DNA from: Elusimicrobiota bacterium
GTDB taxonomy: Bacteria > Elusimicrobiota > Elusimicrobia > Elusimicrobiales > UBA9959
Assembly (NCBI GenBank): GCA_012517285.1
Contig: JAAYVG010000023.1
Location: 16,925 to 80,924 of the forward strand
DNA length: 64,000 nucleotides
Direction: 5' to 3'
Positions within the stretch are counted from its first letter, which is position 1, and each line of letters begins with the position of its first letter. A model generated the notes under the pieces. The model did not search any database and had not been told where the DNA came from. It was given only the letters and a program-made list of their open reading frames with translations. The position numbers and the translations under genes were made by a program. Below, piece after piece: positions 1 to 64,000 of this stretch.

Positions 1-1557
1 AATTCAAGAGAAATAAAAAACTATATAACATCAATGATTAGTTGTGAAACAGAGAATAATCCTGATGTGCTTATTCCACTGTCATACATAAAACTTGATT
101 CAGGTTATAGACAGGAGGCAGCCAATTGCTTTAGAAAAGGAATAAAGCACACATCGCTATCAGCTGGAGTTTTAAATTCATATTCAGAATTTTTGTCCCA
201 ATCAGGAGATAAAGTATCTTCAGATTTTTACAGAAGGTTGTCATATGATATTTTTTCAAAAAAGGATGAATTAACTGATGATGAACTTTATGAATTTATG
301 AGTTTAAAAATTATCTATGAAAATAATGATGGTATAATGAAAAAGATTATGGAGACCAAACTTCCACCCGACAAGAAGCATAATCTTATTGCAAGCTATA
401 TCCTACAGAATGACATGTATGAGAAATTATCCAGCTATGATAAAAAATATTTGCCGTCATGGGTAATGTTTTATATAGCATATAACACTAACGATTTTGA
501 TAAAATAAAAAAATTTGAAAACGAATCTTCTTTTTATAAGGAACTTGCTGAAGCATATGACAGAAAAAATTTAAGGGAAAAAGCACTCAACTATTCATAC
601 GATGCAATATCAAAAACTCCATATGACTATTCAATTACAAAGCAATTTATTAATTTAACAGACAAATACTATCCTTATAACACACTATCATTTCTTTACA
701 GTGATAGAGATTTTATTAAAACACATGAATATTCATTAAGTTATAATATTTATATTCAGAATAATATTTATATCAATTATATGTTTTTATATGATATATA
801 TACCAGCAATGATAAAAATCAATTTTTATATAAGAGTCTTTATGATAATTACAACAAGATAACATTTTCAACATATGATACAGCATTTTATATAGGGTTA
901 AGAAATTCAATAGAAAATTTTTTTACATTTGGTTTTGACAAAAAAATATCATCTAAATATATAAATATTAACTCTGGATTTAATATTAAAGATAAATCTG
1001 AAGAAAATACATATATGGAAACAGCAGGTTTTAAAAATACTTTATACATAAACATAGCTTTTAATTATTCTACGAGGGAAAAGATATCACTTGACCTTAG
1101 ATATCAGGAATACTTTGATCAAAATAATTCATATATAGGACGAGGATTTATACCAGAAATAAGAAATGATTTTAAACTCTCATCTAAACTAAATCTTTCT
1201 ACATATTACTCAAATGGTGGATTTGTTCAATCTGATGAAAATATAACAGGAACAACATTATCAAATGTATCACCATATAATTATATTAAACTTCTTCCAG
1301 ACAATTATAATGAGTTTGGTATAACTTTTTATATTTCAGATATAGTAAATACAGATTACAGAAAAAAATTTATTTTTCCATTGAACATTAACATAGCATA
1401 TAACTCATCAACTGATTTGGCATACTATGTAGAACTGTTTATAAAATCTCCATCCATTAAAAAATCATATTTTTTAACAAAATTATCATATTATAATAAC
1501 TATAATAACAACAGTGATAATTTATTCAGTATTTTTCAATCAATAAAATTCAAATAG
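1..1557 (+). CDS. Partial (5'-truncated by the window edge) protein with a helical/TPR-like N-terminal part and a Tyr/Asn-rich, predicted beta-strand-rich C-terminal half. Possible outer-membrane beta-barrel of the PgaA/BcsC/Slam type of architecture.
   Basis: The reading frame is open from base 1, with no stop before the Met at 34. The C-terminal ~300 aa show alternating aromatic/polar residues typical of OM barrels. No catalytic motif was recognised. Confidence 0.4.
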   Translation, partial: NSREIKNYITSMISCETENNPDVLIPLSYIKLDSGYRQEAANCFRKGIKHTSLSAGVLNSYSEFLSQSGDKVSSDFYRRLSYDIFSKKDELTDDELYEFMSLKIIYENNDGIMKKIMETKLPPDKKHNLIASYILQNDMYEKLSSYDKKYLPSWVMFYIAYNTNDFDKIKKFENESSFYKELAEAYDRKNLREKALNYSYDAISKTPYDYSITKQFINLTDKYYPYNTLSFLYSDRDFIKTHEYSLSYNIYIQNNIYINYMFLYDIYTSNDKNQFLYKSLYDNYNKITFSTYDTAFYIGLRNSIENFFTFGFDKKISSKYININSGFNIKDKSEENTYMETAGFKNTLYINIAFNYSTREKISLDLRYQEYFDQNNSYIGRGFIPEIRNDFKLSSKLNLSTYYSNGGFVQSDENITGTTLSNVSPYNYIKLLPDNYNEFGITFYISDIVNTDYRKKFIFPLNINIAYNSSTDLAYYVELFIKSPSIKKSYFLTKLSYYNNYNNNSDNLFSIFQSIKFK

Positions 1558-1584
1558 TATCAGTTTAATTTGTATAATCTTATT

Positions 1585-2847
1585 ATGATAGAAGGTGAGT
1601 TATATGATGTTGCTATAATTGGTGCGGGTGCCAGTGGCCTTATCTCGGCATCAGTTCTTGCTGAAAAAAATATAAAAACAGTTCTTATTGAAAAAAATTC
1701 TAAAATGGGTAGAAAGCTTCTTTCAACAGGGGCTGGAAAGGCAAACCTATCAAACACTAATATATCAACGGATTTTTATCTTTGTGATGACAAAAGGAAA
1801 CTTCAAGAAATATTTAAAAAAACTCCATCTGAAGAGGTATTAAATTTTTTAAGATATAAGCTTGGAGTTTTTACAGTTGTAAAGGAAAGGGGTAAGATAT
1901 ATCCGCTTTCTGAAAAATCTGAGAATGTTTCGTTTGCGTTTGAAAACTTTTTAAAAAACTCTTCAGTTTCTGTAAAACTTTTAACACTTATAACATCTGT
2001 TCATTACAATAAAAATATTTTTGAGATAAAAGCAAAAACACTGCCACATCACTTTGAAAAGAATGATTTTGTTGAAAAAGAATTTATTATAAGAGCAAGA
2101 AATCTTGTGATATCAACAGGTGGACCTTCATATCCAAAAATTGGTGGCACATACTCAGGTTTTGATATAGCTAAAACATTGGGGCACTCTATAAATGAGA
2201 TAAAGCCACTTATAACACCGTTTGAGGTAGAATCCCCAAATCTTTCATTGCTTGATGGAATACGAAGGAACGCAAGGGTTGTTATTAGCATCAAAGGAAA
2301 ACAAACAATCATAGAGGATGAAGTCCTTTTCACTGATTATGGGATATCAGGACCGCTTGCACTTGATCTTTCATTTTATTATGGAAGGGAAGGGGAAATT
2401 AATAGTATTTTTTTAGACCTTTACCCTGAGCTTAGTGATAATGAGTTGATAAGTTTTTTTAATAAAAGAATTGATGGCAGCAAATCGTTTAAGGATTTAC
2501 TATTTCCGTCGGTGGAGTTTAGGCTCGCTGAGTTCATACTTAAAAAATTATCCATAAAAGTTGATGACAAGACTGATATAAAAGGTATTGAAAGATTTGT
2601 TAGTGAGATAAAAAACTTAAAGCTTGAGGGTTTGACTCCATGTAGGTTTGATATGGCTATGTCTAAAACTGGTGGTGTTCCACTTGATGAGATTGATGAA
2701 AGCTTTGAATCAAAAAAGATAAAAAATCTTTTTATAACTGGAGAGCTTCTTGACTCTGGTGGAAAAAGCGGAGGATATAATCTCCACTTTGCTTTCACGA
2801 GTGGATATGCCTCAGCCAAAAAGATTATTGAAAGGATATATGGATGA
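1585..2847 (+). CDS. HI0933/BaiN-like NAD(P)/FAD-dependent flavoprotein
   Basis: N-terminal Rossmann motif YDVAIIGAGASGL, then the GRKLLSTGAGKANLSN and C-terminal GGYNLHFAFTSG signatures typical of the HI0933 family. The ATG at 1585 is preferred over the TTG at 1570. Confidence 0.75.
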   Translation: MIEGELYDVAIIGAGASGLISASVLAEKNIKTVLIEKNSKMGRKLLSTGAGKANLSNTNISTDFYLCDDKRKLQEIFKKTPSEEVLNFLRYKLGVFTVVKERGKIYPLSEKSENVSFAFENFLKNSSVSVKLLTLITSVHYNKNIFEIKAKTLPHHFEKNDFVEKEFIIRARNLVISTGGPSYPKIGGTYSGFDIAKTLGHSINEIKPLITPFEVESPNLSLLDGIRRNARVVISIKGKQTIIEDEVLFTDYGISGPLALDLSFYYGREGEINSIFLDLYPELSDNELISFFNKRIDGSKSFKDLLFPSVEFRLAEFILKKLSIKVDDKTDIKGIERFVSEIKNLKLEGLTPCRFDMAMSKTGGVPLDEIDESFESKKIKNLFITGELLDSGGKSGGYNLHFAFTSGYASAKKIIERIYG

Positions 2848-3457
2848 TATAAAAAAGATATTCAGTTATTATTTTACCAATGATGAGATTAAAAAGATAA
2901 GAAAGACTAAGGTTTTAATAGCAGGATGTGGCGGGCTTGGTTCAAACGTTTCAAACATACTAATAAGAACAGGATTTATAAACCTTGTTATAATAGATTA
3001 TGATAGGGTTGAAATTAAAAATTTAAACAGGCAGTTATTTTTTAAAAATGATGTGGGCAAAAAAAAGGTTTTAGCTCTTAAAAAAAATCTTTTGAAAATA
3101 AGTACCGCAGCAAGGATAAAGACAGTGGATAAGAGACTTGATGAAAAAAACTTTGAAGAGATACTGAAAAGGGAAAAGCCAGAGATAATAGTTGAAGCTG
3201 TTGATATTGATGAAACAAAAAAGATGATATTTGAAACATCATTAAGAATGAAAAGGTTTATTGTTATGGCAAGCGGTATAGCAGGATATGGAGATTGTGA
3301 AAATATAAAGATAATAAGGAGAGATAATTATACAATAGTTGGAGATCTTATCAAGTCTGTTAATGATTTTAATCCACTTGCACCTAAGGTTTTGGCGGTT
3401 GCTGCTATGGAAGCCGATGAGGTTTTAAGGAGGGTCTTATATGACAAAAAAGGATAG
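2840..3457 (+). CDS. thiF: ThiF-family adenylyltransferase (ThiS/MoaD-type E1-like)
   Basis: VLIAGCGGLGSNV nucleotide-binding loop followed by DYDRVEIKNLNRQ. The start ATGGATGA overlaps the upstream stop, and thiE lies immediately downstream. Confidence 0.75.
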   Translation: MDDIKKIFSYYFTNDEIKKIRKTKVLIAGCGGLGSNVSNILIRTGFINLVIIDYDRVEIKNLNRQLFFKNDVGKKKVLALKKNLLKISTAARIKTVDKRLDEKNFEEILKREKPEIIVEAVDIDETKKMIFETSLRMKRFIVMASGIAGYGDCENIKIIRRDNYTIVGDLIKSVNDFNPLAPKVLAVAAMEADEVLRRVLYDKKG

Positions 3458-4097
3458 TATGAAGATTTTTGAAAATTACTCTATATACGCTATAACCGAT
3501 GAAAAACATTCACTTGGAAGGGATAATGTTTTAGTTGCAAAAAAAATTCTTGAAAGCGGAGTTAAGATAATTCAATATAGGGTGAAATACTTGGACTTTG
3601 CTGATAAGTATCGTGAGGCAAAGGAGATAAGTAAGATTGCAAAAAAACACGGTGCTGTTTTCATTGTAAATGATCACCCTGATTTGGCTCTTATGGTTAA
3701 GGCTGATGGAGTTCATTTAGGACAGGATGATTATCCCGTTAAAGAGGTGCGAAAGCTTGTTGGTAAGGATTTTATAATAGGTGTATCAACACACAGTCCA
3801 GAGCAGTATATAAGGGCAACAAGGGATGGTGCAGATTATGCAGGGGTTGGCCCGCTTTTTGAAACACACACAAAGGATAATGTTATGTCTCCTGTTGGCT
3901 TAGAATATCTCAGATGGGTAGTTGGACATAAAAAGATACCATTTGTGGCAATAGGTGGAATAAAGACCTATAACCTTTCTGAAGTCATAAAGGCTGGAGC
4001 TAAATGTTTCTGTCTTGTAACAGAAATAACAGAATCAAAGGATATAAATAAGAAGATAAAAGAATTAAATAAGGGGGCACTAAAAAAGTCTATTTGA
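3441..4097 (+). CDS. thiE: Thiamine-phosphate synthase
   Basis: Motifs YAITD, FIVNDHPDLALMVKADGVHLGQDD and GVSTHS..AGVGPLF.T.TK. A strong SD (AAGGAGG) lies 6 nt before the ATG at 3441. Confidence 0.9.
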   Translation: MTKKDSMKIFENYSIYAITDEKHSLGRDNVLVAKKILESGVKIIQYRVKYLDFADKYREAKEISKIAKKHGAVFIVNDHPDLALMVKADGVHLGQDDYPVKEVRKLVGKDFIIGVSTHSPEQYIRATRDGADYAGVGPLFETHTKDNVMSPVGLEYLRWVVGHKKIPFVAIGGIKTYNLSEVIKAGAKCFCLVTEITESKDINKKIKELNKGALKKSI

Positions 4098-4108
4098 GCT
4101 ATAAATTA

Positions 4109-4234
4109 GCCAATTTTTTAAGCCTGCCGAAGCCGCTTCGGCGTAGGCAGGCGGGCGAGACGAGGAGCGAGGAGTGAGCATACCTGAATAAGGTCTGTAA
4201 ACGACGAGTGACGAAGTAGCAGCCAAAAATTGGC
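4109..4234. repeat. MITE-like GC-rich element. 10-11 bp terminal inverted repeats (GCCAATTTTT / AAAAATTGGC) bracket one copy of the CCTGCC..CGAAGC..GCTTCG..GGCAGG palindrome (4122-4152) plus about 70 bp of GC-rich sequence.
   Basis: The inverted repeats and the palindrome were read directly. It is a GC island in an AT-rich intergenic region after thiE. Confidence 0.6.
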
Positions 4235-4386
4235 AATTTAAAGCCAAAAGGTGGTAAAAACTACACGCCTTTTTAATATTAGAGATAAAAAACCTTGCAG
4301 TTTTGATATAAATTTTGAAACTTTTTATACAGTTTCTCATTTATAAAACCTCCACCGTTAGACTTTTTCAGTGCCCCCTAAAATAT

Positions 4387-5037
4387 ATGAAAACAAAAAT
4401 CTATAATGTTTTTGATAAAAATGCATTTGAATATGACAGCTGGTTTGATAAAAACAAGTATCTTTATCTAACTGAGCTTGAGGTAGTAAAAGAAGGCATT
4501 GGAAAGAAAAAATATAAAAATGCTATTGAGATAGGAGTTGGTACTGGAAGGTTTTCAGAACCATTCGGTATAAAAATAGGACTTGAGCCATCAGAGGATA
4601 TGGGAAAGTTAGCTGTGAAAAGAGGGATTGCTGTGGTTAAAGGATATGGCGAAAATATTCCATTTTTTGATGAAAGCTTTGATCTTGTCCTTATTGCCTT
4701 TACACTCTGTTTTGTTAAAGATCCTATAAAGGTTTTAACTGAGTCAAAAAGAATACTCAAAAAGAGAGGGAGAATTGTTATAGGAATAATAGACAAAGAC
4801 ACAGAGTTAGGAAGGATGTATCTTTTAAAGAAAAAAACAGATGTTTTTTATAGGGATGCTAAGTTTTATTCATCACTTTGGCTCATAGAGAAATTAAAAA
4901 AATTAAAATTTAAAAACATAACAACATACCAGACACTTTTTAAACCACAAAATTTAAAAAATTTAAGAAAATTAGACAGGATAGAAAAGGGTCATGGAAG
5001 AGGTGGATTTTGCGTTATAAGCGGCGAGAAAATTTAA
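4387..5037 (+). CDS. Class I SAM-dependent methyltransferase
   Basis: Motif I AIEIGVGTGRF, then the post-I and motif II-like FDLVLIAFTL. Start moved to MKTKIYNVFD because the longer ORF would begin inside the repeat element. Confidence 0.7.
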   Translation: MKTKIYNVFDKNAFEYDSWFDKNKYLYLTELEVVKEGIGKKKYKNAIEIGVGTGRFSEPFGIKIGLEPSEDMGKLAVKRGIAVVKGYGENIPFFDESFDLVLIAFTLCFVKDPIKVLTESKRILKKRGRIVIGIIDKDTELGRMYLLKKKTDVFYRDAKFYSSLWLIEKLKKLKFKNITTYQTLFKPQNLKNLRKLDRIEKGHGRGGFCVISGEKI

Positions 5038-5050
5038 TATAATAATTTTA

Positions 5051-6013
5051 ATGGAAACAAGTATAATATTTATAACAGCTGCTTTTTTTTCTTTTTTTAT
5101 TTCATATCTTCTTGCTTCATTTGAAATATATCCATTTTTCAGGTTTTTCTATGTTTTTGCATGGTATTCATACATCTTTTTTATTGATGGGATAAATTAT
5201 TTGATAAAGAATGATTCTTTAATAATATCACGGACAAAAGAATTTGTTTATATGCTTTTTGTATCATGCGGAATGTGGTTCTTTTTTGAGATATTTAATG
5301 TATCACTATCAAGCTGGGAATATAGTTTGGTTCCTTTTGATGTTACCGAGAGATATATTTTCTATCTACTTCTGTTTTCTTCAATTCTTCCAGCAATATT
5401 TGAAACGGAAGAACTGATAGAATCGTCAGGGTTGTTCAGAAAGGTCAGAATAAATATAAATTTAAAATTTAATGAAAAACATATTAGAATATACATAATC
5501 TTTGGAATATTTATAGCTCTTTTGTCTATCTCACTCCCGAGCATATTTTTTCCGCTTATATGGATATCGCTTGTTTTTATATTTGAGCCTCTTAATTACA
5601 AATTGGGCACAAGATCACTGATAAGAGAGAGTCTTAAAGGAAGGATTGAAAAACTTTTATCAATATCATTGGCAGGTGTCATCTACGGTATGCTTTGGGA
5701 TATATGGGGAATAAAGGCAGGAACAAAACTGATATACACACTTCCATACTTAAATCTTTTTAAGATATTCAATACCCCTGTTCTGTCATATATTTTTTTT
5801 ATACTTTTTGCTCTTGGTTCTTATTCAATGTATAATGCGTTCAGCTATTTTAAAAGGGGAATAAGCTGGGAGTATGACTCACAAACGCAGATAAGTGATA
5901 TTAAAAGATATAAATATTTTTATCCTATAGTTCTTATAATAATAGTAGTAGTATTCTTCATAGCAGTAAGGCTTATAGATAAATATACTGTAAGACTTTT
6001 TACTCTTATATAA
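5051..6013 (+). CDS. Polytopic integral membrane protein, function unknown
   Basis: 320 aa with about 8 hydrophobic segments. No recognisable motif. Confidence 0.55.
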   Translation: METSIIFITAAFFSFFISYLLASFEIYPFFRFFYVFAWYSYIFFIDGINYLIKNDSLIISRTKEFVYMLFVSCGMWFFFEIFNVSLSSWEYSLVPFDVTERYIFYLLLFSSILPAIFETEELIESSGLFRKVRININLKFNEKHIRIYIIFGIFIALLSISLPSIFFPLIWISLVFIFEPLNYKLGTRSLIRESLKGRIEKLLSISLAGVIYGMLWDIWGIKAGTKLIYTLPYLNLFKIFNTPVLSYIFFILFALGSYSMYNAFSYFKRGISWEYDSQTQISDIKRYKYFYPIVLIIIVVVFFIAVRLIDKYTVRLFTLI

Positions 6014-6620
6014 AAGTTATTTAGTTGTCTTGTTATCTGGTTATTTAATCATCAAGATGTAGACGGATTCATCGAGATGAAGACAGACAGATTTGTTATT
6101 TAGTTATTTTGGAAGAATGGGATAAAAATGAGAAGAAGTCTTAATCCATACACCGACTCATTGTTTTTTATATTCACACAATCAAACCAGTTATCATATA
6201 ACCATATTGCTTTTGTTATTTAATAGAACCTCTGTCCAACTTCGTAAGTTGAACATATAATTCCATTTACAAATTTTCGTCCAACTTCGTAGGTTGGACA
6301 GGTTATATTGTAACTACAGGCTAAGGTTAAGATTAAGATTGAGGTTAATAAGAAAACGACAAATCCCCATCAAAACAGTGATCAGTGGACAGTGATCAGA
6401 AAAGACAAAACAGTGATCAGTGCCTGCCTGCCCGCCTTTGTGATATGTCTGAGTTTGAAGTAGATAATGATTTAAGAGATGTAATTCATTATCATTACTA
6501 CAGGCAGGTAGGGACAGATGTCAGATTTTAAAGGAATTTCTTATTTATCTGATATCTATTTACATCCTGACTTAATCTGTTTTCATCTCGATGATTAAGT
6601 CTTCTCAAATTCCATACGAT
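6014..6620. repeat. Mosaic of dispersed intergenic 'word' repeats. Members: the AACCAGACAACCAGATAACC family, the CATCTCGATGATTAA family, the CAGTGATCAG family, TCCAAC-TTCGTAG-GTTGGA hairpins, and the split CCTGCCTGCC palindrome at 6421-6513.
   Basis: The same words recur in other intergenic regions of this window: 15535-15665, 25993-26190, 32780-33045 and 51469-51563. Confidence 0.8.
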
Positions 6621-6670
6621 CGTGTCAGAATGAAGGAAAACTATTTTTAAGTTTTATGTTTTATAATTTT

Positions 6671-6948
6671 GGGTCATTCGTAAATAATGTGGGATTTACC
6701 AATGAAAATAGTATGCAGAGAAAAATAAACAAAAAAAAGCATTGGTTACCCAAAACTCATATAATTTATTATTGAAAGATAAGTTATATAAAGGAGGATA
6801 ACCGATGCAAATATATAATATCAAAAAATTGTTAAATATTTCACAATATAAAATAACTCAGACTATTTTGAGCACTGACAAAGAAATTCATAAGATATCC
6901 CACACCAAAAGTAACCGCGTAGGTTACTTTTGGTTAGCAACAAAATAA
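6671..6948 (+). pseudogene. Possible ISL3-family IS remnant: candidate left inverted repeat (GGGTCATTCGTAAATAATGTGGG) plus a 47-codon N-terminal transposase fragment
   Basis: SD AAGGAGG precedes an ATG at 6805. The peptide MQIYNIKKLLNISQYKITQTILSTDKEIHK resembles the N-terminus of ISL3 transposases (..LL.I..yKit.v....). The frame runs into a hairpin repeat and stops at 6948. The family call rests on memory only. Confidence 0.3.
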
Positions 6949-7006
6949 TATTAAAATATAATCATAAATTTATCCAAACCCGAAGTAACCTACGCGGTTA
7001 CTTCGG
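6908..7006. repeat. Pair of perfect hairpins with mutually reverse-complementary loops: CCAAAAGTAAC-CGCGTAG-GTTACTTTTGG and CCGAAGTAAC-CTACGCG-GTTACTTCGG
   Basis: Read directly from the sequence. The two hairpins lie about 45 bp apart. Confidence 0.8.
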
Positions 7007-7128
7007 ATGTGATTCAAATAATTCTAAATTCTAAATTTTATAATATTCATCTACTTGGGACTAATGGCCTATTTACATATAGGTCTTATTGTATTTGATT
7101 TTAATCAATAAATGCTTAGAATATAGAT

Positions 7129-8136
7129 ATGAAAACTGCAAAATTAAAAGTGATCATAGCAGCTACACTTATAACAGCTACTTCATCGTTTTCTATTGCC
7201 GGGGTAAGTAAGGTAATATATGGTGATGACAACAGAAGGGATTATTATTCAATGCCAGAGGATATAAAAGCTATTGCAGATTCAGTAGTATCGCTCTGGG
7301 ATAAAACAAATGTTAGCTTTGATCCTTCATCAAACAGTTATATCCTTTCTACACAAAAATTTGGTGAAAGGCTTAATCTCTGTGATGATGAGCCTTTTAA
7401 GGATCAGACTATCGGAGCTTTTTGCTCTGGTTCCCTTGTTTCTGAGGATACAATCATAACGGCTGGTCATTGCATTACAAATGAGTCAAAGTGTGCATCA
7501 ACTTATTTTGTTTTTGGATATGCTGTAAATGATAAAAATAATCCTGATACCGCAGTTACAAATATTCCTGCATCAAATGTATATAAATGTTCCAAGATAT
7601 TAAAAAGAAATATTGGGCCGGAACCCACTCCTGATAATCCAAGTGGAACAGGGTTAGGTCCTGACTATGCAATAATAAAGCTTGATAGAAGGGTTGAGGG
7701 TAAAAAACCTCTTAGGATGAATTTGAATCAGAATCTATCAAAGGGAGATCCTGTTTTCGTAATAGGATATCCTGTAGGGCTTCCAGTAAAATTTGCTGAT
7801 GGATCTACTATTAGAGATCCATTGCCTGTTGGTTATTTCGTAGCAAATCTTGATACCTACGGTGGGAACTCTGGATCTCCTGTGTTTAACTCAAACACAA
7901 AGTTGATAGAGGGTATATTAGTAAGGGGTGATAATGATTTTATTCAGACTCCTGTTGGATGCAGCGTTTCTAATGTAGTTGACTCTGACGGAGGAAGAGG
8001 TGAGGATGTGACAAAGATATCGGTGCTTGCAAGCTATTTTAATTCTATTCAAAGTAATTCAGTAAGAAGCATATCAGTAAATGTGGAAATGCCAGAAGTT
8101 AGCAGATCAGCTGCTAATTTCAGTTTTGATAGATAA
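7129..8136 (+). CDS. Secreted trypsin-fold (S1, V8/glutamyl-endopeptidase-like) serine protease
   Basis: Signal peptide, then catalytic His in TAGHC, Asp in DYAIIKLD and Ser in GGNSGSPVF. Confidence 0.8.
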   Translation: MKTAKLKVIIAATLITATSSFSIAGVSKVIYGDDNRRDYYSMPEDIKAIADSVVSLWDKTNVSFDPSSNSYILSTQKFGERLNLCDDEPFKDQTIGAFCSGSLVSEDTIITAGHCITNESKCASTYFVFGYAVNDKNNPDTAVTNIPASNVYKCSKILKRNIGPEPTPDNPSGTGLGPDYAIIKLDRRVEGKKPLRMNLNQNLSKGDPVFVIGYPVGLPVKFADGSTIRDPLPVGYFVANLDTYGGNSGSPVFNSNTKLIEGILVRGDNDFIQTPVGCSVSNVVDSDGGRGEDVTKISVLASYFNSIQSNSVRSISVNVEMPEVSRSAANFSFDR

Positions 8137-8153
8137 AAAGATTACCTGGGCTT

Positions 8154-8194
8154 AACCCCTTTTCGTTCTGAGCAAACGAAAAGGGGTTTTTTTG
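8154..8194 (+). terminator. Rho-independent terminator
   Basis: AACCCCTTTTCGTT / AACGAAAAGGGGTT stem followed by a T-run. Confidence 0.8.
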
Positions 8195-8236
8195 TTGGTA
8201 TTAAAAATAATATAAAATATATTATCAGGATGATTT

Positions 8237-8899
8237 ATGAGCAAAGATTTATTAAAAAAAGTTAAAACATTGAAGGGTTTTTCAAAGGCGGACATAAAAG
8301 CCCTTAAATCTCTTGGAAAATTAAAGAAATTTAATAAAGGTGATATTATTTTTAACAAAAATGACTCAGGAAAAAAGTTTTATATATTAAAAAAAGGAGA
8401 GGTGCAAATATTTACTGAGTTAGGAAATAAAGATAAGATAATATCAGTGCTTAGTGAGAATGATTTTTTTGGAGAACTAGCCCTTTTAGGAATAGGATAT
8501 AGAACAGCTTCTGCAGTTGCTATAAAGGATTCAGAGGTGTATGTAATTTCAATGAAAGACTTTGAATCGCTTCTTTTGAATAATAAAGAATTTACATTGA
8601 AGTTGCTTTACATAATGGCAGAGAGATTGAGAAAGACTGATGAGGAAATAGAAAATTTGTTGTTTTATAATATATTCGGAAGAGTTATAAAGTTTTTGTA
8701 TGAAAGTTGTAGAAAAAATAATAATACAGAGTTGAGTATAACACAGGACGATATAGCAAAGAATTTAGGAACAACAAGAATCCCTGTTAACAGGGTGCTT
8801 CAGAGATTGAAAAACAAAGGTATTATAACACTATCAAGAGGAAAAATAATAATAGATGAGAAAAAGCTTAACTCAATAATGGAGAGGTTTAAATGTTAA
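8237..8899 (+). CDS. Crp/Fnr-family transcriptional regulator (cNMP-binding domain + C-terminal HTH)
   Basis: FFGELALL and RTASAVA cNMP-binding signatures. C-terminal HTH ITQDDIAKNLGTTRIPVNRVL. Confidence 0.85.
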   Translation: MSKDLLKKVKTLKGFSKADIKALKSLGKLKKFNKGDIIFNKNDSGKKFYILKKGEVQIFTELGNKDKIISVLSENDFFGELALLGIGYRTASAVAIKDSEVYVISMKDFESLLLNNKEFTLKLLYIMAERLRKTDEEIENLLFYNIFGRVIKFLYESCRKNNNTELSITQDDIAKNLGTTRIPVNRVLQRLKNKGIITLSRGKIIIDEKKLNSIMERFKC

Positions 8900-10116
8900 C
8901 AACTGTTAGAGGATTTAAGGATATACTCTATCCTCAATCAGAACTTTTTACAGCGATTGAGATTGCAGCAAGAGAAATTTTTAAGATATATAATTATAAG
9001 GAGATAAGGCTTCCAACGGTTGAATACTATGAGTTATTTGTAAAATCAACAGGCGAGACAACTGATATAGTTGAAAAGGAAATGTATAAGTTTGAGGATC
9101 AATCAAAAAGAATGCTTGCTCTAAGACCTGAGGGCACCCCTGGCATTGTAAGGGCTTATATAAATTCAAATCTTAACCTTAAAGGGGAAAACTCCAAATT
9201 CTTTTATATAGGAAATATGTTCAGAGCAGAACGGCCGCAGGCAGGAAGATACAGAGAGTTTGAACAGATAGGAGCAGAGTATTTGGGCAATGCTTCACCG
9301 TATGCTGATGCAGAAGTCATCATGATGCTGGACAGCTTTTTAAAAAAGTTAGGAATAAAATCATACACACCAGAAATAAATTCTATAGGATGCACAGAAT
9401 GTAGAAAGAAATACAGAGGGGTTTTAATAAATCATTTAAAGAATATTGATCTGTGTGATGACTGCAAAAACAGGATTGGAAGAAATCCCTTAAGAGTTCT
9501 TGACTGTAAAACAGACCGAGATAAGCTGAAGGATATACCTCATATAGAGCTCTGCACAGATTGTAGGACACACTATGAATCAGTAAAAAATATACTTACA
9601 ACAAACAATTTAAAATTTAAAGAGAATTATTTTCTTGTAAGAGGGCTTGATTATTATACAAGGACAGTTTTTGAGTTTAAAACAGATCAGTTGGGTTCAC
9701 AGGATGCAGTGGCGTCAGGTGGAAGATATGACACCCTTGTCAAATCTATGGGAGGACCTGATTCTCCAAGCGTTGGCTGGGCAGCTGGAGTAGAAAGAAT
9801 AGCCATGCTTGTTGAAAAGAACGATACACTCATAAAAGAAAAAGATCTTTTTTTTGTTGTTTCTATGGATAAGGCCTATTCAGAGTACTGTTTAAAAATA
9901 TTAACTGAACTGAGAAAGAATAACATAAGGGCAGATTTTTCAAATTTTTCAGTTAGCATTAAATCACAGCTAAGAAGTGCAAATTCAAATGGTGCTAAAT
10001 ATGCATTAATAATTGGTGATGATGAATATAAAACAAACACAATCACACTGAAAAATCTTTCAAATGGTGAGCAAAAAAAGACTAACTTGAATGAAATAAT
10101 ACAGATTATGCACTGA
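8893..10116 (+). CDS. hisS: Histidyl-tRNA synthetase
   Basis: GFKD start, LRPEGT, and class II motif 2 FRAERPQAGRYREFEQIG. GGRYD and an anticodon-binding C-terminal domain. Confidence 0.9.
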   Translation: MLTTVRGFKDILYPQSELFTAIEIAAREIFKIYNYKEIRLPTVEYYELFVKSTGETTDIVEKEMYKFEDQSKRMLALRPEGTPGIVRAYINSNLNLKGENSKFFYIGNMFRAERPQAGRYREFEQIGAEYLGNASPYADAEVIMMLDSFLKKLGIKSYTPEINSIGCTECRKKYRGVLINHLKNIDLCDDCKNRIGRNPLRVLDCKTDRDKLKDIPHIELCTDCRTHYESVKNILTTNNLKFKENYFLVRGLDYYTRTVFEFKTDQLGSQDAVASGGRYDTLVKSMGGPDSPSVGWAAGVERIAMLVEKNDTLIKEKDLFFVVSMDKAYSEYCLKILTELRKNNIRADFSNFSVSIKSQLRSANSNGAKYALIIGDDEYKTNTITLKNLSNGEQKKTNLNEIIQIMH

Positions 10117-10117
10117 C

Positions 10118-10162
10118 CCTGCCTGCGCCGAAGCGGCTTCGGCAGGCAGGCACTGGTCACTG
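10118..10162. repeat. GC-rich palindrome CCTGCCTGCGCCGAAGCGGCTTCGGCAGGCAGG plus a CACTGGTCACTG word, in the 64-bp hisS-aspS spacer
   Basis: Read directly. One of 6 copies in the window. Confidence 0.85.
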
Positions 10163-10180
10163 TTTTAGCGGAGGTTTTAT

Positions 10181-11929
10181 ATGATGAGAACACATACATG
10201 TGGAGAGCTTTCAGACAAAAACGTTGGAGAGAAGGTTACGCTTTGTGGATGGTTAGATTCAAAAAGAAATCATGGTGGAGTTCTATTCCTTATATTAAGA
10301 GATTTATATGGTATAACTCAGGTTGTAGTTGAACCAAAAAATAATTTTTTTTCAGTAGCTGAAAATTTGAGGAGTGAGTATGTAGTAAAGGTTGATGGCG
10401 AAGTAAGGAAAAGGCCCGAAGGAAATGAGAACAGGAATCTGCCAACAGGGGGGATAGAAGTTTTAATGGATAAAATTGAAATATTAAACACATCAGAAGA
10501 ACTTCCATTTGCTATTGCTGAGTATATAAATGTAAGCGAAGAAACAAGACTCAAATACAGATACCTTGATATAAGAAGAGAAACTCTTAAGAAGAATCTT
10601 GTGATCAGAAGCAATATAGCACAGGTTGTTAGAAATTATCTGGTAAAAAATAAATTCTATGAGATAGAAACACCAATACTAACAAAATCAACACCTGAAG
10701 GAGCAAGAGATTTTCTTGTTCCATCAAGGATCAACCCGGGAAAGTTTTATGCACTTCCACAGTCTCCTCAGATGTTTAAACAAATTCTTATGATAAGTGG
10801 TATGGATAGGTATTTTCAGTTAGCAAGAAACTTCAGGGATGAGGACCTCAGAAGTGATAGACAGTTAGAACATACACAGATAGATATGGAGATGAGTTTT
10901 GTTGATGAAAAGGATGTGGCGGTTGTTGTAGAAGGGATGATGAAAGAGATATTCTCAAGCATTGGAGAAACAATTGAGACACCATTCATTGATATGGAAT
11001 ATGATGAAGCTATGGAAAAATACGGTACTGACAAACCGGACATAAGATTTGGATATGAAATAAAAGATATAACTGAAATATTTAAAAATACTGATTTTAA
11101 AATATTTAGACAGATAATAGATTCTGGTGGAGTTATAAAGGCAATAAATGCAAAAAATGTTCATAATTACTCAAGGAGTGAGATAGATAAACTCACAGAA
11201 ACACTTAAGTTAAATGGAGCAAAGGGGCTTGTATGGTTAAAGATGAAGGATGGCAAGATTGAATCATCAATTATTAAATTTTTAAAGGATGATGATATAA
11301 AAAATCTTAATGAAAAACTTAACATAACTGATGGTGATACAGTGTTTATAGCAAGCGATAACAGAAAAGATATATTAAAATATATAGGAATTCTTAGGAA
11401 TGAGATAATAAAAAATGATAAAAATCCTTCAAAGAAATGGGCTTTTTTATGGATAAGACATTTTCCACTTCTTGAATGGAAAGCAGATGAAAATAGATAT
11501 GATGCCACGCATAATCCGTTTACTGCACCTATGCCTGAAGAGCTTTATAAGCTTGATATAAAGGAAGAGCTTGAAAACATAAAATCATGTCAGTATGATC
11601 TTGTGTTAAATGGTGTGGAATTAGGCTCTGGTTCTGTAAGAAATCATAGGAAAGAGATTCAGGAAAAAATTTTTAGGCTTATGGGATATGATGACAGACA
11701 GATACAGGAAAAATTTTCTATGATAATGAATGCACTTTCCTATGGTGCGCCGCCACATGGTGGTATAGGAATAGGTCTTGATAGACTCGTAGCTATTATA
11801 TGTGGCTATGAGTCAATAAGAGAGGTTATTGCATTTCCTAAGACTACAAGCGGACTCTGCCCTATGACTGATGCCCCATCAGCAGTTGATGAAAAACAGC
11901 TTAAAGAGCTTCATATAAAGGATATATAA
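10181..11929 (+). CDS. aspS: Aspartyl-tRNA synthetase (bacterial type)
   Basis: MRTHTCGEL start, OB-fold N-terminus, [17 protein letters not shown] motif 2, [10 protein letters not shown] motif 3. Confidence 0.93.
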
Positions 11930-11959
11930 GAGATTATTTTAATTTTATAGAGAGGTAGT

Positions 11960-12838
11960 ATGAATAATTATCCTGACTGGATATTAAAGGCAATCAAAAA
12001 AAATAAAAAGGACTTGAGCAGTGAAGGTATTGCTGTTGAAACAAAAAAAGAACTAGGGGATTATTTCGCAAATACTATATGCTATGAGGCACTATGTCCT
12101 AATAAAGGAGAGTGCTTTAAGAGCAAACATGCAACATTTCTAATACTTGGGACTAAGTGTACGAGAAATTGTCGTTTCTGTGCTGTTGATAAATCGAAGC
12201 CTCTTCCACCTGATCCAAAGGAGCCAAAAAGGATAGCAGATATCGCCAGTAAGTGGAATATAAAGTATCTTGTTTTTACATCACCAACAAGGGATGATTT
12301 AAATGATGGCGGAGCATATCATTTTGCAAGGACAATAGAAACGATAAGAGAGATTTCGCCTGCTACAATGACAGAGCCACTTATACCTGATTTCAGGGGT
12401 GATATAAAGTCACTTGAAACTGTTATCTCTGCTAGACCAACTGTTCTTTCTCACAACATAGAAACTGTTCCACGGCTTTACAGTGATATAAGAGGTATGG
12501 CATCATATGAAAGATCTTTAAATATATTAAAAATGTCAAAAAAAATAGATCCTGATATCCCTACTAAATCATCAATAATAATAGGTATGGGTGAGATGAT
12601 GGATGAAATAAAGCAAACGTTGATTGATTTAAATAAAAATTTATGTGATATAGTTGTTATAGGCCAGTATCTTTCACCTTCAAACAAACATTATCCTGTA
12701 AAAAAATATTATACCCACAAAGAATTTGATATATTAAAAGACTTTGCTCTTTCAATAGGAATAAAATCAGTTGTATCAGAACCGCTTGCAAGAAGCTCTT
12801 ATAAGGCATTGGAAGCCTATAAAAAAGCTATTAATTAA
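11960..12838 (+). CDS. lipA: Lipoyl synthase
   Basis: N-terminal auxiliary-cluster cysteines (CYEALCPNKGEC) and radical-SAM CTRNCRFC. Confidence 0.9.
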   Translation: MNNYPDWILKAIKKNKKDLSSEGIAVETKKELGDYFANTICYEALCPNKGECFKSKHATFLILGTKCTRNCRFCAVDKSKPLPPDPKEPKRIADIASKWNIKYLVFTSPTRDDLNDGGAYHFARTIETIREISPATMTEPLIPDFRGDIKSLETVISARPTVLSHNIETVPRLYSDIRGMASYERSLNILKMSKKIDPDIPTKSSIIIGMGEMMDEIKQTLIDLNKNLCDIVVIGQYLSPSNKHYPVKKYYTHKEFDILKDFALSIGIKSVVSEPLARSSYKALEAYKKAIN

Positions 12839-12859
12839 AAGAATGATAGGGGCTTTGAA

Positions 12860-13342
12860 TTGGAAAAAGAAATTAAAATATCAGGTGTTACAAAGGAAGA
12901 AAGATATATATCATTGCTCTCACAGATTGAGTCATTGATATTATATGAAACTGACTTGATTGCTGGCCTGTCCAATTTTTCATCAGCAATACACTTTGGT
13001 TTTAACTTTTTCTGGACTGGATTTTATCTGATCAAGAACTCCGAGCTTGTTCTTGGTCCATTTCAGGGACCTGTGGCATGTTCAAGAATTGCCTATGGTA
13101 AGGGAGTTTGTGGAAAGTGCTGGGAGAAAAAGGATGTAATAATAGTTGATGATGTGAATAGATTTCCTGGTCATATTGCCTGTTCATCACTTTCAAAATC
13201 TGAAATGGCAATCCCTGTTTTTGATAAAACCAATGAGATTGTAGCTGTTTTTGATATAGACTCTGATAAATTATCATTCTTTGATGAAATAGATAAGAAA
13301 TATATTGTTCAAGCGGTTTCATACCTTTCACATTTATTTTAA
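12860..13342 (+). CDS. msrC: GAF-domain protein, free methionine-(R)-sulfoxide reductase-like
   Basis: The pattern GFYL...LVLGPFQGPVACSRIAYGKGVCG is typical of fRMsr/YebR. A TTG start is implied. Confidence 0.65.
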   Translation: MEKEIKISGVTKEERYISLLSQIESLILYETDLIAGLSNFSSAIHFGFNFFWTGFYLIKNSELVLGPFQGPVACSRIAYGKGVCGKCWEKKDVIIVDDVNRFPGHIACSSLSKSEMAIPVFDKTNEIVAVFDIDSDKLSFFDEIDKKYIVQAVSYLSHLF

Positions 13343-13343
13343 A

Positions 13344-14495
13344 ATGAATATATTTTTTCACGAGACCAATTCTAATAAATATTCTATAAACACACTTACA
13401 AGAGCTGTCGAGGACATAGAAAATTTAAAACTATATTTTTTTTCAAATTACAAAGATATAAAAAATTTAATTAAAAAAAATGATGTCATTGCTTTTTCCT
13501 TTATGACTCATAATGAAGATGATGAAAAAAAACTTGCTATGACAATAGAAGCTGAGCATTATGGAATAAGGTTGATAGCAGGTGGTCCTGCAATAACAGA
13601 TAAAAACACAGATAAGTTTGTTCAAATATTTGATAATCTGTTTATTGGTGAGGGAGAGGAGATACTAAGAGATTTTATATCTGGGAAAATTAAAAAAATA
13701 GCAGTGAATAATCAACATGTTGATATAAATAAATATGGCTCTGTCTCAGAAAAATATAAGAGATTTGGCTCAATTGAAATAACAAGGGGATGTCCTTACG
13801 GATGCTTTTACTGTGAGACATCCAATATTATGGGGAAAATTCAAAGGCATAAAAGATTAGAATTAATAAGAAAGGAAATAGAGATATTATTAAGAAATAA
13901 TTTTAAAGATATAAGATTTATAACACCTGATTTAGCATCATATGGTTCAAAAGATGGAATTACACCTGATTTAAAAGAGTTTAACAGATTTGTGGATATG
14001 GTTTGTGAAATTGTGAAAGGAAGGGGTAGAGTTTTTCTTGGAAGTTTTCCTTCAGAGATAAGACCCGAGCATATATCTGATGAACTCTGTGAGATATTGA
14101 AAGGAAGGACATCAAGCAAAACTATAATAATAGGTGCTCAGAGTGGGAGTGATGAAATACTAAAAAAAATAAACAGAAGGCACAGTGTCGATGATGTAAT
14201 AAAAGCTGTTGCAACGCTTGTAAAGTATGGTTTTAGTGTTGATGTCGATTTTATCTTTGGTTTTCCATTTGAAACAGAAGAAACATTAAATGATACAAAA
14301 AAATTAATAACTCTGTTGATTCAAAAATATAGAGCAAGGATTCATATTCATTATTTTATGCCACTTCCTAGCACTCCATTTGAAAATCTGACTCCAAAAC
14401 TATTAACAAAAGAGCTAAGGAAATATCTCTCATCTCTTACATCAAAAAAATTAGCGTTCGGTCAGTGGGAAAACCAGTTAGGACAAAAGTCCTAA
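13344..14495 (+). CDS. B12-binding-domain/radical SAM family protein
   Basis: ITRGCPYGCFYCET CxxxCxxC motif preceded by a Rossmann-like N-terminal domain. Start moved to MNIFFHE, just after the upstream stop. Confidence 0.7.
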   Translation: MNIFFHETNSNKYSINTLTRAVEDIENLKLYFFSNYKDIKNLIKKNDVIAFSFMTHNEDDEKKLAMTIEAEHYGIRLIAGGPAITDKNTDKFVQIFDNLFIGEGEEILRDFISGKIKKIAVNNQHVDINKYGSVSEKYKRFGSIEITRGCPYGCFYCETSNIMGKIQRHKRLELIRKEIEILLRNNFKDIRFITPDLASYGSKDGITPDLKEFNRFVDMVCEIVKGRGRVFLGSFPSEIRPEHISDELCEILKGRTSSKTIIIGAQSGSDEILKKINRRHSVDDVIKAVATLVKYGFSVDVDFIFGFPFETEETLNDTKKLITLLIQKYRARIHIHYFMPLPSTPFENLTPKLLTKELRKYLSSLTSKKLAFGQWENQLGQKS

Positions 14496-14578
14496 AAAAA
14501 ATAAGGAATTAAGCCTTTGATATTATGATGTTGTTCAGTTATAACATAAATGTTATTTAAATTGTGGAGGATTATAGA

Positions 14579-15412
14579 ATGAAAAAGGTATTAATGGTTG
14601 TTTCGTTGTTTATAATGGTTTCAGGTGTCAGAGCTAATGATTTCAGCTTTGATAACCCGAGTGGCACAAGCATAAGAGAAAACTTTGTATCTGTTGAGTT
14701 GCCAGACGCAGTTTATCAGAGGGATGCTGATATTCCTGCTATAGAAAAGATAGTTGGTGGAGTAACCGCTAATAAAGGAGAATTCCCGTTTATAGTCTCC
14801 CTTCAAAACTCATCATACGGTCACTACTGCGGTGGATCTCTTATAAAGCCTAACTGGGTTCTTACTGCTGCGCACTGCGTGGATGGTATATCACCAGACT
14901 ATATACTTATAGGTCTTTATCGTTTAAATGACACCACAGGTGTGGAAAAGATTTCTCCTAAAAGAATAATTAAGAATCCTGGATGGAATTCAGATACAAT
15001 GGATTATGATTATGCTTTAATTCAATTAAATGCTAATTCAAGATATACACCTGCGCAGTTGAATTCAAAGGAGTTGAACAATGTAACCTTTACAGTAGCA
15101 GGGTGGGGAACAACAAGCGAAAATGGGAGTGTTTCAAATACTCTGATGAAGGTAAATGTTCCTATGGTTTCAAACGATGTATGCAATAAGTCATATTCTG
15201 GACAGATAACAGATAGAATGATATGTGCAGGATATGCAAATGGTGGTAAGGATTCCTGTCAGGGTGACAGCGGTGGTCCTCTTATATATAACAATACACT
15301 TGCAGGAGTTGTTAGCTGGGGCGAGGGATGTGCAAGACCGGGAAAATATGGTGTATATTCAAATGTAACAAAAGCCCTTTCTTGGATTAATTCAACCACT
15401 TCGTCATACTAA
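14579..15412 (+). CDS. Secreted S1A trypsin-like serine protease (chymotrypsin fold, zymogen-type IVGG N-terminus)
   Basis: Signal peptide, IVGG activation site, LTAAHC (His), DYDYALI (Asp), CQGDSGGPL (Ser) and conserved Cys pairs. SD GGAGGA lies before the ATG at 14579. Confidence 0.9.
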   Translation: MKKVLMVVSLFIMVSGVRANDFSFDNPSGTSIRENFVSVELPDAVYQRDADIPAIEKIVGGVTANKGEFPFIVSLQNSSYGHYCGGSLIKPNWVLTAAHCVDGISPDYILIGLYRLNDTTGVEKISPKRIIKNPGWNSDTMDYDYALIQLNANSRYTPAQLNSKELNNVTFTVAGWGTTSENGSVSNTLMKVNVPMVSNDVCNKSYSGQITDRMICAGYANGGKDSCQGDSGGPLIYNNTLAGVVSWGEGCARPGKYGVYSNVTKALSWINSTTSSY

Positions 15413-15428
15413 TTAGATAGTTAAATTG

Positions 15429-15470
15429 AAAACAAGGGCTTTTCTTTTAAAAGAAAAGCCCTTGTTTTCG
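15429..15470 (+). terminator. Rho-independent terminator (potentially bidirectional between convergent genes)
   Basis: AAAACAAGGGCTTTTCTTTT / AAAAGAAAAGCCCTTGTTTT perfect hairpin. Confidence 0.8.
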
Positions 15471-15534
15471 TAGCTTGATATTATTGTGTATTTTTTTTAT
15501 TAAGAAGTAACCTCGTAGACTACTTTTCTTCTTC

Positions 15535-15665
15535 CTAAACAACTAAATAACCAGACAACCAGATAACCAATTTGCTTTTCTGTCTTCTGTTTTCTGTCCC
15601 TGCCTACGCCGAATCGGCTTCGGCAGGCAGGATCTGAGTTCTGACATCTGTTTACATCTCGATGA
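15535..15665. repeat. Mosaic intergenic repeat block: the AACCAGACAACCAGATAACC word, the CTGTCTTCTGTTTTCTGTC word, a palindrome copy at 15598-15631, and the CATCTCGATGATTA word
   Basis: Read directly. The same words, in a different order and orientation, occur at 6014-6620. Confidence 0.85.
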
Positions 15666-16220
15666 TTATAATCCTAACTCATCTGATATCTCCTTCATAG
15701 CAGAAAGAGATAATGAAAGAAAATCATTTAATGAGATACCTAATTTTTCGCATTCTTTTATGCTTTCGCGTCTTGCACCAGCTGCAAATCTTTTATCCTT
15801 AAATCTTTTTATAACAGATTCATTTTTAACACCTGAAAGTTTTTTATCAGGCATAATAAGTGCAGTAGCAGTGATAAGTCCTGTAACAGTTTCTCCGCAT
15901 CTTAAAGCAATATGAAATTTTTCATCAGATCTGGTATCCCATGCTTCTTCATTGTGCATCTTTATTGCCTCTATTATATCATCAGTTATTCCCAGCCTTT
16001 TTAATATATCAACTGCCTTTTTTGTATGTTCCTTTGGGTCTTCTTTTGTTAGTTCTACATCTATATCATGGAGTATCCCTGCAAGCCCCCATTTTTCTCT
16101 GTCCTCTCCTAACTTGTCAGCAAGCGAACGCATAACAGCCCAGCTTGCAAGTGAGTGCTTTATAAGGTTTTCATTTGTTATATATTTTTTTAGTATATCA
16201 AGAGCTTCGTTTTTGTCCAT
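15666..16220 (-). CDS. HD-domain (HDIG-type) metal-dependent phosphohydrolase
   Basis: H..AGILHDID motif. Start placed at MDKNEALD, directly after the asnS stop. Confidence 0.75.
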   Translation of the reverse strand: MDKNEALDILKKYITNENLIKHSLASWAVMRSLADKLGEDREKWGLAGILHDIDVELTKEDPKEHTKKAVDILKRLGITDDIIEAIKMHNEEAWDTRSDEKFHIALRCGETVTGLITATALIMPDKKLSGVKNESVIKRFKDKRFAAGARRESIKECEKLGISLNDFLSLSLSAMKEISDELGL

Positions 16221-16221
16221 A

Positions 16222-17622
16222 TTAAAACTCCGCATATCCAGGGACTCTTGGATATGCACACACATCTCTTATATTTGATATTCCGGTCACAAGCATCATC
16301 ATCCTTTCAAAACCTAAACCAAAACCACTGTGTGGGACAGTTCCAAACCTTCTAAGATCCAAATACCACCAGTATAAGTCTGGGTTCATATTAAATTCTT
16401 TCATCTTATTGGTAAGTACATCAAGCCTCTCTTCCCTTTCACTGCCACCAATGAGCTCGCCGATCCTTGGGACAAGCAGATCCATACCCCTTACTGTTTT
16501 TCCATCATCATTGAGTTTCATATAAAAAGCTGCAACATCCTTTGGCTTGTTATACATTATAATTGGTTTCTTAAAGTATTTTTCAACAAGAAATCTTTCA
16601 TGCTCACTGGCAAGGTCAACTCCCCAGCTAACCTTTATTTCAAACCTATCATTTTCCTTTTCAAGAATATTCACAGCATCGCTGTACTGAAGTCTTTCAT
16701 ATTTTGTCTCAGTAACATTTGAAAGATTTTCCATAAGCTTTGGTTCAACAAATTTGGCAAAAAGCTCCAGATCAAGAGAACAGTTTTTTATAACATCTCT
16801 TGTGATGCTTTTAACAAAATCTTCAGCCAAGTCCATATCATCATAGAGATCATAAAATGCCATCTCAGGCTCAATCATCCAAAACTCTGATGCATGACGG
16901 TATGTGTTTGAGTTCTCTGCTCTAAAGGTTGGCCCAAATGTATAGATCTTTCCTAATGCAAGAGCAAGGGTTTCTCCCTCTAACTGTCCAGACACTGTAA
17001 GATATGTTCTTTTTTCAAAAAGATCCTTTGAAAAATCTATATTGCCGTTTGCATCAACCGGAAGATTTTTGATGTTTCCTATATCAAATGATGTGACAGA
17101 GAACATCTCACCAGCTCCCTCACAATCAGAGGTAGTTATGAGCGGGGTATGGACATAAAAAAAGCCATTATCTCTAAAGTATTTATGTATTGCAAAGCTG
17201 AGTTCAGAGCGAATTCTTAGCATTGCAGCATATTTGTTTGTCCTTGGTCTGAGATGAGCAATAGTTCTTAAAAACTCATCAGATGTCTTTTTTTTCTGTA
17301 TAGGATAGCTTTCCTGAGGGCATTTGCCGAGAAGTTCTATACTTTTCGCTATAAGCTCATATCTCTGTCCTTTAGCAGGAGAAGGGACGAGATCCCCTAT
17401 GACCTTTATTGACGCCCCATTTATAACATCAGAAAGTATATGCTTAAAATTTTCATCCTCATTGTTTATGACAATCTGAAGGTTCTGCCTTGTTGAACCA
17501 TCATTTATTTCAGCAAATGACTGTTTTTTTAAATCTCTTCTTGTCTTAACCCATCCCATTACTGTTATATTACTTATCACTGATTCTGATGCAAGCAATT
17601 CCTTAATCGTTTTTGACTTCAT
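16222..17622 (-). CDS. asnS: Asparaginyl-tRNA synthetase
   Basis: Class IIb OB-fold N-terminus, FRAENSNT.RH..EFWM.EPE motif 2, GFGLGFERM motif 3. Confidence 0.92.
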   Translation of the reverse strand: MKSKTIKELLASESVISNITVMGWVKTRRDLKKQSFAEINDGSTRQNLQIVINNEDENFKHILSDVINGASIKVIGDLVPSPAKGQRYELIAKSIELLGKCPQESYPIQKKKTSDEFLRTIAHLRPRTNKYAAMLRIRSELSFAIHKYFRDNGFFYVHTPLITTSDCEGAGEMFSVTSFDIGNIKNLPVDANGNIDFSKDLFEKRTYLTVSGQLEGETLALALGKIYTFGPTFRAENSNTYRHASEFWMIEPEMAFYDLYDDMDLAEDFVKSITRDVIKNCSLDLELFAKFVEPKLMENLSNVTETKYERLQYSDAVNILEKENDRFEIKVSWGVDLASEHERFLVEKYFKKPIIMYNKPKDVAAFYMKLNDDGKTVRGMDLLVPRIGELIGGSEREERLDVLTNKMKEFNMNPDLYWWYLDLRRFGTVPHSGFGLGFERMMMLVTGISNIRDVCAYPRVPGYAEF

Positions 17623-18164
17623 TTTTTTCTCCTGTTTTTTTTAGGCTCAATATCCTTATCAGAAAGCTTTGAAACAGAAACAAGTTCTACAAAACAATTC
17701 TTATCCTCGGCTGAATAATCTTCCATAACATAGCCTACATCAGGTGCATAGTATCTTGAAGCCATTCCTGCATCTCCACCTGCTATCTTTGTTAACACCT
17801 TTACACAATTAGAAAATTTGCCAGCTTTTATGGAAACCTTATCAGTCATTGAAACTATTTCATTTGCGTCGGGATATTCATCCCATTTAAACCCTTCTTT
17901 TGGATTTACTGGTATCTCCTTTCTTCCACCCACCACTATACCATCTGTGGTTATGACCCATTTATCATCTTTTTTTATCTTAAATTCTGTTATATGTTCA
18001 TCTCTTAAAATAAATGTCATTCTTGCATTTGCTGTTGTCATTTTATTTTTTTGTGTAATATCAATTATGTCTATATAAACCTTTGCAATACCATCGAACT
18101 CAGAGCTTTTAAAATCATATTCATATCTTGTTTTTCCTTTAAGCGGGAAGTAATTCTTAGGCAT
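17619..18164 (-). CDS. Hypothetical protein (181 aa) translationally coupled to asnS
   Basis: ATGA overlap with the asnS start and coding-like composition. No motif recognised. Confidence 0.5.
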   Translation of the reverse strand: MPKNYFPLKGKTRYEYDFKSSEFDGIAKVYIDIIDITQKNKMTTANARMTFILRDEHITEFKIKKDDKWVITTDGIVVGGRKEIPVNPKEGFKWDEYPDANEIVSMTDKVSIKAGKFSNCVKVLTKIAGGDAGMASRYYAPDVGYVMEDYSAEDKNCFVELVSVSKLSDKDIEPKKNRRKK

Positions 18165-18340
18165 ATAAACTCCTTGATAGATTCATCATTTATAATAATT
18201 ATATCAAATTTTAAAAATCAAAAATTTGCTAAAATAGAATAATAGATCTATTATAGAATGGTTGATTTTAGAAAACAAACGAACATATAAAGATATTGGT
18301 GTATTTTTGCATTTTTATTTATTTTTTAAAATCATTTTAT

Positions 18341-18413
18341 GGGCGTGTAGCTCAGTTGGGAGAGCGCCCCGTTCGCAACGGGGAGGTCGTGGGTTCAAAT
18401 CCCATCACGTCCA
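18341..18413 (+). tRNA. tRNA-Ala (anticodon CGC)
   Basis: The cloverleaf folds by eye. The acceptor stem GGGCGTG/CACGTCC carries the G3:U70 Ala identity pair. The anticodon stem-loop reads CCCCG-TTCGCAA-CGGGG, and a GGTTCAAATCC T-arm is present. No CCA is encoded. Confidence 0.93.
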
Positions 18414-18491
18414 TAAAACAGGCAACAGATGTCAGAAGACAGAAAAAAAGAAAAGTTCTTTTAAATTCTGATTTCTGGGAAATGTATAGTT

Positions 18492-20303
18492 ATGTCTAAA
18501 AAAAATCAATTTTTAAATTTTTTAGCAATAAATTTTGTTTTTTCGCTTTTAATTTACTCTTTTTTTATAATTGACTCACTGTCACAGTTAAAAGAATTAA
18601 TATTTTTAATACCTGTCCTTTTTTCAACACTTTTTCTTTTTTATTTAGTTTTTGGGAGTATTGGTTTTGTGGTATCAAAAATAAAAAGGATAGGGTGGGG
18701 AATAGTAATTGTTATATTCTCATTCTTCCACATATTTTCAATAATAGACCTGATCTTATTCCATATGTATGGCTTTCATATAAATTCTATGGTTTTAAAC
18801 CTTATATTGACGCCTGGCGGACTTGAGACATTAGATCAGAATACTTATATGATGCTTCTATATATCTTTTCCATAATTTTTGTTTTTTTTATGGTTTATT
18901 TATCCTACAGATTATCAAAAAAAATGAGTATAGCAATCCCTCTCAGCAAAATTGTTATATTTTTATCAATATGTCTTGTGATGGAAAAAGGGATCTCAGC
19001 CTATGCAGTAAGTAAAGATGTTATATGGGTAACAAAAAACTTTAAGACATTTCCACTCTATCAGCACCTTCAGATGAGAAGCTTTCTTGAAAAGTATTTT
19101 GGAATAAAGCCTGAAAAAAATGATATTAAATTTATTGATGATAGGAACTCAACTATAAGATATCCAATTAATGATATATCCTTAGAAAAGCCAAAAAAAC
19201 TTAATGTTGTCTTCATAGTGGTTGATTCTCTAAGATTTGATATGTTAACCCCAGATGTTATGCCAGAGACCTACAGATTTGCAAAAGAAAACAATGCTTT
19301 TATCCTTAACAATCATTACAGTGGTGGAAATGCTACAAGGTTTGGTATATTTTCAATATTCTATGGAATATATGGAAACTACTGGCAAAGATTTCTTGGC
19401 GAGAGAAAATCACCAGTTTTAATAGATACATTATTAAAACTTGATTATAATTTTGGGATTTTTGCTGCATCAAGGGTAACATATCCTGAGTTTGACAGGA
19501 CATGTTTTGTTAAAATTGATCCCAATGACATATATGATAAACCAGAGGGGGACAAGGTTGAAAAAGATAGAAAAATAACAGAAAAGAACATTGAGTTTTT
19601 GAATCAAAACATTGGTAAAAATTTTTTTTCATTTATATTCTTTGATGCTTTACACGGTAGCTATGACTATCCGAAGGATATGGAAAAATTTACTGGGGCA
19701 GAAAAAGAAGTAAATCATATATTCTTAAGACCCGATAATATAAAACCAGTGTTTACAAGATATAAAAACTGTGCATACTTTGAAGACTCTCTTACAGGAA
19801 AACTTCTGGATACAATAAAAAAGAAAGGTTTGCTTAAAAATACAATTATTGTAATAACAGGTGATCATGGTGAGCCATTTTTTGAAAGAGGATATTATGG
19901 TCATAATCAGAATTTCTCTGATTATGAGGTAAAAACACCTCTTGTCATTTATATTCCGGGAAAAAAGGGTTATATTATAAATGAGCAGACATCTCATATT
20001 GATCTTGTACCAACAATACTGAAAATAATTGGAGTTAAAAATCCTGAATCTGATTTTTCAAATGGAGTAAATATTTTTGATGATGAGAAACTCAAAAATA
20101 GAGAATTTGTATCTGTTTTTTCGTGGGACACCGCTGCTATAATAACAAAGAATAATACTATCGTGTTTCCGATTGAATCGTATAACCTTTATGACATAAA
20201 GGTTTATGACAACAACTTTAAACAAATCAACAAAAAGCCAGCTGAATTTCAGAATTTATTTAAAGAGTTTATGAAAAACTCTTCAATGTTTTATCGAAAA
20301 TAA
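18492..20303 (+). CDS. Membrane-anchored alkaline-phosphatase-superfamily (sulfatase-like) protein with YejM/PbgA- or LtaS/EptA-like architecture
   Basis: About 5 N-terminal TM helices, then VVDSLRFD, GDHGE and YGHN motifs of the sulfatase/phosphotransferase fold. Confidence 0.65.
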   Translation: MSKKNQFLNFLAINFVFSLLIYSFFIIDSLSQLKELIFLIPVLFSTLFLFYLVFGSIGFVVSKIKRIGWGIVIVIFSFFHIFSIIDLILFHMYGFHINSMVLNLILTPGGLETLDQNTYMMLLYIFSIIFVFFMVYLSYRLSKKMSIAIPLSKIVIFLSICLVMEKGISAYAVSKDVIWVTKNFKTFPLYQHLQMRSFLEKYFGIKPEKNDIKFIDDRNSTIRYPINDISLEKPKKLNVVFIVVDSLRFDMLTPDVMPETYRFAKENNAFILNNHYSGGNATRFGIFSIFYGIYGNYWQRFLGERKSPVLIDTLLKLDYNFGIFAASRVTYPEFDRTCFVKIDPNDIYDKPEGDKVEKDRKITEKNIEFLNQNIGKNFFSFIFFDALHGSYDYPKDMEKFTGAEKEVNHIFLRPDNIKPVFTRYKNCAYFEDSLTGKLLDTIKKKGLLKNTIIVITGDHGEPFFERGYYGHNQNFSDYEVKTPLVIYIPGKKGYIINEQTSHIDLVPTILKIIGVKNPESDFSNGVNIFDDEKLKNREFVSVFSWDTAAIITKNNTIVFPIESYNLYDIKVYDNNFKQINKKPAEFQNLFKEFMKNSSMFYRK

Positions 20304-20344
20304 TGAGGATTTCTATCTTTTTTTTATGTTTTGACAGATTCGTT

Positions 20345-20869
20345 TTATCTTAATTCAAGTTTTTGAAGTCTTGTCTCATGATCCTTAATCTTCTTATCAT
20401 GCTCCATTATTGTTTCAGCCCTTAATATATCCTTAGTTCTATAATCTCTGATCTCGTTAATAAAACTATCCATAATATTTAATATTCGGTTTATATCATC
20501 CTTTGTTGCCATATTCTCTTCGATCTTTGTAATTCTTATATCCAGCTTAACGATTTCACCTACAACTCCAGAGATATCTTTTTTTAATTCAGTCCTTACA
20601 TTGGAGATGTCTTGTTTTAATTCAGTTCTTACTGCTTTTAATTCATCCCTTACGTTGGCAATATCTTGTTTTAATTCAGTCCTTACGTTGGCAATATCTT
20701 GTTTTAATTCAGTCCTTACGTTGGCAATATCTTTTTTTAATTCAGTCCTTACATTGGAAATATCTTGTTTTAATTCAGTCCTTACATTGGAAATATCACC
20801 TTTTAATTCAGTTTTCACTTGATTAACATCTGCCTTTGTAGCAGGTAAAGATTTATTACTCTTATCCAT
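20345..20869 (-). CDS. Coiled-coil protein with about 8 tandem 11-residue repeats (VRTELKQDI[S/A]N); DUF1640-like
   Basis: 33-bp in-frame DNA tandem repeat at about 20570-20820. The C-terminal region is heptad-like. Confidence 0.7.
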   Translation of the reverse strand: MDKSNKSLPATKADVNQVKTELKGDISNVRTELKQDISNVRTELKKDIANVRTELKQDIANVRTELKQDIANVRDELKAVRTELKQDISNVRTELKKDISGVVGEIVKLDIRITKIEENMATKDDINRILNIMDSFINEIRDYRTKDILRAETIMEHDKKIKDHETRLQKLELR

Positions 20870-20984
20870 AAAAAACTCCTCCTATGTTAAATACCCTTAT
20901 CTTATTCTATACAATTTTATTAAAAATAAATAGGGTCAAAAGACCTAAACTGCATCAATTTTTCAAAGGTTATGTCTATTATTT

Positions 20985-21929
20985 TTACTTTCTTTCCCTT
21001 TTTGCCTTTTCTTTTGCCTTGATATGCTCATCATAATTAACATTAAAAGTATGCTTGCCAGTATTGTCGGCTACAAAATATATAGCATCTATCTGAGCAG
21101 GATTTAATACAGCTTCAATTGATTTCTTACCTGGAGAGCATATTGGTGAGGGGGGAAGTCCGCTTACGTAATATGTGTTGTATGGTGATGGCATTTCTAA
21201 ATCCTTATAATTAAGTCCCCTTTTCCAGTAGCCTAACGCATATTGAACGGTTGGATCTGCTTCAAGTGGTATGTTTTTTCTTAGCCTGTTAAGATAAACT
21301 GCTGCTATCAATGGTCTTTCCTCATCATAAACTGCTTCTCTTTCAACTATAGAAGCCAGAATGATAACCTTGTATTCATCAAGTCCATCAGGTATCTTAT
21401 ATTTTGAAAAAATAGGTTTTATGTTCTTATTAAACGTATCCATAAAAAATGATATTACCTCATCCTCTGTTGTGTTTTTAGCAAAGTAATATGTTGAAGG
21501 GAAAAGATATCCCTCCAATTTTTTCTCTTTTACTATTTTTATAAATTTTTCTTCACTCTTTATAACTCCTGCTTTTTTAAGCCTTTCTGCTACCTGCTCA
21601 GCCCTCCAGCCTTCAGGTATAACAACCTTTATTGAGTTTAAATACTTCTGATTTATCATTCTGTATAATACCACTTCAGCAGGAGAGTATATTCTAAATG
21701 AATATTCACCAGGATTTATCTTTTTATCAGTTTTTGTTAGTTTTACTAAAGCTCTGAAGTATGTTGATGAAAATATTATTTTGTTTTCTTTCAGTATGTT
21801 TGCAATGCTCTGAGCATTTGAACCCTCAGGTATAAATATTTTTATTGTTCTAGCAGGAAGAAAAAAATAAGCACAAAGAATACAAATCAAAAAAACAAGT
21901 ATTAAAAAAAAATATAAAGTTTTTTTCAT
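20985..21929 (-). CDS. mltG: Endolytic murein transglycosylase MltG (YceG family)
   Basis: N-terminal TM helix, ILASIVEREA catalytic-Glu motif, and YNTY..GLPP.PI..PG. Confidence 0.88.
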   Translation of the reverse strand: MKKTLYFFLILVFLICILCAYFFLPARTIKIFIPEGSNAQSIANILKENKIIFSSTYFRALVKLTKTDKKINPGEYSFRIYSPAEVVLYRMINQKYLNSIKVVIPEGWRAEQVAERLKKAGVIKSEEKFIKIVKEKKLEGYLFPSTYYFAKNTTEDEVISFFMDTFNKNIKPIFSKYKIPDGLDEYKVIILASIVEREAVYDEERPLIAAVYLNRLRKNIPLEADPTVQYALGYWKRGLNYKDLEMPSPYNTYYVSGLPPSPICSPGKKSIEAVLNPAQIDAIYFVADNTGKHTFNVNYDEHIKAKEKAKRERK

Positions 21930-22480
21930 ATAAATTTTCTTTCAAGAATTTTATTGTAAACAGCTCCATTCTGTGTCAGAATGCTTGAAAAAATAGCTAT
22001 ATTTTCAAATACTCCTTCTATGTTTAAATCAATAGATTTTATAGTATTCAGCTCATCTCTGGTCAGTGATGTCTTTGCTCTTGCAATGGTGATATGTGGG
22101 TAAAATGTTTCGTTTGTATAAATCTTTGCTGTGTTTAAAGCATTCTTTACCTTTAAATATACCTCATTTAATATTGAAGATGCATTCTCATCCACACCAG
22201 CCCATAAAATATTAGGATGCCTGTCTGAGGGGAAAAAACCTAAATGAGTTGAAGTAAATTTTATCCTTTTTATATCTCCCATATCATTTAATATATTTTT
22301 TATTGTATTTATATCATTATCATTGCATATCTCTCCAATAAAAGCGTATGTCAGGTGAATGCTGTTTAGATCAAGAAGCCTCAATCTTGTAGATATGCCG
22401 CTTTTATTAAAAGAATCAAACACACCAAGAATCTGGTTTTTATAATCATCATTAGGTTGTGAAGCAATAAAAAGTCTCAT
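21926..22480 (-). CDS. thpR: RNA 2',3'-cyclic phosphodiesterase (2H phosphoesterase, LigT/ThpR)
   Basis: Two HxT motifs, HLTYAF and HITIAR. Confidence 0.8.
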   Translation of the reverse strand: MRLFIASQPNDDYKNQILGVFDSFNKSGISTRLRLLDLNSIHLTYAFIGEICNDNDINTIKNILNDMGDIKRIKFTSTHLGFFPSDRHPNILWAGVDENASSILNEVYLKVKNALNTAKIYTNETFYPHITIARAKTSLTRDELNTIKSIDLNIEGVFENIAIFSSILTQNGAVYNKILERKFI

Positions 22481-23292
22481 TATTCTTCCATATCTTTATT
22501 TTTAGCTGTCTTTTTATTTCTTTGATTTGCCTTTTTAGCAAAAAGTGACTGTCTGTATTTTTCTTTTTCTGAAGCATTAAATCTTTTCCATTTCTTTTTA
22601 TAATTTATAAGTCTTTTTTTATCATCTGATATATATCTTTTATATGATGACAGCTTTGAGAGTTTTATCACCCTTTTATGTCTGGAATCACTGCTCAGAG
22701 AAACCTCATTGTTCTTTGACAGCTTTAAAAGATTTTCTTCGTTTTCATCCTCTCCTGGATATACCTTCATTTCTCCTTCATCAAAAATCCCAGCAACAGT
22801 CTCATTCTTAAACTTTGTATGTTCAATAGCAAACTCTCCCCCTGATATAACACATAGAGCCTGTGGAGTTTTTATCCGCAGTGTCATTCTCTCTTTAAGC
22901 CTTTCAATCTTTGCTATCATAATTCCAGATGAAAGTGAGAAAATGATGTCATTTGATGCGTCTGATATTTCTATCTCACTGTTCCTCTCCAATCTTATTA
23001 TTCCAGTGTTATTTATATATATGTTTACAGCTCCATCAGATGCAGTTTTAATAACATCTCCTGTTTCTATCGGGTACTGGTAATTGTTAGAGAGAGTTGT
23101 TTCTTCCTCATAACTGGTTGAAATATTAACAGTCCCTGATATCCTTTCTATTCTTATATCAGGAGATAGTGCAGATGATTTACTGTCAGAGTTTAAGGCC
23201 TCCTCTATCATCTGTTTGTACTGATCCACACTAACCTGTTTTTGTGAAAACAAAAAACAGGGTGACAATATGAGCATTATAATAAATCTCAT
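22480..23292 (-). CDS. Secreted FecR-domain-like protein with a Lys-rich C-terminus
   Basis: Signal peptide. The segment GDVIKTASDGAVNIYINNTGIIRLERNSEIEI resembles the FecR fold. Confidence 0.45.
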   Translation of the reverse strand: MRFIIMLILSPCFLFSQKQVSVDQYKQMIEEALNSDSKSSALSPDIRIERISGTVNISTSYEEETTLSNNYQYPIETGDVIKTASDGAVNIYINNTGIIRLERNSEIEISDASNDIIFSLSSGIMIAKIERLKERMTLRIKTPQALCVISGGEFAIEHTKFKNETVAGIFDEGEMKVYPGEDENEENLLKLSKNNEVSLSSDSRHKRVIKLSKLSSYKRYISDDKKRLINYKKKWKRFNASEKEKYRQSLFAKKANQRNKKTAKNKDMEE

Positions 23293-23302
23293 AGAAAACT
23301 CC

Positions 23303-24469
23303 CTATACTATCTTTTTGAAATTTCTCTTACCACATTGAAGAATAAATCCACCGCGTTCAATCATTTTATCCTCTAAAATCTTATTCCCATCAATCCTTA
23401 CTGCTCCACTTTCAATAAGCCTTCTTGATTCATTGTTGCTCTTTGATATTTTTGAAGATGTAAGAATATGAGACAGGAGCATTGGTCTTTCCAGTTTGAA
23501 GAGTTCAATTTCTTCTGGCAGTTCCTTTTTAGAAAAAACCCTTTCAAAGTTTTCTTTAGCTTTTATAGCTGCCTCTTCACCATTAAACCTCTTCACCATT
23601 GTATATGCCAGTTCCTTCTTTGCCTGCATAGGATGCATTGCTTTTATTTCATTCATATTTAAATCAGTTAAGAGCTCATAATAAGTAAGCATAACATCAT
23701 CAGAAATGGACATAAGCTTTCCAAACATATCATCAGGGGTGTCATTGAAGGCTATATAATTTTTATAAGATTTAGACATTTTTTTTACGCCATCAGTTCC
23801 GACAAGAAGTGGTACAGTTATACATATCTGTGGCTTTATGCTGTAAAGCTTTTCTAAATCTCTACCAACAAGAAGATTGAATATCTGATCATGACCGCCA
23901 AGTTCTATATCGGCTTTTATTGCAACAGAGTCATATCCCTGAAAGACAGGATAAAGTATTTCAAGGAGGCTTATAGGGTTTTCATTCTTCATCCTATTCT
24001 TAAAGTCCTCACGCTCCAAAAGCCTTGAAATCGTAACATTTTTTGCAACATTGAAAAGCTCTATACTATTATCTTTAAAACTCACAAATGGTTTAAGCCA
24101 CTCTGAGTTGAATCTGATCTCTGTCCTATCTCTGTCAAGAATCTTAAAGGCCTGTTCAGTGTATGTTTTTGAATTTTCTATTATCTGTTCGTAGGAAAGC
24201 AAAGGTCTTGTGGAATCCCTTCCGCTCGGATCCCCGACCTGAGATGTAAAGTCTCCTATTATAAGAACTGCTCTGTGACCCAAATCCTGAAATGCTCTTA
24301 ATTTATTTAAAACAACACTGTGTCCCAAGTGTAGATCAGGGCTTGTTGGATCAACACCTAACTTTACTACAAGCTCTCTGTTTTCCTTTAACTTTTCTAC
24401 AAGCTCATCCTCGCTTACAAGGTCAACCACGCCTCTTTTTATAATTTTAAGTTGTTCATCAATATTCAT
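23303..24469 (-). CDS. tyrS: Tyrosyl-tRNA synthetase
   Basis: HLGH (HIGH) and KMSKS motifs, with a C-terminal S4-like domain. Confidence 0.92.
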   Translation of the reverse strand: MNIDEQLKIIKRGVVDLVSEDELVEKLKENRELVVKLGVDPTSPDLHLGHSVVLNKLRAFQDLGHRAVLIIGDFTSQVGDPSGRDSTRPLLSYEQIIENSKTYTEQAFKILDRDRTEIRFNSEWLKPFVSFKDNSIELFNVAKNVTISRLLEREDFKNRMKNENPISLLEILYPVFQGYDSVAIKADIELGGHDQIFNLLVGRDLEKLYSIKPQICITVPLLVGTDGVKKMSKSYKNYIAFNDTPDDMFGKLMSISDDVMLTYYELLTDLNMNEIKAMHPMQAKKELAYTMVKRFNGEEAAIKAKENFERVFSKKELPEEIELFKLERPMLLSHILTSSKISKSNNESRRLIESGAVRIDGNKILEDKMIERGGFILQCGKRNFKKIV

Positions 24470-24525
24470 AATTAATATCCTTAATAAAAATTATTTTACA
24501 ATTTTTTTATAACCTTTTTTAATTT

Positions 24526-25977
24526 TTAATGTATTCCATGCATCCACTTTCTGATCCTTGGTGTTAATAAAAAAAGCAGTAGTGCGGAGAGGATTGCTGT
24601 TGTCATTGGAATCATAAAAAATTTAGAATGGTTCATTGCATCGTAATTCCCTGCAAAAAAACCACCAATAAAGTTTGCCACAAATGATGATAAAAACCAT
24701 ACGCCCATCATAAGTGATGTGAATTGAACAGGGGAAAGCTTTGTAACAAGTGAAAGACCAACTGGTGAAAGGCAGAGCTCTCCCAGTGTGTGAAAAAAAT
24801 ATGCTCCTATAAGCCAAAAGATACTCACAGGTCCTGATACCTCATATATCTTTGCAGCAACAACCATAACCATAAAACCAACTGAGAGAAACCCAAGACC
24901 TATAGAAAACTTGAGTGGGGATGATGGCTCTTTATGGACATCGGCAAGCCTTATCCAGAGCTTTGAGAAAAGTGGAGCAAGCAAAAATATAAGAAGTGGA
25001 TTTATTGACTGAAAGTATCCTGTTGGAACCACAAAGTTAAATCCAAAAATACTTAAATTTCTATTTGTTTCTTTATCAGCAAAAATAGTGAGTGAACTCC
25101 CAGCCTGTTCAAAGGCTGACCAAAAAAATATTGAGAAGAATACCATTATGAATATTACAGCTATTCTCTGTTTCTCAACCCTTGTAAGTGTGGATTTGCT
25201 TGAGTTTGTTGTGTATGCATATATAAAACCAGTAACAACAAGTATGGCAGCTATCCAGTAGATATACCTTGGCACTCTTTCTATTATTTCATATCCTGAA
25301 AACTGAAAAGCACTAAGTATCAAGAAAATTAAGACCACAGAAAGGAGGATAATCGGCATAGAATAATTTTTTTGAGGGTTTTTAGGCTTCATACACTTAT
25401 CACCCAAGAATTGTTTCTGTCCCCACATATACATAATAAGTCCTAAAAACATTCCTATGCCGGCTGCAGAAAATCCCCAGTGCCAGCCAACCTTTTCTCC
25501 AAGTGTAGAGCATACAAAAGGGGAAAAGAATGCCCCTAAGTTTATGCCCATATAAAATATTGTAAAACCTGCATCACGGCGAGGATCGTTTTCTTCATAG
25601 AGAGAGCCAACGACTGTTGATATGTTCGGTTTAAAAAAACCGTTTCCCATAATAAGAAGTATAAGTCCTGTGAAAAAAAACGGTAGTGCAGGAAATGCAA
25701 GGCTGAAGTGTCCTAATGCCATAAGCACTCCACCTATTAGTATTGCCTTCCTCTGACCTAAATATCTATCAGCTATATAACCACCTATAAGCGGGGTGAG
25801 ATAGACCATTCCAGTGTACCATCCGTATATCCTGCCTGATTTTTCCATAGAAAAATTTAAAAAATTAAGCATATAAAGAACTAACAAAGCCCTCATCCCA
25901 TAATAAGAAAATCTTTCCCACATCTCAACAAAAAATAAAAGAAAAAGTCCTTTTGGTTGATTTTTGCTAATGGGCAT
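24526..25977 (-). CDS. dtpT: POT/PTR2-family proton-dependent di/tripeptide transporter
   Basis: ERFSYYGMRALLVLYM PTR2 signature and about 14 TM segments. Confidence 0.88.
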   Translation of the reverse strand: MPISKNQPKGLFLLFFVEMWERFSYYGMRALLVLYMLNFLNFSMEKSGRIYGWYTGMVYLTPLIGGYIADRYLGQRKAILIGGVLMALGHFSLAFPALPFFFTGLILLIMGNGFFKPNISTVVGSLYEENDPRRDAGFTIFYMGINLGAFFSPFVCSTLGEKVGWHWGFSAAGIGMFLGLIMYMWGQKQFLGDKCMKPKNPQKNYSMPIILLSVVLIFLILSAFQFSGYEIIERVPRYIYWIAAILVVTGFIYAYTTNSSKSTLTRVEKQRIAVIFIMVFFSIFFWSAFEQAGSSLTIFADKETNRNLSIFGFNFVVPTGYFQSINPLLIFLLAPLFSKLWIRLADVHKEPSSPLKFSIGLGFLSVGFMVMVVAAKIYEVSGPVSIFWLIGAYFFHTLGELCLSPVGLSLVTKLSPVQFTSLMMGVWFLSSFVANFIGGFFAGNYDAMNHSKFFMIPMTTAILSALLLFLLTPRIRKWMHGIH

Positions 25978-25992
25978 AAAAAACCTCCATTT

Positions 25993-26190
25993 AAATAGTG
26001 GTCAGTGGTTAGTGATCAGTGCCTGCCTGCCGAAGATATATCAGCAAAGTGGCGAATAGCCACAGTCGTTTTGCTGATATGTTTATCGTAGGCAGGAACA
26101 GTAAAACCAGATAACAGAGAACAGAGGTCAGAAGACAGAAAACAGAACTCAGAATTTAAAATAACTCATCCTATCTGACCTCTGACTTCT
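25993..26190. repeat. Mosaic intergenic repeat block: the GTGGTCAGTGGTTAGTGATCAG word, the split palindrome at 26021-26096 with a nested hairpin insert, and CAGAAGACAGAAAACAG words forming a further hairpin
   Basis: Read directly. Confidence 0.85.
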
Positions 26191-26238
26191 CTGTGTCCAC
26201 ATTCGACCATGATACGCATTAATTATACAAATTCTCCA

Positions 26239-28086
26239 TCAATAACTTATCACATCAACTGTAACCTTGTTTTCAACTGAATATCTTTTTAAATAATTAA
26301 AAAAGTTATTGTAATTTTTTATCTTTATCCATGCTTTATGGGTATAGTATTTAGAATTTCTTATCTTTCTTATCTTAAGGTTTGGTATGTATTCTATTAT
26401 TTCATATCTTGCCTTAAAATTTTCATCAACTGATTCAATAAATTTGTTTATCAGTTCTTTCAACCTTTTTTTATCAGTAGATTTTATCTCAATCTGAAAA
26501 AGATATGCAAATGGGGGGTAATTAAAATTTTTTCTTAGCTCAATTTCAGAAGAGAGATAAGCATTTATGTCTGAAAGAGTGTTGAATATATAATTTTCTG
26601 GGTTATATGTGTAAACAATCAGTTTGGAATTTTCATTAAGAAGTGAGGAGAATGTTAGAAATTTATCAATAAATTTTTCAGAGTATGTGTAGTCAAAGTC
26701 ATTATGCCTTTCATAAACAATAAATATTCCAGTATCAAACTTTAATTCAAGGGTTGATGTTAATAGAATATCTGTTCCAATAATTATGTCGTAATCCTTA
26801 TTTTTAATGATATCCATTGCTCTATCAAAGAGCGATTTTATATATATACATCTTCCATCAATTTCATATATCTTTTTATCAATGAATATTGATGATAAAG
26901 TCTCATATATCCTCTGAGAGCCAACCCCCTTTTCCTGTAATACATTATAGCATTTTGGACATATGTTTATATAATCCTCATTATAATTACAATAACCGCA
27001 TATATATTTTTTGATCCCATCAACTGTTTCTGCCTTCATAACTGAATTACATTTTGGACATCTCTTTATCCAACCACACACAGGACAAGATATAATGCTT
27101 GCAGAATACTTTGAGTATGAGACAATCAGTATCTTTTTGTTTTCATCAAGTAGTTTTTTTATCTCAGTTATGTTGGTCTCTGATAAAACAGGTTTTTTTA
27201 TTATATCTCTGATTTCAATGTTTGCTGGTTTTATATCATCCATTTCTATCCTTAGCCCATCCTTCTCTTTTTCTAAAAAAAATGGTGATATAGATGTGGA
27301 AAACAAAATCACTGGATAGTTCATAACCTCTGAGATTTTAAAAAGGAGTTCTACAGTTTCATAGTATGGATGCTGATCAAATTGCCTGTATGAGCTGTTT
27401 AAAGGCTCAGTTATAAAAAAAACAGTGTTATCTGGAAATGGAAGGAAGCAACCAGATTTTGTTGTTAAAAGCAGTTTTATATTGCCTGATAGCAAAAGAT
27501 CTACTATTTCTTTTCTTTCTTTCTGTGTTTGATTTGATGAATACTTTTTGTAAAGTTCTTTGTTGAGTGTAAGGTTGATATCAAAAACTTCCATAGAAAA
27601 TATGTTAGGAAAGAATATAATAACACTATGATCTTTTATATATTCACTCAAAAGCTCTTTCTGTAGAATGGATGGATTTTTTGAAACTATAAAACGATTG
27701 TTTTCTTTAACTGATTCTTTTTTTGACTCCTCTTTCACTTGAGAAGACAGCTTTAGTGGAAGATACCTTAAAAAATTAGCAAGGACAAGCCCTGAAGGGG
27801 AAAACCATCTTTTTGATATGAAATCGCTTATTTCCAGCAATTTTTCAAGAATAAAGAGAGGTTTGCTGTCTATAATTGTATCTATTTCTTTCAGTTCTGA
27901 TATGCCGGTTAGATCTGTTATGTCAGATTCATTCTTTAAGAAAACAACATAGCCAAGAACTTTTTTTCTGTTTGCAAATGATGCATATATCCTAAGTCCA
28001 GGTTTTATATCCTTTTCTAAACTCTGTGGAATTTTATAATAAAATGTTTTATCAAGAGCAACTGGAAAAAGTATCTCAGCTATCAT
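26239..28086 (-). CDS. priA: PriA-like primosomal protein N' with degenerate helicase motifs
   Basis: PriA-type N-terminus (EILFPVALDKTFYYKIP) and a Cys-rich Zn-binding insert (CPVCG..CPKC...CGYC...CPKC). The sequence aligns by eye with E. coli PriA, but Walker A, DEEH, motif III and motif VI are all replaced. Confidence 0.7.
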   Translation of the reverse strand: MIAEILFPVALDKTFYYKIPQSLEKDIKPGLRIYASFANRKKVLGYVVFLKNESDITDLTGISELKEIDTIIDSKPLFILEKLLEISDFISKRWFSPSGLVLANFLRYLPLKLSSQVKEESKKESVKENNRFIVSKNPSILQKELLSEYIKDHSVIIFFPNIFSMEVFDINLTLNKELYKKYSSNQTQKERKEIVDLLLSGNIKLLLTTKSGCFLPFPDNTVFFITEPLNSSYRQFDQHPYYETVELLFKISEVMNYPVILFSTSISPFFLEKEKDGLRIEMDDIKPANIEIRDIIKKPVLSETNITEIKKLLDENKKILIVSYSKYSASIISCPVCGWIKRCPKCNSVMKAETVDGIKKYICGYCNYNEDYINICPKCYNVLQEKGVGSQRIYETLSSIFIDKKIYEIDGRCIYIKSLFDRAMDIIKNKDYDIIIGTDILLTSTLELKFDTGIFIVYERHNDFDYTYSEKFIDKFLTFSSLLNENSKLIVYTYNPENYIFNTLSDINAYLSSEIELRKNFNYPPFAYLFQIEIKSTDKKRLKELINKFIESVDENFKARYEIIEYIPNLKIRKIRNSKYYTHKAWIKIKNYNNFFNYLKRYSVENKVTVDVISY

Positions 28087-28862
28087 TGTTTTATATCTTT
28101 AAGCCAGTCTCTAAGCATTTTCATATCATTCCATACATCCCTTTTTAATGAAGGATTTCTGAGAAGTGCCGCAGGATGATATGTAGGAAAAACTTTTATA
28201 TCAAAATCAAACACAAAGCTTAAAGGAAGATTATAAAATTTTCCTCTAAGCACTGAAACTCCCTTTGTTTCATTGAGCATAAATCTTGTTGCAGTGTTGC
28301 CGAGCGTAACCAGACATTTTGGCTTTATTATCCTTATCTGTTCTTCAAGATATGATCTGCAGGCCGAAATCTCATCGGTATTTGGAGGCCTGTCATTTCC
28401 TCTGTTATCAGGGTTTGTAGGATTTATCATAGGATGACATTTAACAATATTCGCTATATAAACTTTTGTTCTGTCAAGCTCTATTGAGGCAAGTATCTTA
28501 TCAAGGAGCTGGCCTGCACGTCCAACAAATGGCTCTCCCTTATGATCCTCATCCCATCCAGGTCCTTCGCCAACAAACATTAGATCAGCATGAGGATTAC
28601 CGACACCAAATACAGCATTAATCCTTGAAAGACCTAACTGACATTTCTTACAATTCTTAACAGTGTCTTCAAGCTCTTTTAGTTTCTCAGCATTAGAAAT
28701 ATCTGTTTCTTTATTATTTATATGGTCCTGAACAATATTTTCTTGGGTTGAATTTGTAGAAGCGGATTTTTTTTCATCCTGTGGTAAAAAATAATGAGGG
28801 GGGATATAGACATCCTCATCTATCTCAGCCTTGAGATGTTTTATCAGGTCTTTTTTATTCAT
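28083..28862 (-). CDS. udg: Family 4 uracil-DNA glycosylase
   Basis: CKKC...GEGPGWDEDHKGEPFVGRAGQLL and a C-terminal HP..LLR motif. An N-terminal extension of about 70 aa is present. Confidence 0.85.
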   Translation of the reverse strand: MNKKDLIKHLKAEIDEDVYIPPHYFLPQDEKKSASTNSTQENIVQDHINNKETDISNAEKLKELEDTVKNCKKCQLGLSRINAVFGVGNPHADLMFVGEGPGWDEDHKGEPFVGRAGQLLDKILASIELDRTKVYIANIVKCHPMINPTNPDNRGNDRPPNTDEISACRSYLEEQIRIIKPKCLVTLGNTATRFMLNETKGVSVLRGKFYNLPLSFVFDFDIKVFPTYHPAALLRNPSLKRDVWNDMKMLRDWLKDIKQ

Positions 28863-29181
28863 CTAAATTAGGTTTATTTTTCGCAGCCTCTGCTCTTTCT
28901 CTCTTCCTCTCTGCTATTCTCTCAATTCTTGTCTCTTCATCCTTTAACATTGCCTTTTTTATATCTTCCTCAGAAACTTTATGAGTAAACACATCCAAAA
29001 GTGCTTTGTCTATTATCTCAGAGGCAGTTTTTGTTTTGTATTCTTCTAAATTTTTTAAATGATATGCCCACTTCATAGCAAGGACAAGTTCATCATATTT
29101 TTCCTTGCCGCTGTTTATCATGATCTCATCAATATTTATTTCTTCATTGTTAATCTTTTCTTCTTTTTTTATTTTTGTCAT
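28855..29181 (-). CDS. rpoZ: Small acidic/basic protein, possibly the RNA polymerase omega subunit
   Basis: It sits immediately after gmk, which is the conserved gmk-rpoZ synteny. The segment KYDELVLAMKWAYHLK resembles omega's NRFELV..AAKRARQL. Similarity is weak. Confidence 0.4.
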   Translation of the reverse strand: MTKIKKEEKINNEEINIDEIMINSGKEKYDELVLAMKWAYHLKNLEEYKTKTASEIIDKALLDVFTHKVSEEDIKKAMLKDEETRIERIAERKRERAEAAKNKPNLDE

Positions 29182-29810
29182 TTAACTCCTCCATTTAACA
29201 GTATGCTTTCAAGCTGTTTTTTAAAGTTACTAACAAATTGCATATCCTTTTCACATCTATCTGGGCTATTTCCTATAACAATATTATTTATTCTTTCTGC
29301 TGCTTTATCTATTTTATCATTTATAACAAGATAATCAAATTCTGGTATAAAATTAATTTCTTTTAAAGCGGTTTTAAGCCTGATGTTTATTTCTTTTACA
29401 CTCTCACCCCTTAGTTTTAGTCTTTCTATTAATGTGTTTACATCAGGGGGAAGAATAAAAATTAAAGTTGAGTTGTTAAATACTTTTCTGACTGACATCG
29501 CTCCTGCTACATCTATGGTCATAATTGGAATTTTATTTTCCAAAAGTATGTTCATAACTGATTTTTTGGGGGTACCGTATCTATGATTGTGAACAGTAGC
29601 CCACTCAAGAAGTTCACCATTCTTGATAAGTTCATCAAACTCATTATCAGTTACAAAATAATAATCCCTTCCATCAACCTCATTTTCTCTTTTACTTCTT
29701 GTTGTTGCTGTTATGCTAAATCTAAAGATATCATTATTTTTTAAAAGTTCATTTTTTAGAGCAGTTTTACCACCACCGCTTGGAGATGAAAGGACAACGA
29801 GATTTGACAT
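29178..29810 (-). CDS. gmk: Guanylate kinase
   Basis: P-loop SSPSGGGKT, TTR..R..E..G.DY.F and the GTP/GMP-binding pattern. Confidence 0.88.
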   Translation of the reverse strand: MSNLVVLSSPSGGGKTALKNELLKNNDIFRFSITATTRSKRENEVDGRDYYFVTDNEFDELIKNGELLEWATVHNHRYGTPKKSVMNILLENKIPIMTIDVAGAMSVRKVFNNSTLIFILPPDVNTLIERLKLRGESVKEINIRLKTALKEINFIPEFDYLVINDKIDKAAERINNIVIGNSPDRCEKDMQFVSNFKKQLESILLNGGVK

Positions 29811-29871
29811 TTAAAACCCTTTTGAAACCACCTCCCCTGATTCAATCAGGGGAGGTGATAGTTTGAATCAA

Positions 29872-32652
29872 TTATTTCTTTCTTGATTTCGCCTCAGCAT
29901 GGGCTGATGCAAGAATTGCGATTGGAACTCTGAATGGTGAACATGATACATAGTTCAATCCGACACTGTGGCAAAATTCCACCGAAGCTGGATCTCCACC
30001 CTGTTCTCCACATATTCCAACCTTTAAGTTTTCTCTTGTGCTTCTTCCTCTTGATACGGCCATTTTTATAAGCTCACCAATTCCTTCCTGATCTATTGTC
30101 TGAAATGGATCAGCAGGAAGTATTTTTTTATCCACATATTCTTTTAAGAATACTCCTGAGTCATCCCTTGAAAAACCAAAACCCATCTGTGTCAGGTCAT
30201 TGGTTCCAAAAGAGAAAAACTCCATAGTTTGACTGAGCTTATTTGCTACTATGCAGGCTCTAGGTATTTCTATCATCGTTCCAATTTTGTAGTCAATCTT
30301 CTTGATCCCTGTCTGCTTTATAACCTCATCATAAACCCTTTTGATTATAGGGATTATAAACTCAACTTCTTTTTCATGGGCTACCACTGGAATCATTATC
30401 TCAGGATAAACCTTTACTCCTTCTTTTAAGAGTTCTGCTGATGCCTCAAATATCGCTCTTGACTGAGTTTCAGTTATTTCAGGATAGGTTATTCCCAATC
30501 TTACTCCACGGTGTCCCATCATAGGATTTGATTCTTTTAATGATTCTGCTCTTAATTTAAGCTCATCAAAAGAGATACCCAGTGAGTTTGCAAGCTCTTT
30601 AAGCTTTTCTTCATTGTGAGGAACAAACTCATGAAGTGGTGGATCTATCAATCTTATTGTAACAGGTAGACCCTTCATCACTCTGAGTGTTTCTTTGATA
30701 TCTCTCTTCATATAAGGGAATAGCTCATTAAGAGCCTTCACTCTTTCCTCAACAGTTTTTGATACTATCATTTTTCTAAGTTTAAAAAGAGGCTCATCGC
30801 TTCCCTTTCCATAGAACATATGTTCTATTCTGAAAAGCCCTATTCCTTCTGCTCCAAAGTCTCTTGCCTTTTGGGCATCATCAACTGTATCAGCGTTTGT
30901 TCTCACTCCAAGCTTTCTAACTTTATTGCATATGGCTAAAAAGTCCATTAGCATTTTATTTCCACTTGTGGCATCAAGCATATTAAGCTTTCCCTCATAA
31001 ACAAAACCCTTGGAACCATTCAATGTAAGCCAGTCTCCTTCACTGTATTCCTTTCCAGCAACAATCATCTTTTTCCTTGAAAGATCTATTTCTATGGATG
31101 ATGAACCAACTATGCAGCACTTACCCCAGCCTCTTGCTACGAGTGCTGCATGGGATGTCATTCCACCTCTTGCTGTAAGTATTGCCTCAGCTGCTCTCAT
31201 TCCTTCAATATCCTCAGGATTTGTCTCTTCTCTTACGAGTATAACCTTTTCTCCATTTTTCTTCCAGTTAACAGCATCAGCTGAGGAGAAAACTATTCTG
31301 CCACTAGCGCCACCAGGTCCCGCAGGAAGTCCTTTTGCTATTGGTTTCTTTGTGGTTTCTTCCTTTGGATCTATTATCGGGTGCAAAAGTTCATCTAACT
31401 GTGATGGCTCAACTCTTAGTACTGCCTCATCCATTGTTATCATCTTTTCCTTGTACATATCAAGTGCCATCCTTACAGCTGCAACTCCGTTTCTTTTTCC
31501 TACTCTGCACTGAAGCATATAAAGCCTTCCCTTTTCTATTGTAAACTCTATATCAAGCATATCCCTGTAGTGCTTCTCAAGTTTTTTTCTTATTACTTCC
31601 AGTTGTTTGTAAACATCTGGCATAAGCTCTTTAAGGGTTGGAAGGTTTTTTGACTGTTCATTCTTGCTATCATCGTTTATAGGATTCGGGGTTCTTATTC
31701 CAGCGACAACATCCTCTCCCTGAGCATTTGTCAGAAACTCTCCATAAAACTTGTTCTCACCAGTAGCAGGGTTTCTTGTAAAAGCCACACCTGTTGCACT
31801 GTCGTTCCCCATATTTCCAAAAACCATAGTCTGAACATTTACAGCAGTTCCCCAGTCATGAGGAATATGTTCTATTTCTCTGTACGATACAGCTCTCTTG
31901 CCGTTCCATGATGCAAACACTGCCCCTATTGCTCCCCAGAGCTGTTTCATATGATCATCAGGAAATTCTTTTCCTAAAACATCAACTATTCTTTTTTTGA
32001 ATTGCTCTGAAAGTTCTTTCAAATCATCAGCATCAAGGTCTGTGTCGTTTGAAACTCCCTTTGCCTTTTTTCTATCATCCATTATTCTGTCAAGCTGTTT
32101 TCTTATTCCCATATCATCTTGAGGCTCTATTCCCTCTGCCTTTTCCATAACGACATCGGCATACATCATTATCAGTCTTCTGTATGAGTCCCAAACAAAC
32201 CTTGGATTGTTTGTTAATTTTATAAGTCCTGGAATTGTTTTTGTTGTAAGCCCGACGTTTAAAATTGTCTCCATCATACCAGGCATTGATTTTCTTGCTC
32301 CTGATCTAACAGAAACAAGTAAAGGATTGTCAGTATCTCCAAACTTTTTACCTGTAAGCTGCTCAACCCTTTTTAAACTTTTCTCAACCTCTGTTTTAAG
32401 TTGTGGCGGATATGTTCTTCTGTTAGCCCAATAATAAGTACAAACATCAGTCGTTATTGTAAATCCAGGGGGTACAGGCAATCTTAAATCAGGATGACCA
32501 GCCATCTCTGCTAAATTTGCACCCTTACCGCCCAAAAGATTTTTCATTGACTCCTTTCCTTCGGCCTTTCCTCCTCCAAAAAAATAAACTAACTTCTTTG
32601 GAAGCTTTGTCTCGTTTTTGAGAGCCTTCTTTGATTTTGTCTGGGTCTTCAT
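29872..32652 (-). CDS. ppdK: Pyruvate, phosphate dikinase
   Basis: LLGGKGANLAEM, phospho-His loop GGMTSHAALVARG, and the C-terminal PEP-utilising TIM motif FFSFGTNDLTQ. Confidence 0.95.
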   Translation of the reverse strand: MKTQTKSKKALKNETKLPKKLVYFFGGGKAEGKESMKNLLGGKGANLAEMAGHPDLRLPVPPGFTITTDVCTYYWANRRTYPPQLKTEVEKSLKRVEQLTGKKFGDTDNPLLVSVRSGARKSMPGMMETILNVGLTTKTIPGLIKLTNNPRFVWDSYRRLIMMYADVVMEKAEGIEPQDDMGIRKQLDRIMDDRKKAKGVSNDTDLDADDLKELSEQFKKRIVDVLGKEFPDDHMKQLWGAIGAVFASWNGKRAVSYREIEHIPHDWGTAVNVQTMVFGNMGNDSATGVAFTRNPATGENKFYGEFLTNAQGEDVVAGIRTPNPINDDSKNEQSKNLPTLKELMPDVYKQLEVIRKKLEKHYRDMLDIEFTIEKGRLYMLQCRVGKRNGVAAVRMALDMYKEKMITMDEAVLRVEPSQLDELLHPIIDPKEETTKKPIAKGLPAGPGGASGRIVFSSADAVNWKKNGEKVILVREETNPEDIEGMRAAEAILTARGGMTSHAALVARGWGKCCIVGSSSIEIDLSRKKMIVAGKEYSEGDWLTLNGSKGFVYEGKLNMLDATSGNKMLMDFLAICNKVRKLGVRTNADTVDDAQKARDFGAEGIGLFRIEHMFYGKGSDEPLFKLRKMIVSKTVEERVKALNELFPYMKRDIKETLRVMKGLPVTIRLIDPPLHEFVPHNEEKLKELANSLGISFDELKLRAESLKESNPMMGHRGVRLGITYPEITETQSRAIFEASAELLKEGVKVYPEIMIPVVAHEKEVEFIIPIIKRVYDEVIKQTGIKKIDYKIGTMIEIPRACIVANKLSQTMEFFSFGTNDLTQMGFGFSRDDSGVFLKEYVDKKILPADPFQTIDQEGIGELIKMAVSRGRSTRENLKVGICGEQGGDPASVEFCHSVGLNYVSCSPFRVPIAILASAHAEAKSRKK

Positions 32653-32779
32653 TTTATTTCCTCCGTGCCTTCCCTCTTCTTATTTGATATTTTTAACCAA
32701 CACCTCGCAATTAAGGGATGGCTAAAACCTTGTTATAAATTATATTATATCAAATTTATTAAGCCTTCGCAGAAATAAG

Positions 32780-33045
32780 ACCCGAAGTAACCAGACAACC
32801 AGATAACCAAACAACCAATTAGTCCGTCTTCATCTGATGTTTTATCCGTTTTCATCAGTGTATTTAATCCGTTTACATCCTGATGATTACATCTTGACTT
32901 AATCCGTATTCATCTTGATGTTTAGATAACCAGACAACCAAATAACTAAATAACTAATTTGCTTTTCTGTCTTCTGCCCTCTGTTTTCTGACTTCTGTTT
33001 CTATTAAACAACCAGACAACCAAATAACTAAATAACTAGTTTATG
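32780..33045. repeat. Mosaic intergenic repeat block: three AACCAGACAACCA[A/G]ATAAC words, 4-5 degenerate ~22-bp tandem units TTAATCCGTNTNCATCNTGATG (32821-32923), and CTGTCTTCTG words
   Basis: Read directly. Confidence 0.85.
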
Positions 33046-33180
33046 TTAGGACCTAATTCCTAATCTGAATTAGGCTATTTAATCTTGAAAAAGGTCTTGT
33101 TTTTAATTAAAGTATTAGGGACTAAACTATTTTATGAGAAGATGATAAATGGGTGAAATGGAAAAGATTAGGGAGGTAAT

Positions 33181-33804
33181 ATGAAAAAAAGCATATTAAT
33201 ACTGTTTATAATACCAATGGTAATGTCTCTATCCTTATATGCTCAGTTTGAGGATATAAGTTTAAATGACATTAAGTCATATGAATTGGTTAATCCAGTT
33301 CCTAAAATGGTTTTGGATCAAAAGTATTCAAATAAATCTTATTCAAATATATATGCAAATTTATATATTGATGATAAGGTTAAGGAGATTACTGCATATG
33401 ATTATTCTATTAGGCTGGATATTAAATTAAGGAAGGAGAGTAATGAAACTTTCAGTGGTAGTATAAATGTGGATAATAAATTTTCATGGATTACTATACA
33501 TAAATTTTCGCAATCGTTTGAGCTGTCTAATATAGATGGCTCTTTAAGGGCTAGTAAATGGGGGGATAATTACTCGATATCTGGTAATATAAGGAATAAT
33601 ACAGGAGGTTATAAATATATTAATCTTAATCTGTATAAAAGATTTTCTGATGAGTTTTCATTTATGATAAACTCTGGTGGTATAAATTTGTATTTTGATA
33701 AATATGTATTAAACGGCAATTTTGATGATTCAGTTTATTCTAAAAAGACAATTGCATATTTAATGTCAGTTGTGTTTGCTATTGAATTAGATACATTAAA
33801 GTAA
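33181..33804 (+). CDS. Hypothetical secreted protein (207 aa)
   Basis: Signal peptide MKKSILILFIIPMVMSLSLYA. SD GGGAGG. No motif recognised. Confidence 0.55.
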   Translation: MKKSILILFIIPMVMSLSLYAQFEDISLNDIKSYELVNPVPKMVLDQKYSNKSYSNIYANLYIDDKVKEITAYDYSIRLDIKLRKESNETFSGSINVDNKFSWITIHKFSQSFELSNIDGSLRASKWGDNYSISGNIRNNTGGYKYINLNLYKRFSDEFSFMINSGGINLYFDKYVLNGNFDDSVYSKKTIAYLMSVVFAIELDTLK

Positions 33805-33908
33805 TATTAATCGGCATCTGTGTCGTAAAAATTGGATGTCTTAGATATGGTTTTATATCAACAACCTATGCTATTGTTTTTGTTTGCTTTAGCCTAATTC
33901 AATTATTC

Positions 33909-35981
33909 TCATTTATTCTGTTCATTTACCTTTAAAACAAATGCATAGTTGAATGCGATGTCTTTTAAATAATTGTATCTTCCACTCTTTCCTGAATGAC
34001 CGCTTGACATGTCAGTTTTAAGAAGTATTGCAGAGTTGCATGTATTGTTATCCCTGAGTTTGGCAGTCCATTTTGCAGGTTCCCAATACTGAACCTGAGA
34101 ATCATAATATCCAGATGTGATGAGCATATTTGGATAACATTTTTTTTCTACGTTATCATATGGAGAATAAGATTTTATATAATCATAATATTCCTTTATA
34201 TTCGGGTTACCCCACTCATCATACTCTCCTGTCGTCAGCGGAATTGTTTCATCAAGCATCGTTGTAAGGACATCTACAAATGGGACCTCTGCTATGATCC
34301 CTTTGTAAAGCTCAGGTGCCATATTGGATATAGCACCCATCAAAAGTCCACCTGCTGAACCGCCCTCAGCATACACTCCCTTCTTTCCATAACCCATATC
34401 AATAAGCCCCTTTGTTATGTCAATAAAATCATAGAATGTGTTTTTCTTTTTAAGCTGTCTTCCATCCTCATACCATTTTCTACCAAGCTCGCTTCCACCC
34501 CTTATATGAGCAATGGCATAAGCAAACCCTCTATCAACAAGCGAAAATATGGTTGAATTAAAATCAGGTTCTATTGAGTAACCGTAAGAACCATAGCCAT
34601 ATATATAGAGTTTATCAGGCCTTATACCTTTTTTATAAACTATGCTCACAGGAACATTTATGCCATCTCTTACAGGTATCCATAATCTTTGTGTCTCATA
34701 ATCAGATTGATTATAGTTAGGAACCTCTTTCTTTTTTAAAAGCAGAGATTTTTTATCTGAAAAATTATAGTCATAAACAGATGGTGGATTTATCATAGAT
34801 TCATAGTTATATCTGAAAAGATCTGTATTATATTCCAGATTTTCACCGGGATAGGCACTGTAAACACTATCAGGAAATTTTATATAATCAAATGAATTAT
34901 CTGCTCTGTTGATTATCCTAAAATTTATCAGTCCGTTCTGCCTCTCAATAACAACCATTCTATTTTTAAAGACATCAAAATCTTCAATAAGAACATCATC
35001 CCTAGTTTCTAAAAAATCTTTCCACAGCGATTTATCGGAATAATTTTCATTTTTTATTATATAAGACAGCTTAAAATTTTTAGCATTATCATTGTTCCTT
35101 ATATAGAACCTATCATCAGCATCATCAATATGATATTCTAATCCTTTTTCCCTTGCCCTAAAAATCTTGAAATCATCAGCTGAATCTGCAGATGCATATC
35201 TTATCTCTGTTGTCAGTGTTGATTCTACATTAATAAAAATATATTTTTCTGAGTTTGACTTATCAATAGAAACAGAAAAAGTTTCATCATCTTCGTAATA
35301 AACCTTTTTATGCTCTCCTGTCAGGATATTAAACCTCCAGACTTCCTGCCATCTGAGTGTTTCGCTATCTTGCTTTACATAATAAACTGTTTTGGAGTCA
35401 TTTGCCCAAACAAAGTTTGGAGTAACATTTTTTATCTTGTATGATAAAATCTTACCTGTTCTTAAGTCCTTAAAATAGATTGTATAAAATCTTCTTCCAT
35501 TGAAATCAACAGCATAGGCAAGGGTGTTTTCATCAGGACTTACAAGAACTGATGTGAGATGGGAGTAACTATGACCTTTAGCCACATCGTTTGCATTGAC
35601 AAGAATTTCATCCTTGTTCCCATCTATTTTTCTTCTGTAATAAAGAGGATAATCCTTTCCTTTGATATATTTTGTGAAGTAAAAATAATTTTTGTATTTA
35701 GCTGGAAATGTTTCATCATCCTCCTTTATCCTACTTTTAAGTTCGTTGTATATCTTTTTTTTAATTTCTTTGGTATCGCTCATAAAATAATCTGCATATC
35801 TGTTTTCAGAATTCAGATAGCTTAGAACATCTTTGTCATCTCTCTTTCTAAGCCAGAAATAGTTGTCAATTCTTACATCATTAAATTTTTCTAACTTGTA
35901 TGGTATTTTTTTTGCAAGAGGTGGCATTATAATCTCTCCTCTAAGATTTAAAGATAACAGAGAAATAATTAAATAAAACAT
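33909..35981 (-). CDS. ptrB: Oligopeptidase B / prolyl oligopeptidase family S9A serine peptidase
   Basis: Beta-propeller N-terminal domain and catalytic GGSAGGLLMG nucleophile elbow. An alternative start (MPPLAKK, 35927) also has an SD. Confidence 0.88.
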   Translation of the reverse strand: MFYLIISLLSLNLRGEIIMPPLAKKIPYKLEKFNDVRIDNYFWLRKRDDKDVLSYLNSENRYADYFMSDTKEIKKKIYNELKSRIKEDDETFPAKYKNYFYFTKYIKGKDYPLYYRRKIDGNKDEILVNANDVAKGHSYSHLTSVLVSPDENTLAYAVDFNGRRFYTIYFKDLRTGKILSYKIKNVTPNFVWANDSKTVYYVKQDSETLRWQEVWRFNILTGEHKKVYYEDDETFSVSIDKSNSEKYIFINVESTLTTEIRYASADSADDFKIFRAREKGLEYHIDDADDRFYIRNNDNAKNFKLSYIIKNENYSDKSLWKDFLETRDDVLIEDFDVFKNRMVVIERQNGLINFRIINRADNSFDYIKFPDSVYSAYPGENLEYNTDLFRYNYESMINPPSVYDYNFSDKKSLLLKKKEVPNYNQSDYETQRLWIPVRDGINVPVSIVYKKGIRPDKLYIYGYGSYGYSIEPDFNSTIFSLVDRGFAYAIAHIRGGSELGRKWYEDGRQLKKKNTFYDFIDITKGLIDMGYGKKGVYAEGGSAGGLLMGAISNMAPELYKGIIAEVPFVDVLTTMLDETIPLTTGEYDEWGNPNIKEYYDYIKSYSPYDNVEKKCYPNMLITSGYYDSQVQYWEPAKWTAKLRDNNTCNSAILLKTDMSSGHSGKSGRYNYLKDIAFNYAFVLKVNEQNK

Positions 35982-36062
35982 TTTTTCCTCCGAAATAATT
36001 CATTCTATTATTCTACAAATTTTATAAAAATAATTTTTTTTGTAATATATATACTATAAACT

Positions 36063-36086
36063 AAAATACTTTTTTAAAAGTATTTT
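36063..36086. promoter_or_regulatory. Perfect 11-2-11 palindrome AAAATACTTTT-TT-AAAAGTATTTT in the divergent ptrB/OPT intergenic region; candidate operator
   Basis: Read directly. It lies about 40 bp upstream of the OPT start. Confidence 0.4.
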
Positions 36087-36123
36087 GTATAGTAATTTTT
36101 AAATAAAATTGGAGGAGAATAAT

Positions 36124-37998
36124 ATGAAGGATTTAAACTGGAGGCTTATTTTGCTTGGGGGAATCCTCTGCGTTATAGCTGCTGCTGCAACCCCTTATGT
36201 CACGCTGAAATTGGGACAGAGCATGGATCTTACTATGGGTGGAATGTTCCTTGCAGCCTATGTGCTCGGAAGAAGGATACAGGGACAGCACTTAGCTATA
36301 GAACTCAACATAATACAGAGTATGATAGGTGTTGTATCAAGCATTGCTTTTATGGTGGTAATTCTTGCTGCTTTTTTTTATATACAGAATGTCTTTGGCA
36401 GGAATATAGGATTTGATTTGAAACCATGGCAGATGTTTCTGTGGTTGCTTGTATCTGCAAATCTTGGTGTGTTTATGGGAATATTTCCGAGAAGTTCAAT
36501 ACTAAAGGATCACTCTATACCGTGGCCTACCAGCAAGGCAACTCTTAGCGTTGCTCAGACTCTTACTGATCCGAAGGCAACTGCTACAACAAAAATTAAG
36601 AGGAATCTGCTCTTAGTAAGTACAGGGGTCTCTGGTTTTTTAACTTTTTTAAGAGATGGGCTCGGAGTAATAACTTCTGTAGTTGCTAATCCTGCCCTTA
36701 ACATTGCACTCGGTCCTGAGTTCGCCGCACTTGGAATTGGAATGCTTGTTCCACTATCGGTTGGGCTCTCTGGACTTTTAGGAACGTGGATAGTAAGTGC
36801 TTTTGGTGAAACAGTAGCAAAATATGCCGCTCTTTCAGGAGTTGCTCAGGAGAATTTTTCAAACTGTCTCAATACTATAAATTCTATTGGAACTATGAGC
36901 TCTGCTCAACATGCACAGGCAATGAATTTTTTAACAAGCACATGTGGAAATGCAGCTGAGTTTGTTAATTCTACATCCCACTTCAAATATGTTGTACAGT
37001 GGATGATGTGGCCTGCGACTGCTATGATGATAGCTGCTGCGTTGACAAGTGTTCTTATACCAATAATCTTACACATGATGCACAAAGAAAAAAAGTTTGA
37101 GAAACACGAGTTTAAATCATTAGCCGATGAGCATATCCCGCTCTGGTGGACTGTTACCGGGATAGCTGTAAGTGTTGCTCTTATAGTATGGATGACAAAT
37201 GTATGGTTTGATATGCCTATGATAGAGGTTATACTTGCTGTTGCAATACAGCCAATTCTTATTGTGGCAGGTTTAAGGGTGCTTGGAATAACAGGTTCAG
37301 GTCCAGTTTCTCTTATGGCAAATGCAACACAGTTTATCTTTGGACTTCTCTGGCCTGCACAGATAAGATCCAATCTTACTGCAGCCTATATTAGTGCAAA
37401 TCCTCAGGCAACATCTGAAAATGTTGTTCCATCGTTCTGGGTTGCACAGAGACTCGGTGGAAAGTTTAAAACACTTATATTAGCCCAACTGATAGTTATT
37501 CCAATAGGGGCAGTGCTTACTCCTCTTGTGTTTAATATGCTTGAACATACATACGGAATAGGACTTAACCCAGGTCAGTTAGCTGCTCCAACAGGTTTAA
37601 AAATAGCAACACTTGCGATAGTGATGGAAAAAGGGCTTTCATATCTGCCACATGGAGCAGTTCAGGCTTCCATAATAGCAATATTTATAGGAATATTTTT
37701 TGAAATATTGCTTTCCTTTAAAAAGACAAATGCTCAAGGGCATGAGGTGAGCAGATTCTGGTGGGTTCCAATACCTGCTGCTTTAGGATTTGCTCTCATA
37801 CTTCCAGCATCACTTAATATTGCGATGGCAATAGGTAGTGTTATAACAGCAGTCTGGGGAAAGTTTTCTACTGAGGAACACGGCTCTTTCAAGCTTTATG
37901 CAACACCGCTTGCATCAGGACTTGTTGCTGGAGAGGCAATAGTAGGTTCTATAATACTTCCATTTTTAGCAATGATAATGGATATAGTATTGAAATAA
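36124..37998 (+). CDS. OPT-family oligopeptide transporter
   Basis: About 16 TM segments and the N-terminal pattern TPYVTLKLGQSMDL typical of bacterial OPT proteins. The ATG at 36124 follows SD GGAGGA. Confidence 0.75.
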   Translation: MKDLNWRLILLGGILCVIAAAATPYVTLKLGQSMDLTMGGMFLAAYVLGRRIQGQHLAIELNIIQSMIGVVSSIAFMVVILAAFFYIQNVFGRNIGFDLKPWQMFLWLLVSANLGVFMGIFPRSSILKDHSIPWPTSKATLSVAQTLTDPKATATTKIKRNLLLVSTGVSGFLTFLRDGLGVITSVVANPALNIALGPEFAALGIGMLVPLSVGLSGLLGTWIVSAFGETVAKYAALSGVAQENFSNCLNTINSIGTMSSAQHAQAMNFLTSTCGNAAEFVNSTSHFKYVVQWMMWPATAMMIAAALTSVLIPIILHMMHKEKKFEKHEFKSLADEHIPLWWTVTGIAVSVALIVWMTNVWFDMPMIEVILAVAIQPILIVAGLRVLGITGSGPVSLMANATQFIFGLLWPAQIRSNLTAAYISANPQATSENVVPSFWVAQRLGGKFKTLILAQLIVIPIGAVLTPLVFNMLEHTYGIGLNPGQLAAPTGLKIATLAIVMEKGLSYLPHGAVQASIIAIFIGIFFEILLSFKKTNAQGHEVSRFWWVPIPAALGFALILPASLNIAMAIGSVITAVWGKFSTEEHGSFKLYATPLASGLVAGEAIVGSIILPFLAMIMDIVLK

Positions 37999-38001
37999 TC
38001 T

Positions 38002-39210
38002 ATGAATGATGCATTCTATATAGCTGTTGGAACTGAGCTCTTAAATTTCAGGGTTAATCTTTACTCACCAGTATTTTCACAGAAATTAATGAGGCTTGGA
38101 TTTAATTTAAAAGGTGAGATCACTGCATGTGATGAATTGAAAAGTATAATTGATGCTCTAAATTTTGCATCAAAGAGAGCTGATCTTATAATCATATCTG
38201 GTGGGCTTGGACCAACCTTTGATGATCTGACAAGAGAGGCTGTGAGTAAATTTCTTAACATCAATATTATATATTCAAAAGAAGTTGAGCATTTTTTGCT
38301 GGATAAGAACTGTGATATATCAAAACCAAATATAAAAAATCAGTGTTATGTTCTTGAATCTGCGAGATTAATAAAAAATGATAATGGAACAGCCTTTGGC
38401 GAGGTTATATCAACTGGTAAAAAATGTTTTGTTATACTACCTGGTCCAAGAAATGAGTGGGAAAGCATGTGGCCTGATGTAAAAAATATTGTTTTAAAAG
38501 AGTTTCAACTCCCTGAGATTTATAACAGGGTTATAAGATTTGCTGATATAAGCGAGGTCAGTCTTGAAAACATACTCAGACCGATAATGCAAAAGAGCAA
38601 TGAGTTAAGATATACTGTGCTTGCAGGGCCGAACTCCTGCGATTTCTCCATAACACATAACAATAAAAGACTTGTGGATAGTGTCGTTGATGAAATAAAA
38701 GGATTAACGAATGAATATATATATGGTTATGATGATGATACTATTGAGGGAGTGGTCGGTAAAATGCTTTCTGAAAAGGGGAGAAATCTTTCAATAGCAG
38801 AGTCATGCACAGGTGGACTTGTCTCATCTATGATAACGGATGTTTCGGGCAGCTCCAGATATTATATTGGTGGAATAAACGCATATTCAAATGAAATAAA
38901 GGAAAGAATTTTGAATGTAAAGAAAGAAACATTAGAAAAATATGGCGCAGTTTCAGAACAGACTGCAAAAGAAATGAGTGAAAATGTAAGAACTATCTTT
39001 AAAACAGATTATTCTGTTTCTATTACTGGCATAGCCGGTCCTGATGGTGGAAGTATTGAAAAACCTGTAGGGCTTGTGTTTTTTGGGATGTCAGATAAGG
39101 ACAAAACCATTGTTGAAAAAAGGACTTTTATTAAAAAGGACAGGCTATCAATAAAAAAAGCAGCATCTAATACTGCTTTGTATTTCCTGTATAAAATGAT
39201 AAAATCTTAA
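38002..39210 (+). CDS. cinA: CinA-family protein (MoCF-biosynthesis-like domain + nicotinamide-nucleotide amidase PncC domain)
   Basis: N-terminal GTELL...D.N and SGGLGPT.DD. C-terminal ESCTGG..S and TGIAGP.GG motifs. Confidence 0.88.
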   Translation: MNDAFYIAVGTELLNFRVNLYSPVFSQKLMRLGFNLKGEITACDELKSIIDALNFASKRADLIIISGGLGPTFDDLTREAVSKFLNINIIYSKEVEHFLLDKNCDISKPNIKNQCYVLESARLIKNDNGTAFGEVISTGKKCFVILPGPRNEWESMWPDVKNIVLKEFQLPEIYNRVIRFADISEVSLENILRPIMQKSNELRYTVLAGPNSCDFSITHNNKRLVDSVVDEIKGLTNEYIYGYDDDTIEGVVGKMLSEKGRNLSIAESCTGGLVSSMITDVSGSSRYYIGGINAYSNEIKERILNVKKETLEKYGAVSEQTAKEMSENVRTIFKTDYSVSITGIAGPDGGSIEKPVGLVFFGMSDKDKTIVEKRTFIKKDRLSIKKAASNTALYFLYKMIKS

Positions 39211-39282
39211 TAGTAGTCACAGATAAAAAATTATTTTTATTCTGACTTCTGATGTTTGTTTTTATTTTAATGGAGGGTATGT

Positions 39283-39819
39283 ATGAAAAAAATTTTTGCT
39301 ATTTTAATTCTTGGAACTCTTATCGTTTCTTGCAATAAAAATGATTCAGATAAATCTGCCTATAAAACAAATATAGCTCAGAATGAAACTGCATCTGATT
39401 ATAAAAAAACTGATTTCTATTTCAGCCTTCCAGGAAAGGATGGAAAGGATATAAGGCTTGATGATTATAAGAATAAGCCTGTTATGGTCATCTTTTTTGC
39501 AGAAAACTGCCCATATTGCCTTAAAGCTGGGCCATACATACAATCAATATATAAAAAATATAATCCAGAAGGGCTTTCAGTTATAGGAATTTCAATAAGA
39601 GATAGCAGGGAAAGTGCTGTTGAGTTTCAGAAAAGAACGGGTGTTATGTTTCCTTTGGCATACAGTGGCAAGGAAATAGCTAAAAATTACGGTATCTCAG
39701 GAGTCCCATTTATCTATGTGCTTGATAAAAATCACAATATGATCAAGATGTGGGCAGGATATGATGAGCAATATGATTCTGATATAGATAATACGATTAA
39801 GAAGGTTATCAAAATTTAA
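39283..39819 (+). CDS. TlpA/ResA-like thiol-disulfide oxidoreductase lipoprotein
   Basis: Lipobox LIVSC, thioredoxin-fold CPYC active site, and GVP cis-Pro loop. Confidence 0.8.
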   Translation: MKKIFAILILGTLIVSCNKNDSDKSAYKTNIAQNETASDYKKTDFYFSLPGKDGKDIRLDDYKNKPVMVIFFAENCPYCLKAGPYIQSIYKKYNPEGLSVIGISIRDSRESAVEFQKRTGVMFPLAYSGKEIAKNYGISGVPFIYVLDKNHNMIKMWAGYDEQYDSDIDNTIKKVIKI

Positions 39820-39822
39820 CAT

Positions 39823-40932
39823 ATGCCATTGATTATCCAAAAAGGTTCAGTATTTGTATTCAATGTGTTTGATATCGGATGGGAAATAAACCTTTCTCGG
39901 GCGGAATCCCTACTCATTGAAAAACAGAAATCAAGCCTGAGGTTTAAGTTTTCAAAGGATCCAAGAAAAGCGATAATAATAAAAGAAGCACCACTCGGAA
40001 TAGATATAACCAGTGAATTAATAAACATATTAAACAAAAAATACAGATATACAGCTTTTGCAAAAATATGGGATTATGGAACTTTGAGCGTAACAATTCA
40101 ACTTTGTCTTGATGAAAACACTTCATGGGATGAACTAATAAAAATAGCTGATTATCTGGAAAAGACCTCTGATATAGAACTGATTGCAAGGGGGATAAAG
40201 GATGAGATAAAAAATATAATACTTCCGGCGATAAGGCTTCCAATGGAGTGGGATAAATTTGAGGATTACATAATATATTTTTTTGAAAATATTGATGGTA
40301 TTAGCAATCCAAAGGAAATATTTGATAGAGCTGATATACCATCACTTATACTCGGTGAGTTTTCAAACAAGCTTTCAACCATAGCATCAATTCCTGTAAC
40401 AGAAAATTATATACAGTATTACGATAATGATATTGCGATAATAGACTGGGACGCAGCCATAATAATTGAGCCAGATGGTTCAAGGGATATATGTGATGCT
40501 ATAGAGTTTTCTCTGACACATCTCTTAGAGTTAAGATACTATGATTACCTCATAGACAACAAGCTTGATATCCTCTATGATTCAGTTAAAGCACAGAGAA
40601 AGGGATTGAATCTAAAAAGACTTATAAATTTGAAGTATGATAACATTGCTGAGGATGCTGTAAAAAATTATATAGAGTTTTCAGACCTGATAGGAAAGAT
40701 TGAAAACTCTTTTAAAACAGTAGGGGATCCTTATATAGCCACAGTCTTTAGAACATGTGCGGAGCAGTTCAGGTTTGGTGACTGGAATAACTCCATCTCA
40801 AGAAAGATGAAAACTCTTTTTGAGATAACTCAGATAATACAGGCAGAACTAAACGCCATGAGAAGCCATATGCTTGAGATAATAGTTATTATTCTGATAG
40901 CAATTGAGATCGTCCCATTGCTTTTACATTAA
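39823..40932 (+). CDS. Hypothetical protein with a single C-terminal TM anchor (possibly DUF155/RMD1-like)
   Basis: 369 aa, soluble body plus terminal LEIIVIILIAIEIVPLLL helix. The family call is tentative. Confidence 0.45.
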   Translation: MPLIIQKGSVFVFNVFDIGWEINLSRAESLLIEKQKSSLRFKFSKDPRKAIIIKEAPLGIDITSELINILNKKYRYTAFAKIWDYGTLSVTIQLCLDENTSWDELIKIADYLEKTSDIELIARGIKDEIKNIILPAIRLPMEWDKFEDYIIYFFENIDGISNPKEIFDRADIPSLILGEFSNKLSTIASIPVTENYIQYYDNDIAIIDWDAAIIIEPDGSRDICDAIEFSLTHLLELRYYDYLIDNKLDILYDSVKAQRKGLNLKRLINLKYDNIAEDAVKNYIEFSDLIGKIENSFKTVGDPYIATVFRTCAEQFRFGDWNNSISRKMKTLFEITQIIQAELNAMRSHMLEIIVIILIAIEIVPLLLH

Positions 40933-42107
40933 AAAAACTCTTCTATCTTTTTCTTTAAATCAGGTATATATTTCTTATCAAGCCTTATATTAGAAGTTCT
41001 TTTCATTTTGAGATAATTTATAAATTGATTTCCCTGCCTTATTCTAAAATCTAAATGAGGGCCTGTCGCAATACCAGTTGCTCCAACATAACCAATAAGA
41101 TCACCTTGTTTAACCTTCTTTCCAACATAAATATTTTTAGCGTATTTTGAGAGATGACCGTAGGTCGTGTAATATCCTAATGGATGTTTTATCTCTATAA
41201 AATTTCCATAACCACCCTTTTTGCCCTTGTATGTTATAACTCCGTCGGCAACAGAGGAGACAGGTGTTCCTGTTTGTGCAGCATAATCTATGCCGAGGTG
41301 AGGCCTTACATATCTCAGAACAGGATGAGCCCTTTTATATGTAAAATATGATGATATCCTTCTGTATTGAAGTGGTGCTTTTAAAAACATAGATCTTGCT
41401 CCCTCTCCATTTTCATTGTAATAATTTCCATTAAAATATACCATTATATTCTTGCCTGTTTCTTCTCCATTATACATCGCGGCAAGTATTTTTCTATCTA
41501 TCACCTTTCCTTTCTGATTTTTCCTTGTATAATAGACAACCTTAAATGAATCACCATTCCTCACCTCTGTAAGAAAATCTATTTCCCACGCAAATATATC
41601 CGTAAACCCCAATATTATATCAGCAGGTACATTTTTGGCAGCCATAGAAGACCATAAATTATCGCTTATTTCGCCATCAACGCTTGAAGTGGAATAGTTT
41701 ATTAAGTTTTCATTTTTTTGATACAAAAATATACCTGATGTTGATTTTTCAACTGAGTATGAAAAATCACCCTTATCAATAAGCATTGATAAAAATTTTG
41801 ATGTTGATGATAGTGTTATTATGTAATCATCGTTCTCTCTGAGTTTCTTGAAATCAAGACCTACTTTTGAATATGATGATATTATTTTTTTTATATCATC
41901 ATCATATATCTTTTTGGTCCTTAATTCGTTTTCAAGGGTTGATTTAAAATTTCCTGTTATGTATATAAGTTTTTTGTCTTCAATTTTTACAAATTCTTTT
42001 ACAGATTTAATCTTTAACAAAAATGATAAACCAATTAATGTAATAATAAAAATAACAAAAAACAAAATCAATTTTTTTTTGGATGATTTCTGCAGATACA
42101 AGGACAC
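40929..42107 (-). CDS. M23-family (LytM-type) peptidoglycan metalloendopeptidase
   Basis: N-terminal TM helix. HLGIDYAA..GTPV.S..DG and GATG.ATGPHLDFR motifs. Confidence 0.88.
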   Translation of the reverse strand: MSLYLQKSSKKKLILFFVIFIITLIGLSFLLKIKSVKEFVKIEDKKLIYITGNFKSTLENELRTKKIYDDDIKKIISSYSKVGLDFKKLRENDDYIITLSSTSKFLSMLIDKGDFSYSVEKSTSGIFLYQKNENLINYSTSSVDGEISDNLWSSMAAKNVPADIILGFTDIFAWEIDFLTEVRNGDSFKVVYYTRKNQKGKVIDRKILAAMYNGEETGKNIMVYFNGNYYNENGEGARSMFLKAPLQYRRISSYFTYKRAHPVLRYVRPHLGIDYAAQTGTPVSSVADGVITYKGKKGGYGNFIEIKHPLGYYTTYGHLSKYAKNIYVGKKVKQGDLIGYVGATGIATGPHLDFRIRQGNQFINYLKMKRTSNIRLDKKYIPDLKKKIEEFF

Positions 42108-42110
42108 TCC

Positions 42111-43580
42111 CTAACAGTATAAATATTCTTCTACAAGTTTCTTTATCTCTTCCTCTTTACCAAAAAGTCTTTCACTTAGGTTTTCATCATTGTATGATTT
42201 AAGCTTTTTCACTGTTGAGTCTATAACAGGTTTTGGAAATATATCATTTTTTTCAAAAACTGAACTATTCCTCTCTAACTCTATAGCCGACTCATAGCAG
42301 GATGAAGGAAGTGATTCAAACCTTTCCCTCATCTCCTTATTTTCAATCTTAAATATGTTTTTGTCTATGAAATGAGCATCAAGATAAGTTTTAAAATCTT
42401 TCATAGAAAACCCGTTGATTGCTCCGCATACAATTGAAGCAATATAGAGTGGCAAATTTGCTGAACCATCACCTGATCTTATTTCAACGGTTTGAGCCCC
42501 TTTATATTTTTTACTGGTTCCAATCCCATTTATAACCTTTGACATATCCTTATCAATATTCCAACCAAGAGGTACCCTTATAAGGGCACTTCTGTTGCTG
42601 TATCCCCATGAAACTCTTACAGGTGCTTCTTGATTGGGAACAAGCCTCAAATATGATGTGGGAAGTCTGTTGCCGAAGGCTGTTGCCGGTTTTGCAATTG
42701 TTAAAAGTCCCGCTATAAGTTTTTTTGCCTCATCGGATATAGTGTTGTTTTTTAACATTACGTTCTTGCCATTTTTAAGGATTGAGCTGTGGATATGAAG
42801 CCCTGATCCAGCATGACCTGATGCAATCTTTGGTGCAAAGCTAACAACCACTCCATATTTGTATCCTAGAGAGTGAAGTATCCATTTAGCAATGATAAGC
42901 TGGTAAGCACTATCAAGCGGTTCCTGTGGAAGAAACTCAATCTCATTTTGGATCATCTCCTTGTCCTCTGTTCTTATAAAACCAACCTCTGTATGTGCAT
43001 ATTTTACTGCAGCACCAGTTCTTGAAATAAGATCCATAGCCTCGACTCTTAGGTTTTCCCATTTATTGAAAGGAAAGCTTTCATGATAACCCTTTTGTGC
43101 ATTTACAGGATAGAGATCATTCTTATTTGATATAACATAGTATTCAAGCTCTCCAAATGTATTGATATCATATTTTGTTATCTCTTTAAATTTATTATGA
43201 GCATTTCTTAATATGTTATCTGATGCCATACTAAAAAGATTTCCATTTTTATCAAAAAAGTTGCAAATTATGTCCACTGATGGCAGGGGGGAAAATGGAT
43301 TTTCAAAAGCTGTTCTAAAAAGTGGAACGACGTACAAATCGCTTGATGAAGTTTCTATATCTTTAAAAAGGCTTGAGCCATCCACCCTTTCACCACAGGA
43401 TAGAATCTTATCTAAATATTTTTTATCACCAGCTGGAAAATTAAGAGTTTTAAGTTTTCCATCACCAGCTATATATCTAAAATTAACAGTTTTTATATCC
43501 TTGCTATTTATAAACTTTATTAAATCTTGCTTTGTAAAATCTTTCTGGTTTTTGTTAAGGAATGTTGATATTGTGTTCAT
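42111..43580 (-). CDS. Glutamine synthetase family protein (GlnA-like; substrate not determinable)
   Basis: N-terminal beta-grasp (VNFRYIAGDGKLKTLNFP) and catalytic-domain HAGSGLHIHSS. 489 aa. Confidence 0.7.
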   Translation of the reverse strand: MNTISTFLNKNQKDFTKQDLIKFINSKDIKTVNFRYIAGDGKLKTLNFPAGDKKYLDKILSCGERVDGSSLFKDIETSSSDLYVVPLFRTAFENPFSPLPSVDIICNFFDKNGNLFSMASDNILRNAHNKFKEITKYDINTFGELEYYVISNKNDLYPVNAQKGYHESFPFNKWENLRVEAMDLISRTGAAVKYAHTEVGFIRTEDKEMIQNEIEFLPQEPLDSAYQLIIAKWILHSLGYKYGVVVSFAPKIASGHAGSGLHIHSSILKNGKNVMLKNNTISDEAKKLIAGLLTIAKPATAFGNRLPTSYLRLVPNQEAPVRVSWGYSNRSALIRVPLGWNIDKDMSKVINGIGTSKKYKGAQTVEIRSGDGSANLPLYIASIVCGAINGFSMKDFKTYLDAHFIDKNIFKIENKEMRERFESLPSSCYESAIELERNSSVFEKNDIFPKPVIDSTVKKLKSYNDENLSERLFGKEEEIKKLVEEYLYC

Positions 43581-43697
43581 ATGAACCTCCTCAGGTTTTT
43601 ATTTTTCTAAATATAATATACAAAATTATTGGGATAAAAGAATATCCATCTATCTTATTTTTTAAAAAATATTTTTAGAATGGATGATTGAACAGCA

Positions 43698-44153
43698 TTA
43701 TTCTGTTACATTTACGGTAACAGAAATATTGCCTGAACCACTTACGTTCAGATATGTTCCATTTAGCCACCCACCAACAGTAATTCCCTGATTGATATAA
43801 CCACTGCCAACAGATTTACCATTCTTATCATATACTGTTACATAAACATTAGGATAAGCGATTGAAGATACATAGCTATTACCGTTGATCCAAAATGAAA
43901 CATTTGTGTTAATATAAGTATTATTAGTATGATAATTACCTGATGAATCTCTCAGAGAAACCCAGCCTGTAACATATGTTGTTACATTGATGCTGTTTGG
44001 TGGAACATGGGCCGTACCACTTAAGTTTAAGTAACCACTAAGTGTTACTGTTTTTTTTGTAGTATTAAGCTCTGAAGCATAAAGGCTGTCTGCTATACTC
44101 CCGACAAACAACATTGACAAGATTGACAAATATACGATTGTTTTCTTTTTCAT
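43698..44153 (-). CDS. Small secreted Asn/Thr/Tyr/Val-rich beta protein, unknown function
   Basis: Signal peptide. The ATG at 44153 sits 9 nt after SD AGGAGGA. Confidence 0.55.
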   Translation of the reverse strand: MKKKTIVYLSILSMLFVGSIADSLYASELNTTKKTVTLSGYLNLSGTAHVPPNSINVTTYVTGWVSLRDSSGNYHTNNTYINTNVSFWINGNSYVSSIAYPNVYVTVYDKNGKSVGSGYINQGITVGGWLNGTYLNVSGSGNISVTVNVTE

Positions 44154-44306
44154 AACCACATCTCCTCCTAATAAAATAATACATAATTTTATATCGTTTT
44201 ATCAAATTTGTTTTGAAAGTGATTGCTTTTTTGTTATAATAAAAGAATATGATTGGTATTTGTTATAAACGAGTATTGATTTAAATTATAAAAATGAGGT
44301 AAAAAT

Positions 44307-44576
44307 ATGTCAACACAAAAAATAGAAAAGTCAAAAATATTGGAGAAATATGGCAAAAACTCTAATGATACTGGGTCTGCTCAGGTACAGATAGCTATAA
44401 TAACGGAGAGAATAAACTATCTTTCAAAACATCTTGCAGAAAACCCGAAGGATTTCGGTTCAAGAAGGACTCTCACTGTTTTGATATCAAGAAGAAAAGG
44501 GCTCCTTTCATATCTTGAAAAAAATTCAAATGCAGAATATAAAAAAATAATAGAACAATTAGGATTGAGGAAATAA
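44307..44576 (+). CDS. rpsO: 30S ribosomal protein S15
   Basis: GSAQVQIA..TERI..L..HL..N.KD..SRR.L signature. pnp lies directly downstream. Confidence 0.95.
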   Translation: MSTQKIEKSKILEKYGKNSNDTGSAQVQIAIITERINYLSKHLAENPKDFGSRRTLTVLISRRKGLLSYLEKNSNAEYKKIIEQLGLRK

Positions 44577-44578
44577 AT

Positions 44579-46678
44579 ATGGATGATAAAATTATAAGAA
44601 TTGAAGGAAAAATTGGAGACGATACTGTAACTTTTGAGTCAGGTCTTTTAGCAAAGCAGGCAAATGGTGCTGTTACAATTCGTCTGGGTGACAATATGGT
44701 GCTCAGTACCTGTACCGCTGCAAAAAAACCAAGAACTGATCCTCCTGAGTTCGTTCCTCTTACGGTTGAATACAAGGAAAGGACATATGCAGCAGGCAAG
44801 ATCCCTGGTGGTTTTTTTAAGAGAGAGGGAAAGCCAAGGGAGAAGGAAATTTTATCAGGAAGACTTACAGACAGATCAATAAGGCCGCTTTTTCCTCAGT
44901 ATTACAACAATGAGACACAGGTTATCTCCATGGTGCTATCAAGCGATGGTGAAAAAGATGCAAGTGTTCTATCTATAAACTCCGCTTCACTTGCTCTTAT
45001 GATATCTGATATACCATTTAACGGTCCTGTTGGAGCAGTGAGGATAGCAAAGCTTAATGATAAATTTATCATAAATCCAACATTTGATGAGAGAAAGGAT
45101 GCAAAGTTAGAGCTTGTTGTCGCTGGTACAAAGGACAACATCCTTATGGTTGAGGGTGGTGGGGAACAGATTCCTCATACTGATATCCTTGAAGCTATGA
45201 AAGTGGCAAGGGAAGAGGTAAGGAAACTCTGTGAGATGCAGAATGAGTTTGTAAAACAAACATCAAAGCCAAAATTTGGGATTCAGCCTCCTCTTATAAA
45301 GGAGGAAATAAAGGCTGAAATAAATAATATTGAAAAAGAGCTTAGGGCTTTTTTGGAAAACTATCCTTCGAAAAAAATGATAGACGACAGAGTCTCGGAG
45401 TTTAAAGAAACACTTACAAAAAAGTTTGAAGAGATGTTCCCTGATGATGATACTGTGTCATATCAGGTAAAAATTCTTATAGATGAGCTTGTGTTCAAGG
45501 TTTCAAGAGATATAGTTCTTACAAGGAAGATAAGGATAGATGGAAGAAAGTGTGATGAGATAAGAAAGATTTCTATAAAAACAGGATATCTTCCAAGGAC
45601 TCATGGCTCATCGCTCTTTACAAGAGGAGAGACACAGAGCCTTGCCACAACAACGCTTGGAACACAGGATGACCAACAAATACTTGATGATCTTGAGGGA
45701 AAGAGCCTTGACAGATTTATGCTTCACTACAATTTTCCTGGTTTTGCAACAGGAGAGGCCAAACCTGATAGAGGTCCTTCAAGAAGAGAGATAGGACATG
45801 GCAATTTAGCGAAAAGGGCACTTCTTCCTCTTCTTCCATCAGAGAATGATTTTCCTTATACAATAAGGGTTGTATCGGATATACTTGAATCCAATGGCTC
45901 CTCTTCTATGGCAACAGTCTGTGGGGGTTCACTGTCTCTTTTTGATGCAGGAGTTCCACTTAAAGCAGCATGTTCAGGTGTTGCTATGGGACTCATAACA
46001 GACAATGAAAGATATGCAGTTCTATCTGATATAGCCGGTCTTGAGGATCATTTTGGAGATATGGATTTCAAGCTTGCTGGGACAAGGAATGGGATAACAG
46101 CGTTTCAGATGGATGTTAAACTTGAATCAGGCATTCCATTAAACATTCTTCAGGAGGCTATGGAACAGGCTATAAGGGGAATAAATCATATACTTGATCT
46201 TATGGAAAAAGAAATTTCTGCTCCAAGAAAAAATGTTTCAGAGTTTGCCCCGAAGATGACGAGAGTCCCTGTTCCGAAAGAAAAACTAGGAATGATTATA
46301 GGAAGTGGGGGAAAAACAATAAAAGGAATAATAGAGCAGACAGGAGCTAATATAGAGATTGATGATGAAGGATATGTGTTTATATCAAGCACCGAACAGA
46401 AATCTATTGATGAGGCAAAGAGAATAGTTGAATCAATAGTGGAAGAGATAGAGCCTGGTAAAACATATAAGGGAAAAGTTGTTGAGATAAGAGATTTTGG
46501 AGCATTTGTTGAGGTTTTGCCAGGAAAGGTTGGACTTCTCCATATATCAGAGATAGACAATAAAAGGATAAAAAGGGTTGACGATGTCTTGAAGGTTGGA
46601 GATACAGTTGAGGTAAAGGTCTTAGAGGTTGATGAAAATGGAAAGTCAAGACTTTCAAGAAAAGCACTTTTAAAATAA
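44579..46678 (+). CDS. pnp: Polyribonucleotide nucleotidyltransferase (PNPase)
   Basis: Two RNase PH domains, a KH domain (GSGGKTIK) and an S1 domain (GKV..I..FGAFVE). Confidence 0.95.
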   Translation: MDDKIIRIEGKIGDDTVTFESGLLAKQANGAVTIRLGDNMVLSTCTAAKKPRTDPPEFVPLTVEYKERTYAAGKIPGGFFKREGKPREKEILSGRLTDRSIRPLFPQYYNNETQVISMVLSSDGEKDASVLSINSASLALMISDIPFNGPVGAVRIAKLNDKFIINPTFDERKDAKLELVVAGTKDNILMVEGGGEQIPHTDILEAMKVAREEVRKLCEMQNEFVKQTSKPKFGIQPPLIKEEIKAEINNIEKELRAFLENYPSKKMIDDRVSEFKETLTKKFEEMFPDDDTVSYQVKILIDELVFKVSRDIVLTRKIRIDGRKCDEIRKISIKTGYLPRTHGSSLFTRGETQSLATTTLGTQDDQQILDDLEGKSLDRFMLHYNFPGFATGEAKPDRGPSRREIGHGNLAKRALLPLLPSENDFPYTIRVVSDILESNGSSSMATVCGGSLSLFDAGVPLKAACSGVAMGLITDNERYAVLSDIAGLEDHFGDMDFKLAGTRNGITAFQMDVKLESGIPLNILQEAMEQAIRGINHILDLMEKEISAPRKNVSEFAPKMTRVPVPKEKLGMIIGSGGKTIKGIIEQTGANIEIDDEGYVFISSTEQKSIDEAKRIVESIVEEIEPGKTYKGKVVEIRDFGAFVEVLPGKVGLLHISEIDNKRIKRVDDVLKVGDTVEVKVLEVDENGKSRLSRKALLK

Positions 46679-46699
46679 GATTCCTGAGCGGAGGTTTAA

Positions 46700-47164
46700 A
46701 TGGAAAAGGCAAAAAAGGAAGAGAAAAACTATCTTGATGAGATAAAGCAGGCTTATGATTTTATGACAAAAAACAATCTGGATGTTGTGGAGTTTTCTGA
46801 TGGTGATGGATATATAAAATTAGTGAAGAAATCAGCATCCACACAAAACATTCAGGTTATAGCATCGGCACAGCCTGTTTCGGGCACTCTGGTTCAGTCA
46901 AAACCTTCCGTTCAGGAGATAACCGGGCTGACAATAAAAGCACCGATGTCAGGGATATTTTACAGATCATCAACTCCATCAAGCCCACCATATATAAGAG
47001 AGGGGGATTCTGTTGAGGCAAACAGCGTTATCTGTCTTATAGAAGCGATGAAGGTTTTCAATGAAATAAAATCAGAGTTTAAATGTAAGATTATTAAGTG
47101 TGTCGCCGAAAATGGAAAGTTTGTCAATGAAGGAGATGATCTTTTTATAATTGAGAAGTTATGA
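46700..47164 (+). CDS. accB: Biotin carboxyl carrier protein-like (biotinyl domain)
   Basis: C-terminal IEAMKVFNEI biotinylation motif. No accC is adjacent. Confidence 0.75.
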   Translation: MEKAKKEEKNYLDEIKQAYDFMTKNNLDVVEFSDGDGYIKLVKKSASTQNIQVIASAQPVSGTLVQSKPSVQEITGLTIKAPMSGIFYRSSTPSSPPYIREGDSVEANSVICLIEAMKVFNEIKSEFKCKIIKCVAENGKFVNEGDDLFIIEKL

Positions 47165-47397
47165 GCGACAGAGATGCTACCCAGATAGTGGCTGATAATT
47201 CTATAAAAATATTAGAACTTTTGAAATCAAAAAAGTCTCTTTCATCATGGGATATCAAGTTAACACTCAAAGTATCAAGCTCTGAATTGTATCTTTCACT
47301 TGGATATCTTCTCGCTGAAAAAAAAATAAACATTTCATTAACCGATTTTGTGTACAGAATAGAGCTCAATTCACCCCCGGAATTAGAGCAAAAATAA
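47161..47397 (+). CDS. Small winged-helix protein (DUF2582-like)
   Basis: 78 aa. The pattern ..ILELL.....S..DI......S..ELYLSLGYLLAEKKI resembles DUF2582. ATGA overlap with accB-like. Confidence 0.45.
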   Translation: MSDRDATQIVADNSIKILELLKSKKSLSSWDIKLTLKVSSSELYLSLGYLLAEKKINISLTDFVYRIELNSPPELEQK

Positions 47398-47398
47398 A

Positions 47399-49618
47399 AT
47401 GATTTACAAACAACATCTTAAAAAGACCAAAAAAAAAAGCGGTTTCAGTGATGTTGTCTGCTGGATTGTATCAATAGTATTTTGTATTTGGCTTTTCTGG
47501 ATAATTATAAATCCATCACAAAAAGGGATAATAGGTAATTTTGTTTTCAATAATCTTTATGCCTTTATGGGTCCGGGTATATATATATTCCCATTTTTAT
47601 TTTTTTATGGAATGGTAAAAATACTGTTAAAACTTGGCAAACCCAACAAAGGTTTTTTTTCAATGCTCTTCGGTATAGTTTTAACTCTTTCATTCCTTTC
47701 ATCGATAATGGAAAGAATTCATTATCATTTTCCTCAATCTAACTTTGATGCTGGGTGGATAGGATACGTTATAGATACTATTATGCTGAAGCTTTTCGGT
47801 GATATGGGGGCTCTTATTTTTTCTTTTGGATTTATGATAATTGGTATAAATATCATATTTGAAATAAAGTGGATGAAACTGTTTGAAAAAATCATGGTGT
47901 TTATCAGAAAAGACTGGGATGAATGGAAAAAGGCAAAAGAAGAATTGAATCAGAAAAAAAATATAATTATTGAAAAAGAAAAAAATAAAGAAAAAACAAT
48001 TATTTCTAACCCTGTTGTTACAGAAAAACAAACTTCAAATGATATAAAACCTTTAACGCCACATATTCCAGCTGAAAATTTCAAAGAAGAAAAACAAAAG
48101 ATTGCGATGGAAGACCAGAAGACAGAAAAAAAAGCAAAGCAACAGGAGCAATTTCTAGATTTTAAAAATTTTAAGCTTCCGCCAATTGATCTTTTGCAGA
48201 AGAACAATAAGTCAAATGTATATTTGCCTGACAGCACAGAGATTCAGTCTGCTAAGATACAACTTGAAGAAACACTAAAAAACTTCAATATTTCAGCTTA
48301 TATATCGGGTATATATCCAGGACCGGTTATAACAAGATATGAGATAACACCTTCACCGGGTGTTAAGATAAGCTCTATAGTTTCTCTTTCCAATGATATA
48401 GCATTAGCTATGAGATCAATAGGTTCAATAAGAGTCATAGCACCCATACCTGGCAAATCAGCTATAGGTTTTGAAATTCCAAACACAAAAAGGAGTATGG
48501 TAAATCTTAGAGAGGTTATAGAATCTCCTGAATTTAACTCTTCAAAGGGTACACTATCCTTTGCAGTTGGAAGATATAGCGAGGGATCAATCTGCATAGC
48601 AAATCTTGAGGATATGCCTCATCTGTTGGTTGCTGGTGCTACTGGGAGCGGTAAGAGTGTTTTTTTGCAGTCTCTGATACTGTCGCTTATGTATAGGAAT
48701 ACCCCGGACGAGGTAAAATTTCTTTTTATAGATCCAAAACGACTTGAGCTTACATCATATGAAGGAACAGGATATCTCTATGACCCGAAGGTTACTCCTG
48801 ATAAGGTCAGGGTTATAACTGATCCTAAGGAAGCTTCCAAATCTCTTGTTGCCCTTACACGAATTATGGAAAAAAGATATAAAAAATTTGAAAAAGCAAG
48901 GGTAAAAAACATTCAATCATATAACAAGTGGGCTAGACAGAACAATCAACCTGAGGAGTTTTATATAGTAGTTATAATAGATGAACTGGCAGATCTTATG
49001 CTTCAGGCAAAAAATGTTGTGGAGGAATCTATACAGAGACTGACTCAGATGGCAAGAGCAGTTGGAATACATATGGTTCTTGCTACTCAGAGACCATCTG
49101 TTGATGTCATAACAGGTGTTATAAAAGCGAATTTACCATCGAGAATAGCTCTGCAGGTCAGTTCAAAAATAGATTCAAGGGTTATAATAGATTCACCCGG
49201 TGCTGAATCGCTTATAGGAAAGGGAGATATGCTTTTTTTAGGCTCTAATAAAAGCAAGCCAGAAAGAATTCAGGGGTGTTATGTTACGGAGCAGGAGATA
49301 GAAAGGGTTGTTGAATTTATAAAAACTCAAGGTGGGCCGAGCTATCCAATGTATGTAGAGGAAGAGATCAGCTTTGATGGAAAGGGATCAAGCAATGAAG
49401 AGCTTTCAATAGCATTAAGACTTATTCTTGAAAGGAAAAGGGTTTCTCAGGATTTATTAAAGGCTCACTTCGGTTCATCGGCAAGAGCGACAAATCTTTT
49501 GAGCCTTCTTGAAGTAAAAGGTTTTATATACAAGCCTGAGGGAACGAACAGATGGCAGATATACTTTGATAAGATAGAATCGTATCTTAATTCACTTGAA
49601 AATGCTGACAAAAGTTAA
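47399..49618 (+). CDS. ftsK: DNA translocase FtsK
   Basis: 4 N-terminal TM helices, a linker, Walker A AGATGSGKSV, Walker B IIDELADL, and a C-terminal gamma wHTH domain. Confidence 0.93.
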   Translation: MIYKQHLKKTKKKSGFSDVVCWIVSIVFCIWLFWIIINPSQKGIIGNFVFNNLYAFMGPGIYIFPFLFFYGMVKILLKLGKPNKGFFSMLFGIVLTLSFLSSIMERIHYHFPQSNFDAGWIGYVIDTIMLKLFGDMGALIFSFGFMIIGINIIFEIKWMKLFEKIMVFIRKDWDEWKKAKEELNQKKNIIIEKEKNKEKTIISNPVVTEKQTSNDIKPLTPHIPAENFKEEKQKIAMEDQKTEKKAKQQEQFLDFKNFKLPPIDLLQKNNKSNVYLPDSTEIQSAKIQLEETLKNFNISAYISGIYPGPVITRYEITPSPGVKISSIVSLSNDIALAMRSIGSIRVIAPIPGKSAIGFEIPNTKRSMVNLREVIESPEFNSSKGTLSFAVGRYSEGSICIANLEDMPHLLVAGATGSGKSVFLQSLILSLMYRNTPDEVKFLFIDPKRLELTSYEGTGYLYDPKVTPDKVRVITDPKEASKSLVALTRIMEKRYKKFEKARVKNIQSYNKWARQNNQPEEFYIVVIIDELADLMLQAKNVVEESIQRLTQMARAVGIHMVLATQRPSVDVITGVIKANLPSRIALQVSSKIDSRVIIDSPGAESLIGKGDMLFLGSNKSKPERIQGCYVTEQEIERVVEFIKTQGGPSYPMYVEEEISFDGKGSSNEELSIALRLILERKRVSQDLLKAHFGSSARATNLLSLLEVKGFIYKPEGTNRWQIYFDKIESYLNSLENADKS

Positions 49619-49687
49619 TAAAATAATGTAAAATAGATATAATGGCCACTGAATAGTTTGTGTTGATAAAATTTCATTGGAGGTAAT

Positions 49688-50377
49688 ATGAAAAAAATAT
49701 TATTGTCGGTTATTTTTTTACAGGCTCCTGTTTTTGCAGAGACTGTGATATCAACGACTACATCTACTCAACCTTCTGTTGTTGTCTCAACAATGGATGC
49801 AAATCCGATAGAAAAGTTGAAAGAATGGGACAGTAATCTTAAATCTTTAAAGGCTAATTTTTCTCAGGAAGTATTTTTTAAAACGGCAGAAATTAAAGAA
49901 AACATTGATGGTAGTATAGTTTATCAAAAAGCTGATGGAGAAAAGAAAGAAAGCCTTAAAATTTCACATTACAAGCCACAGGAACAGATAATAATTATAA
50001 GCTCAGAAAAGGATATAACAATAGTAAAACCTGCAGATAAACAAATAGTTAAAAGCGACTGGGAAAAGTGGAAAGCAAGCCTTGAGCCAAAGTTAAAAGG
50101 ACTTATGGAATTTGGAAACTATTCAAAATTAGCGACTGATGCAACGATAACAACATCAAAGGATGGAGATAATACAAAGATTAATATAAACCCTAAAGCA
50201 GGTGGATATACTCTGATCTTGAAATTAAACAAGGACTATTTTCCTGTGGAGGGTGAGCTTGATATGGGAGACACTCTTATAAAGACATATCTTAAGGACG
50301 TTCAGATAAATTCTGAAATTGATAAGGGAGAGTTTAATTATCAGAACACAAAAAAGTTTGAAGTTTTAGAGATATGA
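49688..50377 (+). CDS. lolA: LolA-like outer-membrane lipoprotein carrier family protein
   Basis: Signal peptide and the L.SL.A.F.Q pattern. ftsK-lolA synteny matches that of proteobacteria. Confidence 0.55.
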   Translation: MKKILLSVIFLQAPVFAETVISTTTSTQPSVVVSTMDANPIEKLKEWDSNLKSLKANFSQEVFFKTAEIKENIDGSIVYQKADGEKKESLKISHYKPQEQIIIISSEKDITIVKPADKQIVKSDWEKWKASLEPKLKGLMEFGNYSKLATDATITTSKDGDNTKININPKAGGYTLILKLNKDYFPVEGELDMGDTLIKTYLKDVQINSEIDKGEFNYQNTKKFEVLEI

Positions 50378-50976
50378 CCCTTGCAAACAAAATAACACTA
50401 ACAAGAAGTTTTTTGGGAATAGTGCTATTTTTTTTTATAAAGTATGATAATATAACGCTTTTATCAATTGCTTTCATACTTCTCGTCATATCATCTGTAT
50501 CTGATTTTGTGGATGGAAAGATAGCAAGGGAGACAAATACAACAACTAAGTTTGGAGCTATTGTAGATCCATATGCTGATAAAATAGTTGTTTTCTCCTG
50601 TTATTTAGCATTTGCTGATATACCACAACTAAAGATACCCATGTTTGCAATATTTTTAATAATATTGAGGGAACTGACTGTTGCCTCATTAAGGGTTTTA
50701 GCAGCTTTTGATAACTTTGTATTAAAGGCTGAACCTTCTGGAAAATTTAAAACCCTTCTTCAGTTTATATCCATATACTTTATAATCATATATCTTATAA
50801 TTGCAAATATTTCAATAAATCAGCCAAATTTAATCCCCATTGTTGATGCCCTTAAAAATATTCCAGCCATATTAATAATAATAACGGCAGTGATAACTGT
50901 TCTAAGTGGGATATTGTATGTTTCCAATCATTATAAGATGATAGAAAAGCAGTGGGGTGATGATCATAAATCATAG
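50374..50976 (+). CDS. pgsA: CDP-alcohol phosphatidyltransferase (PgsA-like)
   Basis: DFVDGKIAR-x8-G-x3-DPYADK signature. Confidence 0.85.
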   Translation: MTLANKITLTRSFLGIVLFFFIKYDNITLLSIAFILLVISSVSDFVDGKIARETNTTTKFGAIVDPYADKIVVFSCYLAFADIPQLKIPMFAIFLIILRELTVASLRVLAAFDNFVLKAEPSGKFKTLLQFISIYFIIIYLIIANISINQPNLIPIVDALKNIPAILIIITAVITVLSGILYVSNHYKMIEKQWGDDHKS

Positions 50977-51465
50977 ATGAATGAAAAAATTATAAATTTT
51001 ATAGCAAGCGGTTTTTATATAAGTTATATACCTGATCATTTTTCAAAAAAGAAAGGGAAGTTTAGAGGATGTGGCCTTTTTGGAACACTTCTTGCTTTTT
51101 TGCTTTATCCATTGTTGCCTGAGAAAAAATTGTATTTATATATAATAGTTTTCTTATTTATTATTTTTTCAGTATATGTCTCACACAATGCATACAGGAA
51201 TGGAAATCAGGATGACAATCCTCTGATAGTAATCGATGAGATATCAGGATACTGGTTTGGATTTCTTTTTTTGGATAAAAGTTTAATAAATGCAATTGTC
51301 TTATTTATCTTCTTCAGATTTTTTGATACCATAAAACCATATCCGATAAAAAGGCTTGAGAATCTCCCACACAGAGGCTTTGCAATTGTTATAGATGATA
51401 TAATAGCCTCATTTTATGCAACCCTTTTGACATACATCACAGTGAAGATAATAATAGTTATTTAA
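50977..51465 (+). CDS. pgpA: Phosphatidylglycerophosphatase A
   Basis: VIDEISGYW and FFRFFDTIKPYPI...DD motifs of the PgpA family. Confidence 0.85.
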   Translation: MNEKIINFIASGFYISYIPDHFSKKKGKFRGCGLFGTLLAFLLYPLLPEKKLYLYIIVFLFIIFSVYVSHNAYRNGNQDDNPLIVIDEISGYWFGFLFLDKSLINAIVLFIFFRFFDTIKPYPIKRLENLPHRGFAIVIDDIIASFYATLLTYITVKIIIVI

Positions 51466-51468
51466 TGG

Positions 51469-51563
51469 AAACAGATGTCAGAAGTCAGATGACAGACAAA
51501 TAGGGAATTTCCTTAAATTCTGTTTCGTGCTTTCTGTCTTCTGTCATCTGTTTTCTGACTTCT
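51469..51563. repeat. Long imperfect hairpin built from CAGAAGTCAG/ACAGATGACAGA words (arms 51469-51500 and 51531-51563)
   Basis: Read directly. It lies downstream of pgpA and could act as a terminator or stabiliser. Confidence 0.7.
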
Positions 51564-51661
51564 AACCATGGTCGGCTGATGAGGATAACAATCGTTAATA
51601 AAACCTTCATCGTTAAAGTTTTTCAGTGAACCTTACTCATTAATTTGGTATAATTTTAATT

Positions 51662-52651
51662 ATGAAAAAGCTTTCTTTTTTTCTTTTTATATTTTTTGCT
51701 GCTTTTGCTGCCCATGCTGATGATATAGCGGAAAGCACTCAGACAGTAAAGGAAGAAGCTATATGGGAAAGGCATCCAAAACAGGTTTCAATAAGCGGCA
51801 TAGTCCTCACTCCTACAGCGTATAGATCCAATGGAATAAATGAGATAGGTCCCGCACTTGATTTTAATGCAGCATACTATATAGGAAGGCTTTATGGTAA
51901 GAACACCTTTCAGTGGACAACCGATAAAAAAAATTATTTGGATAGAATAGGAGTATGGTACTTTGAGGCTGATGGCAAGCTTCTGTTGCAGAGAGAAACT
52001 AAATATTTTCCTGCTTTTTCAAGCGGGTTCAAGGGAATATTTTCTTTCAGAGATAACTCACAGCCATCGCTTGAAAATCCACAGACATCATTTACTGTAA
52101 ACAATGACAATACAAACACCTACACATCAATTTATTTTGTTTTATCAAAACAGATTACTGAGAGGTTTATAGTTAATGCAGGTTATATGGATGGTGATTT
52201 TTCTAAGTTTATATATCAGACATCTGATTTTTTATCCAATCAGGGAATATACAACACGACAGGTGGTATGCCATACACATCAAAATCCACACTGTTTGGT
52301 GGTATGATGTATCTCGCGGGGGGAAAAACTCCTCTCGGATTTGAAATAATAATGCCTCAGGGTTCAACGCTTAGTCCTAAACTTATTAATCTACAGTTAG
52401 GGACACTTTTAAAACTGAACTTTCAGATCTCATATCTTAAATATACTGGTGGATATGAGTATTTAGGAACATTTAACTTCAGATATTCCTTTTTCCCAAG
52501 GATAAAAAAGATAAAGACAGAAGGAACAACAGCTGTGGAAACCTTAAACAAAACTACTGAAATATCTTTGTCCAATGATACTACAAAAGATTTAACATCA
52601 TCAACAAACGATCAGAAAACTCAACTGCCAGATCAGAGCATTCCTCAATAA
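51662..52651 (+). CDS. Secreted protein, probable outer-membrane beta-barrel, with a Ser/Thr-rich C-terminal tail
   Basis: Signal peptide ..AAHADD and alternating aromatic beta-strand pattern. No named family recognised. Confidence 0.5.
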   Translation: MKKLSFFLFIFFAAFAAHADDIAESTQTVKEEAIWERHPKQVSISGIVLTPTAYRSNGINEIGPALDFNAAYYIGRLYGKNTFQWTTDKKNYLDRIGVWYFEADGKLLLQRETKYFPAFSSGFKGIFSFRDNSQPSLENPQTSFTVNNDNTNTYTSIYFVLSKQITERFIVNAGYMDGDFSKFIYQTSDFLSNQGIYNTTGGMPYTSKSTLFGGMMYLAGGKTPLGFEIIMPQGSTLSPKLINLQLGTLLKLNFQISYLKYTGGYEYLGTFNFRYSFFPRIKKIKTEGTTAVETLNKTTEISLSNDTTKDLTSSTNDQKTQLPDQSIPQ

Positions 52652-52664
52652 CAAAAATAATTCC

Positions 52665-53612
52665 TTATCCCATTCTCTTTTGAATCAGTATTTTTTTCTT
52701 TAATTCAAAATATTTCTTTTTGTTTTCAGGATATTTTTTTTCCAAAATATCAAGATATTTAGATGCTTCATCAAATTTTAGATTTTTATACATAAGTATT
52801 GAATGAAGATAATAATCATTTTCTTGTGATGAGGTTGAAGTCAGAAGTTTATATGATTCAGATGCTGAATAATAATAATCTCCCATCTCATACAATAACT
52901 TTATTTTTTCTCTCAGGTAAAACAAATCTTTTTTAATATTATAAAGCTCTGATATCAGATAGAGGGCATTGTTGTAATATCCCTTGAGTTTATAAGCAAT
53001 GAATAATTTATACATAACGGAGGGGTTTTGGGGATATTTTCTGTTAAGAGATAATAGAAGCTCTATTGCTTTGTCAGGATTATCATCTTTGAGTAAAACA
53101 TCAGCTTTTTCTAAGAGTATGTCATCATCATTTTCAATTCTGTAGGCCGTATCATAATCCTTTAATGATTTTTTATAATCGTTCATATAAAAATAAGCCC
53201 TTGCTCTTATCAGATATCCCTCCCAATCTGTCGGATCATTTTCTATGGCCTTCTGAGCGAGTTCCATTTGCTTTTTATAATCACCCATATTGCCGTATAT
53301 AACTGCTTTTAAATTATATGATGAAACCAATGGAAACCCGAGAGAGATTGACCTATCAAGATCTGAGAGAGCCTTATTGTAATCCTTTTTTAATACGAAA
53401 ACCTTTGCTCTTTCGTAGTAAAGCAAACCATCATCAGAGTATTTTTCAATTTTTGAATCCAGATATCTATTAGCATCATCAATTCTTTTTTCCTCAATCA
53501 TACTTTCTACAAGGCTGTGATCCACAGGATAAAAATCATCAAAAATTTTTCTGACAAAAAAAATTACAAGAAAAAGAAAAGATAATGCTATAATAATCCT
53601 TAATATTTTCAT
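52665..53612 (-). CDS. Membrane-anchored TPR-repeat protein
   Basis: N-terminal TM helix and multiple 34-residue A..Y...G.Y..A...Y..A repeats. Confidence 0.75.
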   Translation of the reverse strand: MKILRIIIALSFLFLVIFFVRKIFDDFYPVDHSLVESMIEEKRIDDANRYLDSKIEKYSDDGLLYYERAKVFVLKKDYNKALSDLDRSISLGFPLVSSYNLKAVIYGNMGDYKKQMELAQKAIENDPTDWEGYLIRARAYFYMNDYKKSLKDYDTAYRIENDDDILLEKADVLLKDDNPDKAIELLLSLNRKYPQNPSVMYKLFIAYKLKGYYNNALYLISELYNIKKDLFYLREKIKLLYEMGDYYYSASESYKLLTSTSSQENDYYLHSILMYKNLKFDEASKYLDILEKKYPENKKKYFELKKKILIQKRMG

Positions 53613-53697
53613 AAATAGGGTGCACTAAGTCTATTTATTAGTTAAATAGTATTATATAATAAAAGCAAACGAGTGTAACTTGTGTTACATTAGACCC

Positions 53698-53788
53698 TTG
53701 ACAAGAATTAATAATGCTGTTAAAATAAATTATAGCGGGCTGCCTCCCTCACCTACCCCCCCCTAAAAGGCAGCCCCCTTTTTTTTCT
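53698..53788 (+). promoter_or_regulatory. Sigma70-like promoter followed by a 9-bp GC stem, a 22-nt C-rich loop and a T8 tract. Candidate attenuator or ~55-nt sRNA.
   Basis: Read directly. Promoter: TTGACA at 53698-53703, a 17-nt spacer, TAAAAT at 53721-53726. Stem: GGGCTGCCT / AGGCAGCCC at 53737-53776. The element is a plus-strand terminator inside a divergent promoter region. Confidence 0.5.
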
Positions 53789-53887
53789 TTTTAAAAAAAC
53801 AAATTAATTGCTTTTCAAAACTATATTTTTTATAATAGTTAATATATAATAATTTTATGCTTTTTTTAATTTTAAAAAAGGGGGAAA

Positions 53888-54835
53888 ATGAGTGATACTT
53901 TTAAGACGATAGTTGTTGTTGATGATGATCCAAATGTAGGTCTTCTTATATCCGTTATACTTAAAAATATTGGCTATTCTGTTGTATCACTTTCAAACGG
54001 TAAAGACCTTCTATCCTATCTTGCAAATAATTCAAAACCCGGACTGATACTCCTTGACTTAAAACTTCCAGATATAGATGGTTACGAGCTCTGCAAGCGA
54101 ATAAGAGATAATCAATTCACCTCTGATGTCCCGATAATTGTTCTTACAGGAGTTTCTGAGGTTGATTCAAAAATTAAGACCATTGAGATGGGGGCTGATG
54201 ACTATATAAGCAAACCATTTGATGTAAGAGAGTTGAAGGTTAGAATAAAAAGAATACTCAAAAGAAAGGATAACGATTCATCCCTTAATCCACTGACAAA
54301 ACTTCCAGGTGGGCCGCTTATAGAGGAATTTACGAGAAAGAAACTTGAAGTAGCTCCTAATTTTTCATATGCATATATAGATATAGATAATTTTAAGGCA
54401 TACAATGATGTTTATGGCTATACAAAGGGCGATGCTGTAATAAAATTTCTTGCTGATCTTTTAGAAAAAGTTTTAAAAGAAAACTCTAAGGGAGATTATT
54501 TTCTGGGTCATGTTGGTGGTGATGATTTTGTTGTATTAGCTCCAAATGATAAAATTATCAGAACTGTGGAAGGAATAATAGAAGAATTTGATACTAAAAT
54601 ACGTGATTATTACAGCATAGCAGACAGACAAGCAGGATATATAACAACAACAGACAGAATGAACAATATTAAGACATTTCCGATTATGACTCTCTCAATT
54701 GCTATAGTATCCGTTAGGAAAAGCATTCCATACGCGAAGATAATAGAAAATATATTTGAAATAAAAAGATTTTTAAAATCGAGACCAGTGAAGAACAAAA
54801 GCATATACCACAAGGATAGAAGAATAAATGAGTGA
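53888..54835 (+). CDS. Response regulator: REC domain + GGDEF-like domain carrying a GGDDF motif
   Basis: REC: DDD, phospho-acceptor in LLDLKLPDIDG, LTG and KPF. GGDEF-like: IDIDNFKAYNDVYGYTKGD and GHVGGDDF (54515-54529). Confidence 0.8.
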   Translation: MSDTFKTIVVVDDDPNVGLLISVILKNIGYSVVSLSNGKDLLSYLANNSKPGLILLDLKLPDIDGYELCKRIRDNQFTSDVPIIVLTGVSEVDSKIKTIEMGADDYISKPFDVRELKVRIKRILKRKDNDSSLNPLTKLPGGPLIEEFTRKKLEVAPNFSYAYIDIDNFKAYNDVYGYTKGDAVIKFLADLLEKVLKENSKGDYFLGHVGGDDFVVLAPNDKIIRTVEGIIEEFDTKIRDYYSIADRQAGYITTTDRMNNIKTFPIMTLSIAIVSVRKSIPYAKIIENIFEIKRFLKSRPVKNKSIYHKDRRINE

Positions 54836-56894
54836 TGAACTTATAAAAAAAACTTTTGCCAACTGCCTGATACTTGAAAAAATAGGTCAGGGGGGTATGG
54901 GAATAGTTTATAAAGCACACCATCTTTCACTTAACAAGGTTGTTTGTGTAAAGATACTTGCCAAAGAGCTTGAAGCAGATCCAAGGAATATTGACTTTTT
55001 TTTGAGAGAAGCTGAGATATCCAAACAATTAGATCATCCAAATACTGTTCATGTTTATGATTATGGTAAAGAAAAGGACAATTATTACATTGTAATGTCA
55101 TACGTTGAAGGGAAAAGCCTTGAGGATCTGGTTAAGGAAAAGAAATCACTTCCTGTTCCTGAAGCATCAAATATAATGTTAGGAGTATTCGAGGGCATAG
55201 CCCATGCTCATTCAAAGAATATTATACACAGGGATATAAAACCATCAAACATAATAGTTAACTCAAGCGGTGTGCCAAGAATAATTGATTTCGGTCTTGC
55301 AAGAAGGGTTGTTGAAGAAAAACAGCTTACAATCACAGGCGAGATGATCGGTACAGCTTATTTTATGTCACCAGAGCAGGGGCTTGGAAAGAAGGTTGAC
55401 AGCAGAGCAGATCTTTATTCCTGTGGTGCAACATACTTTTATATTCTTACAGGCAGGTATCCTTACGATGGCAAGAGTGCAATAGAGGTTATAAACAAGC
55501 ATATAACAGAACCGATACCAAATTTATATATGATAAAACCTGATCTTCCTATATGGCTTGTTAAGATAATAGATAAGCTCATGAATAAAAATCCTGACGA
55601 AAGATATCAAACTGCTGCTGAGGTCATAGAGGATATAAAAAAATATAAGGCCAAAAACTATGAAAACGTTATAATGTCATCTGAATCAGAATACAATCTT
55701 GAAGAACTTTCAAAGAGTGAAGAAAAGATAGTAGAGGTTTTCAAGGATAAAAAAAGAGAGAATGTTATAGAAGGAATAGAGGTTAAAGTTGAACAGAAAG
55801 ATAGCCAAAAATTGGAAATAAATAAAGGAGAGACCCAAGCAAAAGAAGAAATAGTTATAACCAAACCTAAAAAGCTTCAGTCCACAGCTTTATACAGGGT
55901 TGTAAGAATATCCTATCATATCTTTTATAGTCTGATAGCTATACTGTCTTTTTTTATATTTATGATTAATAATCCTGCGAAGGATCGTTATGCATTTATA
56001 AAATCACTTATTTCAAATCCATATTCACTTATATTTCCACTGATAGGTGGTTTTTTTATTTATTTACTCTTTAAATCTATGAAGATCAGATCAATATTCA
56101 CATATTTGTTTGTCCTTGCTTTATCACTTTTTAGTCTAACTTTGATACCACCACTGCTGGCTGAGCGATCAATACCATCAGCAATTGATAGATTCTTATA
56201 TCTTATTAAAGGAATTGATGTCAATTATAACAACCTTTTTATAATATCTTTTTTTACAGCTCTGCTGGCTCAAAAAATTCCGAAAACTCATTTAAAGCTT
56301 AATAAGCTAATATCATCTGTTTTTTTAATACTTTCTGTTCTGTTTATAAACAGATCGTTTATGGCTATGTTTGATGTTGACATATATAATAAATTTTTCT
56401 ATTTTGTCATATCTGTGATAGCTCTTTACTCCATAATTTTTATTTTTTATTTTAAAAAGAAATTTGCTTTTATAATATATATAATATCATCAATAGTTTT
56501 AATCTACGGTTTTAGAAATGATTATATAGAGAAAAAATTTAATGATATATATACTGCTGAGCTTATAAAATACAATAAATCTAAAGAAGAAACAGTACTG
56601 AAGATACAGGAGAATTTTTATTCAAAATTAGATAATACAAACAATTTTACAGGGAATTATGATGATATTGAAAAAAAGTTAAGAGCTGAGATAAAAGAAA
56701 AGCTTTCAACATTAAAAGAACCTGATAAGGAAATGATAAAAAATGATATATCTATAAAATATTTAAAATCTGTTAAACAAATCCTATATGACAACTATTC
56801 AAAATCTGTTGTCTTAGCTTTAATACTTTTCTGGTTGCTTCTAAACTACATATTTATAACAGATATATTTAAAAAGGAAAAATATGAATTATAA
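54828..56894 (+). CDS. Hanks-type Ser/Thr protein kinase with a polytopic membrane C-terminal half
   Basis: GQGGMGIVY, VCVK, HRDIKPSN, DFGLA and SPEQ motifs. About 7-8 TM segments lie after residue ~350. ATGAGTGA overlap with the upstream gene. Confidence 0.88.
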   Translation: MSDELIKKTFANCLILEKIGQGGMGIVYKAHHLSLNKVVCVKILAKELEADPRNIDFFLREAEISKQLDHPNTVHVYDYGKEKDNYYIVMSYVEGKSLEDLVKEKKSLPVPEASNIMLGVFEGIAHAHSKNIIHRDIKPSNIIVNSSGVPRIIDFGLARRVVEEKQLTITGEMIGTAYFMSPEQGLGKKVDSRADLYSCGATYFYILTGRYPYDGKSAIEVINKHITEPIPNLYMIKPDLPIWLVKIIDKLMNKNPDERYQTAAEVIEDIKKYKAKNYENVIMSSESEYNLEELSKSEEKIVEVFKDKKRENVIEGIEVKVEQKDSQKLEINKGETQAKEEIVITKPKKLQSTALYRVVRISYHIFYSLIAILSFFIFMINNPAKDRYAFIKSLISNPYSLIFPLIGGFFIYLLFKSMKIRSIFTYLFVLALSLFSLTLIPPLLAERSIPSAIDRFLYLIKGIDVNYNNLFIISFFTALLAQKIPKTHLKLNKLISSVFLILSVLFINRSFMAMFDVDIYNKFFYFVISVIALYSIIFIFYFKKKFAFIIYIISSIVLIYGFRNDYIEKKFNDIYTAELIKYNKSKEETVLKIQENFYSKLDNTNNFTGNYDDIEKKLRAEIKEKLSTLKEPDKEMIKNDISIKYLKSVKQILYDNYSKSVVLALILFWLLLNYIFITDIFKKEKYEL

Positions 56895-57699
56895 AATATC
56901 TTTTTGTGCAAAGACAGATAAGGGGCTTGTTCGTGATCACAATGAGGACAACTATATAATTGATGAGAGTATAAACTTTATGGCAATAGCTGATGGAATG
57001 GGAGGCCATAAAAATGGGGAACTGGCATCAAAAATTGCGATAGAAAAAGCGTATGGAATTATTAAAGATTTTATATCAAGCTCATCATCTTTTGAAAAGA
57101 CAAACAAGGATTATTCAATTTTAACCAACAAACTTTTATCAGCTTTTGATGTGGCGAACAATGAGATACTTGTCCAGTCAAAAAGTGATGAAAAGAATAA
57201 GGGTATGGGAACAACACTAACAGCTGTAATACTGAATGATATGATTCTTTCTCTTGTCCATATAGGCGATTCAAGGGCATATATAATCAGAGATTCTAAG
57301 ATAAAGCAAATATCTGATGACCACTCTTTTGTTATGGAGCAGTACAAGAAGGGAATTATAACTCTTGAAGAAGCGGAGAGATCACCATACAGAAATGTAC
57401 TGACAAGAGCACTTGGTGTTAAAGATGATGTGGAGTATTTTGTTTGTGAGGAAAAGATCAAAAAAGGTGATATAATACTTTTAGCCACTGATGGACTTAC
57501 AAAGATGGTAAAGGATGAAAAAATACTTGAAATAGTAAGCTCTTACTCTGATAACACTGAACTCATATGTTCAAACCTCATATTAGAAGCAAACAAAAAT
57601 GGTGGAGATGACAATATAACCGTTGCTGTGGCAAAGATCGATGGGGAAAAACTTTTGGCTAAGATTAAAAAAAGGATTAAAAAATGGATATTACATTAA
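56884..57699 (+). CDS. PP2C-family Ser/Thr phosphatase
   Basis: RDHNED, ADGMGGH, DGLT and GGDDNIT motifs. Confidence 0.88.
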   Translation: MNYKISFCAKTDKGLVRDHNEDNYIIDESINFMAIADGMGGHKNGELASKIAIEKAYGIIKDFISSSSSFEKTNKDYSILTNKLLSAFDVANNEILVQSKSDEKNKGMGTTLTAVILNDMILSLVHIGDSRAYIIRDSKIKQISDDHSFVMEQYKKGIITLEEAERSPYRNVLTRALGVKDDVEYFVCEEKIKKGDIILLATDGLTKMVKDEKILEIVSSYSDNTELICSNLILEANKNGGDDNITVAVAKIDGEKLLAKIKKRIKKWILH

Positions 57700-58295
57700 A
57701 CATAATTATAAAAAATTCAACAAAAATAGTGGGCGAGTATTTTTTTAAAAGTGATAGAATAACTATTGGAAGAAGCAAAACAAATGACATTGTTATCAAT
57801 GATCAAACAGTATCATCCAATCACTGTGTTATAAAAAAAGATGGCAGTGATTATTTCATAGAAGATCTTGACTCCACAAACGGGACTTTTGTAAACGGCG
57901 AAAAAATAAAAAAAGTGAGAATAAAAAATAATCAGATTTTAAAAATTGCCAGATGTTATGTCAGAATAATATTCTTGGATATGGACATAAGAAAAGCAGT
58001 TCTTAAAGTTATTGAAAATCCACTGGATGACAGAAAATCTTTCGATTTAAACAGATTGACAAAATTTATTGGCAGTTCAAAGTCTGATATACCTGTAAGA
58101 TCAAAAAATCAATTTACAATAATCTCGGACTATGCAGCCGCAGTTTCAATAAAAGATAACAAATACTATTTAATTCCTATAAATCCAGATTTGGTAAAAC
58201 ACAACTCTAATAACATAAAAAATGATATTGAATTAAATGATGACGATGAGATAAATGTAGGGATAACAAAATTTGTTTTTAAATTTGTTGAGTAA
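57684..58295 (+). CDS. FHA-domain protein (N-terminal canonical FHA plus a second divergent FHA-like half)
   Basis: The pattern GR....DI.I.D..VS..H..I......Y.IEDL.STNGT.VNG is present. Confidence 0.8.
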   Translation: MDITLNIIIKNSTKIVGEYFFKSDRITIGRSKTNDIVINDQTVSSNHCVIKKDGSDYFIEDLDSTNGTFVNGEKIKKVRIKNNQILKIARCYVRIIFLDMDIRKAVLKVIENPLDDRKSFDLNRLTKFIGSSKSDIPVRSKNQFTIISDYAAAVSIKDNKYYLIPINPDLVKHNSNNIKNDIELNDDDEINVGITKFVFKFVE

Positions 58296-58350
58296 ATTTT
58301 ATAAAATTATTTTTATTAAACTTAAAACAATAATCATAAAAAAATCATAA

Positions 58351-58430
58351 TTAGCAATCACAAATCAAGTCTGCTATTGACAAATAATTTAAAATTTTGT
58401 AAATTAGCAATTATAGGAATAAATTGCTAA
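58351..58430 (+). promoter_or_regulatory. groESL promoter with CIRCE-like operators. Promoter: TTGACA at 58377-58382, 17-nt spacer, TAAATT at 58400-58405. One operator is a perfect inverted repeat, TTAGCAATT-N9-AATTGCTAA (58404-58430). A degenerate copy lies at 58351-58377.
   Basis: Compared with the CIRCE consensus TTAGCACTC-N9-GAGTGCTAA, the outer 6 bp of each arm are conserved. The site overlaps the -10 box. Confidence 0.7.
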
Positions 58431-58447
58431 AAATAAAGGAGGAAGTT

Positions 58448-60389
<1,942 letters not shown>

Positions 60390-60423
60390 TAGTTATTAAA
60401 ATGGTGTTTAGTTAAAGTGAAGC

Positions 60424-60453
60424 GAGCCCCCTCTTAAAAGAGGGGGCTTTTTT
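60424..60453 (+). terminator. Rho-independent terminator of groESL
   Basis: GCCCCCTCT-TAAA-AGAGGGGGC followed by T6. Confidence 0.9.
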
Positions 60454-60582
60454 CTGTGTGAGATATATTCGAAGAAATGGAAATGATATTGAATACCCTG
60501 CCACCATAATCCCATGAGCAAAAACTATTATCCAGAATTTTAATGAATATTTCATAACTTAATTTTAGGATAGTTTTTCCAC

Positions 60583-60614
60583 TTGACATCACATTTTTTT
60601 TTTTTTTCTACAAT
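60583..60614 (+). promoter_or_regulatory. Promoter of the cassette array. TTGACA (60583-60588) and TACAAT (60609-60614) are separated by a 20-nt spacer that contains a T14 homopolymer (60594-60607).
   Basis: Read directly. SD AAGGAGG and the ATG at 60640 follow. Confidence 0.6.
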
Positions 60615-60639
60615 TTAATAAGATATAAAGGAGGAGAGA

Positions 60640-61461
60640 ATGATAGGGATATTTATGGGTATAATATTGTCAATATACAGCTCATCGTATGCTCAGAATA
60701 AAGATAATGTAATTAATTTGAATGATATTAATTCTGCATTCTCATTAAACTTAAATCAGATTCCAAAACCTGAATTTAAATTAGATAGAAATATTCAAGA
60801 ACTAAACTTTATATTTAACTGGAATGATTTTTATATGAGATATGGTTATGATTTTACATATGAGAATAAAACATTTATGTTAAAGGCAGGATTTTTAAGA
60901 GGAGATTTTGATGAATATACTATGACATATAAGTCAATACCATCAATTATAGTTATATATAAACAAGGAGAAAATCATACTACGGTATGGAATCCAATAA
61001 AAACTGGTGAAAGTATAAATTTTGAAAATAATATTTTGATAACATTTAATAGCAATATGTCTATCACTGTAAAGAATAAAAACAACAATCAACAGATTAT
61101 AAACATTAACTTCAGTGATATTTTAAACAAGTGGCTTGAATATGCTAATAATTATTGGTATTTAGTAAACAACAACAAATATTATTTTGTACCACAGGAG
61201 ATATGGGGAAGTGATGGATTTTTTCACCGAGGATATGTTGTAAGTGAAAACTCACCATTGTACTATACAACAAACCTGCCTCAGGATTATGTAGAGCTAT
61301 ATAAGTATAATTGTGCAACTAATCCATGCTCATACGAATATAAACCTGTATCATATTCAGTTCCTTTAAGGATAAAGTTTGTGCTTAAACAGGATAAGAG
61401 TGCATGGTTAGTTAAGGAGATGACTCCTGAAGAGGTGGCTGACGAGGCTGTTAACAGATAA
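60640..61461 (+). CDS. Cassette protein X1: 273-aa secreted Asn/Tyr-rich protein of unknown function ending in ..PEEVADEAVNR
   Basis: Strong SD and a short hydrophobic N-terminus ending SSSYAQ. The last ~11 codons belong to the junction repeat. Confidence 0.65.
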   Translation: MIGIFMGIILSIYSSSYAQNKDNVINLNDINSAFSLNLNQIPKPEFKLDRNIQELNFIFNWNDFYMRYGYDFTYENKTFMLKAGFLRGDFDEYTMTYKSIPSIIVIYKQGENHTTVWNPIKTGESINFENNILITFNSNMSITVKNKNNNQQIININFSDILNKWLEYANNYWYLVNNNKYYFVPQEIWGSDGFFHRGYVVSENSPLYYTTNLPQDYVELYKYNCATNPCSYEYKPVSYSVPLRIKFVLKQDKSAWLVKEMTPEEVADEAVNR

Positions 61462-61463
61462 AA

Positions 61464-61589
61464 ATGACAGAAAAAAAGAAAAAGATACTATTAAAGATAA
61501 CAGACTGGATACTCAATATTTTAATCATATATTATTTAGGAATAAATTTATTAATTGGTATCGTAGTTTTAATACTGATAATGAAATAA
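61464..61589 (+). CDS. Mini membrane protein A1 (41 aa): MTEKKKKILLKITDWILNILIIYYLGINLLIGIVVLILIMK
   Basis: Starts 2 nt after the X1 stop. It has a Lys-rich N-terminus and one TM helix. It is identical to A3 at protein level, with one synonymous SNP. Confidence 0.55.
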   Translation: MTEKKKKILLKITDWILNILIIYYLGINLLIGIVVLILIMK

Positions 61590-61598
61590 AAGCAGGCT

Positions 61599-61733
61599 AT
61601 GAATATTAAGAAAAAGTTTATAATAAAATTGATTGTATTAATAGCGATGTTTCTCATTTATCAGCTATGGACAGTTAAAATGATAAAAGAAATAAAAGAT
61701 TTTATGCGATCTTTAGAGAGTTTTCTAATATAG
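61599..61733 (+). CDS. Mini membrane protein B1 (44 aa): MNIKKKFIIKLIVLIAMFLIYQLWTVKMIKEIKDFMRSLESFLI
   Basis: Its N-terminal 35 aa are identical to B3 and about 60% identical to B2 despite DNA divergence. Confidence 0.55.
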   Translation: MNIKKKFIIKLIVLIAMFLIYQLWTVKMIKEIKDFMRSLESFLI

Positions 61734-61778
61734 GAATGATACTGAAGAGGTGGCTGACGAGGCTGTTAACAGATAAAA

Positions 61779-61916
61779 ATGACAGAAAAAAAGAAAAAGA
61801 TACTATTAAGGATAACAGACTGGATACTCAATATTTTAATCATATATTATTTAATAATGAATTTAGTAAGTGGTATTTTCGCTTTAATATGGGCAATCAA
61901 TGAAGGCAAATTATGA
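61779..61916 (+). CDS. Mini membrane protein A2 (45 aa), a diverged paralogue of A1/A3
   Basis: The first 25 aa match A1 apart from K11R. The tail diverges but stays hydrophobic. It is preceded by an orphan ..EEVADEAVNR-stop stub (61742-61776). Confidence 0.55.
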   Translation: MTEKKKKILLRITDWILNILIIYYLIMNLVSGIFALIWAINEGKL

Positions 61917-62101
61917 ATATTAGGAAAAAGTTTATTATAAAGATAATAGTTTTTTTGATAATGTTTACAGTTTACCAGTTATGGAGCATTAAAGTAATAG
62001 ATAAAATAAATGATATGATAGAATACGGTCGATGCCAGCCTTGGTGGATAATAGGAAATTTAAAATACTGTAATAAAAAACCATGGTGGCAATTTTGGTG
62101 A
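61913..62101 (+). CDS. Mini protein B2 (62 aa) with a conserved B-type N-terminus and a Trp/Cys-rich tail (EYGRCQPWWIIGNLKYCNKKPWWQFW)
   Basis: ATGA overlap with A2. ORF present in the supplied track. Confidence 0.6.
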   Translation: MNIRKKFIIKIIVFLIMFTVYQLWSIKVIDKINDMIEYGRCQPWWIIGNLKYCNKKPWWQFW

Positions 62102-62107
62102 TGTTAT

Positions 62108-63298
62108 ATGAAAAAAATATTTAATATGATGTTGTTTTTTTTGATTCTTATTTCACCCATAGATATATATGCAAACACAGAAAACGATTTAATTGATTTA
62201 TACAATAGTAGTTTTAACAATGACAATATTATAATTCCAACTCCAGATTTTTCGATTGATGATGATAAAAGTTCTATCCTTGTATATTTACTTGGGAGAT
62301 ACAAAAAATTAAATGAATCTGAGGAAAGCAAGATTTCCGTTTCATTGAACATACTAAGCCAGACAATAACTGGAAACATCCTATGCTCAAAATTAGGGGT
62401 TCAGGATTGTACACGAAGGGAATTAAGCAAGATAAATTTGGAATTTAGAAAAGGTGATTTGCTTTCTTCATTATTTGGAGAGCCAACATTTTATGCTTTT
62501 GTCCCACCACCATCTCAAGTTAACAAGAGAAAGATTATATGCATAGATGAGGGTTTTTTAGATACTTCAGATGTATCTGTCACTGCCCATTTTATTGCTC
62601 ATGAGATTTCACATGTATATGATAATAAAATATTTGGTGAATACTACCATTTTGAATTATATGAAGGGAAAATCAAGCCAAGAATGAATCAATTAAGAAT
62701 GCTATTTTCAGAGTATAAAGCTGTATTCATTCAAATGTCTATATATAATGAGCTTGTAACAAAAAAGTATATTAAACGCAACAGAAACGATGCAATAGAT
62801 TTTTTATTATCAATCTATAGATGGAAAGAAACAGGAAATATAAAAGAGATAAACCTTAACTTTACAAATAATGTCGGGAATAAAACATACACAGCAAAGG
62901 ATTATATGAACATATGTAAAAAAGTTAAGAATGGAAGAAGTTGTATATATGAATTAACAAAAATTTTTTGTGGTATAAACCTATCAAACATGAATCTATC
63001 CAATGATGAAGCTCAGAGAAATTATATCTATATAGATTTTGTGATCAAAAATGTAAAAGAATATGAAAGCAAATACAAAAATTTTTTTCCTCCAACACAG
63101 CCAATAGAACCAGAGAACAACAACACTGATAATAATGATAACAACCATCCACACCCACCGTCACCAATTCAGCCGGGACCAGTTCCTCAACCACCTGATT
63201 ACGATCCACCATGGGATGACCATAACGGAAACCCATCAACCCCGCCAATACACATGAGATATAAATCATTGATTGATTTCATTGAAGATAATATATAA
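62108..63298 (+). CDS. Cassette protein X3: 396-aa secreted protein with an HExxH motif (putative Zn metallopeptidase) and a Pro-rich C-terminal region
   Basis: Signal peptide MKKIFNMMLFFLILISPIDIYA. FIAHEISHVYD at 62600-62614. C-terminal region PPTQPIEPE..HPHPPSPIQPGPVPQPPDYDPPWDD. Confidence 0.65.
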   Translation: MKKIFNMMLFFLILISPIDIYANTENDLIDLYNSSFNNDNIIIPTPDFSIDDDKSSILVYLLGRYKKLNESEESKISVSLNILSQTITGNILCSKLGVQDCTRRELSKINLEFRKGDLLSSLFGEPTFYAFVPPPSQVNKRKIICIDEGFLDTSDVSVTAHFIAHEISHVYDNKIFGEYYHFELYEGKIKPRMNQLRMLFSEYKAVFIQMSIYNELVTKKYIKRNRNDAIDFLLSIYRWKETGNIKEINLNFTNNVGNKTYTAKDYMNICKKVKNGRSCIYELTKIFCGINLSNMNLSNDEAQRNYIYIDFVIKNVKEYESKYKNFFPPTQPIEPENNNTDNNDNNHPHPPSPIQPGPVPQPPDYDPPWDDHNGNPSTPPIHMRYKSLIDFIEDNI

Positions 63299-63367
63299 AA
63301 TTAGTTTAGAGAATAAAATGATCGACATAGTTATTCATCTGGCTGACGAGGCAGTTAACAGATAAAA

Positions 63368-63493
63368 ATGACAGAAAAAAAGAAAAAGATACTATTAAAG
63401 ATAACAGACTGGATACTCAATATTTTAATCATATATTATTTAGGAATAAATTTATTAATTGGTATCGTGGTTTTAATACTGATAATGAAATAA
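63368..63493 (+). CDS. Mini membrane protein A3 (41 aa), identical in protein sequence to A1
   Basis: Part of junction-repeat copy 3 (63340-63607), which differs from copy 1 at 2 of 268 nt. Confidence 0.55.
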   Translation: MTEKKKKILLKITDWILNILIIYYLGINLLIGIVVLILIMK

Positions 63494-63502
63494 AAGCAGG
63501 CT

Positions 63503-63661
63503 ATGAATATTAAGAAAAAGTTTATAATAAAATTGATTGTATTAATAGCGATGTTTCTCATTTATCAGCTATGGACAGTTAAAATGATAAAAGAAATAAA
63601 AGATTTTGCACAATCTTTAGAGCGTATACCCTATTCATTAGGTCCAGGTCAAAATAATTGA
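63503..63661 (+). CDS. Mini membrane protein B3 (52 aa): B-type N-terminus with a third, different tail (AQSLERIPYSLGPGQNN)
   Basis: Read directly. The downstream DNA retains a decayed homologue of the B2 tail. Confidence 0.5.
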   Translation: MNIKKKFIIKLIVLIAMFLIYQLWTVKMIKEIKDFAQSLERIPYSLGPGQNN

Positions 63662-63708
63662 GGATAGGTAACAAAAGATTATGGCGGAATTTCTGGAGAT
63701 AATCGCTT

Positions 63709-63798
63709 ATGAAAAAAATATTATTTTTCGTTGTGTTAGGTTTTATAGTTCAGGGAACTGGAGGAGCAGAAAATATATTATGGTATAGTAATATATAA
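63709..63798 (+). pseudogene. 29-codon signal-peptide stub (MKKILFFVVLGFIVQGTGGAENILWYSNI), probably a truncated fourth cassette protein
   Basis: Its start context, ATGAAAAAAATAT, is the same as that of X3. Confidence 0.4.
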
Positions 63799-63916
63799 AT
63801 AGGATCACTGAAAAAGCCTAACGGAGAATAAGGGCGATAATTCGGTTGGTGGATTTTTAAAACTTCATATGTAAAAATCAAAAAAATCTTAACTTCTTAC
63901 TTTTTCAGTCGCATCT

Positions 63917-63940
63917 CCTGCCTGCCGAAGCGGCTTCGCC
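63917..63940. repeat. Truncated copy of the CCTGCCTGCCGAAGCGGCTTCG palindrome (right arm degenerate)
   Basis: Read directly. Confidence 0.7.
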
Positions 63941-64000
63941 ATGCTGGTTGTATTAGATAATTCTCCTGTTTATAAAAGCAGTAAAAATTTGCTATAATAT

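What the first reader, a model, noticed from the sequence alone, without database searches (positions are those of the whole stretch)
10118..10150. Dispersed GC-rich palindrome CCTGCCTGC(C/G)CCGAAGCGGCTTCGGCAGGCAGG: six copies in 64 kb, all intergenic
The six copies are at 4122-4152, 6421-6513 (split), 10118-10150, 15598-15631, 26021-26096 (split) and 63917-63940 (truncated).

Each would form a GC hairpin of about 14 bp with a GCGG/CCGC-type loop, in a genome that is otherwise very AT-rich. None is followed by a T-run, so they are not classical terminators.

One copy sits inside the 64-bp hisS-aspS spacer of an apparent operon, which fits a REP/BIME-like role in mRNA stabilisation, processing or protein binding. 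Several copies are flanked by the word CAGTGATCAG(TG), giving the composite CAGTGATCAGTGCCTGCCTGCC.

Spurious ORFs read through these repeats, for example 4080-4340(-) and 9876-10199(-).
Basis: seen in the sequence. Interest (0 to 1): 0.6.

Follow-up and report, generated by a model that had tools for sequence, protein, structure and literature searches.

The report
Tiny mobile GC-rich palindrome family
A 33-base GC-rich hairpin sequence scattered between genes of an AT-rich uncultured Elusimicrobia bacterium behaves like a miniature selfish DNA repeat, and the very same 33 bases turn up, inserted cleanly, in bacteria of at least seven other phyla, which ordinary repeats of this kind do not do.

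Summary
All six sites exist as described: three intact 33-bp palindromes, two copies with a 50-65-nt insert at the apex, and one decayed copy. About zero are expected by chance. The host is an AT-rich Elusimicrobiales MAG.

The palindrome ("PAL") behaves as a REP-like selfish repeat, not a conserved operon element.
- It is absent from the same spacers in relatives (hisS-aspS spacer 0-19 bp).
- It differs between ~99%-identical strains by tandem duplication, loss of a CAGG unit, heptamer-array expansion and presence/absence.
- It is nested in one MITE copy but not in two paralogous copies.
- It recurs on other contigs of the same population, roughly one per 10 kb.

A RAYT-like Y1 transposase is present in a same-species MAG. 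It is flanked by a different hairpin family (GCGTA loop) that shares the motif GCGTAGG with PAL.

The identical 33-mer, including its 2-nt bulge, also occurs in at least seven other phyla, with nothing else shared in the flanks. There it is inserted without target duplication into hairpin loops and heptamer arrays, and twice in frame in a Parcubacteria tsaD gene. It was not found in Rfam, the plasmid or phage collections, or the searchable literature.

The parts
10117..10150 (-). Intact PAL copy in the 64-bp hisS-aspS spacer. It abuts the hisS stop codon (CACTGA|CC) and is followed by CACTGGTCACTG heptamer words.
   Evidence: polarity from nhmmer (40.6 bits on the minus strand, 18.1 on the plus strand)
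15598..15631 (-). Intact PAL copy between convergent genes (trypsin-like + / HD -), downstream of the true bidirectional terminator at 15428-15469. It carries the GTAG variant and loop base A/T.
   Evidence: same site in strains L001/L094/L095 with loop G
4122..4152 (+). PAL copy one CAGG unit short, GTAG variant, nested inside a MITE.
   Evidence: absent from two paralogous MITE copies
26022..26096 (+). 'PAL-long': PAL arms (CCTGCCTGCCGAAG ... TCGTAGGCAGG) with a ~50-nt hairpin inserted at the apex. It is a sub-family of its own.
   Evidence: -49.5 kcal/mol, z -8; 1 copy here, 2 tandem copies in L092/L093, none in L094; further copies at L201:11570 and L202:8994/9069
6423..6513 (.). Shell copy: CCTGCCTGCC...CAGGCAGG arms around a 65-nt AT-rich insert. 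It is part of a 295-bp strain-specific composite (6305-6599).
   Evidence: same sequence in L137
63917..63940 (.). Decayed copy (left arm and apex only), directly next to a 115-bp MITE remnant (63802-63916). Conserved in all strains.
6366..6422 (+). CAGTGAT-type heptamer array abutting the 6423 copy.
   Evidence: period 7
15539..15597 (+). Octamer (AACCAGAC) and heptamer (TTCTGTC) arrays abutting the 15598 copy.
25997..26021 (+). AGTGGTC heptamer array to the left of PAL-long. It is absent, together with PAL-long, from strain L094.
26097..26155 (+). AACAGAA heptamer array to the right of PAL-long.
10151..10169 (+). CACTGGTCACTG heptamer words to the right of the hisS-aspS copy. Strain L001 has an extra 64 bp here.
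4074..4386 (.). 313-bp MITE (TIR GGGGCACTRAAAAAGTC) that hosts the 4122 copy. Absent in strain L001.
6904..7008 (.). Inverted pair of 'REP2' hairpins (13-bp stems, GCGTA loop). This is the family that flanks the RAYT-like gene in the same species, and it shares GCGTAGG with PAL.
   Evidence: RAYT flanks
6237..6299 (+). Two direct REP2-type hairpins (CAACT-TCGTA-AGTTG / GTCCAACT-TCGTA-GGTTGGAC).
15505..15525 (+). REP2-type hairpin AAGTAACCTCGTAGACTACTT, 73 nt upstream of the 15598 PAL copy.

Best explanation
PAL is a non-coding, non-autonomous miniature mobile palindrome of the REP class. It is a discrete 33-bp unit: 8-bp outer arms CCTGCCTG/CAGGCAGG, a 2-nt CG bulge, and an inner hairpin CCGAAG-CNG-CTTCGG.

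Shown:
- The unit is inserted precisely and without target-site duplication.
- It lands in places prone to being single-stranded or to slipping: loops of other hairpins, other small repeats, and heptamer tandem arrays.
- Once inserted it evolves fast by local tandem duplication, gain or loss of CAGG units, and insertion of further hairpins at its own apex.

Inferred: it moves as a single-stranded hairpin, cut and rejoined by a trans-acting HUH Y1 (RAYT-like) transposase. One such enzyme is encoded in the same species. The variant form of PAL shares the motif GCGTAGG with the hairpins that flank that gene.

Effects on neighbouring genes look like side-effects rather than the reason the element exists. 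Examples are the new hisS stop codon, the splitting of the thiE/methyltransferase pair, and a possible stabilisation of mRNA 3' ends.
For: Real, polar family:
- Far more copies than chance.

Presence/absence at orthologous or paralogous sites:
- None in 20-kb syntenic regions of relatives at 79% and 74% AspS identity.
- The 93% relative has another hairpin at the same spot.
- PAL-long occurs 0, 1 or 2 times in the PriA-POT spacer of strains that encode the identical POT protein.
- PAL is present in one MITE copy and absent in two others.

Precise insertion without duplication:
- Parcubacteria tsaD: GATTC|CGAACAAAT (empty, L225) against AATTC[33 nt]CAAACAAAT (filled, L027).
- Lentisphaerae REP: GGACGGCTCGG|CGAGCCGTCC, empty in L009 and others, filled with a PAL-type palindrome in L011/L022.

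Nesting in both directions:
- PAL sits in loops of host hairpins in Kiritimatiellae, Lentisphaerae and Saccharibacteria.
- Inserts sit at the PAL apex at window 26022 and 6423 and at L011:3990-4056.

Spread beyond the window:
- Further copies lie on 105-kb and 140-kb contigs of the same metagenome population.

Candidate enzyme:
- L202:1385-2020 scores 31.5 bits on Pfam Y1_Tnp, above the cut-off of 23. Its best NCBIfam match is REP_Tyr_transpos. It has the HUH motif PNHFHIL and the motif YIHLNPV.
- A 97%-identical copy lies in GCA_018000795.1, the MAG that also holds contigs ~99% identical to the window.
- The gene is flanked by an inverted pair of GCGTA-loop hairpins also present in the window.
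- A PAL copy lies 370 bp from the gene's 3' end in L202.
Against: - The RAYT-like gene is flanked by REP2 hairpins, not PAL, so cognacy with PAL is unproven.
- Homologues of that enzyme fall off with phylogeny: 56% identity within Elusimicrobia and 47% in Omnitrophota. PAL, in contrast, is identical across phyla, so a single co-transferred enzyme is not evident.
- GTAG is only a polymorphic variant inside the 3' arm, not the unpaired 5' tag of classical REPs.
- No conserved target sequence is seen across phyla. CAGTG| on the 5' side is frequent only in this species, and part of that count is biased by the search pattern.
- A 33-nt single-stranded intermediate is smaller than any element shown to transpose.
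- No clean empty/filled pair was found for the plain 33-bp form at a chromosomal site within the Elusimicrobia species itself; only the MITE-nested case exists.
- Only about 110 kb of this genome was examined.
Confidence: 0.55

Rival explanations
1. PAL is a host-selected structural element, the BIME-like function proposed by the first reader. As an RNA hairpin it would protect or process polycistronic mRNA (for example hisS-aspS). As DNA it would bind a host protein such as gyrase, IHF or a regulator. On this view its copies are kept because they are useful.
For: - Very stable hairpin on either strand.
- Copies lie between unidirectional or convergent genes and downstream of stop codons.
- Stems are more conserved than the loop base, which is G, T or A.
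- In this species' copies (window and same-population contigs) the G/T polymorphism keeps G-C or G.T pairing on one strand.
- REPs elsewhere are reported to stabilise mRNA (PMC3733652, abstract).
Against: - Sites are not conserved in relatives and vary between 99% strains.
- Orientation relative to transcription is mixed: the 10118 and 26022 copies present opposite element strands to the mRNA than 15598 does to the HD transcript.
- One copy sits inside a MITE and others lie inside a protein-coding gene in another phylum.
- No T-run follows any copy and none is called terminator-like.
- A selected site would not be expected to be identical in seven phyla while absent from congeners.
Confidence: 0.15
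2. PAL spreads without any dedicated transposase. Copies would be seeded by template switching, gene conversion or short-patch recombination between ectopic copies, helped by microhomology in the flanking heptamer arrays. Arrival in a new lineage would occur by uptake of very short, nuclease-resistant DNA. On this view the RAYT-like gene serves only the REP2 hairpins.
For: - Much of the strain variation is slippage-like: a tandem duplication of a 109-bp unit, gain or loss of a CAGG unit, and array expansion.
- The two tsaD copies in Parcubacteria share their flanks AAATTC|PAL|CAAACAAATCC.
- PAL often sits in period-7 arrays in two phyla.
- No shared carrier sequence surrounds PAL in 16 taxa.
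- PAL is absent from the plasmid, phage and viral collections.
- The enzyme phylogeny does not mirror PAL identity.
Against: - Insertions into unrelated hosts are exact to the base and lack flanking homology to other copies: REP loops in Lentisphaerae, a MITE in Elusimicrobia, and hairpin loops in Saccharibacteria and Kiritimatiellae.
- The conserved asymmetric 2-nt bulge and the element's polarity suggest recognition by a protein.
Confidence: 0.22
3. The copies are intrinsic transcription terminators or attenuators.
For: GC-rich hairpins located after stop codons.
Against: - No T-run follows any copy and none is called by the terminator scan. Bona fide terminators with T-runs exist nearby at 8154-8188 and 15428-15469.
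- One copy lies between two genes that are tightly linked or overlapping in relatives.
Confidence: 0.03
4. Chance similarity, an assembly or adapter artefact, or mis-binned contigs.
For: All genomes concerned are metagenome assemblies.
Against: - Zero copies are expected by chance.
- The same sites appear in independent assemblies from JGI, NCBI, ENA and Logan.
- Copies carry point variants.
- Flanks in other phyla differ in GC content (0.33-0.65) and share no other sequence.
- Several host contigs are 50-240 kb long.
Confidence: 0.01

Closest known systems
REP / BIME elements and their RAYT transposases (E. coli, Pseudomonas REPINs, GTAG-tagged REPs; PMC3733652, PMC3116915)
   Same: - A 20-40-bp imperfect palindrome, dispersed and mostly extragenic, lying between unidirectional or convergent genes.
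- Embedded in mosaics with other short motifs.
- Occasionally found inside genes.
- A Y1 HUH transposase of RAYT type is present in the genome and is flanked by small hairpins.
- A G(T/C)AG motif is present.
   Different: - GTAG is not an unpaired 5' tag. It is a polymorphic variant inside the 3' arm.
- The RAYT-like gene is flanked by another hairpin family.
- Copies are single hairpins, not REP doublets.
- The identical sequence is shared by many phyla, whereas REP families are species- or genus-specific and RAYTs are described as vertically inherited.
Small dispersed repeats (SDR) and heptameric STRR arrays of heterocystous cyanobacteria (Elhai et al. 2008 Genome Res 18:1484). The reference is as cited in PMC3116915; the paper itself was not held, so its details are from my own knowledge.
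   Same: - Very small (21-27 nt there, 33 nt here) hairpin-forming units.
- Near-identical between genomes.
- Inserted without target duplication, and nested in other repeats and hairpins.
- Co-occur with tandem heptamer arrays.
- No enzyme is known for them.
   Different: - No sequence relationship is known.
- SDRs are confined to cyanobacteria, whereas PAL crosses phyla.
- The association of SDRs with heptamers could not be re-checked here.
Rickettsia palindromic elements (RPE), from own knowledge
   Same: Palindromic repeats that can insert in frame into protein-coding genes and are tolerated. PAL has no stop codon in any of the six frames and occurs twice inside Parcubacteria tsaD.
   Different: RPEs are 100-150 bp and restricted to one genus. 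In the Elusimicrobia window no PAL copy is in coding sequence.
MITEs (TIR plus target-site duplication), such as the 313-bp element at 4074-4386 in this window
   Same: Non-autonomous, strain-polymorphic, palindromic overall.
   Different: PAL makes no target-site duplication and is ten times smaller. The MITE in this genome duplicates 7 bp (TAAATAG).
IS200/IS605-derived palindrome-associated elements (PATEs) and single-strand 'peel and paste' transposition (PMC6006769 for the HUH superfamily)
   Same: No target duplication, dependence on an imperfect hairpin with a bulge, polarity of the element, and in this species a recurrent word (CAGTG) directly 5' of the element.
   Different: No conserved target word across phyla. 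There are no separate left and right ends with different hairpins, and no full-length IS with PAL ends was found.

Membership tests
REP (repetitive extragenic palindrome) | Short (20-40 bp) imperfect palindrome able to form a stem-loop | tested here: met
   33 bp: 7+7 bp stems, a 2-nt bulge and a 3-5-nt loop
REP (repetitive extragenic palindrome) | Many dispersed copies, predominantly extragenic | tested here: met
   6 sites in 64 kb, all intergenic. At least 9 more lie on other contigs of the same population. A whole-genome count is not possible with the data held.
REP (GTAG super-family, PMC3733652) | Conserved unpaired GTAG (or CGTC) tetranucleotide at one end of the stem-loop | tested here: not met
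   The position reads G(C/T)AG, lies inside the 3' arm and is paired (G-C or G.T). The commonest form across phyla is GCAG.
REP/RAYT system | A RAYT gene in the genome, flanked by its cognate REPs | tested here: inconclusive
   A RAYT-like Y1 transposase is present in a same-species MAG: Pfam Y1_Tnp 31.5 bits against a cut-off of 23, NCBIfam REP_Tyr_transpos 58.9 bits against a cut-off of 80. It is flanked by GCGTA-loop hairpins, not PAL. The nearest PAL is 370 bp from its 3' end.
REP/RAYT system | Family restricted to a species or genus, inherited vertically with its RAYT | tested here: not met
   The identical 33-mer occurs in at least 7 other phyla. RAYT-like homologues are only 47-56% identical outside the species.
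BIME (mosaic of REPs and other motifs) | REPs combined with other conserved short motifs in intergenic clusters | tested here: met
   PAL, heptamer/octamer arrays, a 22-mer (CATCTCGATGATTA words), REP2 hairpins and MITEs are combined at 6013-7129, 15470-15665 and 25978-26238.
MITE | Terminal inverted repeats plus target-site duplication | tested here: not met
   Three filled/empty comparisons show no duplication.
Intrinsic terminator | GC-rich hairpin followed by a T-run | tested here: not met
   No T-run; not called in the scan.
CRISPR repeat | Regularly spaced direct repeats with unique spacers | tested here: not met
   Copies are single or at most two in tandem, 2-38 kb apart.
Known RNA family (Rfam 15) | Match to a curated covariance model | tested here: not met
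   No hit on any PAL copy at the gathering threshold (whole window) or at E<=5 over 4000-10250.
IS200/IS605-type single-strand element (PATE) | Insertion 3' of a fixed 4-5-nt target, no duplication, hairpin ends | tested here: inconclusive
   No duplication (met). CAGTG lies directly 5' of the element in 4 of 7 copies found without that word in the query. There is no common word in other phyla.
Cyanobacterial SDR | 21-27-nt hairpin units, nested insertion without duplication, near-identity between genomes | not testable with these tools
No sequence comparison was made.

The most novel reading that the evidence does not exclude
PAL may be an ultra-small (33-bp) mobile palindrome that crosses phylum boundaries as a unit. 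It is found with identical sequence and the same asymmetric bulge in Elusimicrobiota, Lentisphaerota, Kiritimatiellota, Verrucomicrobiota, Bacteroidota, Nitrospirota, Omnitrophota, Parcubacteria and Saccharibacteria, with no carrier sequence around it. It inserts without duplication into hairpin loops, into heptamer arrays and in frame into an essential gene. This would be a pan-bacterial counterpart of the cyanobacterial SDR/STRR phenomenon. Its propagation machinery is unknown: either a promiscuous HUH enzyme, or a mechanism independent of any dedicated transposase. It may also be linked to the genesis of heptamer tandem arrays.
Probability: 0.3. Interest if true: 0.85.

Novelty: new variant of a known kind. 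Interest (0 to 1): 0.66.

Why it matters
REP-type palindromes are usually treated as lineage-bound passengers of a vertically inherited RAYT. Here a 33-bp unit is identical in distant phyla, sits in otherwise unrelated DNA, and shows exact empty and filled sites. That raises two questions: how can so small a sequence cross lineages, and what copies it?

It also gives a tractable test case. One candidate enzyme and two hairpin substrates occur in the same species.

There are practical consequences too.
- These elements create spurious ORFs, move stop codons (hisS, thiE), split translationally coupled genes and probably break assemblies.
- They put 11-residue inserts into essential CPR proteins.
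- They are a strain-level marker in metagenomes.

Tried and rejected
- Rfam at gathering and E-value thresholds found nothing on PAL. Only sub-threshold miRNA/WsnRNA46-like hits fell on the long REP2 hairpin at 6895-7022.
- The exact 30-33-mer is absent from IMG/VR viral contigs, PLSDB plasmids and INPHARED phages.
- A literature search by sequence strings found no paper. Elhai et al. 2008 could not be opened under three identifiers.
- The 9237 match is hisS coding sequence, not a copy.
- The lineage-specific metagenome pattern GAYCAGTGCCTGCCTGCC returned mostly chance hits in GC-rich contigs.
- Exact-protein look-ups for hisS, the two last ORFs of the window and P0001 found nothing. The window's own assembly accession therefore stays unknown.
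- I asked whether IS91-like fragments that carry PAL at the same codon in a Verrucomicrobiota and a Lentisphaerae contig are the vehicle. They share only about 50-100 nt around PAL, so I did not pursue it.
- I looked for an orientation bias relative to transcription or replication. There are too few copies and they are mixed, so no conclusion.
- I looked for pairs of PAL ends 0.5-3 kb apart that could flank a transposase (a full-length element). None turned up in the loci held.

Full report
**Observation.** The window is about 33% GC. At 10118-10150 it reads CCTGCCTGCGCCGAAGCGGCTTCGGCAGGCAGG, directly after the hisS stop codon (ORF 8893-10116) and 31 nt before the aspS start at 10181.
- Pattern searches give 3 hits against 0.00 expected for the 17-mer, and 10 against 0.2 for CCTGCCTRC.
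- One 9-mer hit, at 9237, is hisS coding sequence and not a copy.
- A profile of population copies finds the same set and nothing more. Each intact copy scores 37-43 bits on one strand and 13-18 on the other.
- That polarity comes from a 2-nt CG bulge on one side of the stem. The fold is 7 bp + bulge + 7 bp with a 3-5-nt loop.
- No copy has a T-run or is called terminator-like, while real terminators lie nearby.

**Host and relatives.** AspS is 100% identical to a protein named 'MAG: Elusimicrobia bacterium'. Near-identical strains (about 97-99% DNA identity) were recovered from JGI 3300050336, 3300028903, 3300050581 and 3300044580, NCBI GCA_018000795.1, ENA and Logan. Relatives at 93%, 79% and 74% AspS identity were also recovered.

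**PAL is lineage-specific and unstable.**
- The syntenic ~20 kb of the 79% and 74% relatives contains no PAL motif at all.
- The hisS-aspS spacer differs step by step. The genes overlap in the 74% relative, and the spacer is 19 bp in the 79% relative.
- In the 93% relative the spacer is 97 bp, with CACTGAT-type heptamers around an AT-rich hairpin and no PAL.
- It is 64 bp in the window. In strain L001 it is 141 bp, where PAL has lost one CAGG unit and the CTGATCACTG words are expanded.
- In the PriA-POT spacer the 78-nt 'PAL-long' is present once in the window and twice in tandem in two strains. In a fourth strain it is absent together with its left heptamers, and that strain carries a MITE there instead.
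- The window-versus-L001 comparison shows that almost all indels in 22 kb fall in these repeat mosaics.

**Context.**
- PAL copies abut tandem arrays of period 7: CAGTGAT, TTCTGTC and AACAGAA types. Such arrays also occur without PAL at 32789-33038 and 51469-51566.
- The 4122 copy lies in a 313-bp MITE (TIR GGGGCACTGAAAAAGTC). The MITE is missing in strain L001, where thiE and the methyltransferase gene overlap by 4 bp.
- Two other copies of that MITE in strain L094 lack PAL at the corresponding position, which is a filled/empty comparison within the species.
- PAL-long recurs at unrelated loci of the same population (L201:11570 and L202:8994/9069), so it is a sub-family.
- Five contigs or contig segments from metagenome Ga0302250 carry further short copies at L191:2183, L193:2680, L201:6075 and L202:982 and 6958. 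The same metagenome holds a strain that encodes the identical POT protein (its contig L137 is 98.9% identical to window DNA).
- Counting only copies not used to find those contigs gives about one per 8-10 kb, like the window's 6 per 64 kb. This is an extrapolation, not a census.

**Candidate enzyme.**
- A phmmer search with E. coli RayT over all ORFs of the loci held found two hits.
- The first is a Lentisphaerae protein that passes the NCBIfam RAYT cut-off and is flanked by classical GGTAGGG-REPs.
- The second is L202:1385-2020, 211 aa, with HUH motif PNHFHIL and YIHLNPV. It scores 31.5 bits on Pfam Y1_Tnp (cut-off 23) and 58.9 on NCBIfam REP_Tyr_transpos (cut-off 80).
- A 97% identical copy lies on JAGNJC010000067.1 of GCA_018000795.1, the MAG that also holds contigs matching the window.
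- In both records the 5' side of the gene carries an inverted pair of hairpins, CCAACC-GCGTA-GGTTGG.
- This 'REP2' family has variable, compensating stems and a conserved (G/T)CGTA loop. It occurs in the window at 6237-6299, 6904-7008 and 15505-15525.
- PAL in its GTAG form reads ...CGGCGTAGGCAGG and REP2 reads ...CCGCGTAGGTT. Both can be written stem-N-[optional hairpin]-CGTA-stem'. That resemblance is my inference, not a test.
- Homologues of the enzyme decline with phylogeny: 54-56% in other Elusimicrobia and about 47% in Omnitrophota and Endomicrobia.

**The unexpected part.**
Twenty-six matches in about 16 genomes carry the whole palindrome, usually base for base, including the CG bulge.
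- The hosts are as follows. A Lentisphaerae MAG has at least 11 contigs with it. Two Kiritimatiellae, a Victivallales, a Verrucomicrobiota, a 'PVC' MAG and a Cytophagales also carry it. So do a Nitrospirales, an Omnitrophota, an unclassified bacterium, a Parcubacteria (two copies) and a Saccharibacteria. Close variants occur in a Roseivirgaceae and a Bacteroidia MAG.
- With PAL masked, 1 kb of flank on each side shares nothing between taxa. The only exceptions are two related Kiritimatiellae and one 36-nt match. Flank GC ranges from 0.33 to 0.65.
- In these genomes PAL sits in the loop or at the apex of a larger inverted repeat. Examples are CCTGGGG..PAL..CCCCAGG and CTGCCGTCT|PAL|TCGGCAG.
- In Lentisphaerae it sits between GTAG-REPs. 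There a related palindrome with the same outer arms fills the exact centre of a REP that is empty elsewhere: GGACGGCTCGG|CGAGCCGTCC.
- PAL itself hosts inserts at L011:3990-4056.
- In Parcubacteria GW2011_GWA2_47_21 two copies lie in frame inside tsaD. The gene encodes 461 aa, with the peptide SLPAPNRLRQAG twice, each within period-7 arrays.
- Orthologues at 60-74% identity lack the peptide. At the DNA level the empty site GATTC|CGAACAAAT becomes AATTC[33 nt]CAAACAAAT, with no duplication.
- PAL has no stop codon in any frame.
- PAL was not found in viral contigs, plasmids, phages, Rfam or the searchable literature.

**Interpretation.**
- Shown: a discrete 33-bp polar palindrome; lineage-specific gain; strain-level turnover; exact insertion without duplication; nesting; presence in many phyla without a carrier; a RAYT-like gene in the species.
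- Inferred: movement as a single-stranded hairpin by a HUH Y1 enzyme; kinship of PAL and REP2 as substrates; a preference for loops and slippage-prone arrays because these are single-stranded.
- The functional reading (mRNA stabiliser or protein-binding site) is not excluded for individual copies. It does not explain the distribution.
- An enzyme-independent route (template switching, or gene conversion seeded by array microhomology) explains the slippage-type variation and the missing carrier. It fits poorly with base-exact insertions into unrelated hosts and with the conserved bulge.

**Comparison with known systems.**
- PAL works like a REP and lives in a BIME-like mosaic, but it fails two defining tests of the GTAG-REP/RAYT system. 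It has no unpaired GTAG tag, and it is not lineage-restricted (PMC3733652, PMC3116915). Cognacy with the RAYT-like gene is unproven.
- It is not a MITE, terminator, CRISPR repeat or Rfam family.
- Its behaviour is closest to the cyanobacterial small dispersed repeats embedded among STRR heptamers (Elhai et al. 2008, known to me but not readable here). In its tolerance inside coding sequence it resembles Rickettsia palindromic elements.

**Verdict.** The REP/BIME interpretation is partly right, as a selfish mosaic repeat rather than an operon element. The finding is a new variant of a known kind, and the cross-phylum identity is an open and testable puzzle.

Noticed in passing
window 4074-4386 and 63802-63916; L094 (two sites): A MITE family with TIR GGG(G/T)(C/T)CACTGAAAAA(G/C)TC and a 7-bp target duplication (TAAATAG / CTAAATA). 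It is polymorphic between ~99% strains. In the window it splits thiE and a methyltransferase gene that overlap by 4 bp in strain L001, and it supplies the new thiE stop codon.
   Followed up: partly
window 6237-6299, 6904-7008, 15505-15525; L202:2027-2126; L227:3049-3140: A second small hairpin family ('REP2') with variable compensating stems and a conserved (G/T)CGTA pentaloop. An inverted pair flanks the RAYT-like Y1 transposase gene found in the same species.
   Followed up: partly
window 6015-6044, 32789-33038, 51469-51566: Tandem arrays of heptamers and octamers (TTCTGTC, ACAGATG, AACCAGAC, AACTAAAT) and a 22-mer (TTAATCCGTTTTCATCTGATGTAT) fill intergenic regions even where no PAL is present. 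At 51469-51566 two inverted arrays flank an AT-rich hairpin.
   Followed up: partly
window 6670-7006 = L201:7741-8076: A 337-bp segment is 98.5% identical to a segment on another contig of the same population, so it is a dispersed repeat that includes the REP2 pair.
   Followed up: no
window 61719-63339: A 1.6-kb segment with ORF 62108-63298 (396 aa, no Pfam match) is absent from four other strains, which go straight on to a YggS-like gene. It is partly a diverged duplication of neighbouring sequence.
   Followed up: partly
window 20636-20812 (ORF 20345-20869, minus strand): An in-frame 33-nt tandem repeat (5.4 copies, 93% matches) in an apolipoprotein-like ORF. The product length differs between strains (145, 156, 160, 163 and 174 aa).
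   Followed up: no
window 15428-15469: A perfect 42-nt palindrome (GAAAACAAGGGCTTTTCTTTTAAAAGAAAAGCCCTTGTTTTC) between convergent genes. It looks like a bidirectional intrinsic terminator and is conserved in all strains.
   Followed up: no
L027:1909-3294 (Parcubacteria GW2011_GWA2_47_21) and L225: tsaD carries two in-frame inserts made of period-7 arrays plus PAL, and at site 1 a second 24-nt palindrome CGCCTGCCAATCGGCGGGCAGGCA. CPR orthologues vary from 382 to 518 aa at exactly these two positions.
   Followed up: partly
L030:7300-7510, L074 (rc 2600-2930), L071:854-930: Fragments of IS91-like transposase genes (FSCKGRWFCPSCH motif) end at, or are read through, a PAL copy translated as LPAPKRLRQAG. 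Two of them, from Verrucomicrobiota and Lentisphaerae, have it at the same codon.
   Followed up: partly
L071:1480-1800 (PVC group MAG): Three tandem ~92-nt units each contain a related palindrome with the same outer arms but another core (CCTGCCTGCGTGCCGCACGCAGACAGG). This suggests a super-family defined by the CCTGCCTGCG/CAGGCAGG shell.
   Followed up: no
window 10105-10116: The last codons and the TGA stop of hisS (…IMH*) lie in a CACTGA heptamer word of the inserted mosaic. Relatives have different C-termini, so the insertion replaced the native end of the gene.
   Followed up: partly

What the first reader, a model, noticed from the sequence alone, without database searches (positions are those of the whole stretch)
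60583..63798. Unrecognised tandem cassette array: variable secreted proteins alternating with a conserved 'C-terminal stub + two mini membrane ORFs' junction module
**Where it starts.** Right after the groEL terminator the window stops looking like core genome.

**The repeat.** A 270-315 bp unit occurs three times.
- Copy 1 is at 61427-61741.
- Copy 2 is at 61742-62101.
- Copy 3 is at 63340-63607.
- Copies 1 and 3 differ at only 2 of 268 positions, and both changes are synonymous in the frames I propose.
- Copy 2 is identical for about 115 bp. It then diverges at DNA level but keeps the hydrophobic and charge pattern of both ORFs.

**What each unit contains.**
- The last 8-11 codons of an upstream ORF (..EEVADEAVNR-stop).
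- Two nucleotides later, ORF A: 41-45 aa with a KKKK N-terminus and one TM helix.
- Then ORF B: 44-62 aa with one TM helix.

**What lies between units.** The units are interleaved with mutually unrelated signal-peptide proteins. X1 is 273 aa. X3 is 396 aa and carries HExxH. The array decays into a 29-codon signal-peptide stub.

**Interpretation.** I do not recognise A, B or X1 as members of any named family. Conserved junctions around swappable secreted payloads suggest cassette exchange by homologous recombination. One reading is a polymorphic effector locus in which a two-peptide membrane module acts in immunity, export or anchoring. That reading is inference.
Basis: partly seen in the sequence, partly recalled or inferred. 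Interest (0 to 1): 0.85.

Follow-up and report, generated by a model that had tools for sequence, protein, structure and literature searches.

The report
Duplicated middle of a secreted-protease operon
The repeats are real, but they are not a cassette array: they are extra copies of the middle of a rare four-gene Elusimicrobia operon, and they bound a 1.9-kb stretch, carrying the putative metalloprotease gene, that all seven complete sister-strain assemblies lack.

Summary
Three copies of a roughly 290-bp unit exist. Each contains the last codons of X1, then the small membrane ORF A, then the small membrane ORF B. Copies 1 and 3 are 98-99% identical. Copy 2 is a mosaic.

**A and B are real genes.**
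- They are intact in all sister strains.
- B has dN/dS of about 0.3.
- A-like and B-like ORFs sit at the same position in a distant Elusimicrobia genome.

- X1 and X3 are not swappable payloads.
- In five other lineages an X1 homologue, one or two small membrane proteins and an X3 homologue lie together, once each. They form one operon.
- The window carries that operon with its X1-tail/A/B junction duplicated, plus a dead 29-codon stub of a second X3.

**The locus varies between strains.**
- Seven complete assemblies at 96-99% nucleotide identity have X1-A-B-stub only.
- They lack 1,904 bp that includes X3, and the breakpoints fall exactly in copies 1 and 3.
- This fits recombination between direct repeats.

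**Function is inferred.**
- X3 belongs to a tiny HExxH…E family: 23 representatives among 1.84 billion proteins. It is remotely linked to Peptidase_M91.
- X1, A and B match no known family.
- A toxin/immunity reading is not excluded.

The parts
60424..60449 (+). groEL intrinsic terminator. It is the left boundary of the locus.
   Evidence: Terminator-like hairpin followed by a T run. groEL is 58770-60389.
60583..60614 (+). Putative promoter of the operon. It has a perfect -35 TTGACA (60583-60588), a T14 tract (60594-60607) and a -10-like TACAAT (60609-60614). The spacer is 20 nt here.
   Evidence: Read from the sequence. Tract length differs between near-identical strains: T14, T10, T9 and T8+CTCTC, giving spacers of 20, 16, 15 and 18 nt. 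The consensus scanner did not report it because the spacer exceeds 18 nt.
60640..61461 (+). X1: a 273-aa exported, beta-rich protein and the first gene of the operon. It has a strong RBS (AAGGAGGAGAGA).
   Evidence: ORF. Only 3 homologue clusters among 5.8 billion proteins. The homologues are aligned. AF2 gives pLDDT 58 and a mostly beta model. No family or fold match.
61436..61721 (+). Repeat copy 1 (J1): the X1 3' end, A1 and most of B1.
   Evidence: the repeat finder family D1; alignment.
61464..61589 (+). A1: a 41-aa single-pass membrane protein with a KKKK N-terminus. It starts 2 nt after the X1 stop.
   Evidence: ORF. Intact in all sister strains. An A-like ORF with the motif I.(D/N)W.LN.LII lies at the same position in L019. 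Hydropathy.
61599..61733 (+). B1: a 44-aa truncated copy of B. It loses the conserved tail at the J1/J2 junction.
   Evidence: The first 35 codons are identical to B3, then it diverges and stops. It lacks the P-aromatic-x-L/I-G tail seen in B2, B3 and the L019 and L023 homologues.
61742..61776 (+). Remnant of an X1 3' end (..TEEVADEAVNR-stop) at the head of repeat copy 2. About 15-20 nt of degenerate X1-like sequence lie just upstream.
   Evidence: Alignment and direct reading of the sequence.
61779..61916 (+). A2: a 45-aa diverged paralogue of A.
   Evidence: ORF. The first 25 codons are near-identical to A1 and the rest has diverged.
61913..62101 (+). B2: a 62-aa full-length diverged paralogue of B, directly upstream of X3.
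   Evidence: ORF. B1 versus B2 gives dN/dS 0.30, with differences by codon position of 11/4/16.
62108..63298 (+). X3: a 396-aa exported putative zinc metallopeptidase (HEISH at residues 165-169, D172, E202) with a Pro-rich C-terminal tail. It is the last gene of the operon.
   Evidence: ORF. Homologous to the genes downstream of X1 homologues: BLASTP E 7e-35 against L011, alignments. The family has 23 representatives among 1.84 billion proteins. The Peptidase_M91 link is remote and runs through family members.
61722..63625 (.). A 1,904-bp segment present in the window and absent from all sister-strain assemblies. It is equivalently placed at 61436-63339 because its ends lie in the 286-bp direct repeat.
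   Evidence: BLASTN of the window against L001-L006 and L021; alignment.
63340..63625 (+). Repeat copy 3 (J3): an X1-tail remnant (LADEAVNR-stop, 63340-63365), A3 and B3.
   Evidence: the repeat finder D1, 98% identical to copy 1. Degenerate X1-like sequence runs from about 63304.
63368..63493 (+). A3: 41 aa, identical in protein sequence to A1.
63503..63661 (+). B3: 52 aa. This is the form of B found in all sister strains.
   Evidence: pN/pS is 0.28 among 6 strains.
63709..63798 (+). A 29-codon stub: the dead 5' end of a second X3-type gene.
   Evidence: The region from the end of B to the ATG aligns with the B2-to-X3 junction. L002 has a premature stop inside it. No further X3-like sequence lies downstream.

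Best explanation
**What it is.** The locus is one lineage-specific envelope operon, X1-A-B-X3, in an Elusimicrobia genome. Its internal junction has been duplicated.

**The ancestral unit.** It is found once each in other lineages and consists of:
- an exported beta-rich protein (X1);
- one or two tiny N-in single-pass membrane proteins (A and B);
- an exported HExxH…E putative zinc metallopeptidase (X3).

**The window's layout.** In this strain the segment 'last about 10 codons of X1 + A + B' occurs three times.
- J1 follows X1, and its B is truncated.
- J2 is the diverged copy that still leads into X3.
- J3 leads into a dead 29-codon stub of a second X3.

**Inferred consequences.**
- The copies arose by nested segmental or tandem duplication.
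- Their first ~110 nt (the X1 tail and the 5' part of A) have been kept alike by gene conversion.
- J1 and J3 are 286-bp direct repeats, so RecA-type recombination between them removes, or reinstates, the 1.9-kb J2-X3 segment. This produces the short allele X1-A-B-stub carried by all sister strains examined.

**Inferred function.**
- X3 is a Sec-exported zincin acting in the periplasm or outside the cell.
- X1 is its exported partner.
- B, through its periplasmic tail, and A tether or control them at the inner membrane.
- A strain-variable poly-T tract in the promoter spacer probably tunes or switches expression.
For: **Shown: conserved synteny**
- Five other lineages carry X1h, then small TM ORF(s), then X3h: L011/L012 and L013-18, L019 and L020, and L023.
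- X1 homology is E 1e-36 to 1e-40.
- X3 homology is BLASTP E 7e-35.
- L019 has both an A-like and a B-like ORF.

**Shown: repeat anatomy**
-.

**Shown: indel bounded by the repeats**
- Seven complete sister-strain assemblies from ENA, JGI and NCBI (96-99% nucleotide identity, the six with groEL in view encoding an identical GroEL protein) show the short allele.
- X3, A2, B2 and B1 are not on record on any other contig. The X3 cluster has 1 member on 1 contig.

**Shown: A and B are coding**
- B1/B2 dN/dS is 0.30.
- Both are intact in all strains. pN/pS is 0.28 for B and 0.51 for A.

**Shown: the stub is dead**
- L002 has a premature stop inside it.
- No X3 remnant lies beyond it.

**Shown: the X3 catalytic motif**
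- H165, E166 and H169 are invariant. D172, E202, K204 and A205 are near-invariant across 20 members.
- Peptidase_M91 is hit by 3 of 20 members. The best reaches 25.2 bits against a cutoff of 25.

**Shown: promoter tract**
- Poly-T length varies between strains.
Against: - The long allele is seen in a single short-read MAG, and no reads were available.
- The direction of change, deletion in the sisters versus insertion in the window, is not resolved.
  - At the informative SNP 61449 all sisters carry the J3 base. A simple J1×J3 crossover would rarely give that.
- J1 is close to J3 (99%) while J2 is diverged (dS about 1 for B). This needs either gene conversion or an old or foreign origin for J2-X3.
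- The window's X3 itself hits no Pfam family, and its AF2 model failed (pLDDT 38). 'Metallopeptidase' therefore rests on the motif and on transitive homology.
- The roles of X1, A and B are pure inference.
- Poly-T length differences could partly be assembly noise.
Confidence: 0.7

Rival explanations
1. Toxin/immunity (competition) locus. X3 is a Sec-exported M91-like metallopeptidase toxin or effector. The A-B pair, especially B's periplasmic tail, is its cognate membrane immunity. The diverged A2-B2 goes with X3, and A/B3 went with the lost second X3. Most strains have dropped the toxin but kept 'orphan' immunity.
For: - The X3 family has a remote link to Peptidase_M91.
- M91 domains occur in antibacterial T6SS effectors. 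One of them, the S. Dublin Rhs-M91, has a putative 110-aa single-TM immunity protein (PMC8867033; also PMC9846239).
- Each X3-type gene, live or dead, is preceded by its own A-B variant.
- Every strain that lost X3 keeps A and B intact and under purifying selection.
- Presence/absence polymorphism and a variable promoter are typical of competition loci.
Against: - No toxin, immunity or defence family hit for any of the four proteins.
- X1 is conserved together with the others everywhere and has no role in this model.
- The putative immunity genes lie upstream of the toxin.
- X3 has only a Sec signal and no known delivery domain.
- In L020 the small proteins are replaced by a 257-aa protein.
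- No X3 polymorphism between strains has been observed.
Confidence: 0.2
2. One reading: a tandem cassette array in which conserved A-B junction modules let unrelated secreted payload genes be swapped in and out.
For: - There are three junction copies.
- A repeat-bounded presence/absence of one 'payload' is seen between strains.
Against: - X1 and X3 are conserved together as one operon in five other lineages without any repeats.
- Only one state other than the window's was found, a simple loss. No alternative payload was seen in the seven complete assemblies.
- There are no attC-like inverted repeats in the unit.
- No integrase or recombinase lies in the flanks.
- The J pattern is absent from viral contigs. 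It occurs once in the metagenome scan, as the short allele.
Confidence: 0.04
3. Assembly artefact. The extra copies or their order come from mis-threading of near-identical repeats or from mixing co-occurring strains in a short-read metagenome assembly.
For: - The long allele has been seen only once.
- Several contigs of sister strains break at or near the repeat or the poly-T tract: L005, L007 and L008-L010.
- The exact repeat of 138 nt is close to the usual maximum k of 141.
Against: - The J1/J2 junction, J2, X3 and the X3/J3 junction are unique sequences that must exist in the sample.
- SNPs at 61449, 61497 and 61565 allow unambiguous threading with k≥140.
- X3 is a bona fide family member whose B2-X3 junction resembles those of the outgroups.
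Confidence: 0.06
4. Remnant of a phage lysis or holin-dependent secretion cassette, with the small membrane proteins as holin/spanin-like and X3 as the peptidase.
For: - Small single-TM proteins sit next to a putative peptidase.
- There are very weak holin-like Pfam hits on the outgroup small ORFs (E 0.008-0.06).
Against: - No PHROG hits of note.
- No X1 or X3 relatives in 2.9 million viral contigs.
- The flanks are core genes, groEL and yggS.
- X3 and X1 carry their own Sec signal peptides.
Confidence: 0.03

Closest known systems
Peptidase_M91 (PF14891; NleD-type zincin effectors, also the C-terminal domains of some T6SS Rhs/VgrG effectors)
   Same: - The HExxH zincin motif has a conserved acidic residue downstream.
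- Three distant members of the X3 family hit the M91 model over the region up to and including HExxH. The best reaches 25.2 bits against a cutoff of 25.
- Some M91 effectors have a small single-TM putative immunity protein next to them (PMC8867033).
   Different: - The window's X3 does not hit M91 itself.
- X3 proteins are stand-alone and Sec-exported. They have a Pro-rich linker and, in most members, a Gly-rich tail ending in NP[HQN]F. They are not fused to T3SS, T6SS or Rhs delivery parts.
- They are always paired with an X1-family protein.
Repeat-mediated deletion or duplication between direct repeats (RecA-dependent unequal recombination)
   Same: - 286-bp direct repeats at 98-99% identity flank a segment that is present in one strain and absent in seven complete sister-strain assemblies.
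- The breakpoints lie inside the repeats.
   Different: Nothing unusual mechanistically. The direction of the event and the origin of the third, diverged copy remain unresolved.
Orphan toxin/immunity modules of polymorphic-toxin loci (CDI, Rhs)
   Same: - Short conserved stretches of a coding sequence are repeated together with small downstream genes.
- The locus holds a dead gene fragment.
- Content varies between strains.
   Different: - The repeated piece here is the conserved extreme C-terminus of X1, not a junction in front of a variable toxin domain.
- There is no VENN or PxxxxDPxGL-type demarcation.
- There is no large delivery protein.
- No variable C-terminal toxin domains have been observed.
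Integron gene-cassette arrays
   Same: Superficially, genes alternate with a repeated element.
   Different: - There is no integrase.
- There are no attC-type imperfect inverted repeats.
- The repeated element is coding.
- The 'cassettes' are partners of one operon.
Homopolymer-tract phase-variable promoters (for example the spacer tracts of Neisseria, Haemophilus and Mycoplasma surface-protein genes; from general knowledge)
   Same: A homopolymer lies between the -35 and -10 hexamers. Its length differs among near-identical strains and changes the spacer to 15, 16, 18 or 20 nt.
   Different: - Switching within a clone is not demonstrated.
- Nothing is known about promoters in this phylum.
- Homopolymer assembly error cannot be excluded.

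Membership tests
Integron cassette array | An intI integrase with attI next to the array | tested here: not met
   The flanks are groES-groEL upstream and yggS (Ala_racemase_N), PF1765-like and IF-2B downstream. No integrase is among the called genes within ±10 kb in sister contigs.
Integron cassette array | attC sites (imperfect inverted repeats) at cassette ends | tested here: not met
   No inverted repeat lies within or bounding the unit. The unit is two conserved ORFs plus a gene tail.
Polymorphic toxin / CDI-Rhs orphan array | A large conserved delivery protein with a variable C-terminal toxin domain after a conserved demarcation motif | tested here: not met
   X1 is 273 aa. Its C-terminus is the conserved part across the family. 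No toxin domain hits.
Polymorphic toxin / CDI-Rhs orphan array | Different toxin/immunity pairs at the same locus in different strains | tested here: not met
   The seven complete sister-strain assemblies show only the loss of X3. There are no alternative genes.
Peptidase_M91 (for X3) | A match to PF14891 at or above the gathering score | tested here: inconclusive
   Window X3 has no hit. Family member P0024 scores 25.2 bits against a cutoff of 25. P0025 and P0026 score 14-15 bits over the same profile region.
Peptidase_M91 (for X3) | The HExxH zinc-binding and catalytic motif | tested here: met
   HEISH at residues 165-169. H, E and H are invariant in 20 family members.
Peptidase_M91 (for X3) | A zincin fold and metal-dependent proteolysis | not testable with these tools
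   The AF2 model had pLDDT 37.8. There is no PDB sequence relative. Only Foldseek against pdb and the viral library could be run.
Phage lysis cassette (holin, endolysin, spanin) | Relatives in phage genomes or phage protein families | tested here: not met
   PHROGs gave nothing below E 0.008. No relatives in viral contigs.
Conserved X1-TM-X3 operon (defined here) | An X1-family gene, then small N-in single-TM ORF(s), then an X3-family gene, all on the same strand and adjacent | tested here: met
   The window plus L011/12, L013-18, L019, L020 (which has a 257-aa TM protein instead) and L023.
Phase-variable promoter (homopolymer in the spacer) | Tract length varies and changes the -35/-10 spacing | tested here: met
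   T14, T10, T9 and T8+CTCTC among strains at 96-99% nucleotide identity.
Phase-variable promoter (homopolymer in the spacer) | Reversible ON/OFF switching of expression within a lineage | not testable with these tools
   This needs reads, a reporter or RNA data.

The most novel reading that the evidence does not exclude
X1-A-B-X3 is an undescribed Sec-dependent competition or surface-remodelling system of Elusimicrobia.
- X3 is an M91-like metallopeptidase toxin or effector.
- B, with A, is a cognate mini-membrane immunity or anchor pair.
- X1 is a variable-loop, surface-exposed partner.
- The duplicated junctions act as built-in recombination substrates.
- Together with a poly-T phase-variable promoter, they make the locus a contingency locus that switches between armed (X3+) and immune-only (X3-) states in the population.
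Probability: 0.15. Interest if true: 0.6.

Novelty: new variant of a known kind. Interest (0 to 1): 0.35.

Why it matters
**What it corrects.** An apparent new type of cassette array becomes something simpler and testable. It is a very rare, uncharacterised four-gene envelope operon of an uncultivated phylum, whose protease gene is gained or lost between strains through duplicated internal junctions.

**What would make it more interesting.**
- X3 proving to be an exported M91-like peptidase, with A and B as its membrane partners or immunity.
- That would add a Sec-dependent, stand-alone branch to a zincin family known mainly from injected effectors.
- It would also give a first example of contingency-type variation in Elusimicrobia: repeat-mediated gene loss plus a homopolymer in the promoter.

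**As it stands.** The mechanics, duplication and recombination between direct repeats, are ordinary.

Tried and rejected
**Family and structure searches that found nothing useful**
- Pfam, NCBIfam, PADLOC and PHROGs on X1, X3, A, B and outgroup homologues gave nothing significant, apart from the borderline M91 hits on distant X3 relatives.
- PDB sequence searches with X1 and X3 profiles returned only low-complexity noise.
- The AF2 model of X3, from a 2-sequence alignment, was unusable at pLDDT 38.
- The AF2 model of X1 (pLDDT 58) gave no significant Foldseek match in PDB. The best was E 0.018 with TM 0.17.
- Rfam found nothing on 60300-64000.

**Searches for other copies**
- Viral contigs held no J pattern and no X1 or X3 relatives.
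- Exact look-ups of X3, A2, B2 and B1 on other contigs found none.
- The metagenome scan for the J pattern gave one more contig, carrying the short allele.
- No X3 remnants were found beyond the stub.
- Cluster look-ups of X3-family representatives carried no organism names.

**Readings considered and rejected**
- Integron-like array.
- CDI/Rhs orphan array.
- Phage lysis cassette.
- Non-coding RNA repeat.

**Left open**
- I tried to decide deletion versus insertion from the two J1/J3 SNPs. The result was uninformative or conflicting.

Full report
**1.

The region after the groEL terminator (hairpin at 60424-60449) holds these ORFs on the + strand:

| Gene | Coordinates | Length |
|---|---|---|
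| X1 | 60640-61461 | 273 aa |
| A1 | 61464-61589 | 41 aa |
| B1 | 61599-61733 | 44 aa |
| A2 | 61779-61916 | 45 aa |
| B2 | 61913-62101 | 62 aa |
| X3 | 62108-63298 | 396 aa, HEISH |
| A3 | 63368-63493 | 41 aa |
| B3 | 63503-63661 | 52 aa |
| stub | 63709-63798 | 29 codons |

- The repeat finder returns one three-copy direct family: 61436-61721, 61751-62036 (63%) and 63340-63625 (98%).
- A 30-mer of the unit occurs three times in the window, against 0 in shuffles.
- Copies 1 and 3 differ at 61449 and 61565 only, up to 61703. Both changes are synonymous.
- Copy 2 is a mosaic. It matches at 112 of its first 115 nt, then at about 65-72% with a 1-nt indel.
- No Rfam family matches the region.

**2. 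A and B are genes**

- B1 versus B2 gives dN/dS of 0.30, with differences at codon positions 1/2/3 of 11/4/16.
- In the sister strains A and B keep their exact lengths.
  - B has 6 synonymous and 7 mostly conservative non-synonymous segregating changes, for pN/pS of 0.28.
  - A has few variable sites, for pN/pS of 0.51.
- A distant genome (L019, Elusimicrobia UBA9634) has matching ORFs between its X1 and X3 homologues.
  - One is a 36-40-aa ORF overlapping the X1-homologue stop. It carries 'RILNWVLNVLII', against 'KITDWILNILII' in A.
  - The other is a 62-aa single-TM ORF.
- Both A and B have a basic N-terminus followed by one hydrophobic helix. This implies an N-in topology (inference).
- B's tail carries a loosely conserved P-aromatic-x-L/I-G motif (my reading).
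  - It is seen in B2, B3, L019 and L023.
  - B1 lacks it, so B1 is a truncated copy.

**3. X1 and X3 are partners, not payloads**

X1 has only three homologue clusters among 5.8 billion proteins. I fetched the contigs of the distant ones and scanned GTDB genomes. In every case the X1 homologue is followed by small TM ORF(s) and then an X3 homologue.

| Locus | X1 homologue | Middle | X3 homologue |
|---|---|---|---|
| L011/L012 | 302 aa | 73-aa TM ORF | 437 aa, HELSH |
| L013-18 | 284 aa | 65-aa TM ORF | 358-385 aa |
| L019 | 301 aa | A-like and B-like ORFs | 415 aa |
| L020 | 308 aa | 257-aa N-terminally anchored protein | 409 aa |
| L023 | about 308 aa | TM ORF | 434 aa (P0005) |

- Window X3 against the L011 gene gives BLASTP E 7e-35.
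- Genomic neighbourhoods differ between lineages, so the three- or four-gene unit is autonomous.
- None of these loci has the repeat.
- The 'C-terminal stub' of the finding is the family-conserved C-terminus of X1: MTPEEVADEAVNR against MTPEEIGEAMLER.

**4. The locus differs between strains at the repeats**

The organism is an Elusimicrobia MAG. X3 is NCBI GX445_03435, on a 95-kb contig.

- Contigs encoding an identical GroEL protein were recovered from ENA, JGI, NCBI (GCA_018000795.1) and Logan, and one more (L021) from the metagenome scan for the J pattern.
- Seven complete assemblies carry groEL-X1-A-B(52 aa)-stub-yggS: L001-L004, L006, L021 and L022 (L022 is the same contig as L004). L005 breaks off inside the unit.
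- They align to the window at 96-99% up to 61721 and again from 63340. They therefore lack 1,904 bp: the B1 tail, J2, X3 and the spacer.
- This is not repeat collapse in the sister assemblies.
  - X3's cluster has one member on one contig among about 15 billion proteins.
  - X3, A2, B2 and B1 are not on record elsewhere.
- The stub is dead. It has a premature stop in L002 and no X3-like sequence follows it.
- The DNA from the end of B3 to the stub ATG aligns with the B2-to-X3 junction. A second X3 therefore once followed J3.

**5. History (inference)**

- The layout fits nested tandem duplications of 'X1-tail-A-B(-X3)' followed by deletions.
- The first ~110 nt, the X1 tail plus the 5' part of A, have been homogenised among all copies.
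- Recombination between direct repeats then gives the short allele.
- The direction of that change is not settled.
  - At 61449 all sisters carry the J3 base.
  - At 61565 they are polymorphic.
- J2-X3 is much more diverged from J1 and J3 (dS about 1 for B) than the flanks are between strains. It is either an old paralogue or an import.
- The assembly is technically plausible.
  - The longest exact J1/J3 stretch is 138 nt.
  - SNPs at 61449, 61497 and 61565 thread the copies.
  - It remains unverified without reads.

**6. Function**

*X3*
- It belongs to a tiny family: 23 representatives at E≤1e-3 among 1.84 billion proteins.
- H165, E166 and H169 are invariant. D172, E202, K204, A205 and W239 are near-invariant.
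- Members have a signal peptide, a Pro-rich linker and, in most, a Gly-rich tail ending in NP[HQN]F. Two members carry BACON_2.
- No Pfam or NCBIfam model hits the window protein.
- Three distant members hit Peptidase_M91 over the region up to HExxH. The best scores 25.2 bits against a cutoff of 25, E 2.3e-5.
- M91 is the NleD-type zincin. It is also found in antibacterial T6SS effectors, one of which has a putative single-TM immunity protein (PMC9846239, PMC8867033).

*X1*
- It is beta-rich (AF2 pLDDT 58) and has no fold match.
- It has a strain-hypervariable patch at residues 105-118 and an overall pN/pS of 0.80.

*Working model, marked as inference*
- X3 is a Sec-exported zincin.
- X1 is its exported partner.
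- A and B are small inner-membrane tethers, regulators or immunity proteins.
- The toxin/immunity version is a live rival at about 0.2.

**7. Promoter**

- A perfect TTGACA (60583-60588) and a TACAAT (60609-60614) are separated by a tract that is T14 in the window.
- The same tract is T10, T9 or T8+CTCTC in sister strains. Spacers are 20, 16, 15 and 18 nt.
- Three Logan contigs end just after it.
- This looks like a contingency-type promoter. Homopolymer assembly error is not excluded.

**8. Verdict**

- The repeat and the small ORFs are confirmed.
- The 'cassette array of swappable payloads' is not supported.
- The locus is a rare, uncharacterised operon with its own middle duplicated, and with a repeat-bounded polymorphism for loss or gain of its putative protease.
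- The mechanics are ordinary. The gene families are new but their function is unknown.
- Interest is about 0.35.

Noticed in passing
window 60583-60614 (poly-T at 60594-60607): A homopolymeric T tract lies between a perfect -35 and a -10-like hexamer upstream of X1. Its length varies among near-identical strains: T14, T10, T9 and T8+CTCTC. Some strains also carry TTAACA in place of TTGACA. It is a candidate phase-variable or expression-tuning promoter.
   Followed up: partly
window 60640-61461, X1 residues 105-118 (about 60952-60993): X1 has a hypervariable patch: VIYKQGENHTTVWN against FIYKQRENYIRALK and YAMIWK in sister strains. Its overall pN/pS is 0.80, although GroEL next door is identical in protein sequence. 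The patch falls in a low-confidence loop of the AF2 model. This suggests an exposed loop under diversifying or relaxed selection.
   Followed up: partly
X3 family members P0005-P0026; L011 9025-10338; L019 7044-8291; L020 7593-8822: Most X3-family proteins end with a Pro/Gln-rich linker, a Gly-rich stretch and a C-terminal NP[HQN]F-type motif. Examples are ..PNPHF, ..NPQFPPGTWPTSGQ and ..GLDNPGAGNF. Two carry a BACON_2 domain. This may be an unrecognised C-terminal sorting or anchoring signal. The window's X3 lacks it.
   Followed up: no
window 53888-58295: Directly upstream of groES-groEL lies a signalling cluster: response regulator-GGDEF, a 688-aa Ser/Thr kinase, a PP2C phosphatase and an FHA-domain protein. 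It is conserved in all sister contigs (Pfam marks).
   Followed up: no
L001 19053-21620 versus L002 and L006 19225-21620 (downstream of the window's end): About 6 kb beyond the locus the sister strains differ again. L001 has a type I restriction-modification system (HsdR-like helicase and Methylase_S). L002 and L006 have the outer-membrane phospholipase PLA1 and EptA there. This is a second strain-variable spot.
   Followed up: no
L020 6820-7593: In one distant lineage a single 257-aa protein occupies the place of the small A/B proteins between the X1 and X3 homologues. It is N-terminally membrane-anchored and has no family hit. It could reveal what the small proteins do.
   Followed up: partly
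window 61532-61657 and 63436-63561 (- strand): A 41-aa antisense ORF is repeated within copies 1 and 3. It is most likely a by-product of the AT-rich sequence, because the outgroup and selection evidence supports the + strand genes.
   Followed up: no

What the first reader, a model, noticed from the sequence alone, without database searches (positions are those of the whole stretch)
60583..60614. T14 homopolymer inside the -35/-10 spacer of the cassette-array promoter: candidate phase-variation switch
TTGACA (60583-60588) and TACAAT (60609-60614) are near-consensus hexamers, but they are separated by 20 nt rather than about 17. Fourteen of those 20 nt form an uninterrupted T run (60594-60607).

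Length changes of homopolymers in promoter spacers by slipped-strand mispairing are an established on/off or volume-control mechanism for surface and secreted proteins in several bacteria. Here a contraction of 3 T would restore the optimal spacing. The tract sits directly upstream of the variable secreted-protein locus.
Basis: partly seen in the sequence, partly recalled or inferred. Interest (0 to 1): 0.65.

Follow-up and report, generated by a model that had tools for sequence, protein, structure and literature searches.

The report
Variable-length T tract in promoter spacer
A run of 14 T's sits between the two recognition boxes of a promoter driving a strain-variable secreted-protein island in an uncultured Elusimicrobia bacterium; the run has a different length in related strains, which fits a known kind of mutational on/off or volume control, but switching has not been shown.

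Summary
TTGACA (60583-88), T14 (60594-60607) and TACAAT (60609-14) give a 20-nt spacer, followed by GGAGG and the ATG at 60640. T14 is the longest homopolymer in the window; the next longest is 10.

The window comes from an Elusimicrobiales MAG. I recovered the same locus from 11 other assemblies of the same species (99.4-99.7% identical). They carry T9 (spacer 15), T10 (spacer 16, with TTGACA or TTAACA) or T8CTCTC (spacer 18). Only the window has T14 (spacer 20), and no assembly has the optimal 17.

The tract is the most length-variable site in 6.7 kb. T9 and T10 strains have identical downstream genes. Two k=31 Logan contigs end exactly at the tract junction, which hints at mixed lengths within a sample.

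The promoter heads a lineage-specific island between groEL and yggS: an orphan secreted all-beta protein with pN/pS near 1, small membrane ORFs, and an extra cassette in this strain only.

So tract-length tuning of this promoter is plausible, and the window allele is predicted to be weak or off. Rapid reversible switching, the transcription start and any effect on expression remain untested. It would be a new member of a well-known mechanism, in a new phylum. Interest is moderate.

The parts
60424..60453 (+). groEL intrinsic terminator: an 11-bp GC-rich hairpin plus a T tail. The tail is T6 here and T7 or T8 in other strains.
   Evidence: Terminator scan; strain alignment.
60583..60588 (+). 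-35 hexamer TTGACA. It reads TTAACA in three other strains.
60589..60608 (+). 20-nt promoter spacer, TCACA-T14-C.
   Evidence: Other strains have spacers of 15, 16 or 18 nt.
60594..60607 (+). T14 homopolymer, the length-variable element. Alleles in other strains are T9, T10 and T8CTCTC.
60609..60614 (+). -10 hexamer TACAAT, invariant in all 12 assemblies. There is no TG extension.
60628..60636 (+). Ribosome-binding site AAGGAGGAG, 4 nt upstream of the ATG.
   Evidence: conserved among strains.
60640..61461 (+). orf273. It has a signal-peptide-like N-terminus (MIGIFMGIILSIYSSSYA/QN) and belongs to an orphan all-beta protein family. It is identical to NLH39095.1 (GX445_03425).
60952..60993 (+). 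Hypervariable patch of orf273 (codons 105-118) with three alleles among strains.
61436..61721 (+). Repeat unit 1. It holds the last 26 nt of orf273 and two small single-TM ORFs (61464-61589, 41 aa; 61599-61733, 44 aa).
61719..63339 (+). 1.6-kb extra cassette present only in this strain. It contains a remnant of the orf273 3' end, a divergent small-ORF pair (61779-61916, 61913-62101) and a 396-aa signal-peptide HExxH (HEISH) protein (62108-63298).
   Evidence: BLAST against other strains. The 396-aa protein has no homologue apart from itself.
63340..63625 (+). Repeat unit 3, 98% identical to unit 1, with small ORFs at 63368-63493 and 63503-63661. Collinear with the other strains from here on.
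63969..63998 (+). Separate promoter-like site (TTTATA-18-TG-TATAAT) in front of the next gene, yggS, which lies just beyond the window end.

Best explanation
The element is a sigma-70-type promoter that serves a lineage-specific accessory island. The island encodes orf273 (a secreted all-beta protein), small membrane ORFs and, in this strain, a second secreted-protein cassette.

The -35/-10 spacer of this promoter is made mostly of a slippage-prone T tract. Gain or loss of T's by replication slippage changes the distance and rotational phase between TTGACA and TACAAT, and so sets promoter strength.

Among strains of the species the spacer is 15, 16, 18 or 20 nt. With T14 (20 nt), no usable -35 lies 16-18 nt upstream of the -10, so the island is predicted to be weakly transcribed or silent in the window's strain. 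The T10 allele (16 nt) and the T8CTCTC allele (18 nt) are predicted to be active.

**Shown:** the anatomy, the length polymorphism, and the variability of the island.

**Inferred:** that this is the promoter in use, that its strength depends on tract length, and that the changes are frequent and reversible. I put about 0.55 on tract-length-dependent expression differences between strains, and about 0.3 on genuine high-frequency phase variation.
For: **Anatomy**
- The order is a perfect -35, a 5/6 -10, GGAGG and the ATG, all placed directly after a strong groEL terminator. The island therefore needs its own promoter.

**The organism uses this promoter type with 17-nt spacers**
- TTGACA-17-TAAATT precedes groES and is followed by a CIRCE-like inverted repeat.
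- Three more TTGACA-17-TAnnAT sites lie upstream of genes.

**Length polymorphism**
- The 12 assemblies of the species carry five promoter alleles and four spacer lengths: T9/15, T10/16, TTAACA+T10/16, T8CTCTC/18 and T14/20.
- The 6.7 kb aligned at 99.4-99.7% identity contains only 4 indel blocks, and the tract has the widest length range, 5 nt.
- Twelve other A/T runs of 7-8 nt in the 3 kb downstream do not vary.
- The T9 and T10 haplotypes have identical orf273 sequences, so the tract changes faster than 819 nt of neighbouring DNA.

**Hint of mixed lengths within samples**
- Two Logan contigs, which are k=31 graph assemblies (PMC12424806), end with a last 31-mer that starts at the A just before the tract. 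This holds for the T10 contig from SRR16297627 and the T9 contig from SRR17288838.
- That is the expected break point if reads with a longer T run are also present.
- The interrupted T8CTCTC allele assembles straight through.

**The regulated genes fit the contingency-gene profile**
- The island is absent from the nearest species, and an MFS transporter gene takes its place in another lineage.
- Cassette content differs between strains.
- orf273 has a signal-peptide-like N-terminus, pN/pS of 0.6-2.5 and a hypervariable patch, whereas groEL changes are all synonymous.

**Precedent**
- Indels in the -35/-10 spacer switch vlp, maa2 and vmm on and off in mycoplasmas (PMC2268961).
- The T13-19 tract in the H. 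pylori sabA promoter region varies within populations (PMC2715451).
Against: - There is no read-level, transcript or reporter data. The transcription start is unknown.
- No strain has the optimal 17-nt spacer.
- The modal alleles, T9 and T10, are short enough to be fairly stable.
- Identical haplotypes from different samples have the same consensus length (3 of 3, 3 of 3, 2 of 2). Some of these assemblies may derive from the same raw data.
- T14 is seen once, in a MAG consensus, where homopolymer length is the least reliable feature.
- By composition alone, a T14 somewhere in a 67% AT genome is not rare.
- The groEL terminator T tail also varies (T6-8), so intergenic T runs drift in length in this species without any special function.
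- pN/pS near 1 could reflect relaxed constraint rather than diversifying selection.
- A T tract just upstream of the M. agalactiae vpma -10 has no phase-variation role. The short nspA A-tract differs between meningococcal strains without detectable switching (PMC6389960).
Confidence: 0.55

Rival explanations
1. The tract is a neutral mutational hot spot. It is an AT-rich intergenic homopolymer that drifts in length between strains. These are slow, fixed allelic differences that are neither reversible on ecological time scales nor selected. Island expression is either insensitive to the tract or simply decaying.
For: - The terminator T tail 150 nt upstream also varies (T6/7/8).
- All four indel blocks in the 6.7 kb lie in this one 250-nt intergenic region, which also has the highest SNP density at 40 per kb.
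- Consensus length is stable within each haplotype across samples.
- No allele sits at 17 nt.
- pN/pS near 1 in orf273 is compatible with relaxed constraint.
- The nspA precedent shows strain-fixed tract alleles without detectable phase variation.
Against: - The -10 and the RBS are invariant, and orf273 is intact in all haplotypes.
- An uninterrupted tract of at least 9 T is kept in 4 of 5 alleles, although such tracts are depleted in this genome (6 runs of 9 or more observed against 9.6 expected).
- Amino-acid changes cluster in one patch rather than being spread evenly.
- Two Logan contigs break exactly at the tract junction.
Confidence: 0.25
2. The hexamers are not the promoter in use. orf273 would be transcribed from an upstream start, either the ATGATA-16-CATAAT site at 60483-60510 or read-through from groEL. 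The tract would then be a U-run in the 5' leader, where it could pair with the purine-rich RBS (AAAGGAGGAGAGAA) and modulate translation.
For: - The scan lists a 9/12 promoter-like site at 60483-60510.
- The minimum-free-energy fold of 60520-60645 pairs the U14 run with the RBS region.
Against: - The fold is no better than shuffled sequence (z = -1.26; 19 of 200 shuffles fold as well) and rests on weak U-A and U-G pairs.
- The upstream site is a poor match, of a kind found at chance frequency in this DNA.
- The groEL terminator is strong, with 11 pairs of which 7 are GC, plus a T tail.
- TTGACA/TACAAT is a far better match to the promoters seen elsewhere in the window.
Confidence: 0.1
3. The T14 length is an assembly or sequencing artefact of this one MAG. 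The real tract would be closer to the T9-T10 seen elsewhere, leaving nothing unusual in this strain.
For: - T14 occurs only in the window, and the other 11 assemblies have 10 or fewer uninterrupted T's.
- Long homopolymers are the most error-prone sites in short-read consensus sequences (general knowledge).
Against: - The window shows no other indels relative to its relatives across 6.7 kb of mostly coding sequence, so the assembly is not indel-prone in general.
- An error of +4 is large for Illumina consensus calling.
- Even if T14 were wrong, the T9 / T10 / T8CTCTC polymorphism would remain.
Confidence: 0.1

Closest known systems
Mycoplasma promoter-spacer tracts: vlp (M. hyorhinis, poly-A), maa2 (M. 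arthritidis), vmm (M. mycoides)
   Same: An A/T simple repeat lies between -35 and -10 of a promoter for variable surface or secreted proteins in an AT-rich genome. Indels change the spacer length and turn transcription on or off (PMC2268961).
   Different: In those systems, switching and its transcriptional effect were measured in clonal cultures. Here only between-strain polymorphism is shown. The host is a free-living, uncultured Elusimicrobiales bacterium, and the product is an orphan non-lipoprotein family.
[quoted passage not shown]
   Same: A T tract of similar length (T13-19) lies in a promoter region. Its length differs between strains and within populations (PMC2715451).
   Different: From my own knowledge of later work, the sabA tract lies next to the -35 element rather than forming the spacer, and acts as a rheostat through DNA geometry. 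sabA also has a coding CT repeat. No coding repeat is seen in orf273.
Neisseria and Haemophilus promoter-spacer repeats (porA poly-G, opc poly-C, hifA/B TA repeats)
   Same: Repeat length sets the -35/-10 spacing and gives graded expression: high, intermediate or none (own knowledge).
   Different: These are G/C or dinucleotide repeats in host-adapted pathogens that carry many contingency loci per genome. This 64-kb window contains only one tract longer than 10 nt.
M. agalactiae vpma promoter T tract and N. meningitidis nspA A tract (negative precedents)
   Same: Both are homopolymers in or beside the promoter core, and nspA shows strain-to-strain length differences.
   Different: The vpma tract was shown not to generate phase variation. 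For nspA, no phase variation was detected. Both show that anatomy alone does not establish a switch.

Membership tests
Phase-variable promoter with a simple-sequence repeat in the -35/-10 spacer (contingency locus) | An uninterrupted simple-sequence repeat long enough to slip (about 8-9 nt or more for homopolymers) | tested here: met
   T14 at 60594-60607. Other strains carry T9 or T10, and one allele is interrupted (T8CTCTC).
Phase-variable promoter with a simple-sequence repeat in the -35/-10 spacer (contingency locus) | The repeat lies between recognisable -35 and -10 elements of the promoter that drives the gene | tested here: inconclusive
   Met at the sequence level: TTGACA and TACAAT flank the tract, a terminator lies upstream and an RBS plus ATG downstream, and the organism has canonical 17-nt-spacer promoters elsewhere. 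Whether this promoter is the one used (transcription start) cannot be tested with these tools.
Phase-variable promoter with a simple-sequence repeat in the -35/-10 spacer (contingency locus) | Repeat length differs among strains while the flanks are conserved | tested here: met
   Four spacer lengths (15, 16, 18, 20) occur in 12 assemblies at 99.4-99.7% identity. The tract is the most length-variable site in 6.7 kb.
Phase-variable promoter with a simple-sequence repeat in the -35/-10 spacer (contingency locus) | High-frequency, reversible length change within a clonal population | tested here: inconclusive
   No reads were available. As an indirect hint, two k=31 Logan contigs end exactly at the tract junction, as expected if longer-tract reads co-occur. 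Sequencing stutter or co-occurring strains could produce the same break. Identical haplotypes keep the same consensus length across samples.
Phase-variable promoter with a simple-sequence repeat in the -35/-10 spacer (contingency locus) | Repeat length changes transcription of the downstream gene | not testable with these tools
   This is only inferred from the general dependence of sigma-70 promoters on a 17 +/- 1 nt spacer. In the T14 allele, no -35-like hexamer lies 16-18 nt upstream of TACAAT (the candidates are ACATCA, GACATC and CATCAC; read).
Phase-variable promoter with a simple-sequence repeat in the -35/-10 spacer (contingency locus) | The controlled product is a surface, secreted or otherwise conditionally useful protein | tested here: inconclusive
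   In favour: a signal-peptide-like N-terminus, pN/pS of 0.6-2.5, a hypervariable patch, a lineage-specific island and variable cassette content. Unresolved: function and location are unknown. There is no Pfam or NCBIfam match and no structural match in the PDB.
Intrinsic terminator (T tail) | A GC-rich hairpin immediately upstream of the T run | tested here: not met
   The scan finds a terminator only at 60424-60449. The sequence before T14 (CCACTTGACATCACA) forms no hairpin.
Known structured RNA (riboswitch or leader) covering the tract | A match to an Rfam family | tested here: not met
   The only Rfam hit in the window is a tRNA at 18341-18413.

The most novel reading that the evidence does not exclude
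This is a genuine contingency locus in a free-living, uncultured Elusimicrobiales bacterium. Slippage of the spacer T tract would stochastically switch on and off a horizontally mobile, strain-variable island inserted between groEL and yggS. The island encodes a previously undescribed secreted all-beta protein family with a hypervariable loop, plus small membrane proteins and swappable cassettes. That would point to bet-hedging against phages, predators or competitors in engineered or sediment communities, outside the host-adapted pathogens where such switches are known.
Probability: 0.3. Interest if true: 0.55.

Novelty: new member of a known kind. Interest (0 to 1): 0.4.

Why it matters
Promoter-spacer repeats are textbook switches in host-adapted pathogens such as Neisseria, Haemophilus, Mycoplasma and Helicobacter. 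My literature search found nothing on phase variation specific to Elusimicrobia.

If confirmed, this would extend slippage-based bet-hedging to an uncultured environmental phylum. It would also mark the orf273 family, which has about 59 representative clusters, no annotation and no known fold, as a conditionally expressed extracellular factor worth characterising.

The practical value is modest. The mechanism is not new, and the test (tract-length counts in existing reads) is simple.

Tried and rejected
**Searches that returned nothing or nothing new**
- Exact-protein look-ups of the window's orf273, of P0007 and of the 41-aa ORF found no record.
- The 52-aa ORF look-up returned no new strains.
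- A genome-contig scan with orf273 found no relative. The species appears not to be among the representative genomes: the nearest GroEL is 88% identical, from MAG SKW254.
- The 396-aa HExxH protein has no homologue other than itself.

**Attempts to assign a function to orf273**
- Pfam and NCBIfam give only sub-threshold noise for orf273, the 396-aa protein and the small ORFs.
- The AF2 model of orf273 is confident (pLDDT 88), but Foldseek against the PDB gives only spurious beta-propeller hits (TM about 0.15).

**Alternative readings of the tract that I rejected**
- Distant homologues of orf273 (37-38% identity; L002-L013) sit in other genomic contexts and have no tract upstream, so the tract is not a family feature.
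- The tract is not a terminator tail, because no hairpin precedes it.
- It is not a known RNA.
- The hypervariable patch is not a diversity-generating retroelement target with a template in the window, because the window holds no second copy of it.
- The idea that the U-tract masks the RBS is not supported statistically.

Full report
**1. The observation**

The sequence at 60583-60614 reads TTGACA-TCACA-T14-C-TACAAT. The spacer is 20 nt, and 14 of those are an uninterrupted T run at 60594-60607. AAGGAGGAG follows at 60628-60636, then the ATG of a 273-codon ORF at 60640. A strong groEL terminator lies 130 nt upstream, at 60424-60449 plus its T tail.

T14 is the longest homopolymer in the window. 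The next is A10, and all others are 9 or shorter. A first-order Markov model expects 0.067 A/T runs of 14 or more per 64 kb. The tract is therefore unusual locally, but composition alone would yield a couple per genome. Its placement and its behaviour among strains are what matter.

The consensus scan misses this promoter because it only allows spacers of 16-18. It also finds promoter-like sites at the chance rate in this 33% GC DNA.

**2. Whose genome this is**

orf273 is 100% identical to NLH39095.1 (GX445_03425), from a MAG labelled Elusimicrobia bacterium. The 396-aa ORF downstream is GX445_03435. The closest species-representative genome by GroEL is Elusimicrobiales MAG SKW254, at 88% identity.

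**3. Does this organism use such promoters?**

Yes, by sequence. groES is preceded by TTGACA-17-TAAATT, followed directly by a CIRCE-like inverted repeat (TTAGCAATT-N9-AATTGCTAA). Three more TTGACA-17-TAnnAT sites lie upstream of genes, at 53698, 51427 and 44313 on the minus strand. All four have mixed-sequence 17-nt spacers. T tracts are therefore not a general feature of promoter spacers here.

**4. The same promoter in other strains**

I used a DNA pattern search and exact-protein look-ups of P0001 (the orf273 homologue), GroEL and GroES to recover the locus from 11 further assemblies. They are 99.4-99.7% identical to the window over 6.7 kb. The alleles are listed below.

| Allele | Spacer (nt) | Assemblies |
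|---|---|---|
| TTGACA + T14 | 20 | window only |
| TTGACA + T10 | 16 | ERZ27257506; JGI 3300028903; SRR8554100 |
| TTGACA + T9 | 15 | JGI 3300050581; JGI 3300050333; SRR17288838 |
| TTAACA + T10 | 16 | GCA_018000795.1; JGI 3300044580; SRR16297627 |
| TTGACA + T8CTCTC | 18 | JGI 3300050336; SRR17288841 |

- The -10 element and the RBS are invariant.
- The 6.7-kb alignment has only four indel blocks, all inside the 250-nt groEL-orf273 intergenic region. Two are in T runs: the terminator tail (T6/7/8) and the spacer tract, which has the widest range at 5 nt.
- Twelve A/T runs of 7-8 nt in the next 3 kb do not vary among five strains.
- The T9 and T10 haplotypes have identical orf273 genes. The tract therefore changes faster than the adjacent 819 nt.
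- Identical haplotypes from different samples carry the same consensus length. Some of these may be re-assemblies of the same data.
- No assembly has the optimal 17-nt spacer.

**5. A hint of heterogeneity within samples**

Logan contigs come from a k=31 de Bruijn graph with conservative simplification, and k-mers seen only once are dropped (PMC12424806). Two Logan contigs end with a last 31-mer that begins at the A immediately 5' of the tract:
- ATTTTTTTTTTCTACAATTTAATAAGATATA (T10, SRR16297627)
- ATTTTTTTTTCTACAATTTAATAAGATATAA (T9, SRR17288838)

In both cases the next k-mer would start inside the pure T run, so it would be shared with any longer-tract variant. A second incoming edge, from reads with at least one more T, explains both break points. 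A downstream SNP would have to sit at two different positions to do the same.

The interrupted T8CTCTC contig and one T10 contig assemble straight through. This is suggestive only, because Illumina or PCR stutter, or co-occurring strains, could have the same effect.

**6. What the promoter drives**

In the nearest species, groEL is followed directly by yggS. In another lineage with the same GroES, a minus-strand MFS transporter gene fills the gap. The orf273 island is thus a lineage-specific insertion at a variable junction.

*orf273*
- It has a signal-peptide-like N-terminus. The start is MK in one allele.
- It has no Pfam or NCBIfam match.
- It has 59 representative relatives in 1.8 billion proteins.
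- Its AF2 model is a confident all-beta structure (pLDDT 88) with no real PDB match.
- Among strains it has 31.6 variable sites per kb and pN/pS of 0.6-2.5, and replacements cluster in codons 105-118. groES shows no changes, and all 13 variable sites in groEL are synonymous.

*Downstream of orf273*
- A 286-nt unit follows, starting with the last 26 nt of orf273 and encoding two small single-TM ORFs.
- The window alone carries an extra 1.6 kb at 61719-63339. It holds a diverged copy of that unit and an orphan 396-aa signal-peptide HExxH protein.
- No terminator is predicted inside the array, so co-transcription from the T-tract promoter is plausible. This is an inference.
- yggS has its own promoter-like site at 63969-63998.

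**7. Mechanism proposed**

Replication slippage changes the number of T's. That changes the -35/-10 distance and phasing, which changes promoter strength. By the general rule that sigma-70 promoters work best with 17 +/- 1 nt (established knowledge):
- T10 (16 nt) and T8CTCTC (18 nt) should be active.
- T9 (15 nt) should be weak.
- T14 (20 nt) should be close to off.

In the T14 allele the hexamers 16-18 nt upstream of TACAAT are CATCAC, ACATCA and GACATC, and there is no TG extension. The interrupted allele looks like a stabilised 18-nt version.

The anatomy and the polymorphism are shown. Promoter use, the effect on expression, and the rate and reversibility of change are inferred.

**8. Comparison with known systems**

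The closest parallels are the mycoplasma vlp, maa2 and vmm promoters, where spacer indels turn transcription on or off (PMC2268961). The H. pylori sabA promoter-region T13-19 tract, which varies within populations, is also close (PMC2715451).

There are equally relevant cautions:
- The T tract just upstream of the M. agalactiae vpma -10 plays no part in phase variation.
- The nspA A-tract differs between meningococcal strains without detectable switching (PMC6389960).

A literature search found nothing on phase variation specific to Elusimicrobia.

**9. Verdict**

The rivals are neutral intergenic drift, a different promoter with the tract lying in the leader, and a mis-called T14 in this one MAG.

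This would be a new member of a known kind of mechanism in a new phylum. It is of moderate interest and can be tested cheaply from existing reads.

Noticed in passing
window 53698-53790: A TTGACA-17-TAAAAT promoter-like site is followed within about 10 nt by a hairpin (GGGCTGCC...GGCAGCCC) and a T8 run. The hairpin encloses the only C8 run in the window (53756-63). It looks like a self-contained unit of about 60 nt, either a small RNA or a leader/attenuator, upstream of the GGDEF response-regulator gene at 53888. It has no Rfam match.
   Followed up: partly
window 47429-47438: The second-longest homopolymer (A10) lies inside codons 11-14 (KKKS) of the 739-aa ORF 47399-49618, just before its first hydrophobic segment. 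It is a possible frameshift-type slippage site.
   Followed up: no
window 60952-60993 (orf273 codons 105-118): This is a hypervariable patch with three alleles among strains (GENHTTVWN, RENYIRALK, RENYAMIWK), while the rest of the protein is nearly invariant. The window holds no second copy, so no DGR-like template is evident.
   Followed up: partly
window 61436-61721, 61751-62036, 63340-63625: A 286-nt repeat unit begins with the last 26 nt of orf273 and encodes two small single-TM ORFs. Copies 1 and 3 are 98% identical and flank a 1.6-kb segment found only in this strain. This pattern suggests cassette gain by recombination between the repeats.
   Followed up: partly
window 62108-63298: A 396-aa protein with a signal peptide, an HEISH (HExxH) motif and a proline-rich C-terminus. 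It has no homologue other than itself among 5.8 billion proteins.
   Followed up: partly
L105 5467-6953 and L015 10345-10458: The groEL-yggS junction is an accessory-gene hot spot. It is empty in MAG SKW254, holds a minus-strand MFS transporter in DRR438537, and holds the orf273 island in the window's species.
   Followed up: partly
L099 about 7283-7408: In the T8CTCTC strain, the sequence diverges from all other strains about 40 nt before yggS and the contig then ends. This may be another cassette or an insertion.
   Followed up: no
window 58406-58432: A CIRCE-like inverted repeat (TTAGCAATT-N9-AATTGCTAA) lies directly after the groES -10 element. This implies HrcA-type heat-shock control in this Elusimicrobiales lineage.
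   Followed up: no
window 57684-58295: The FHA-domain gene next to the Ser/Thr kinase and PP2C phosphatase genes has an elevated SNP density among strains (19.6 per kb, against 3-8 per kb in its neighbours).
   Followed up: no
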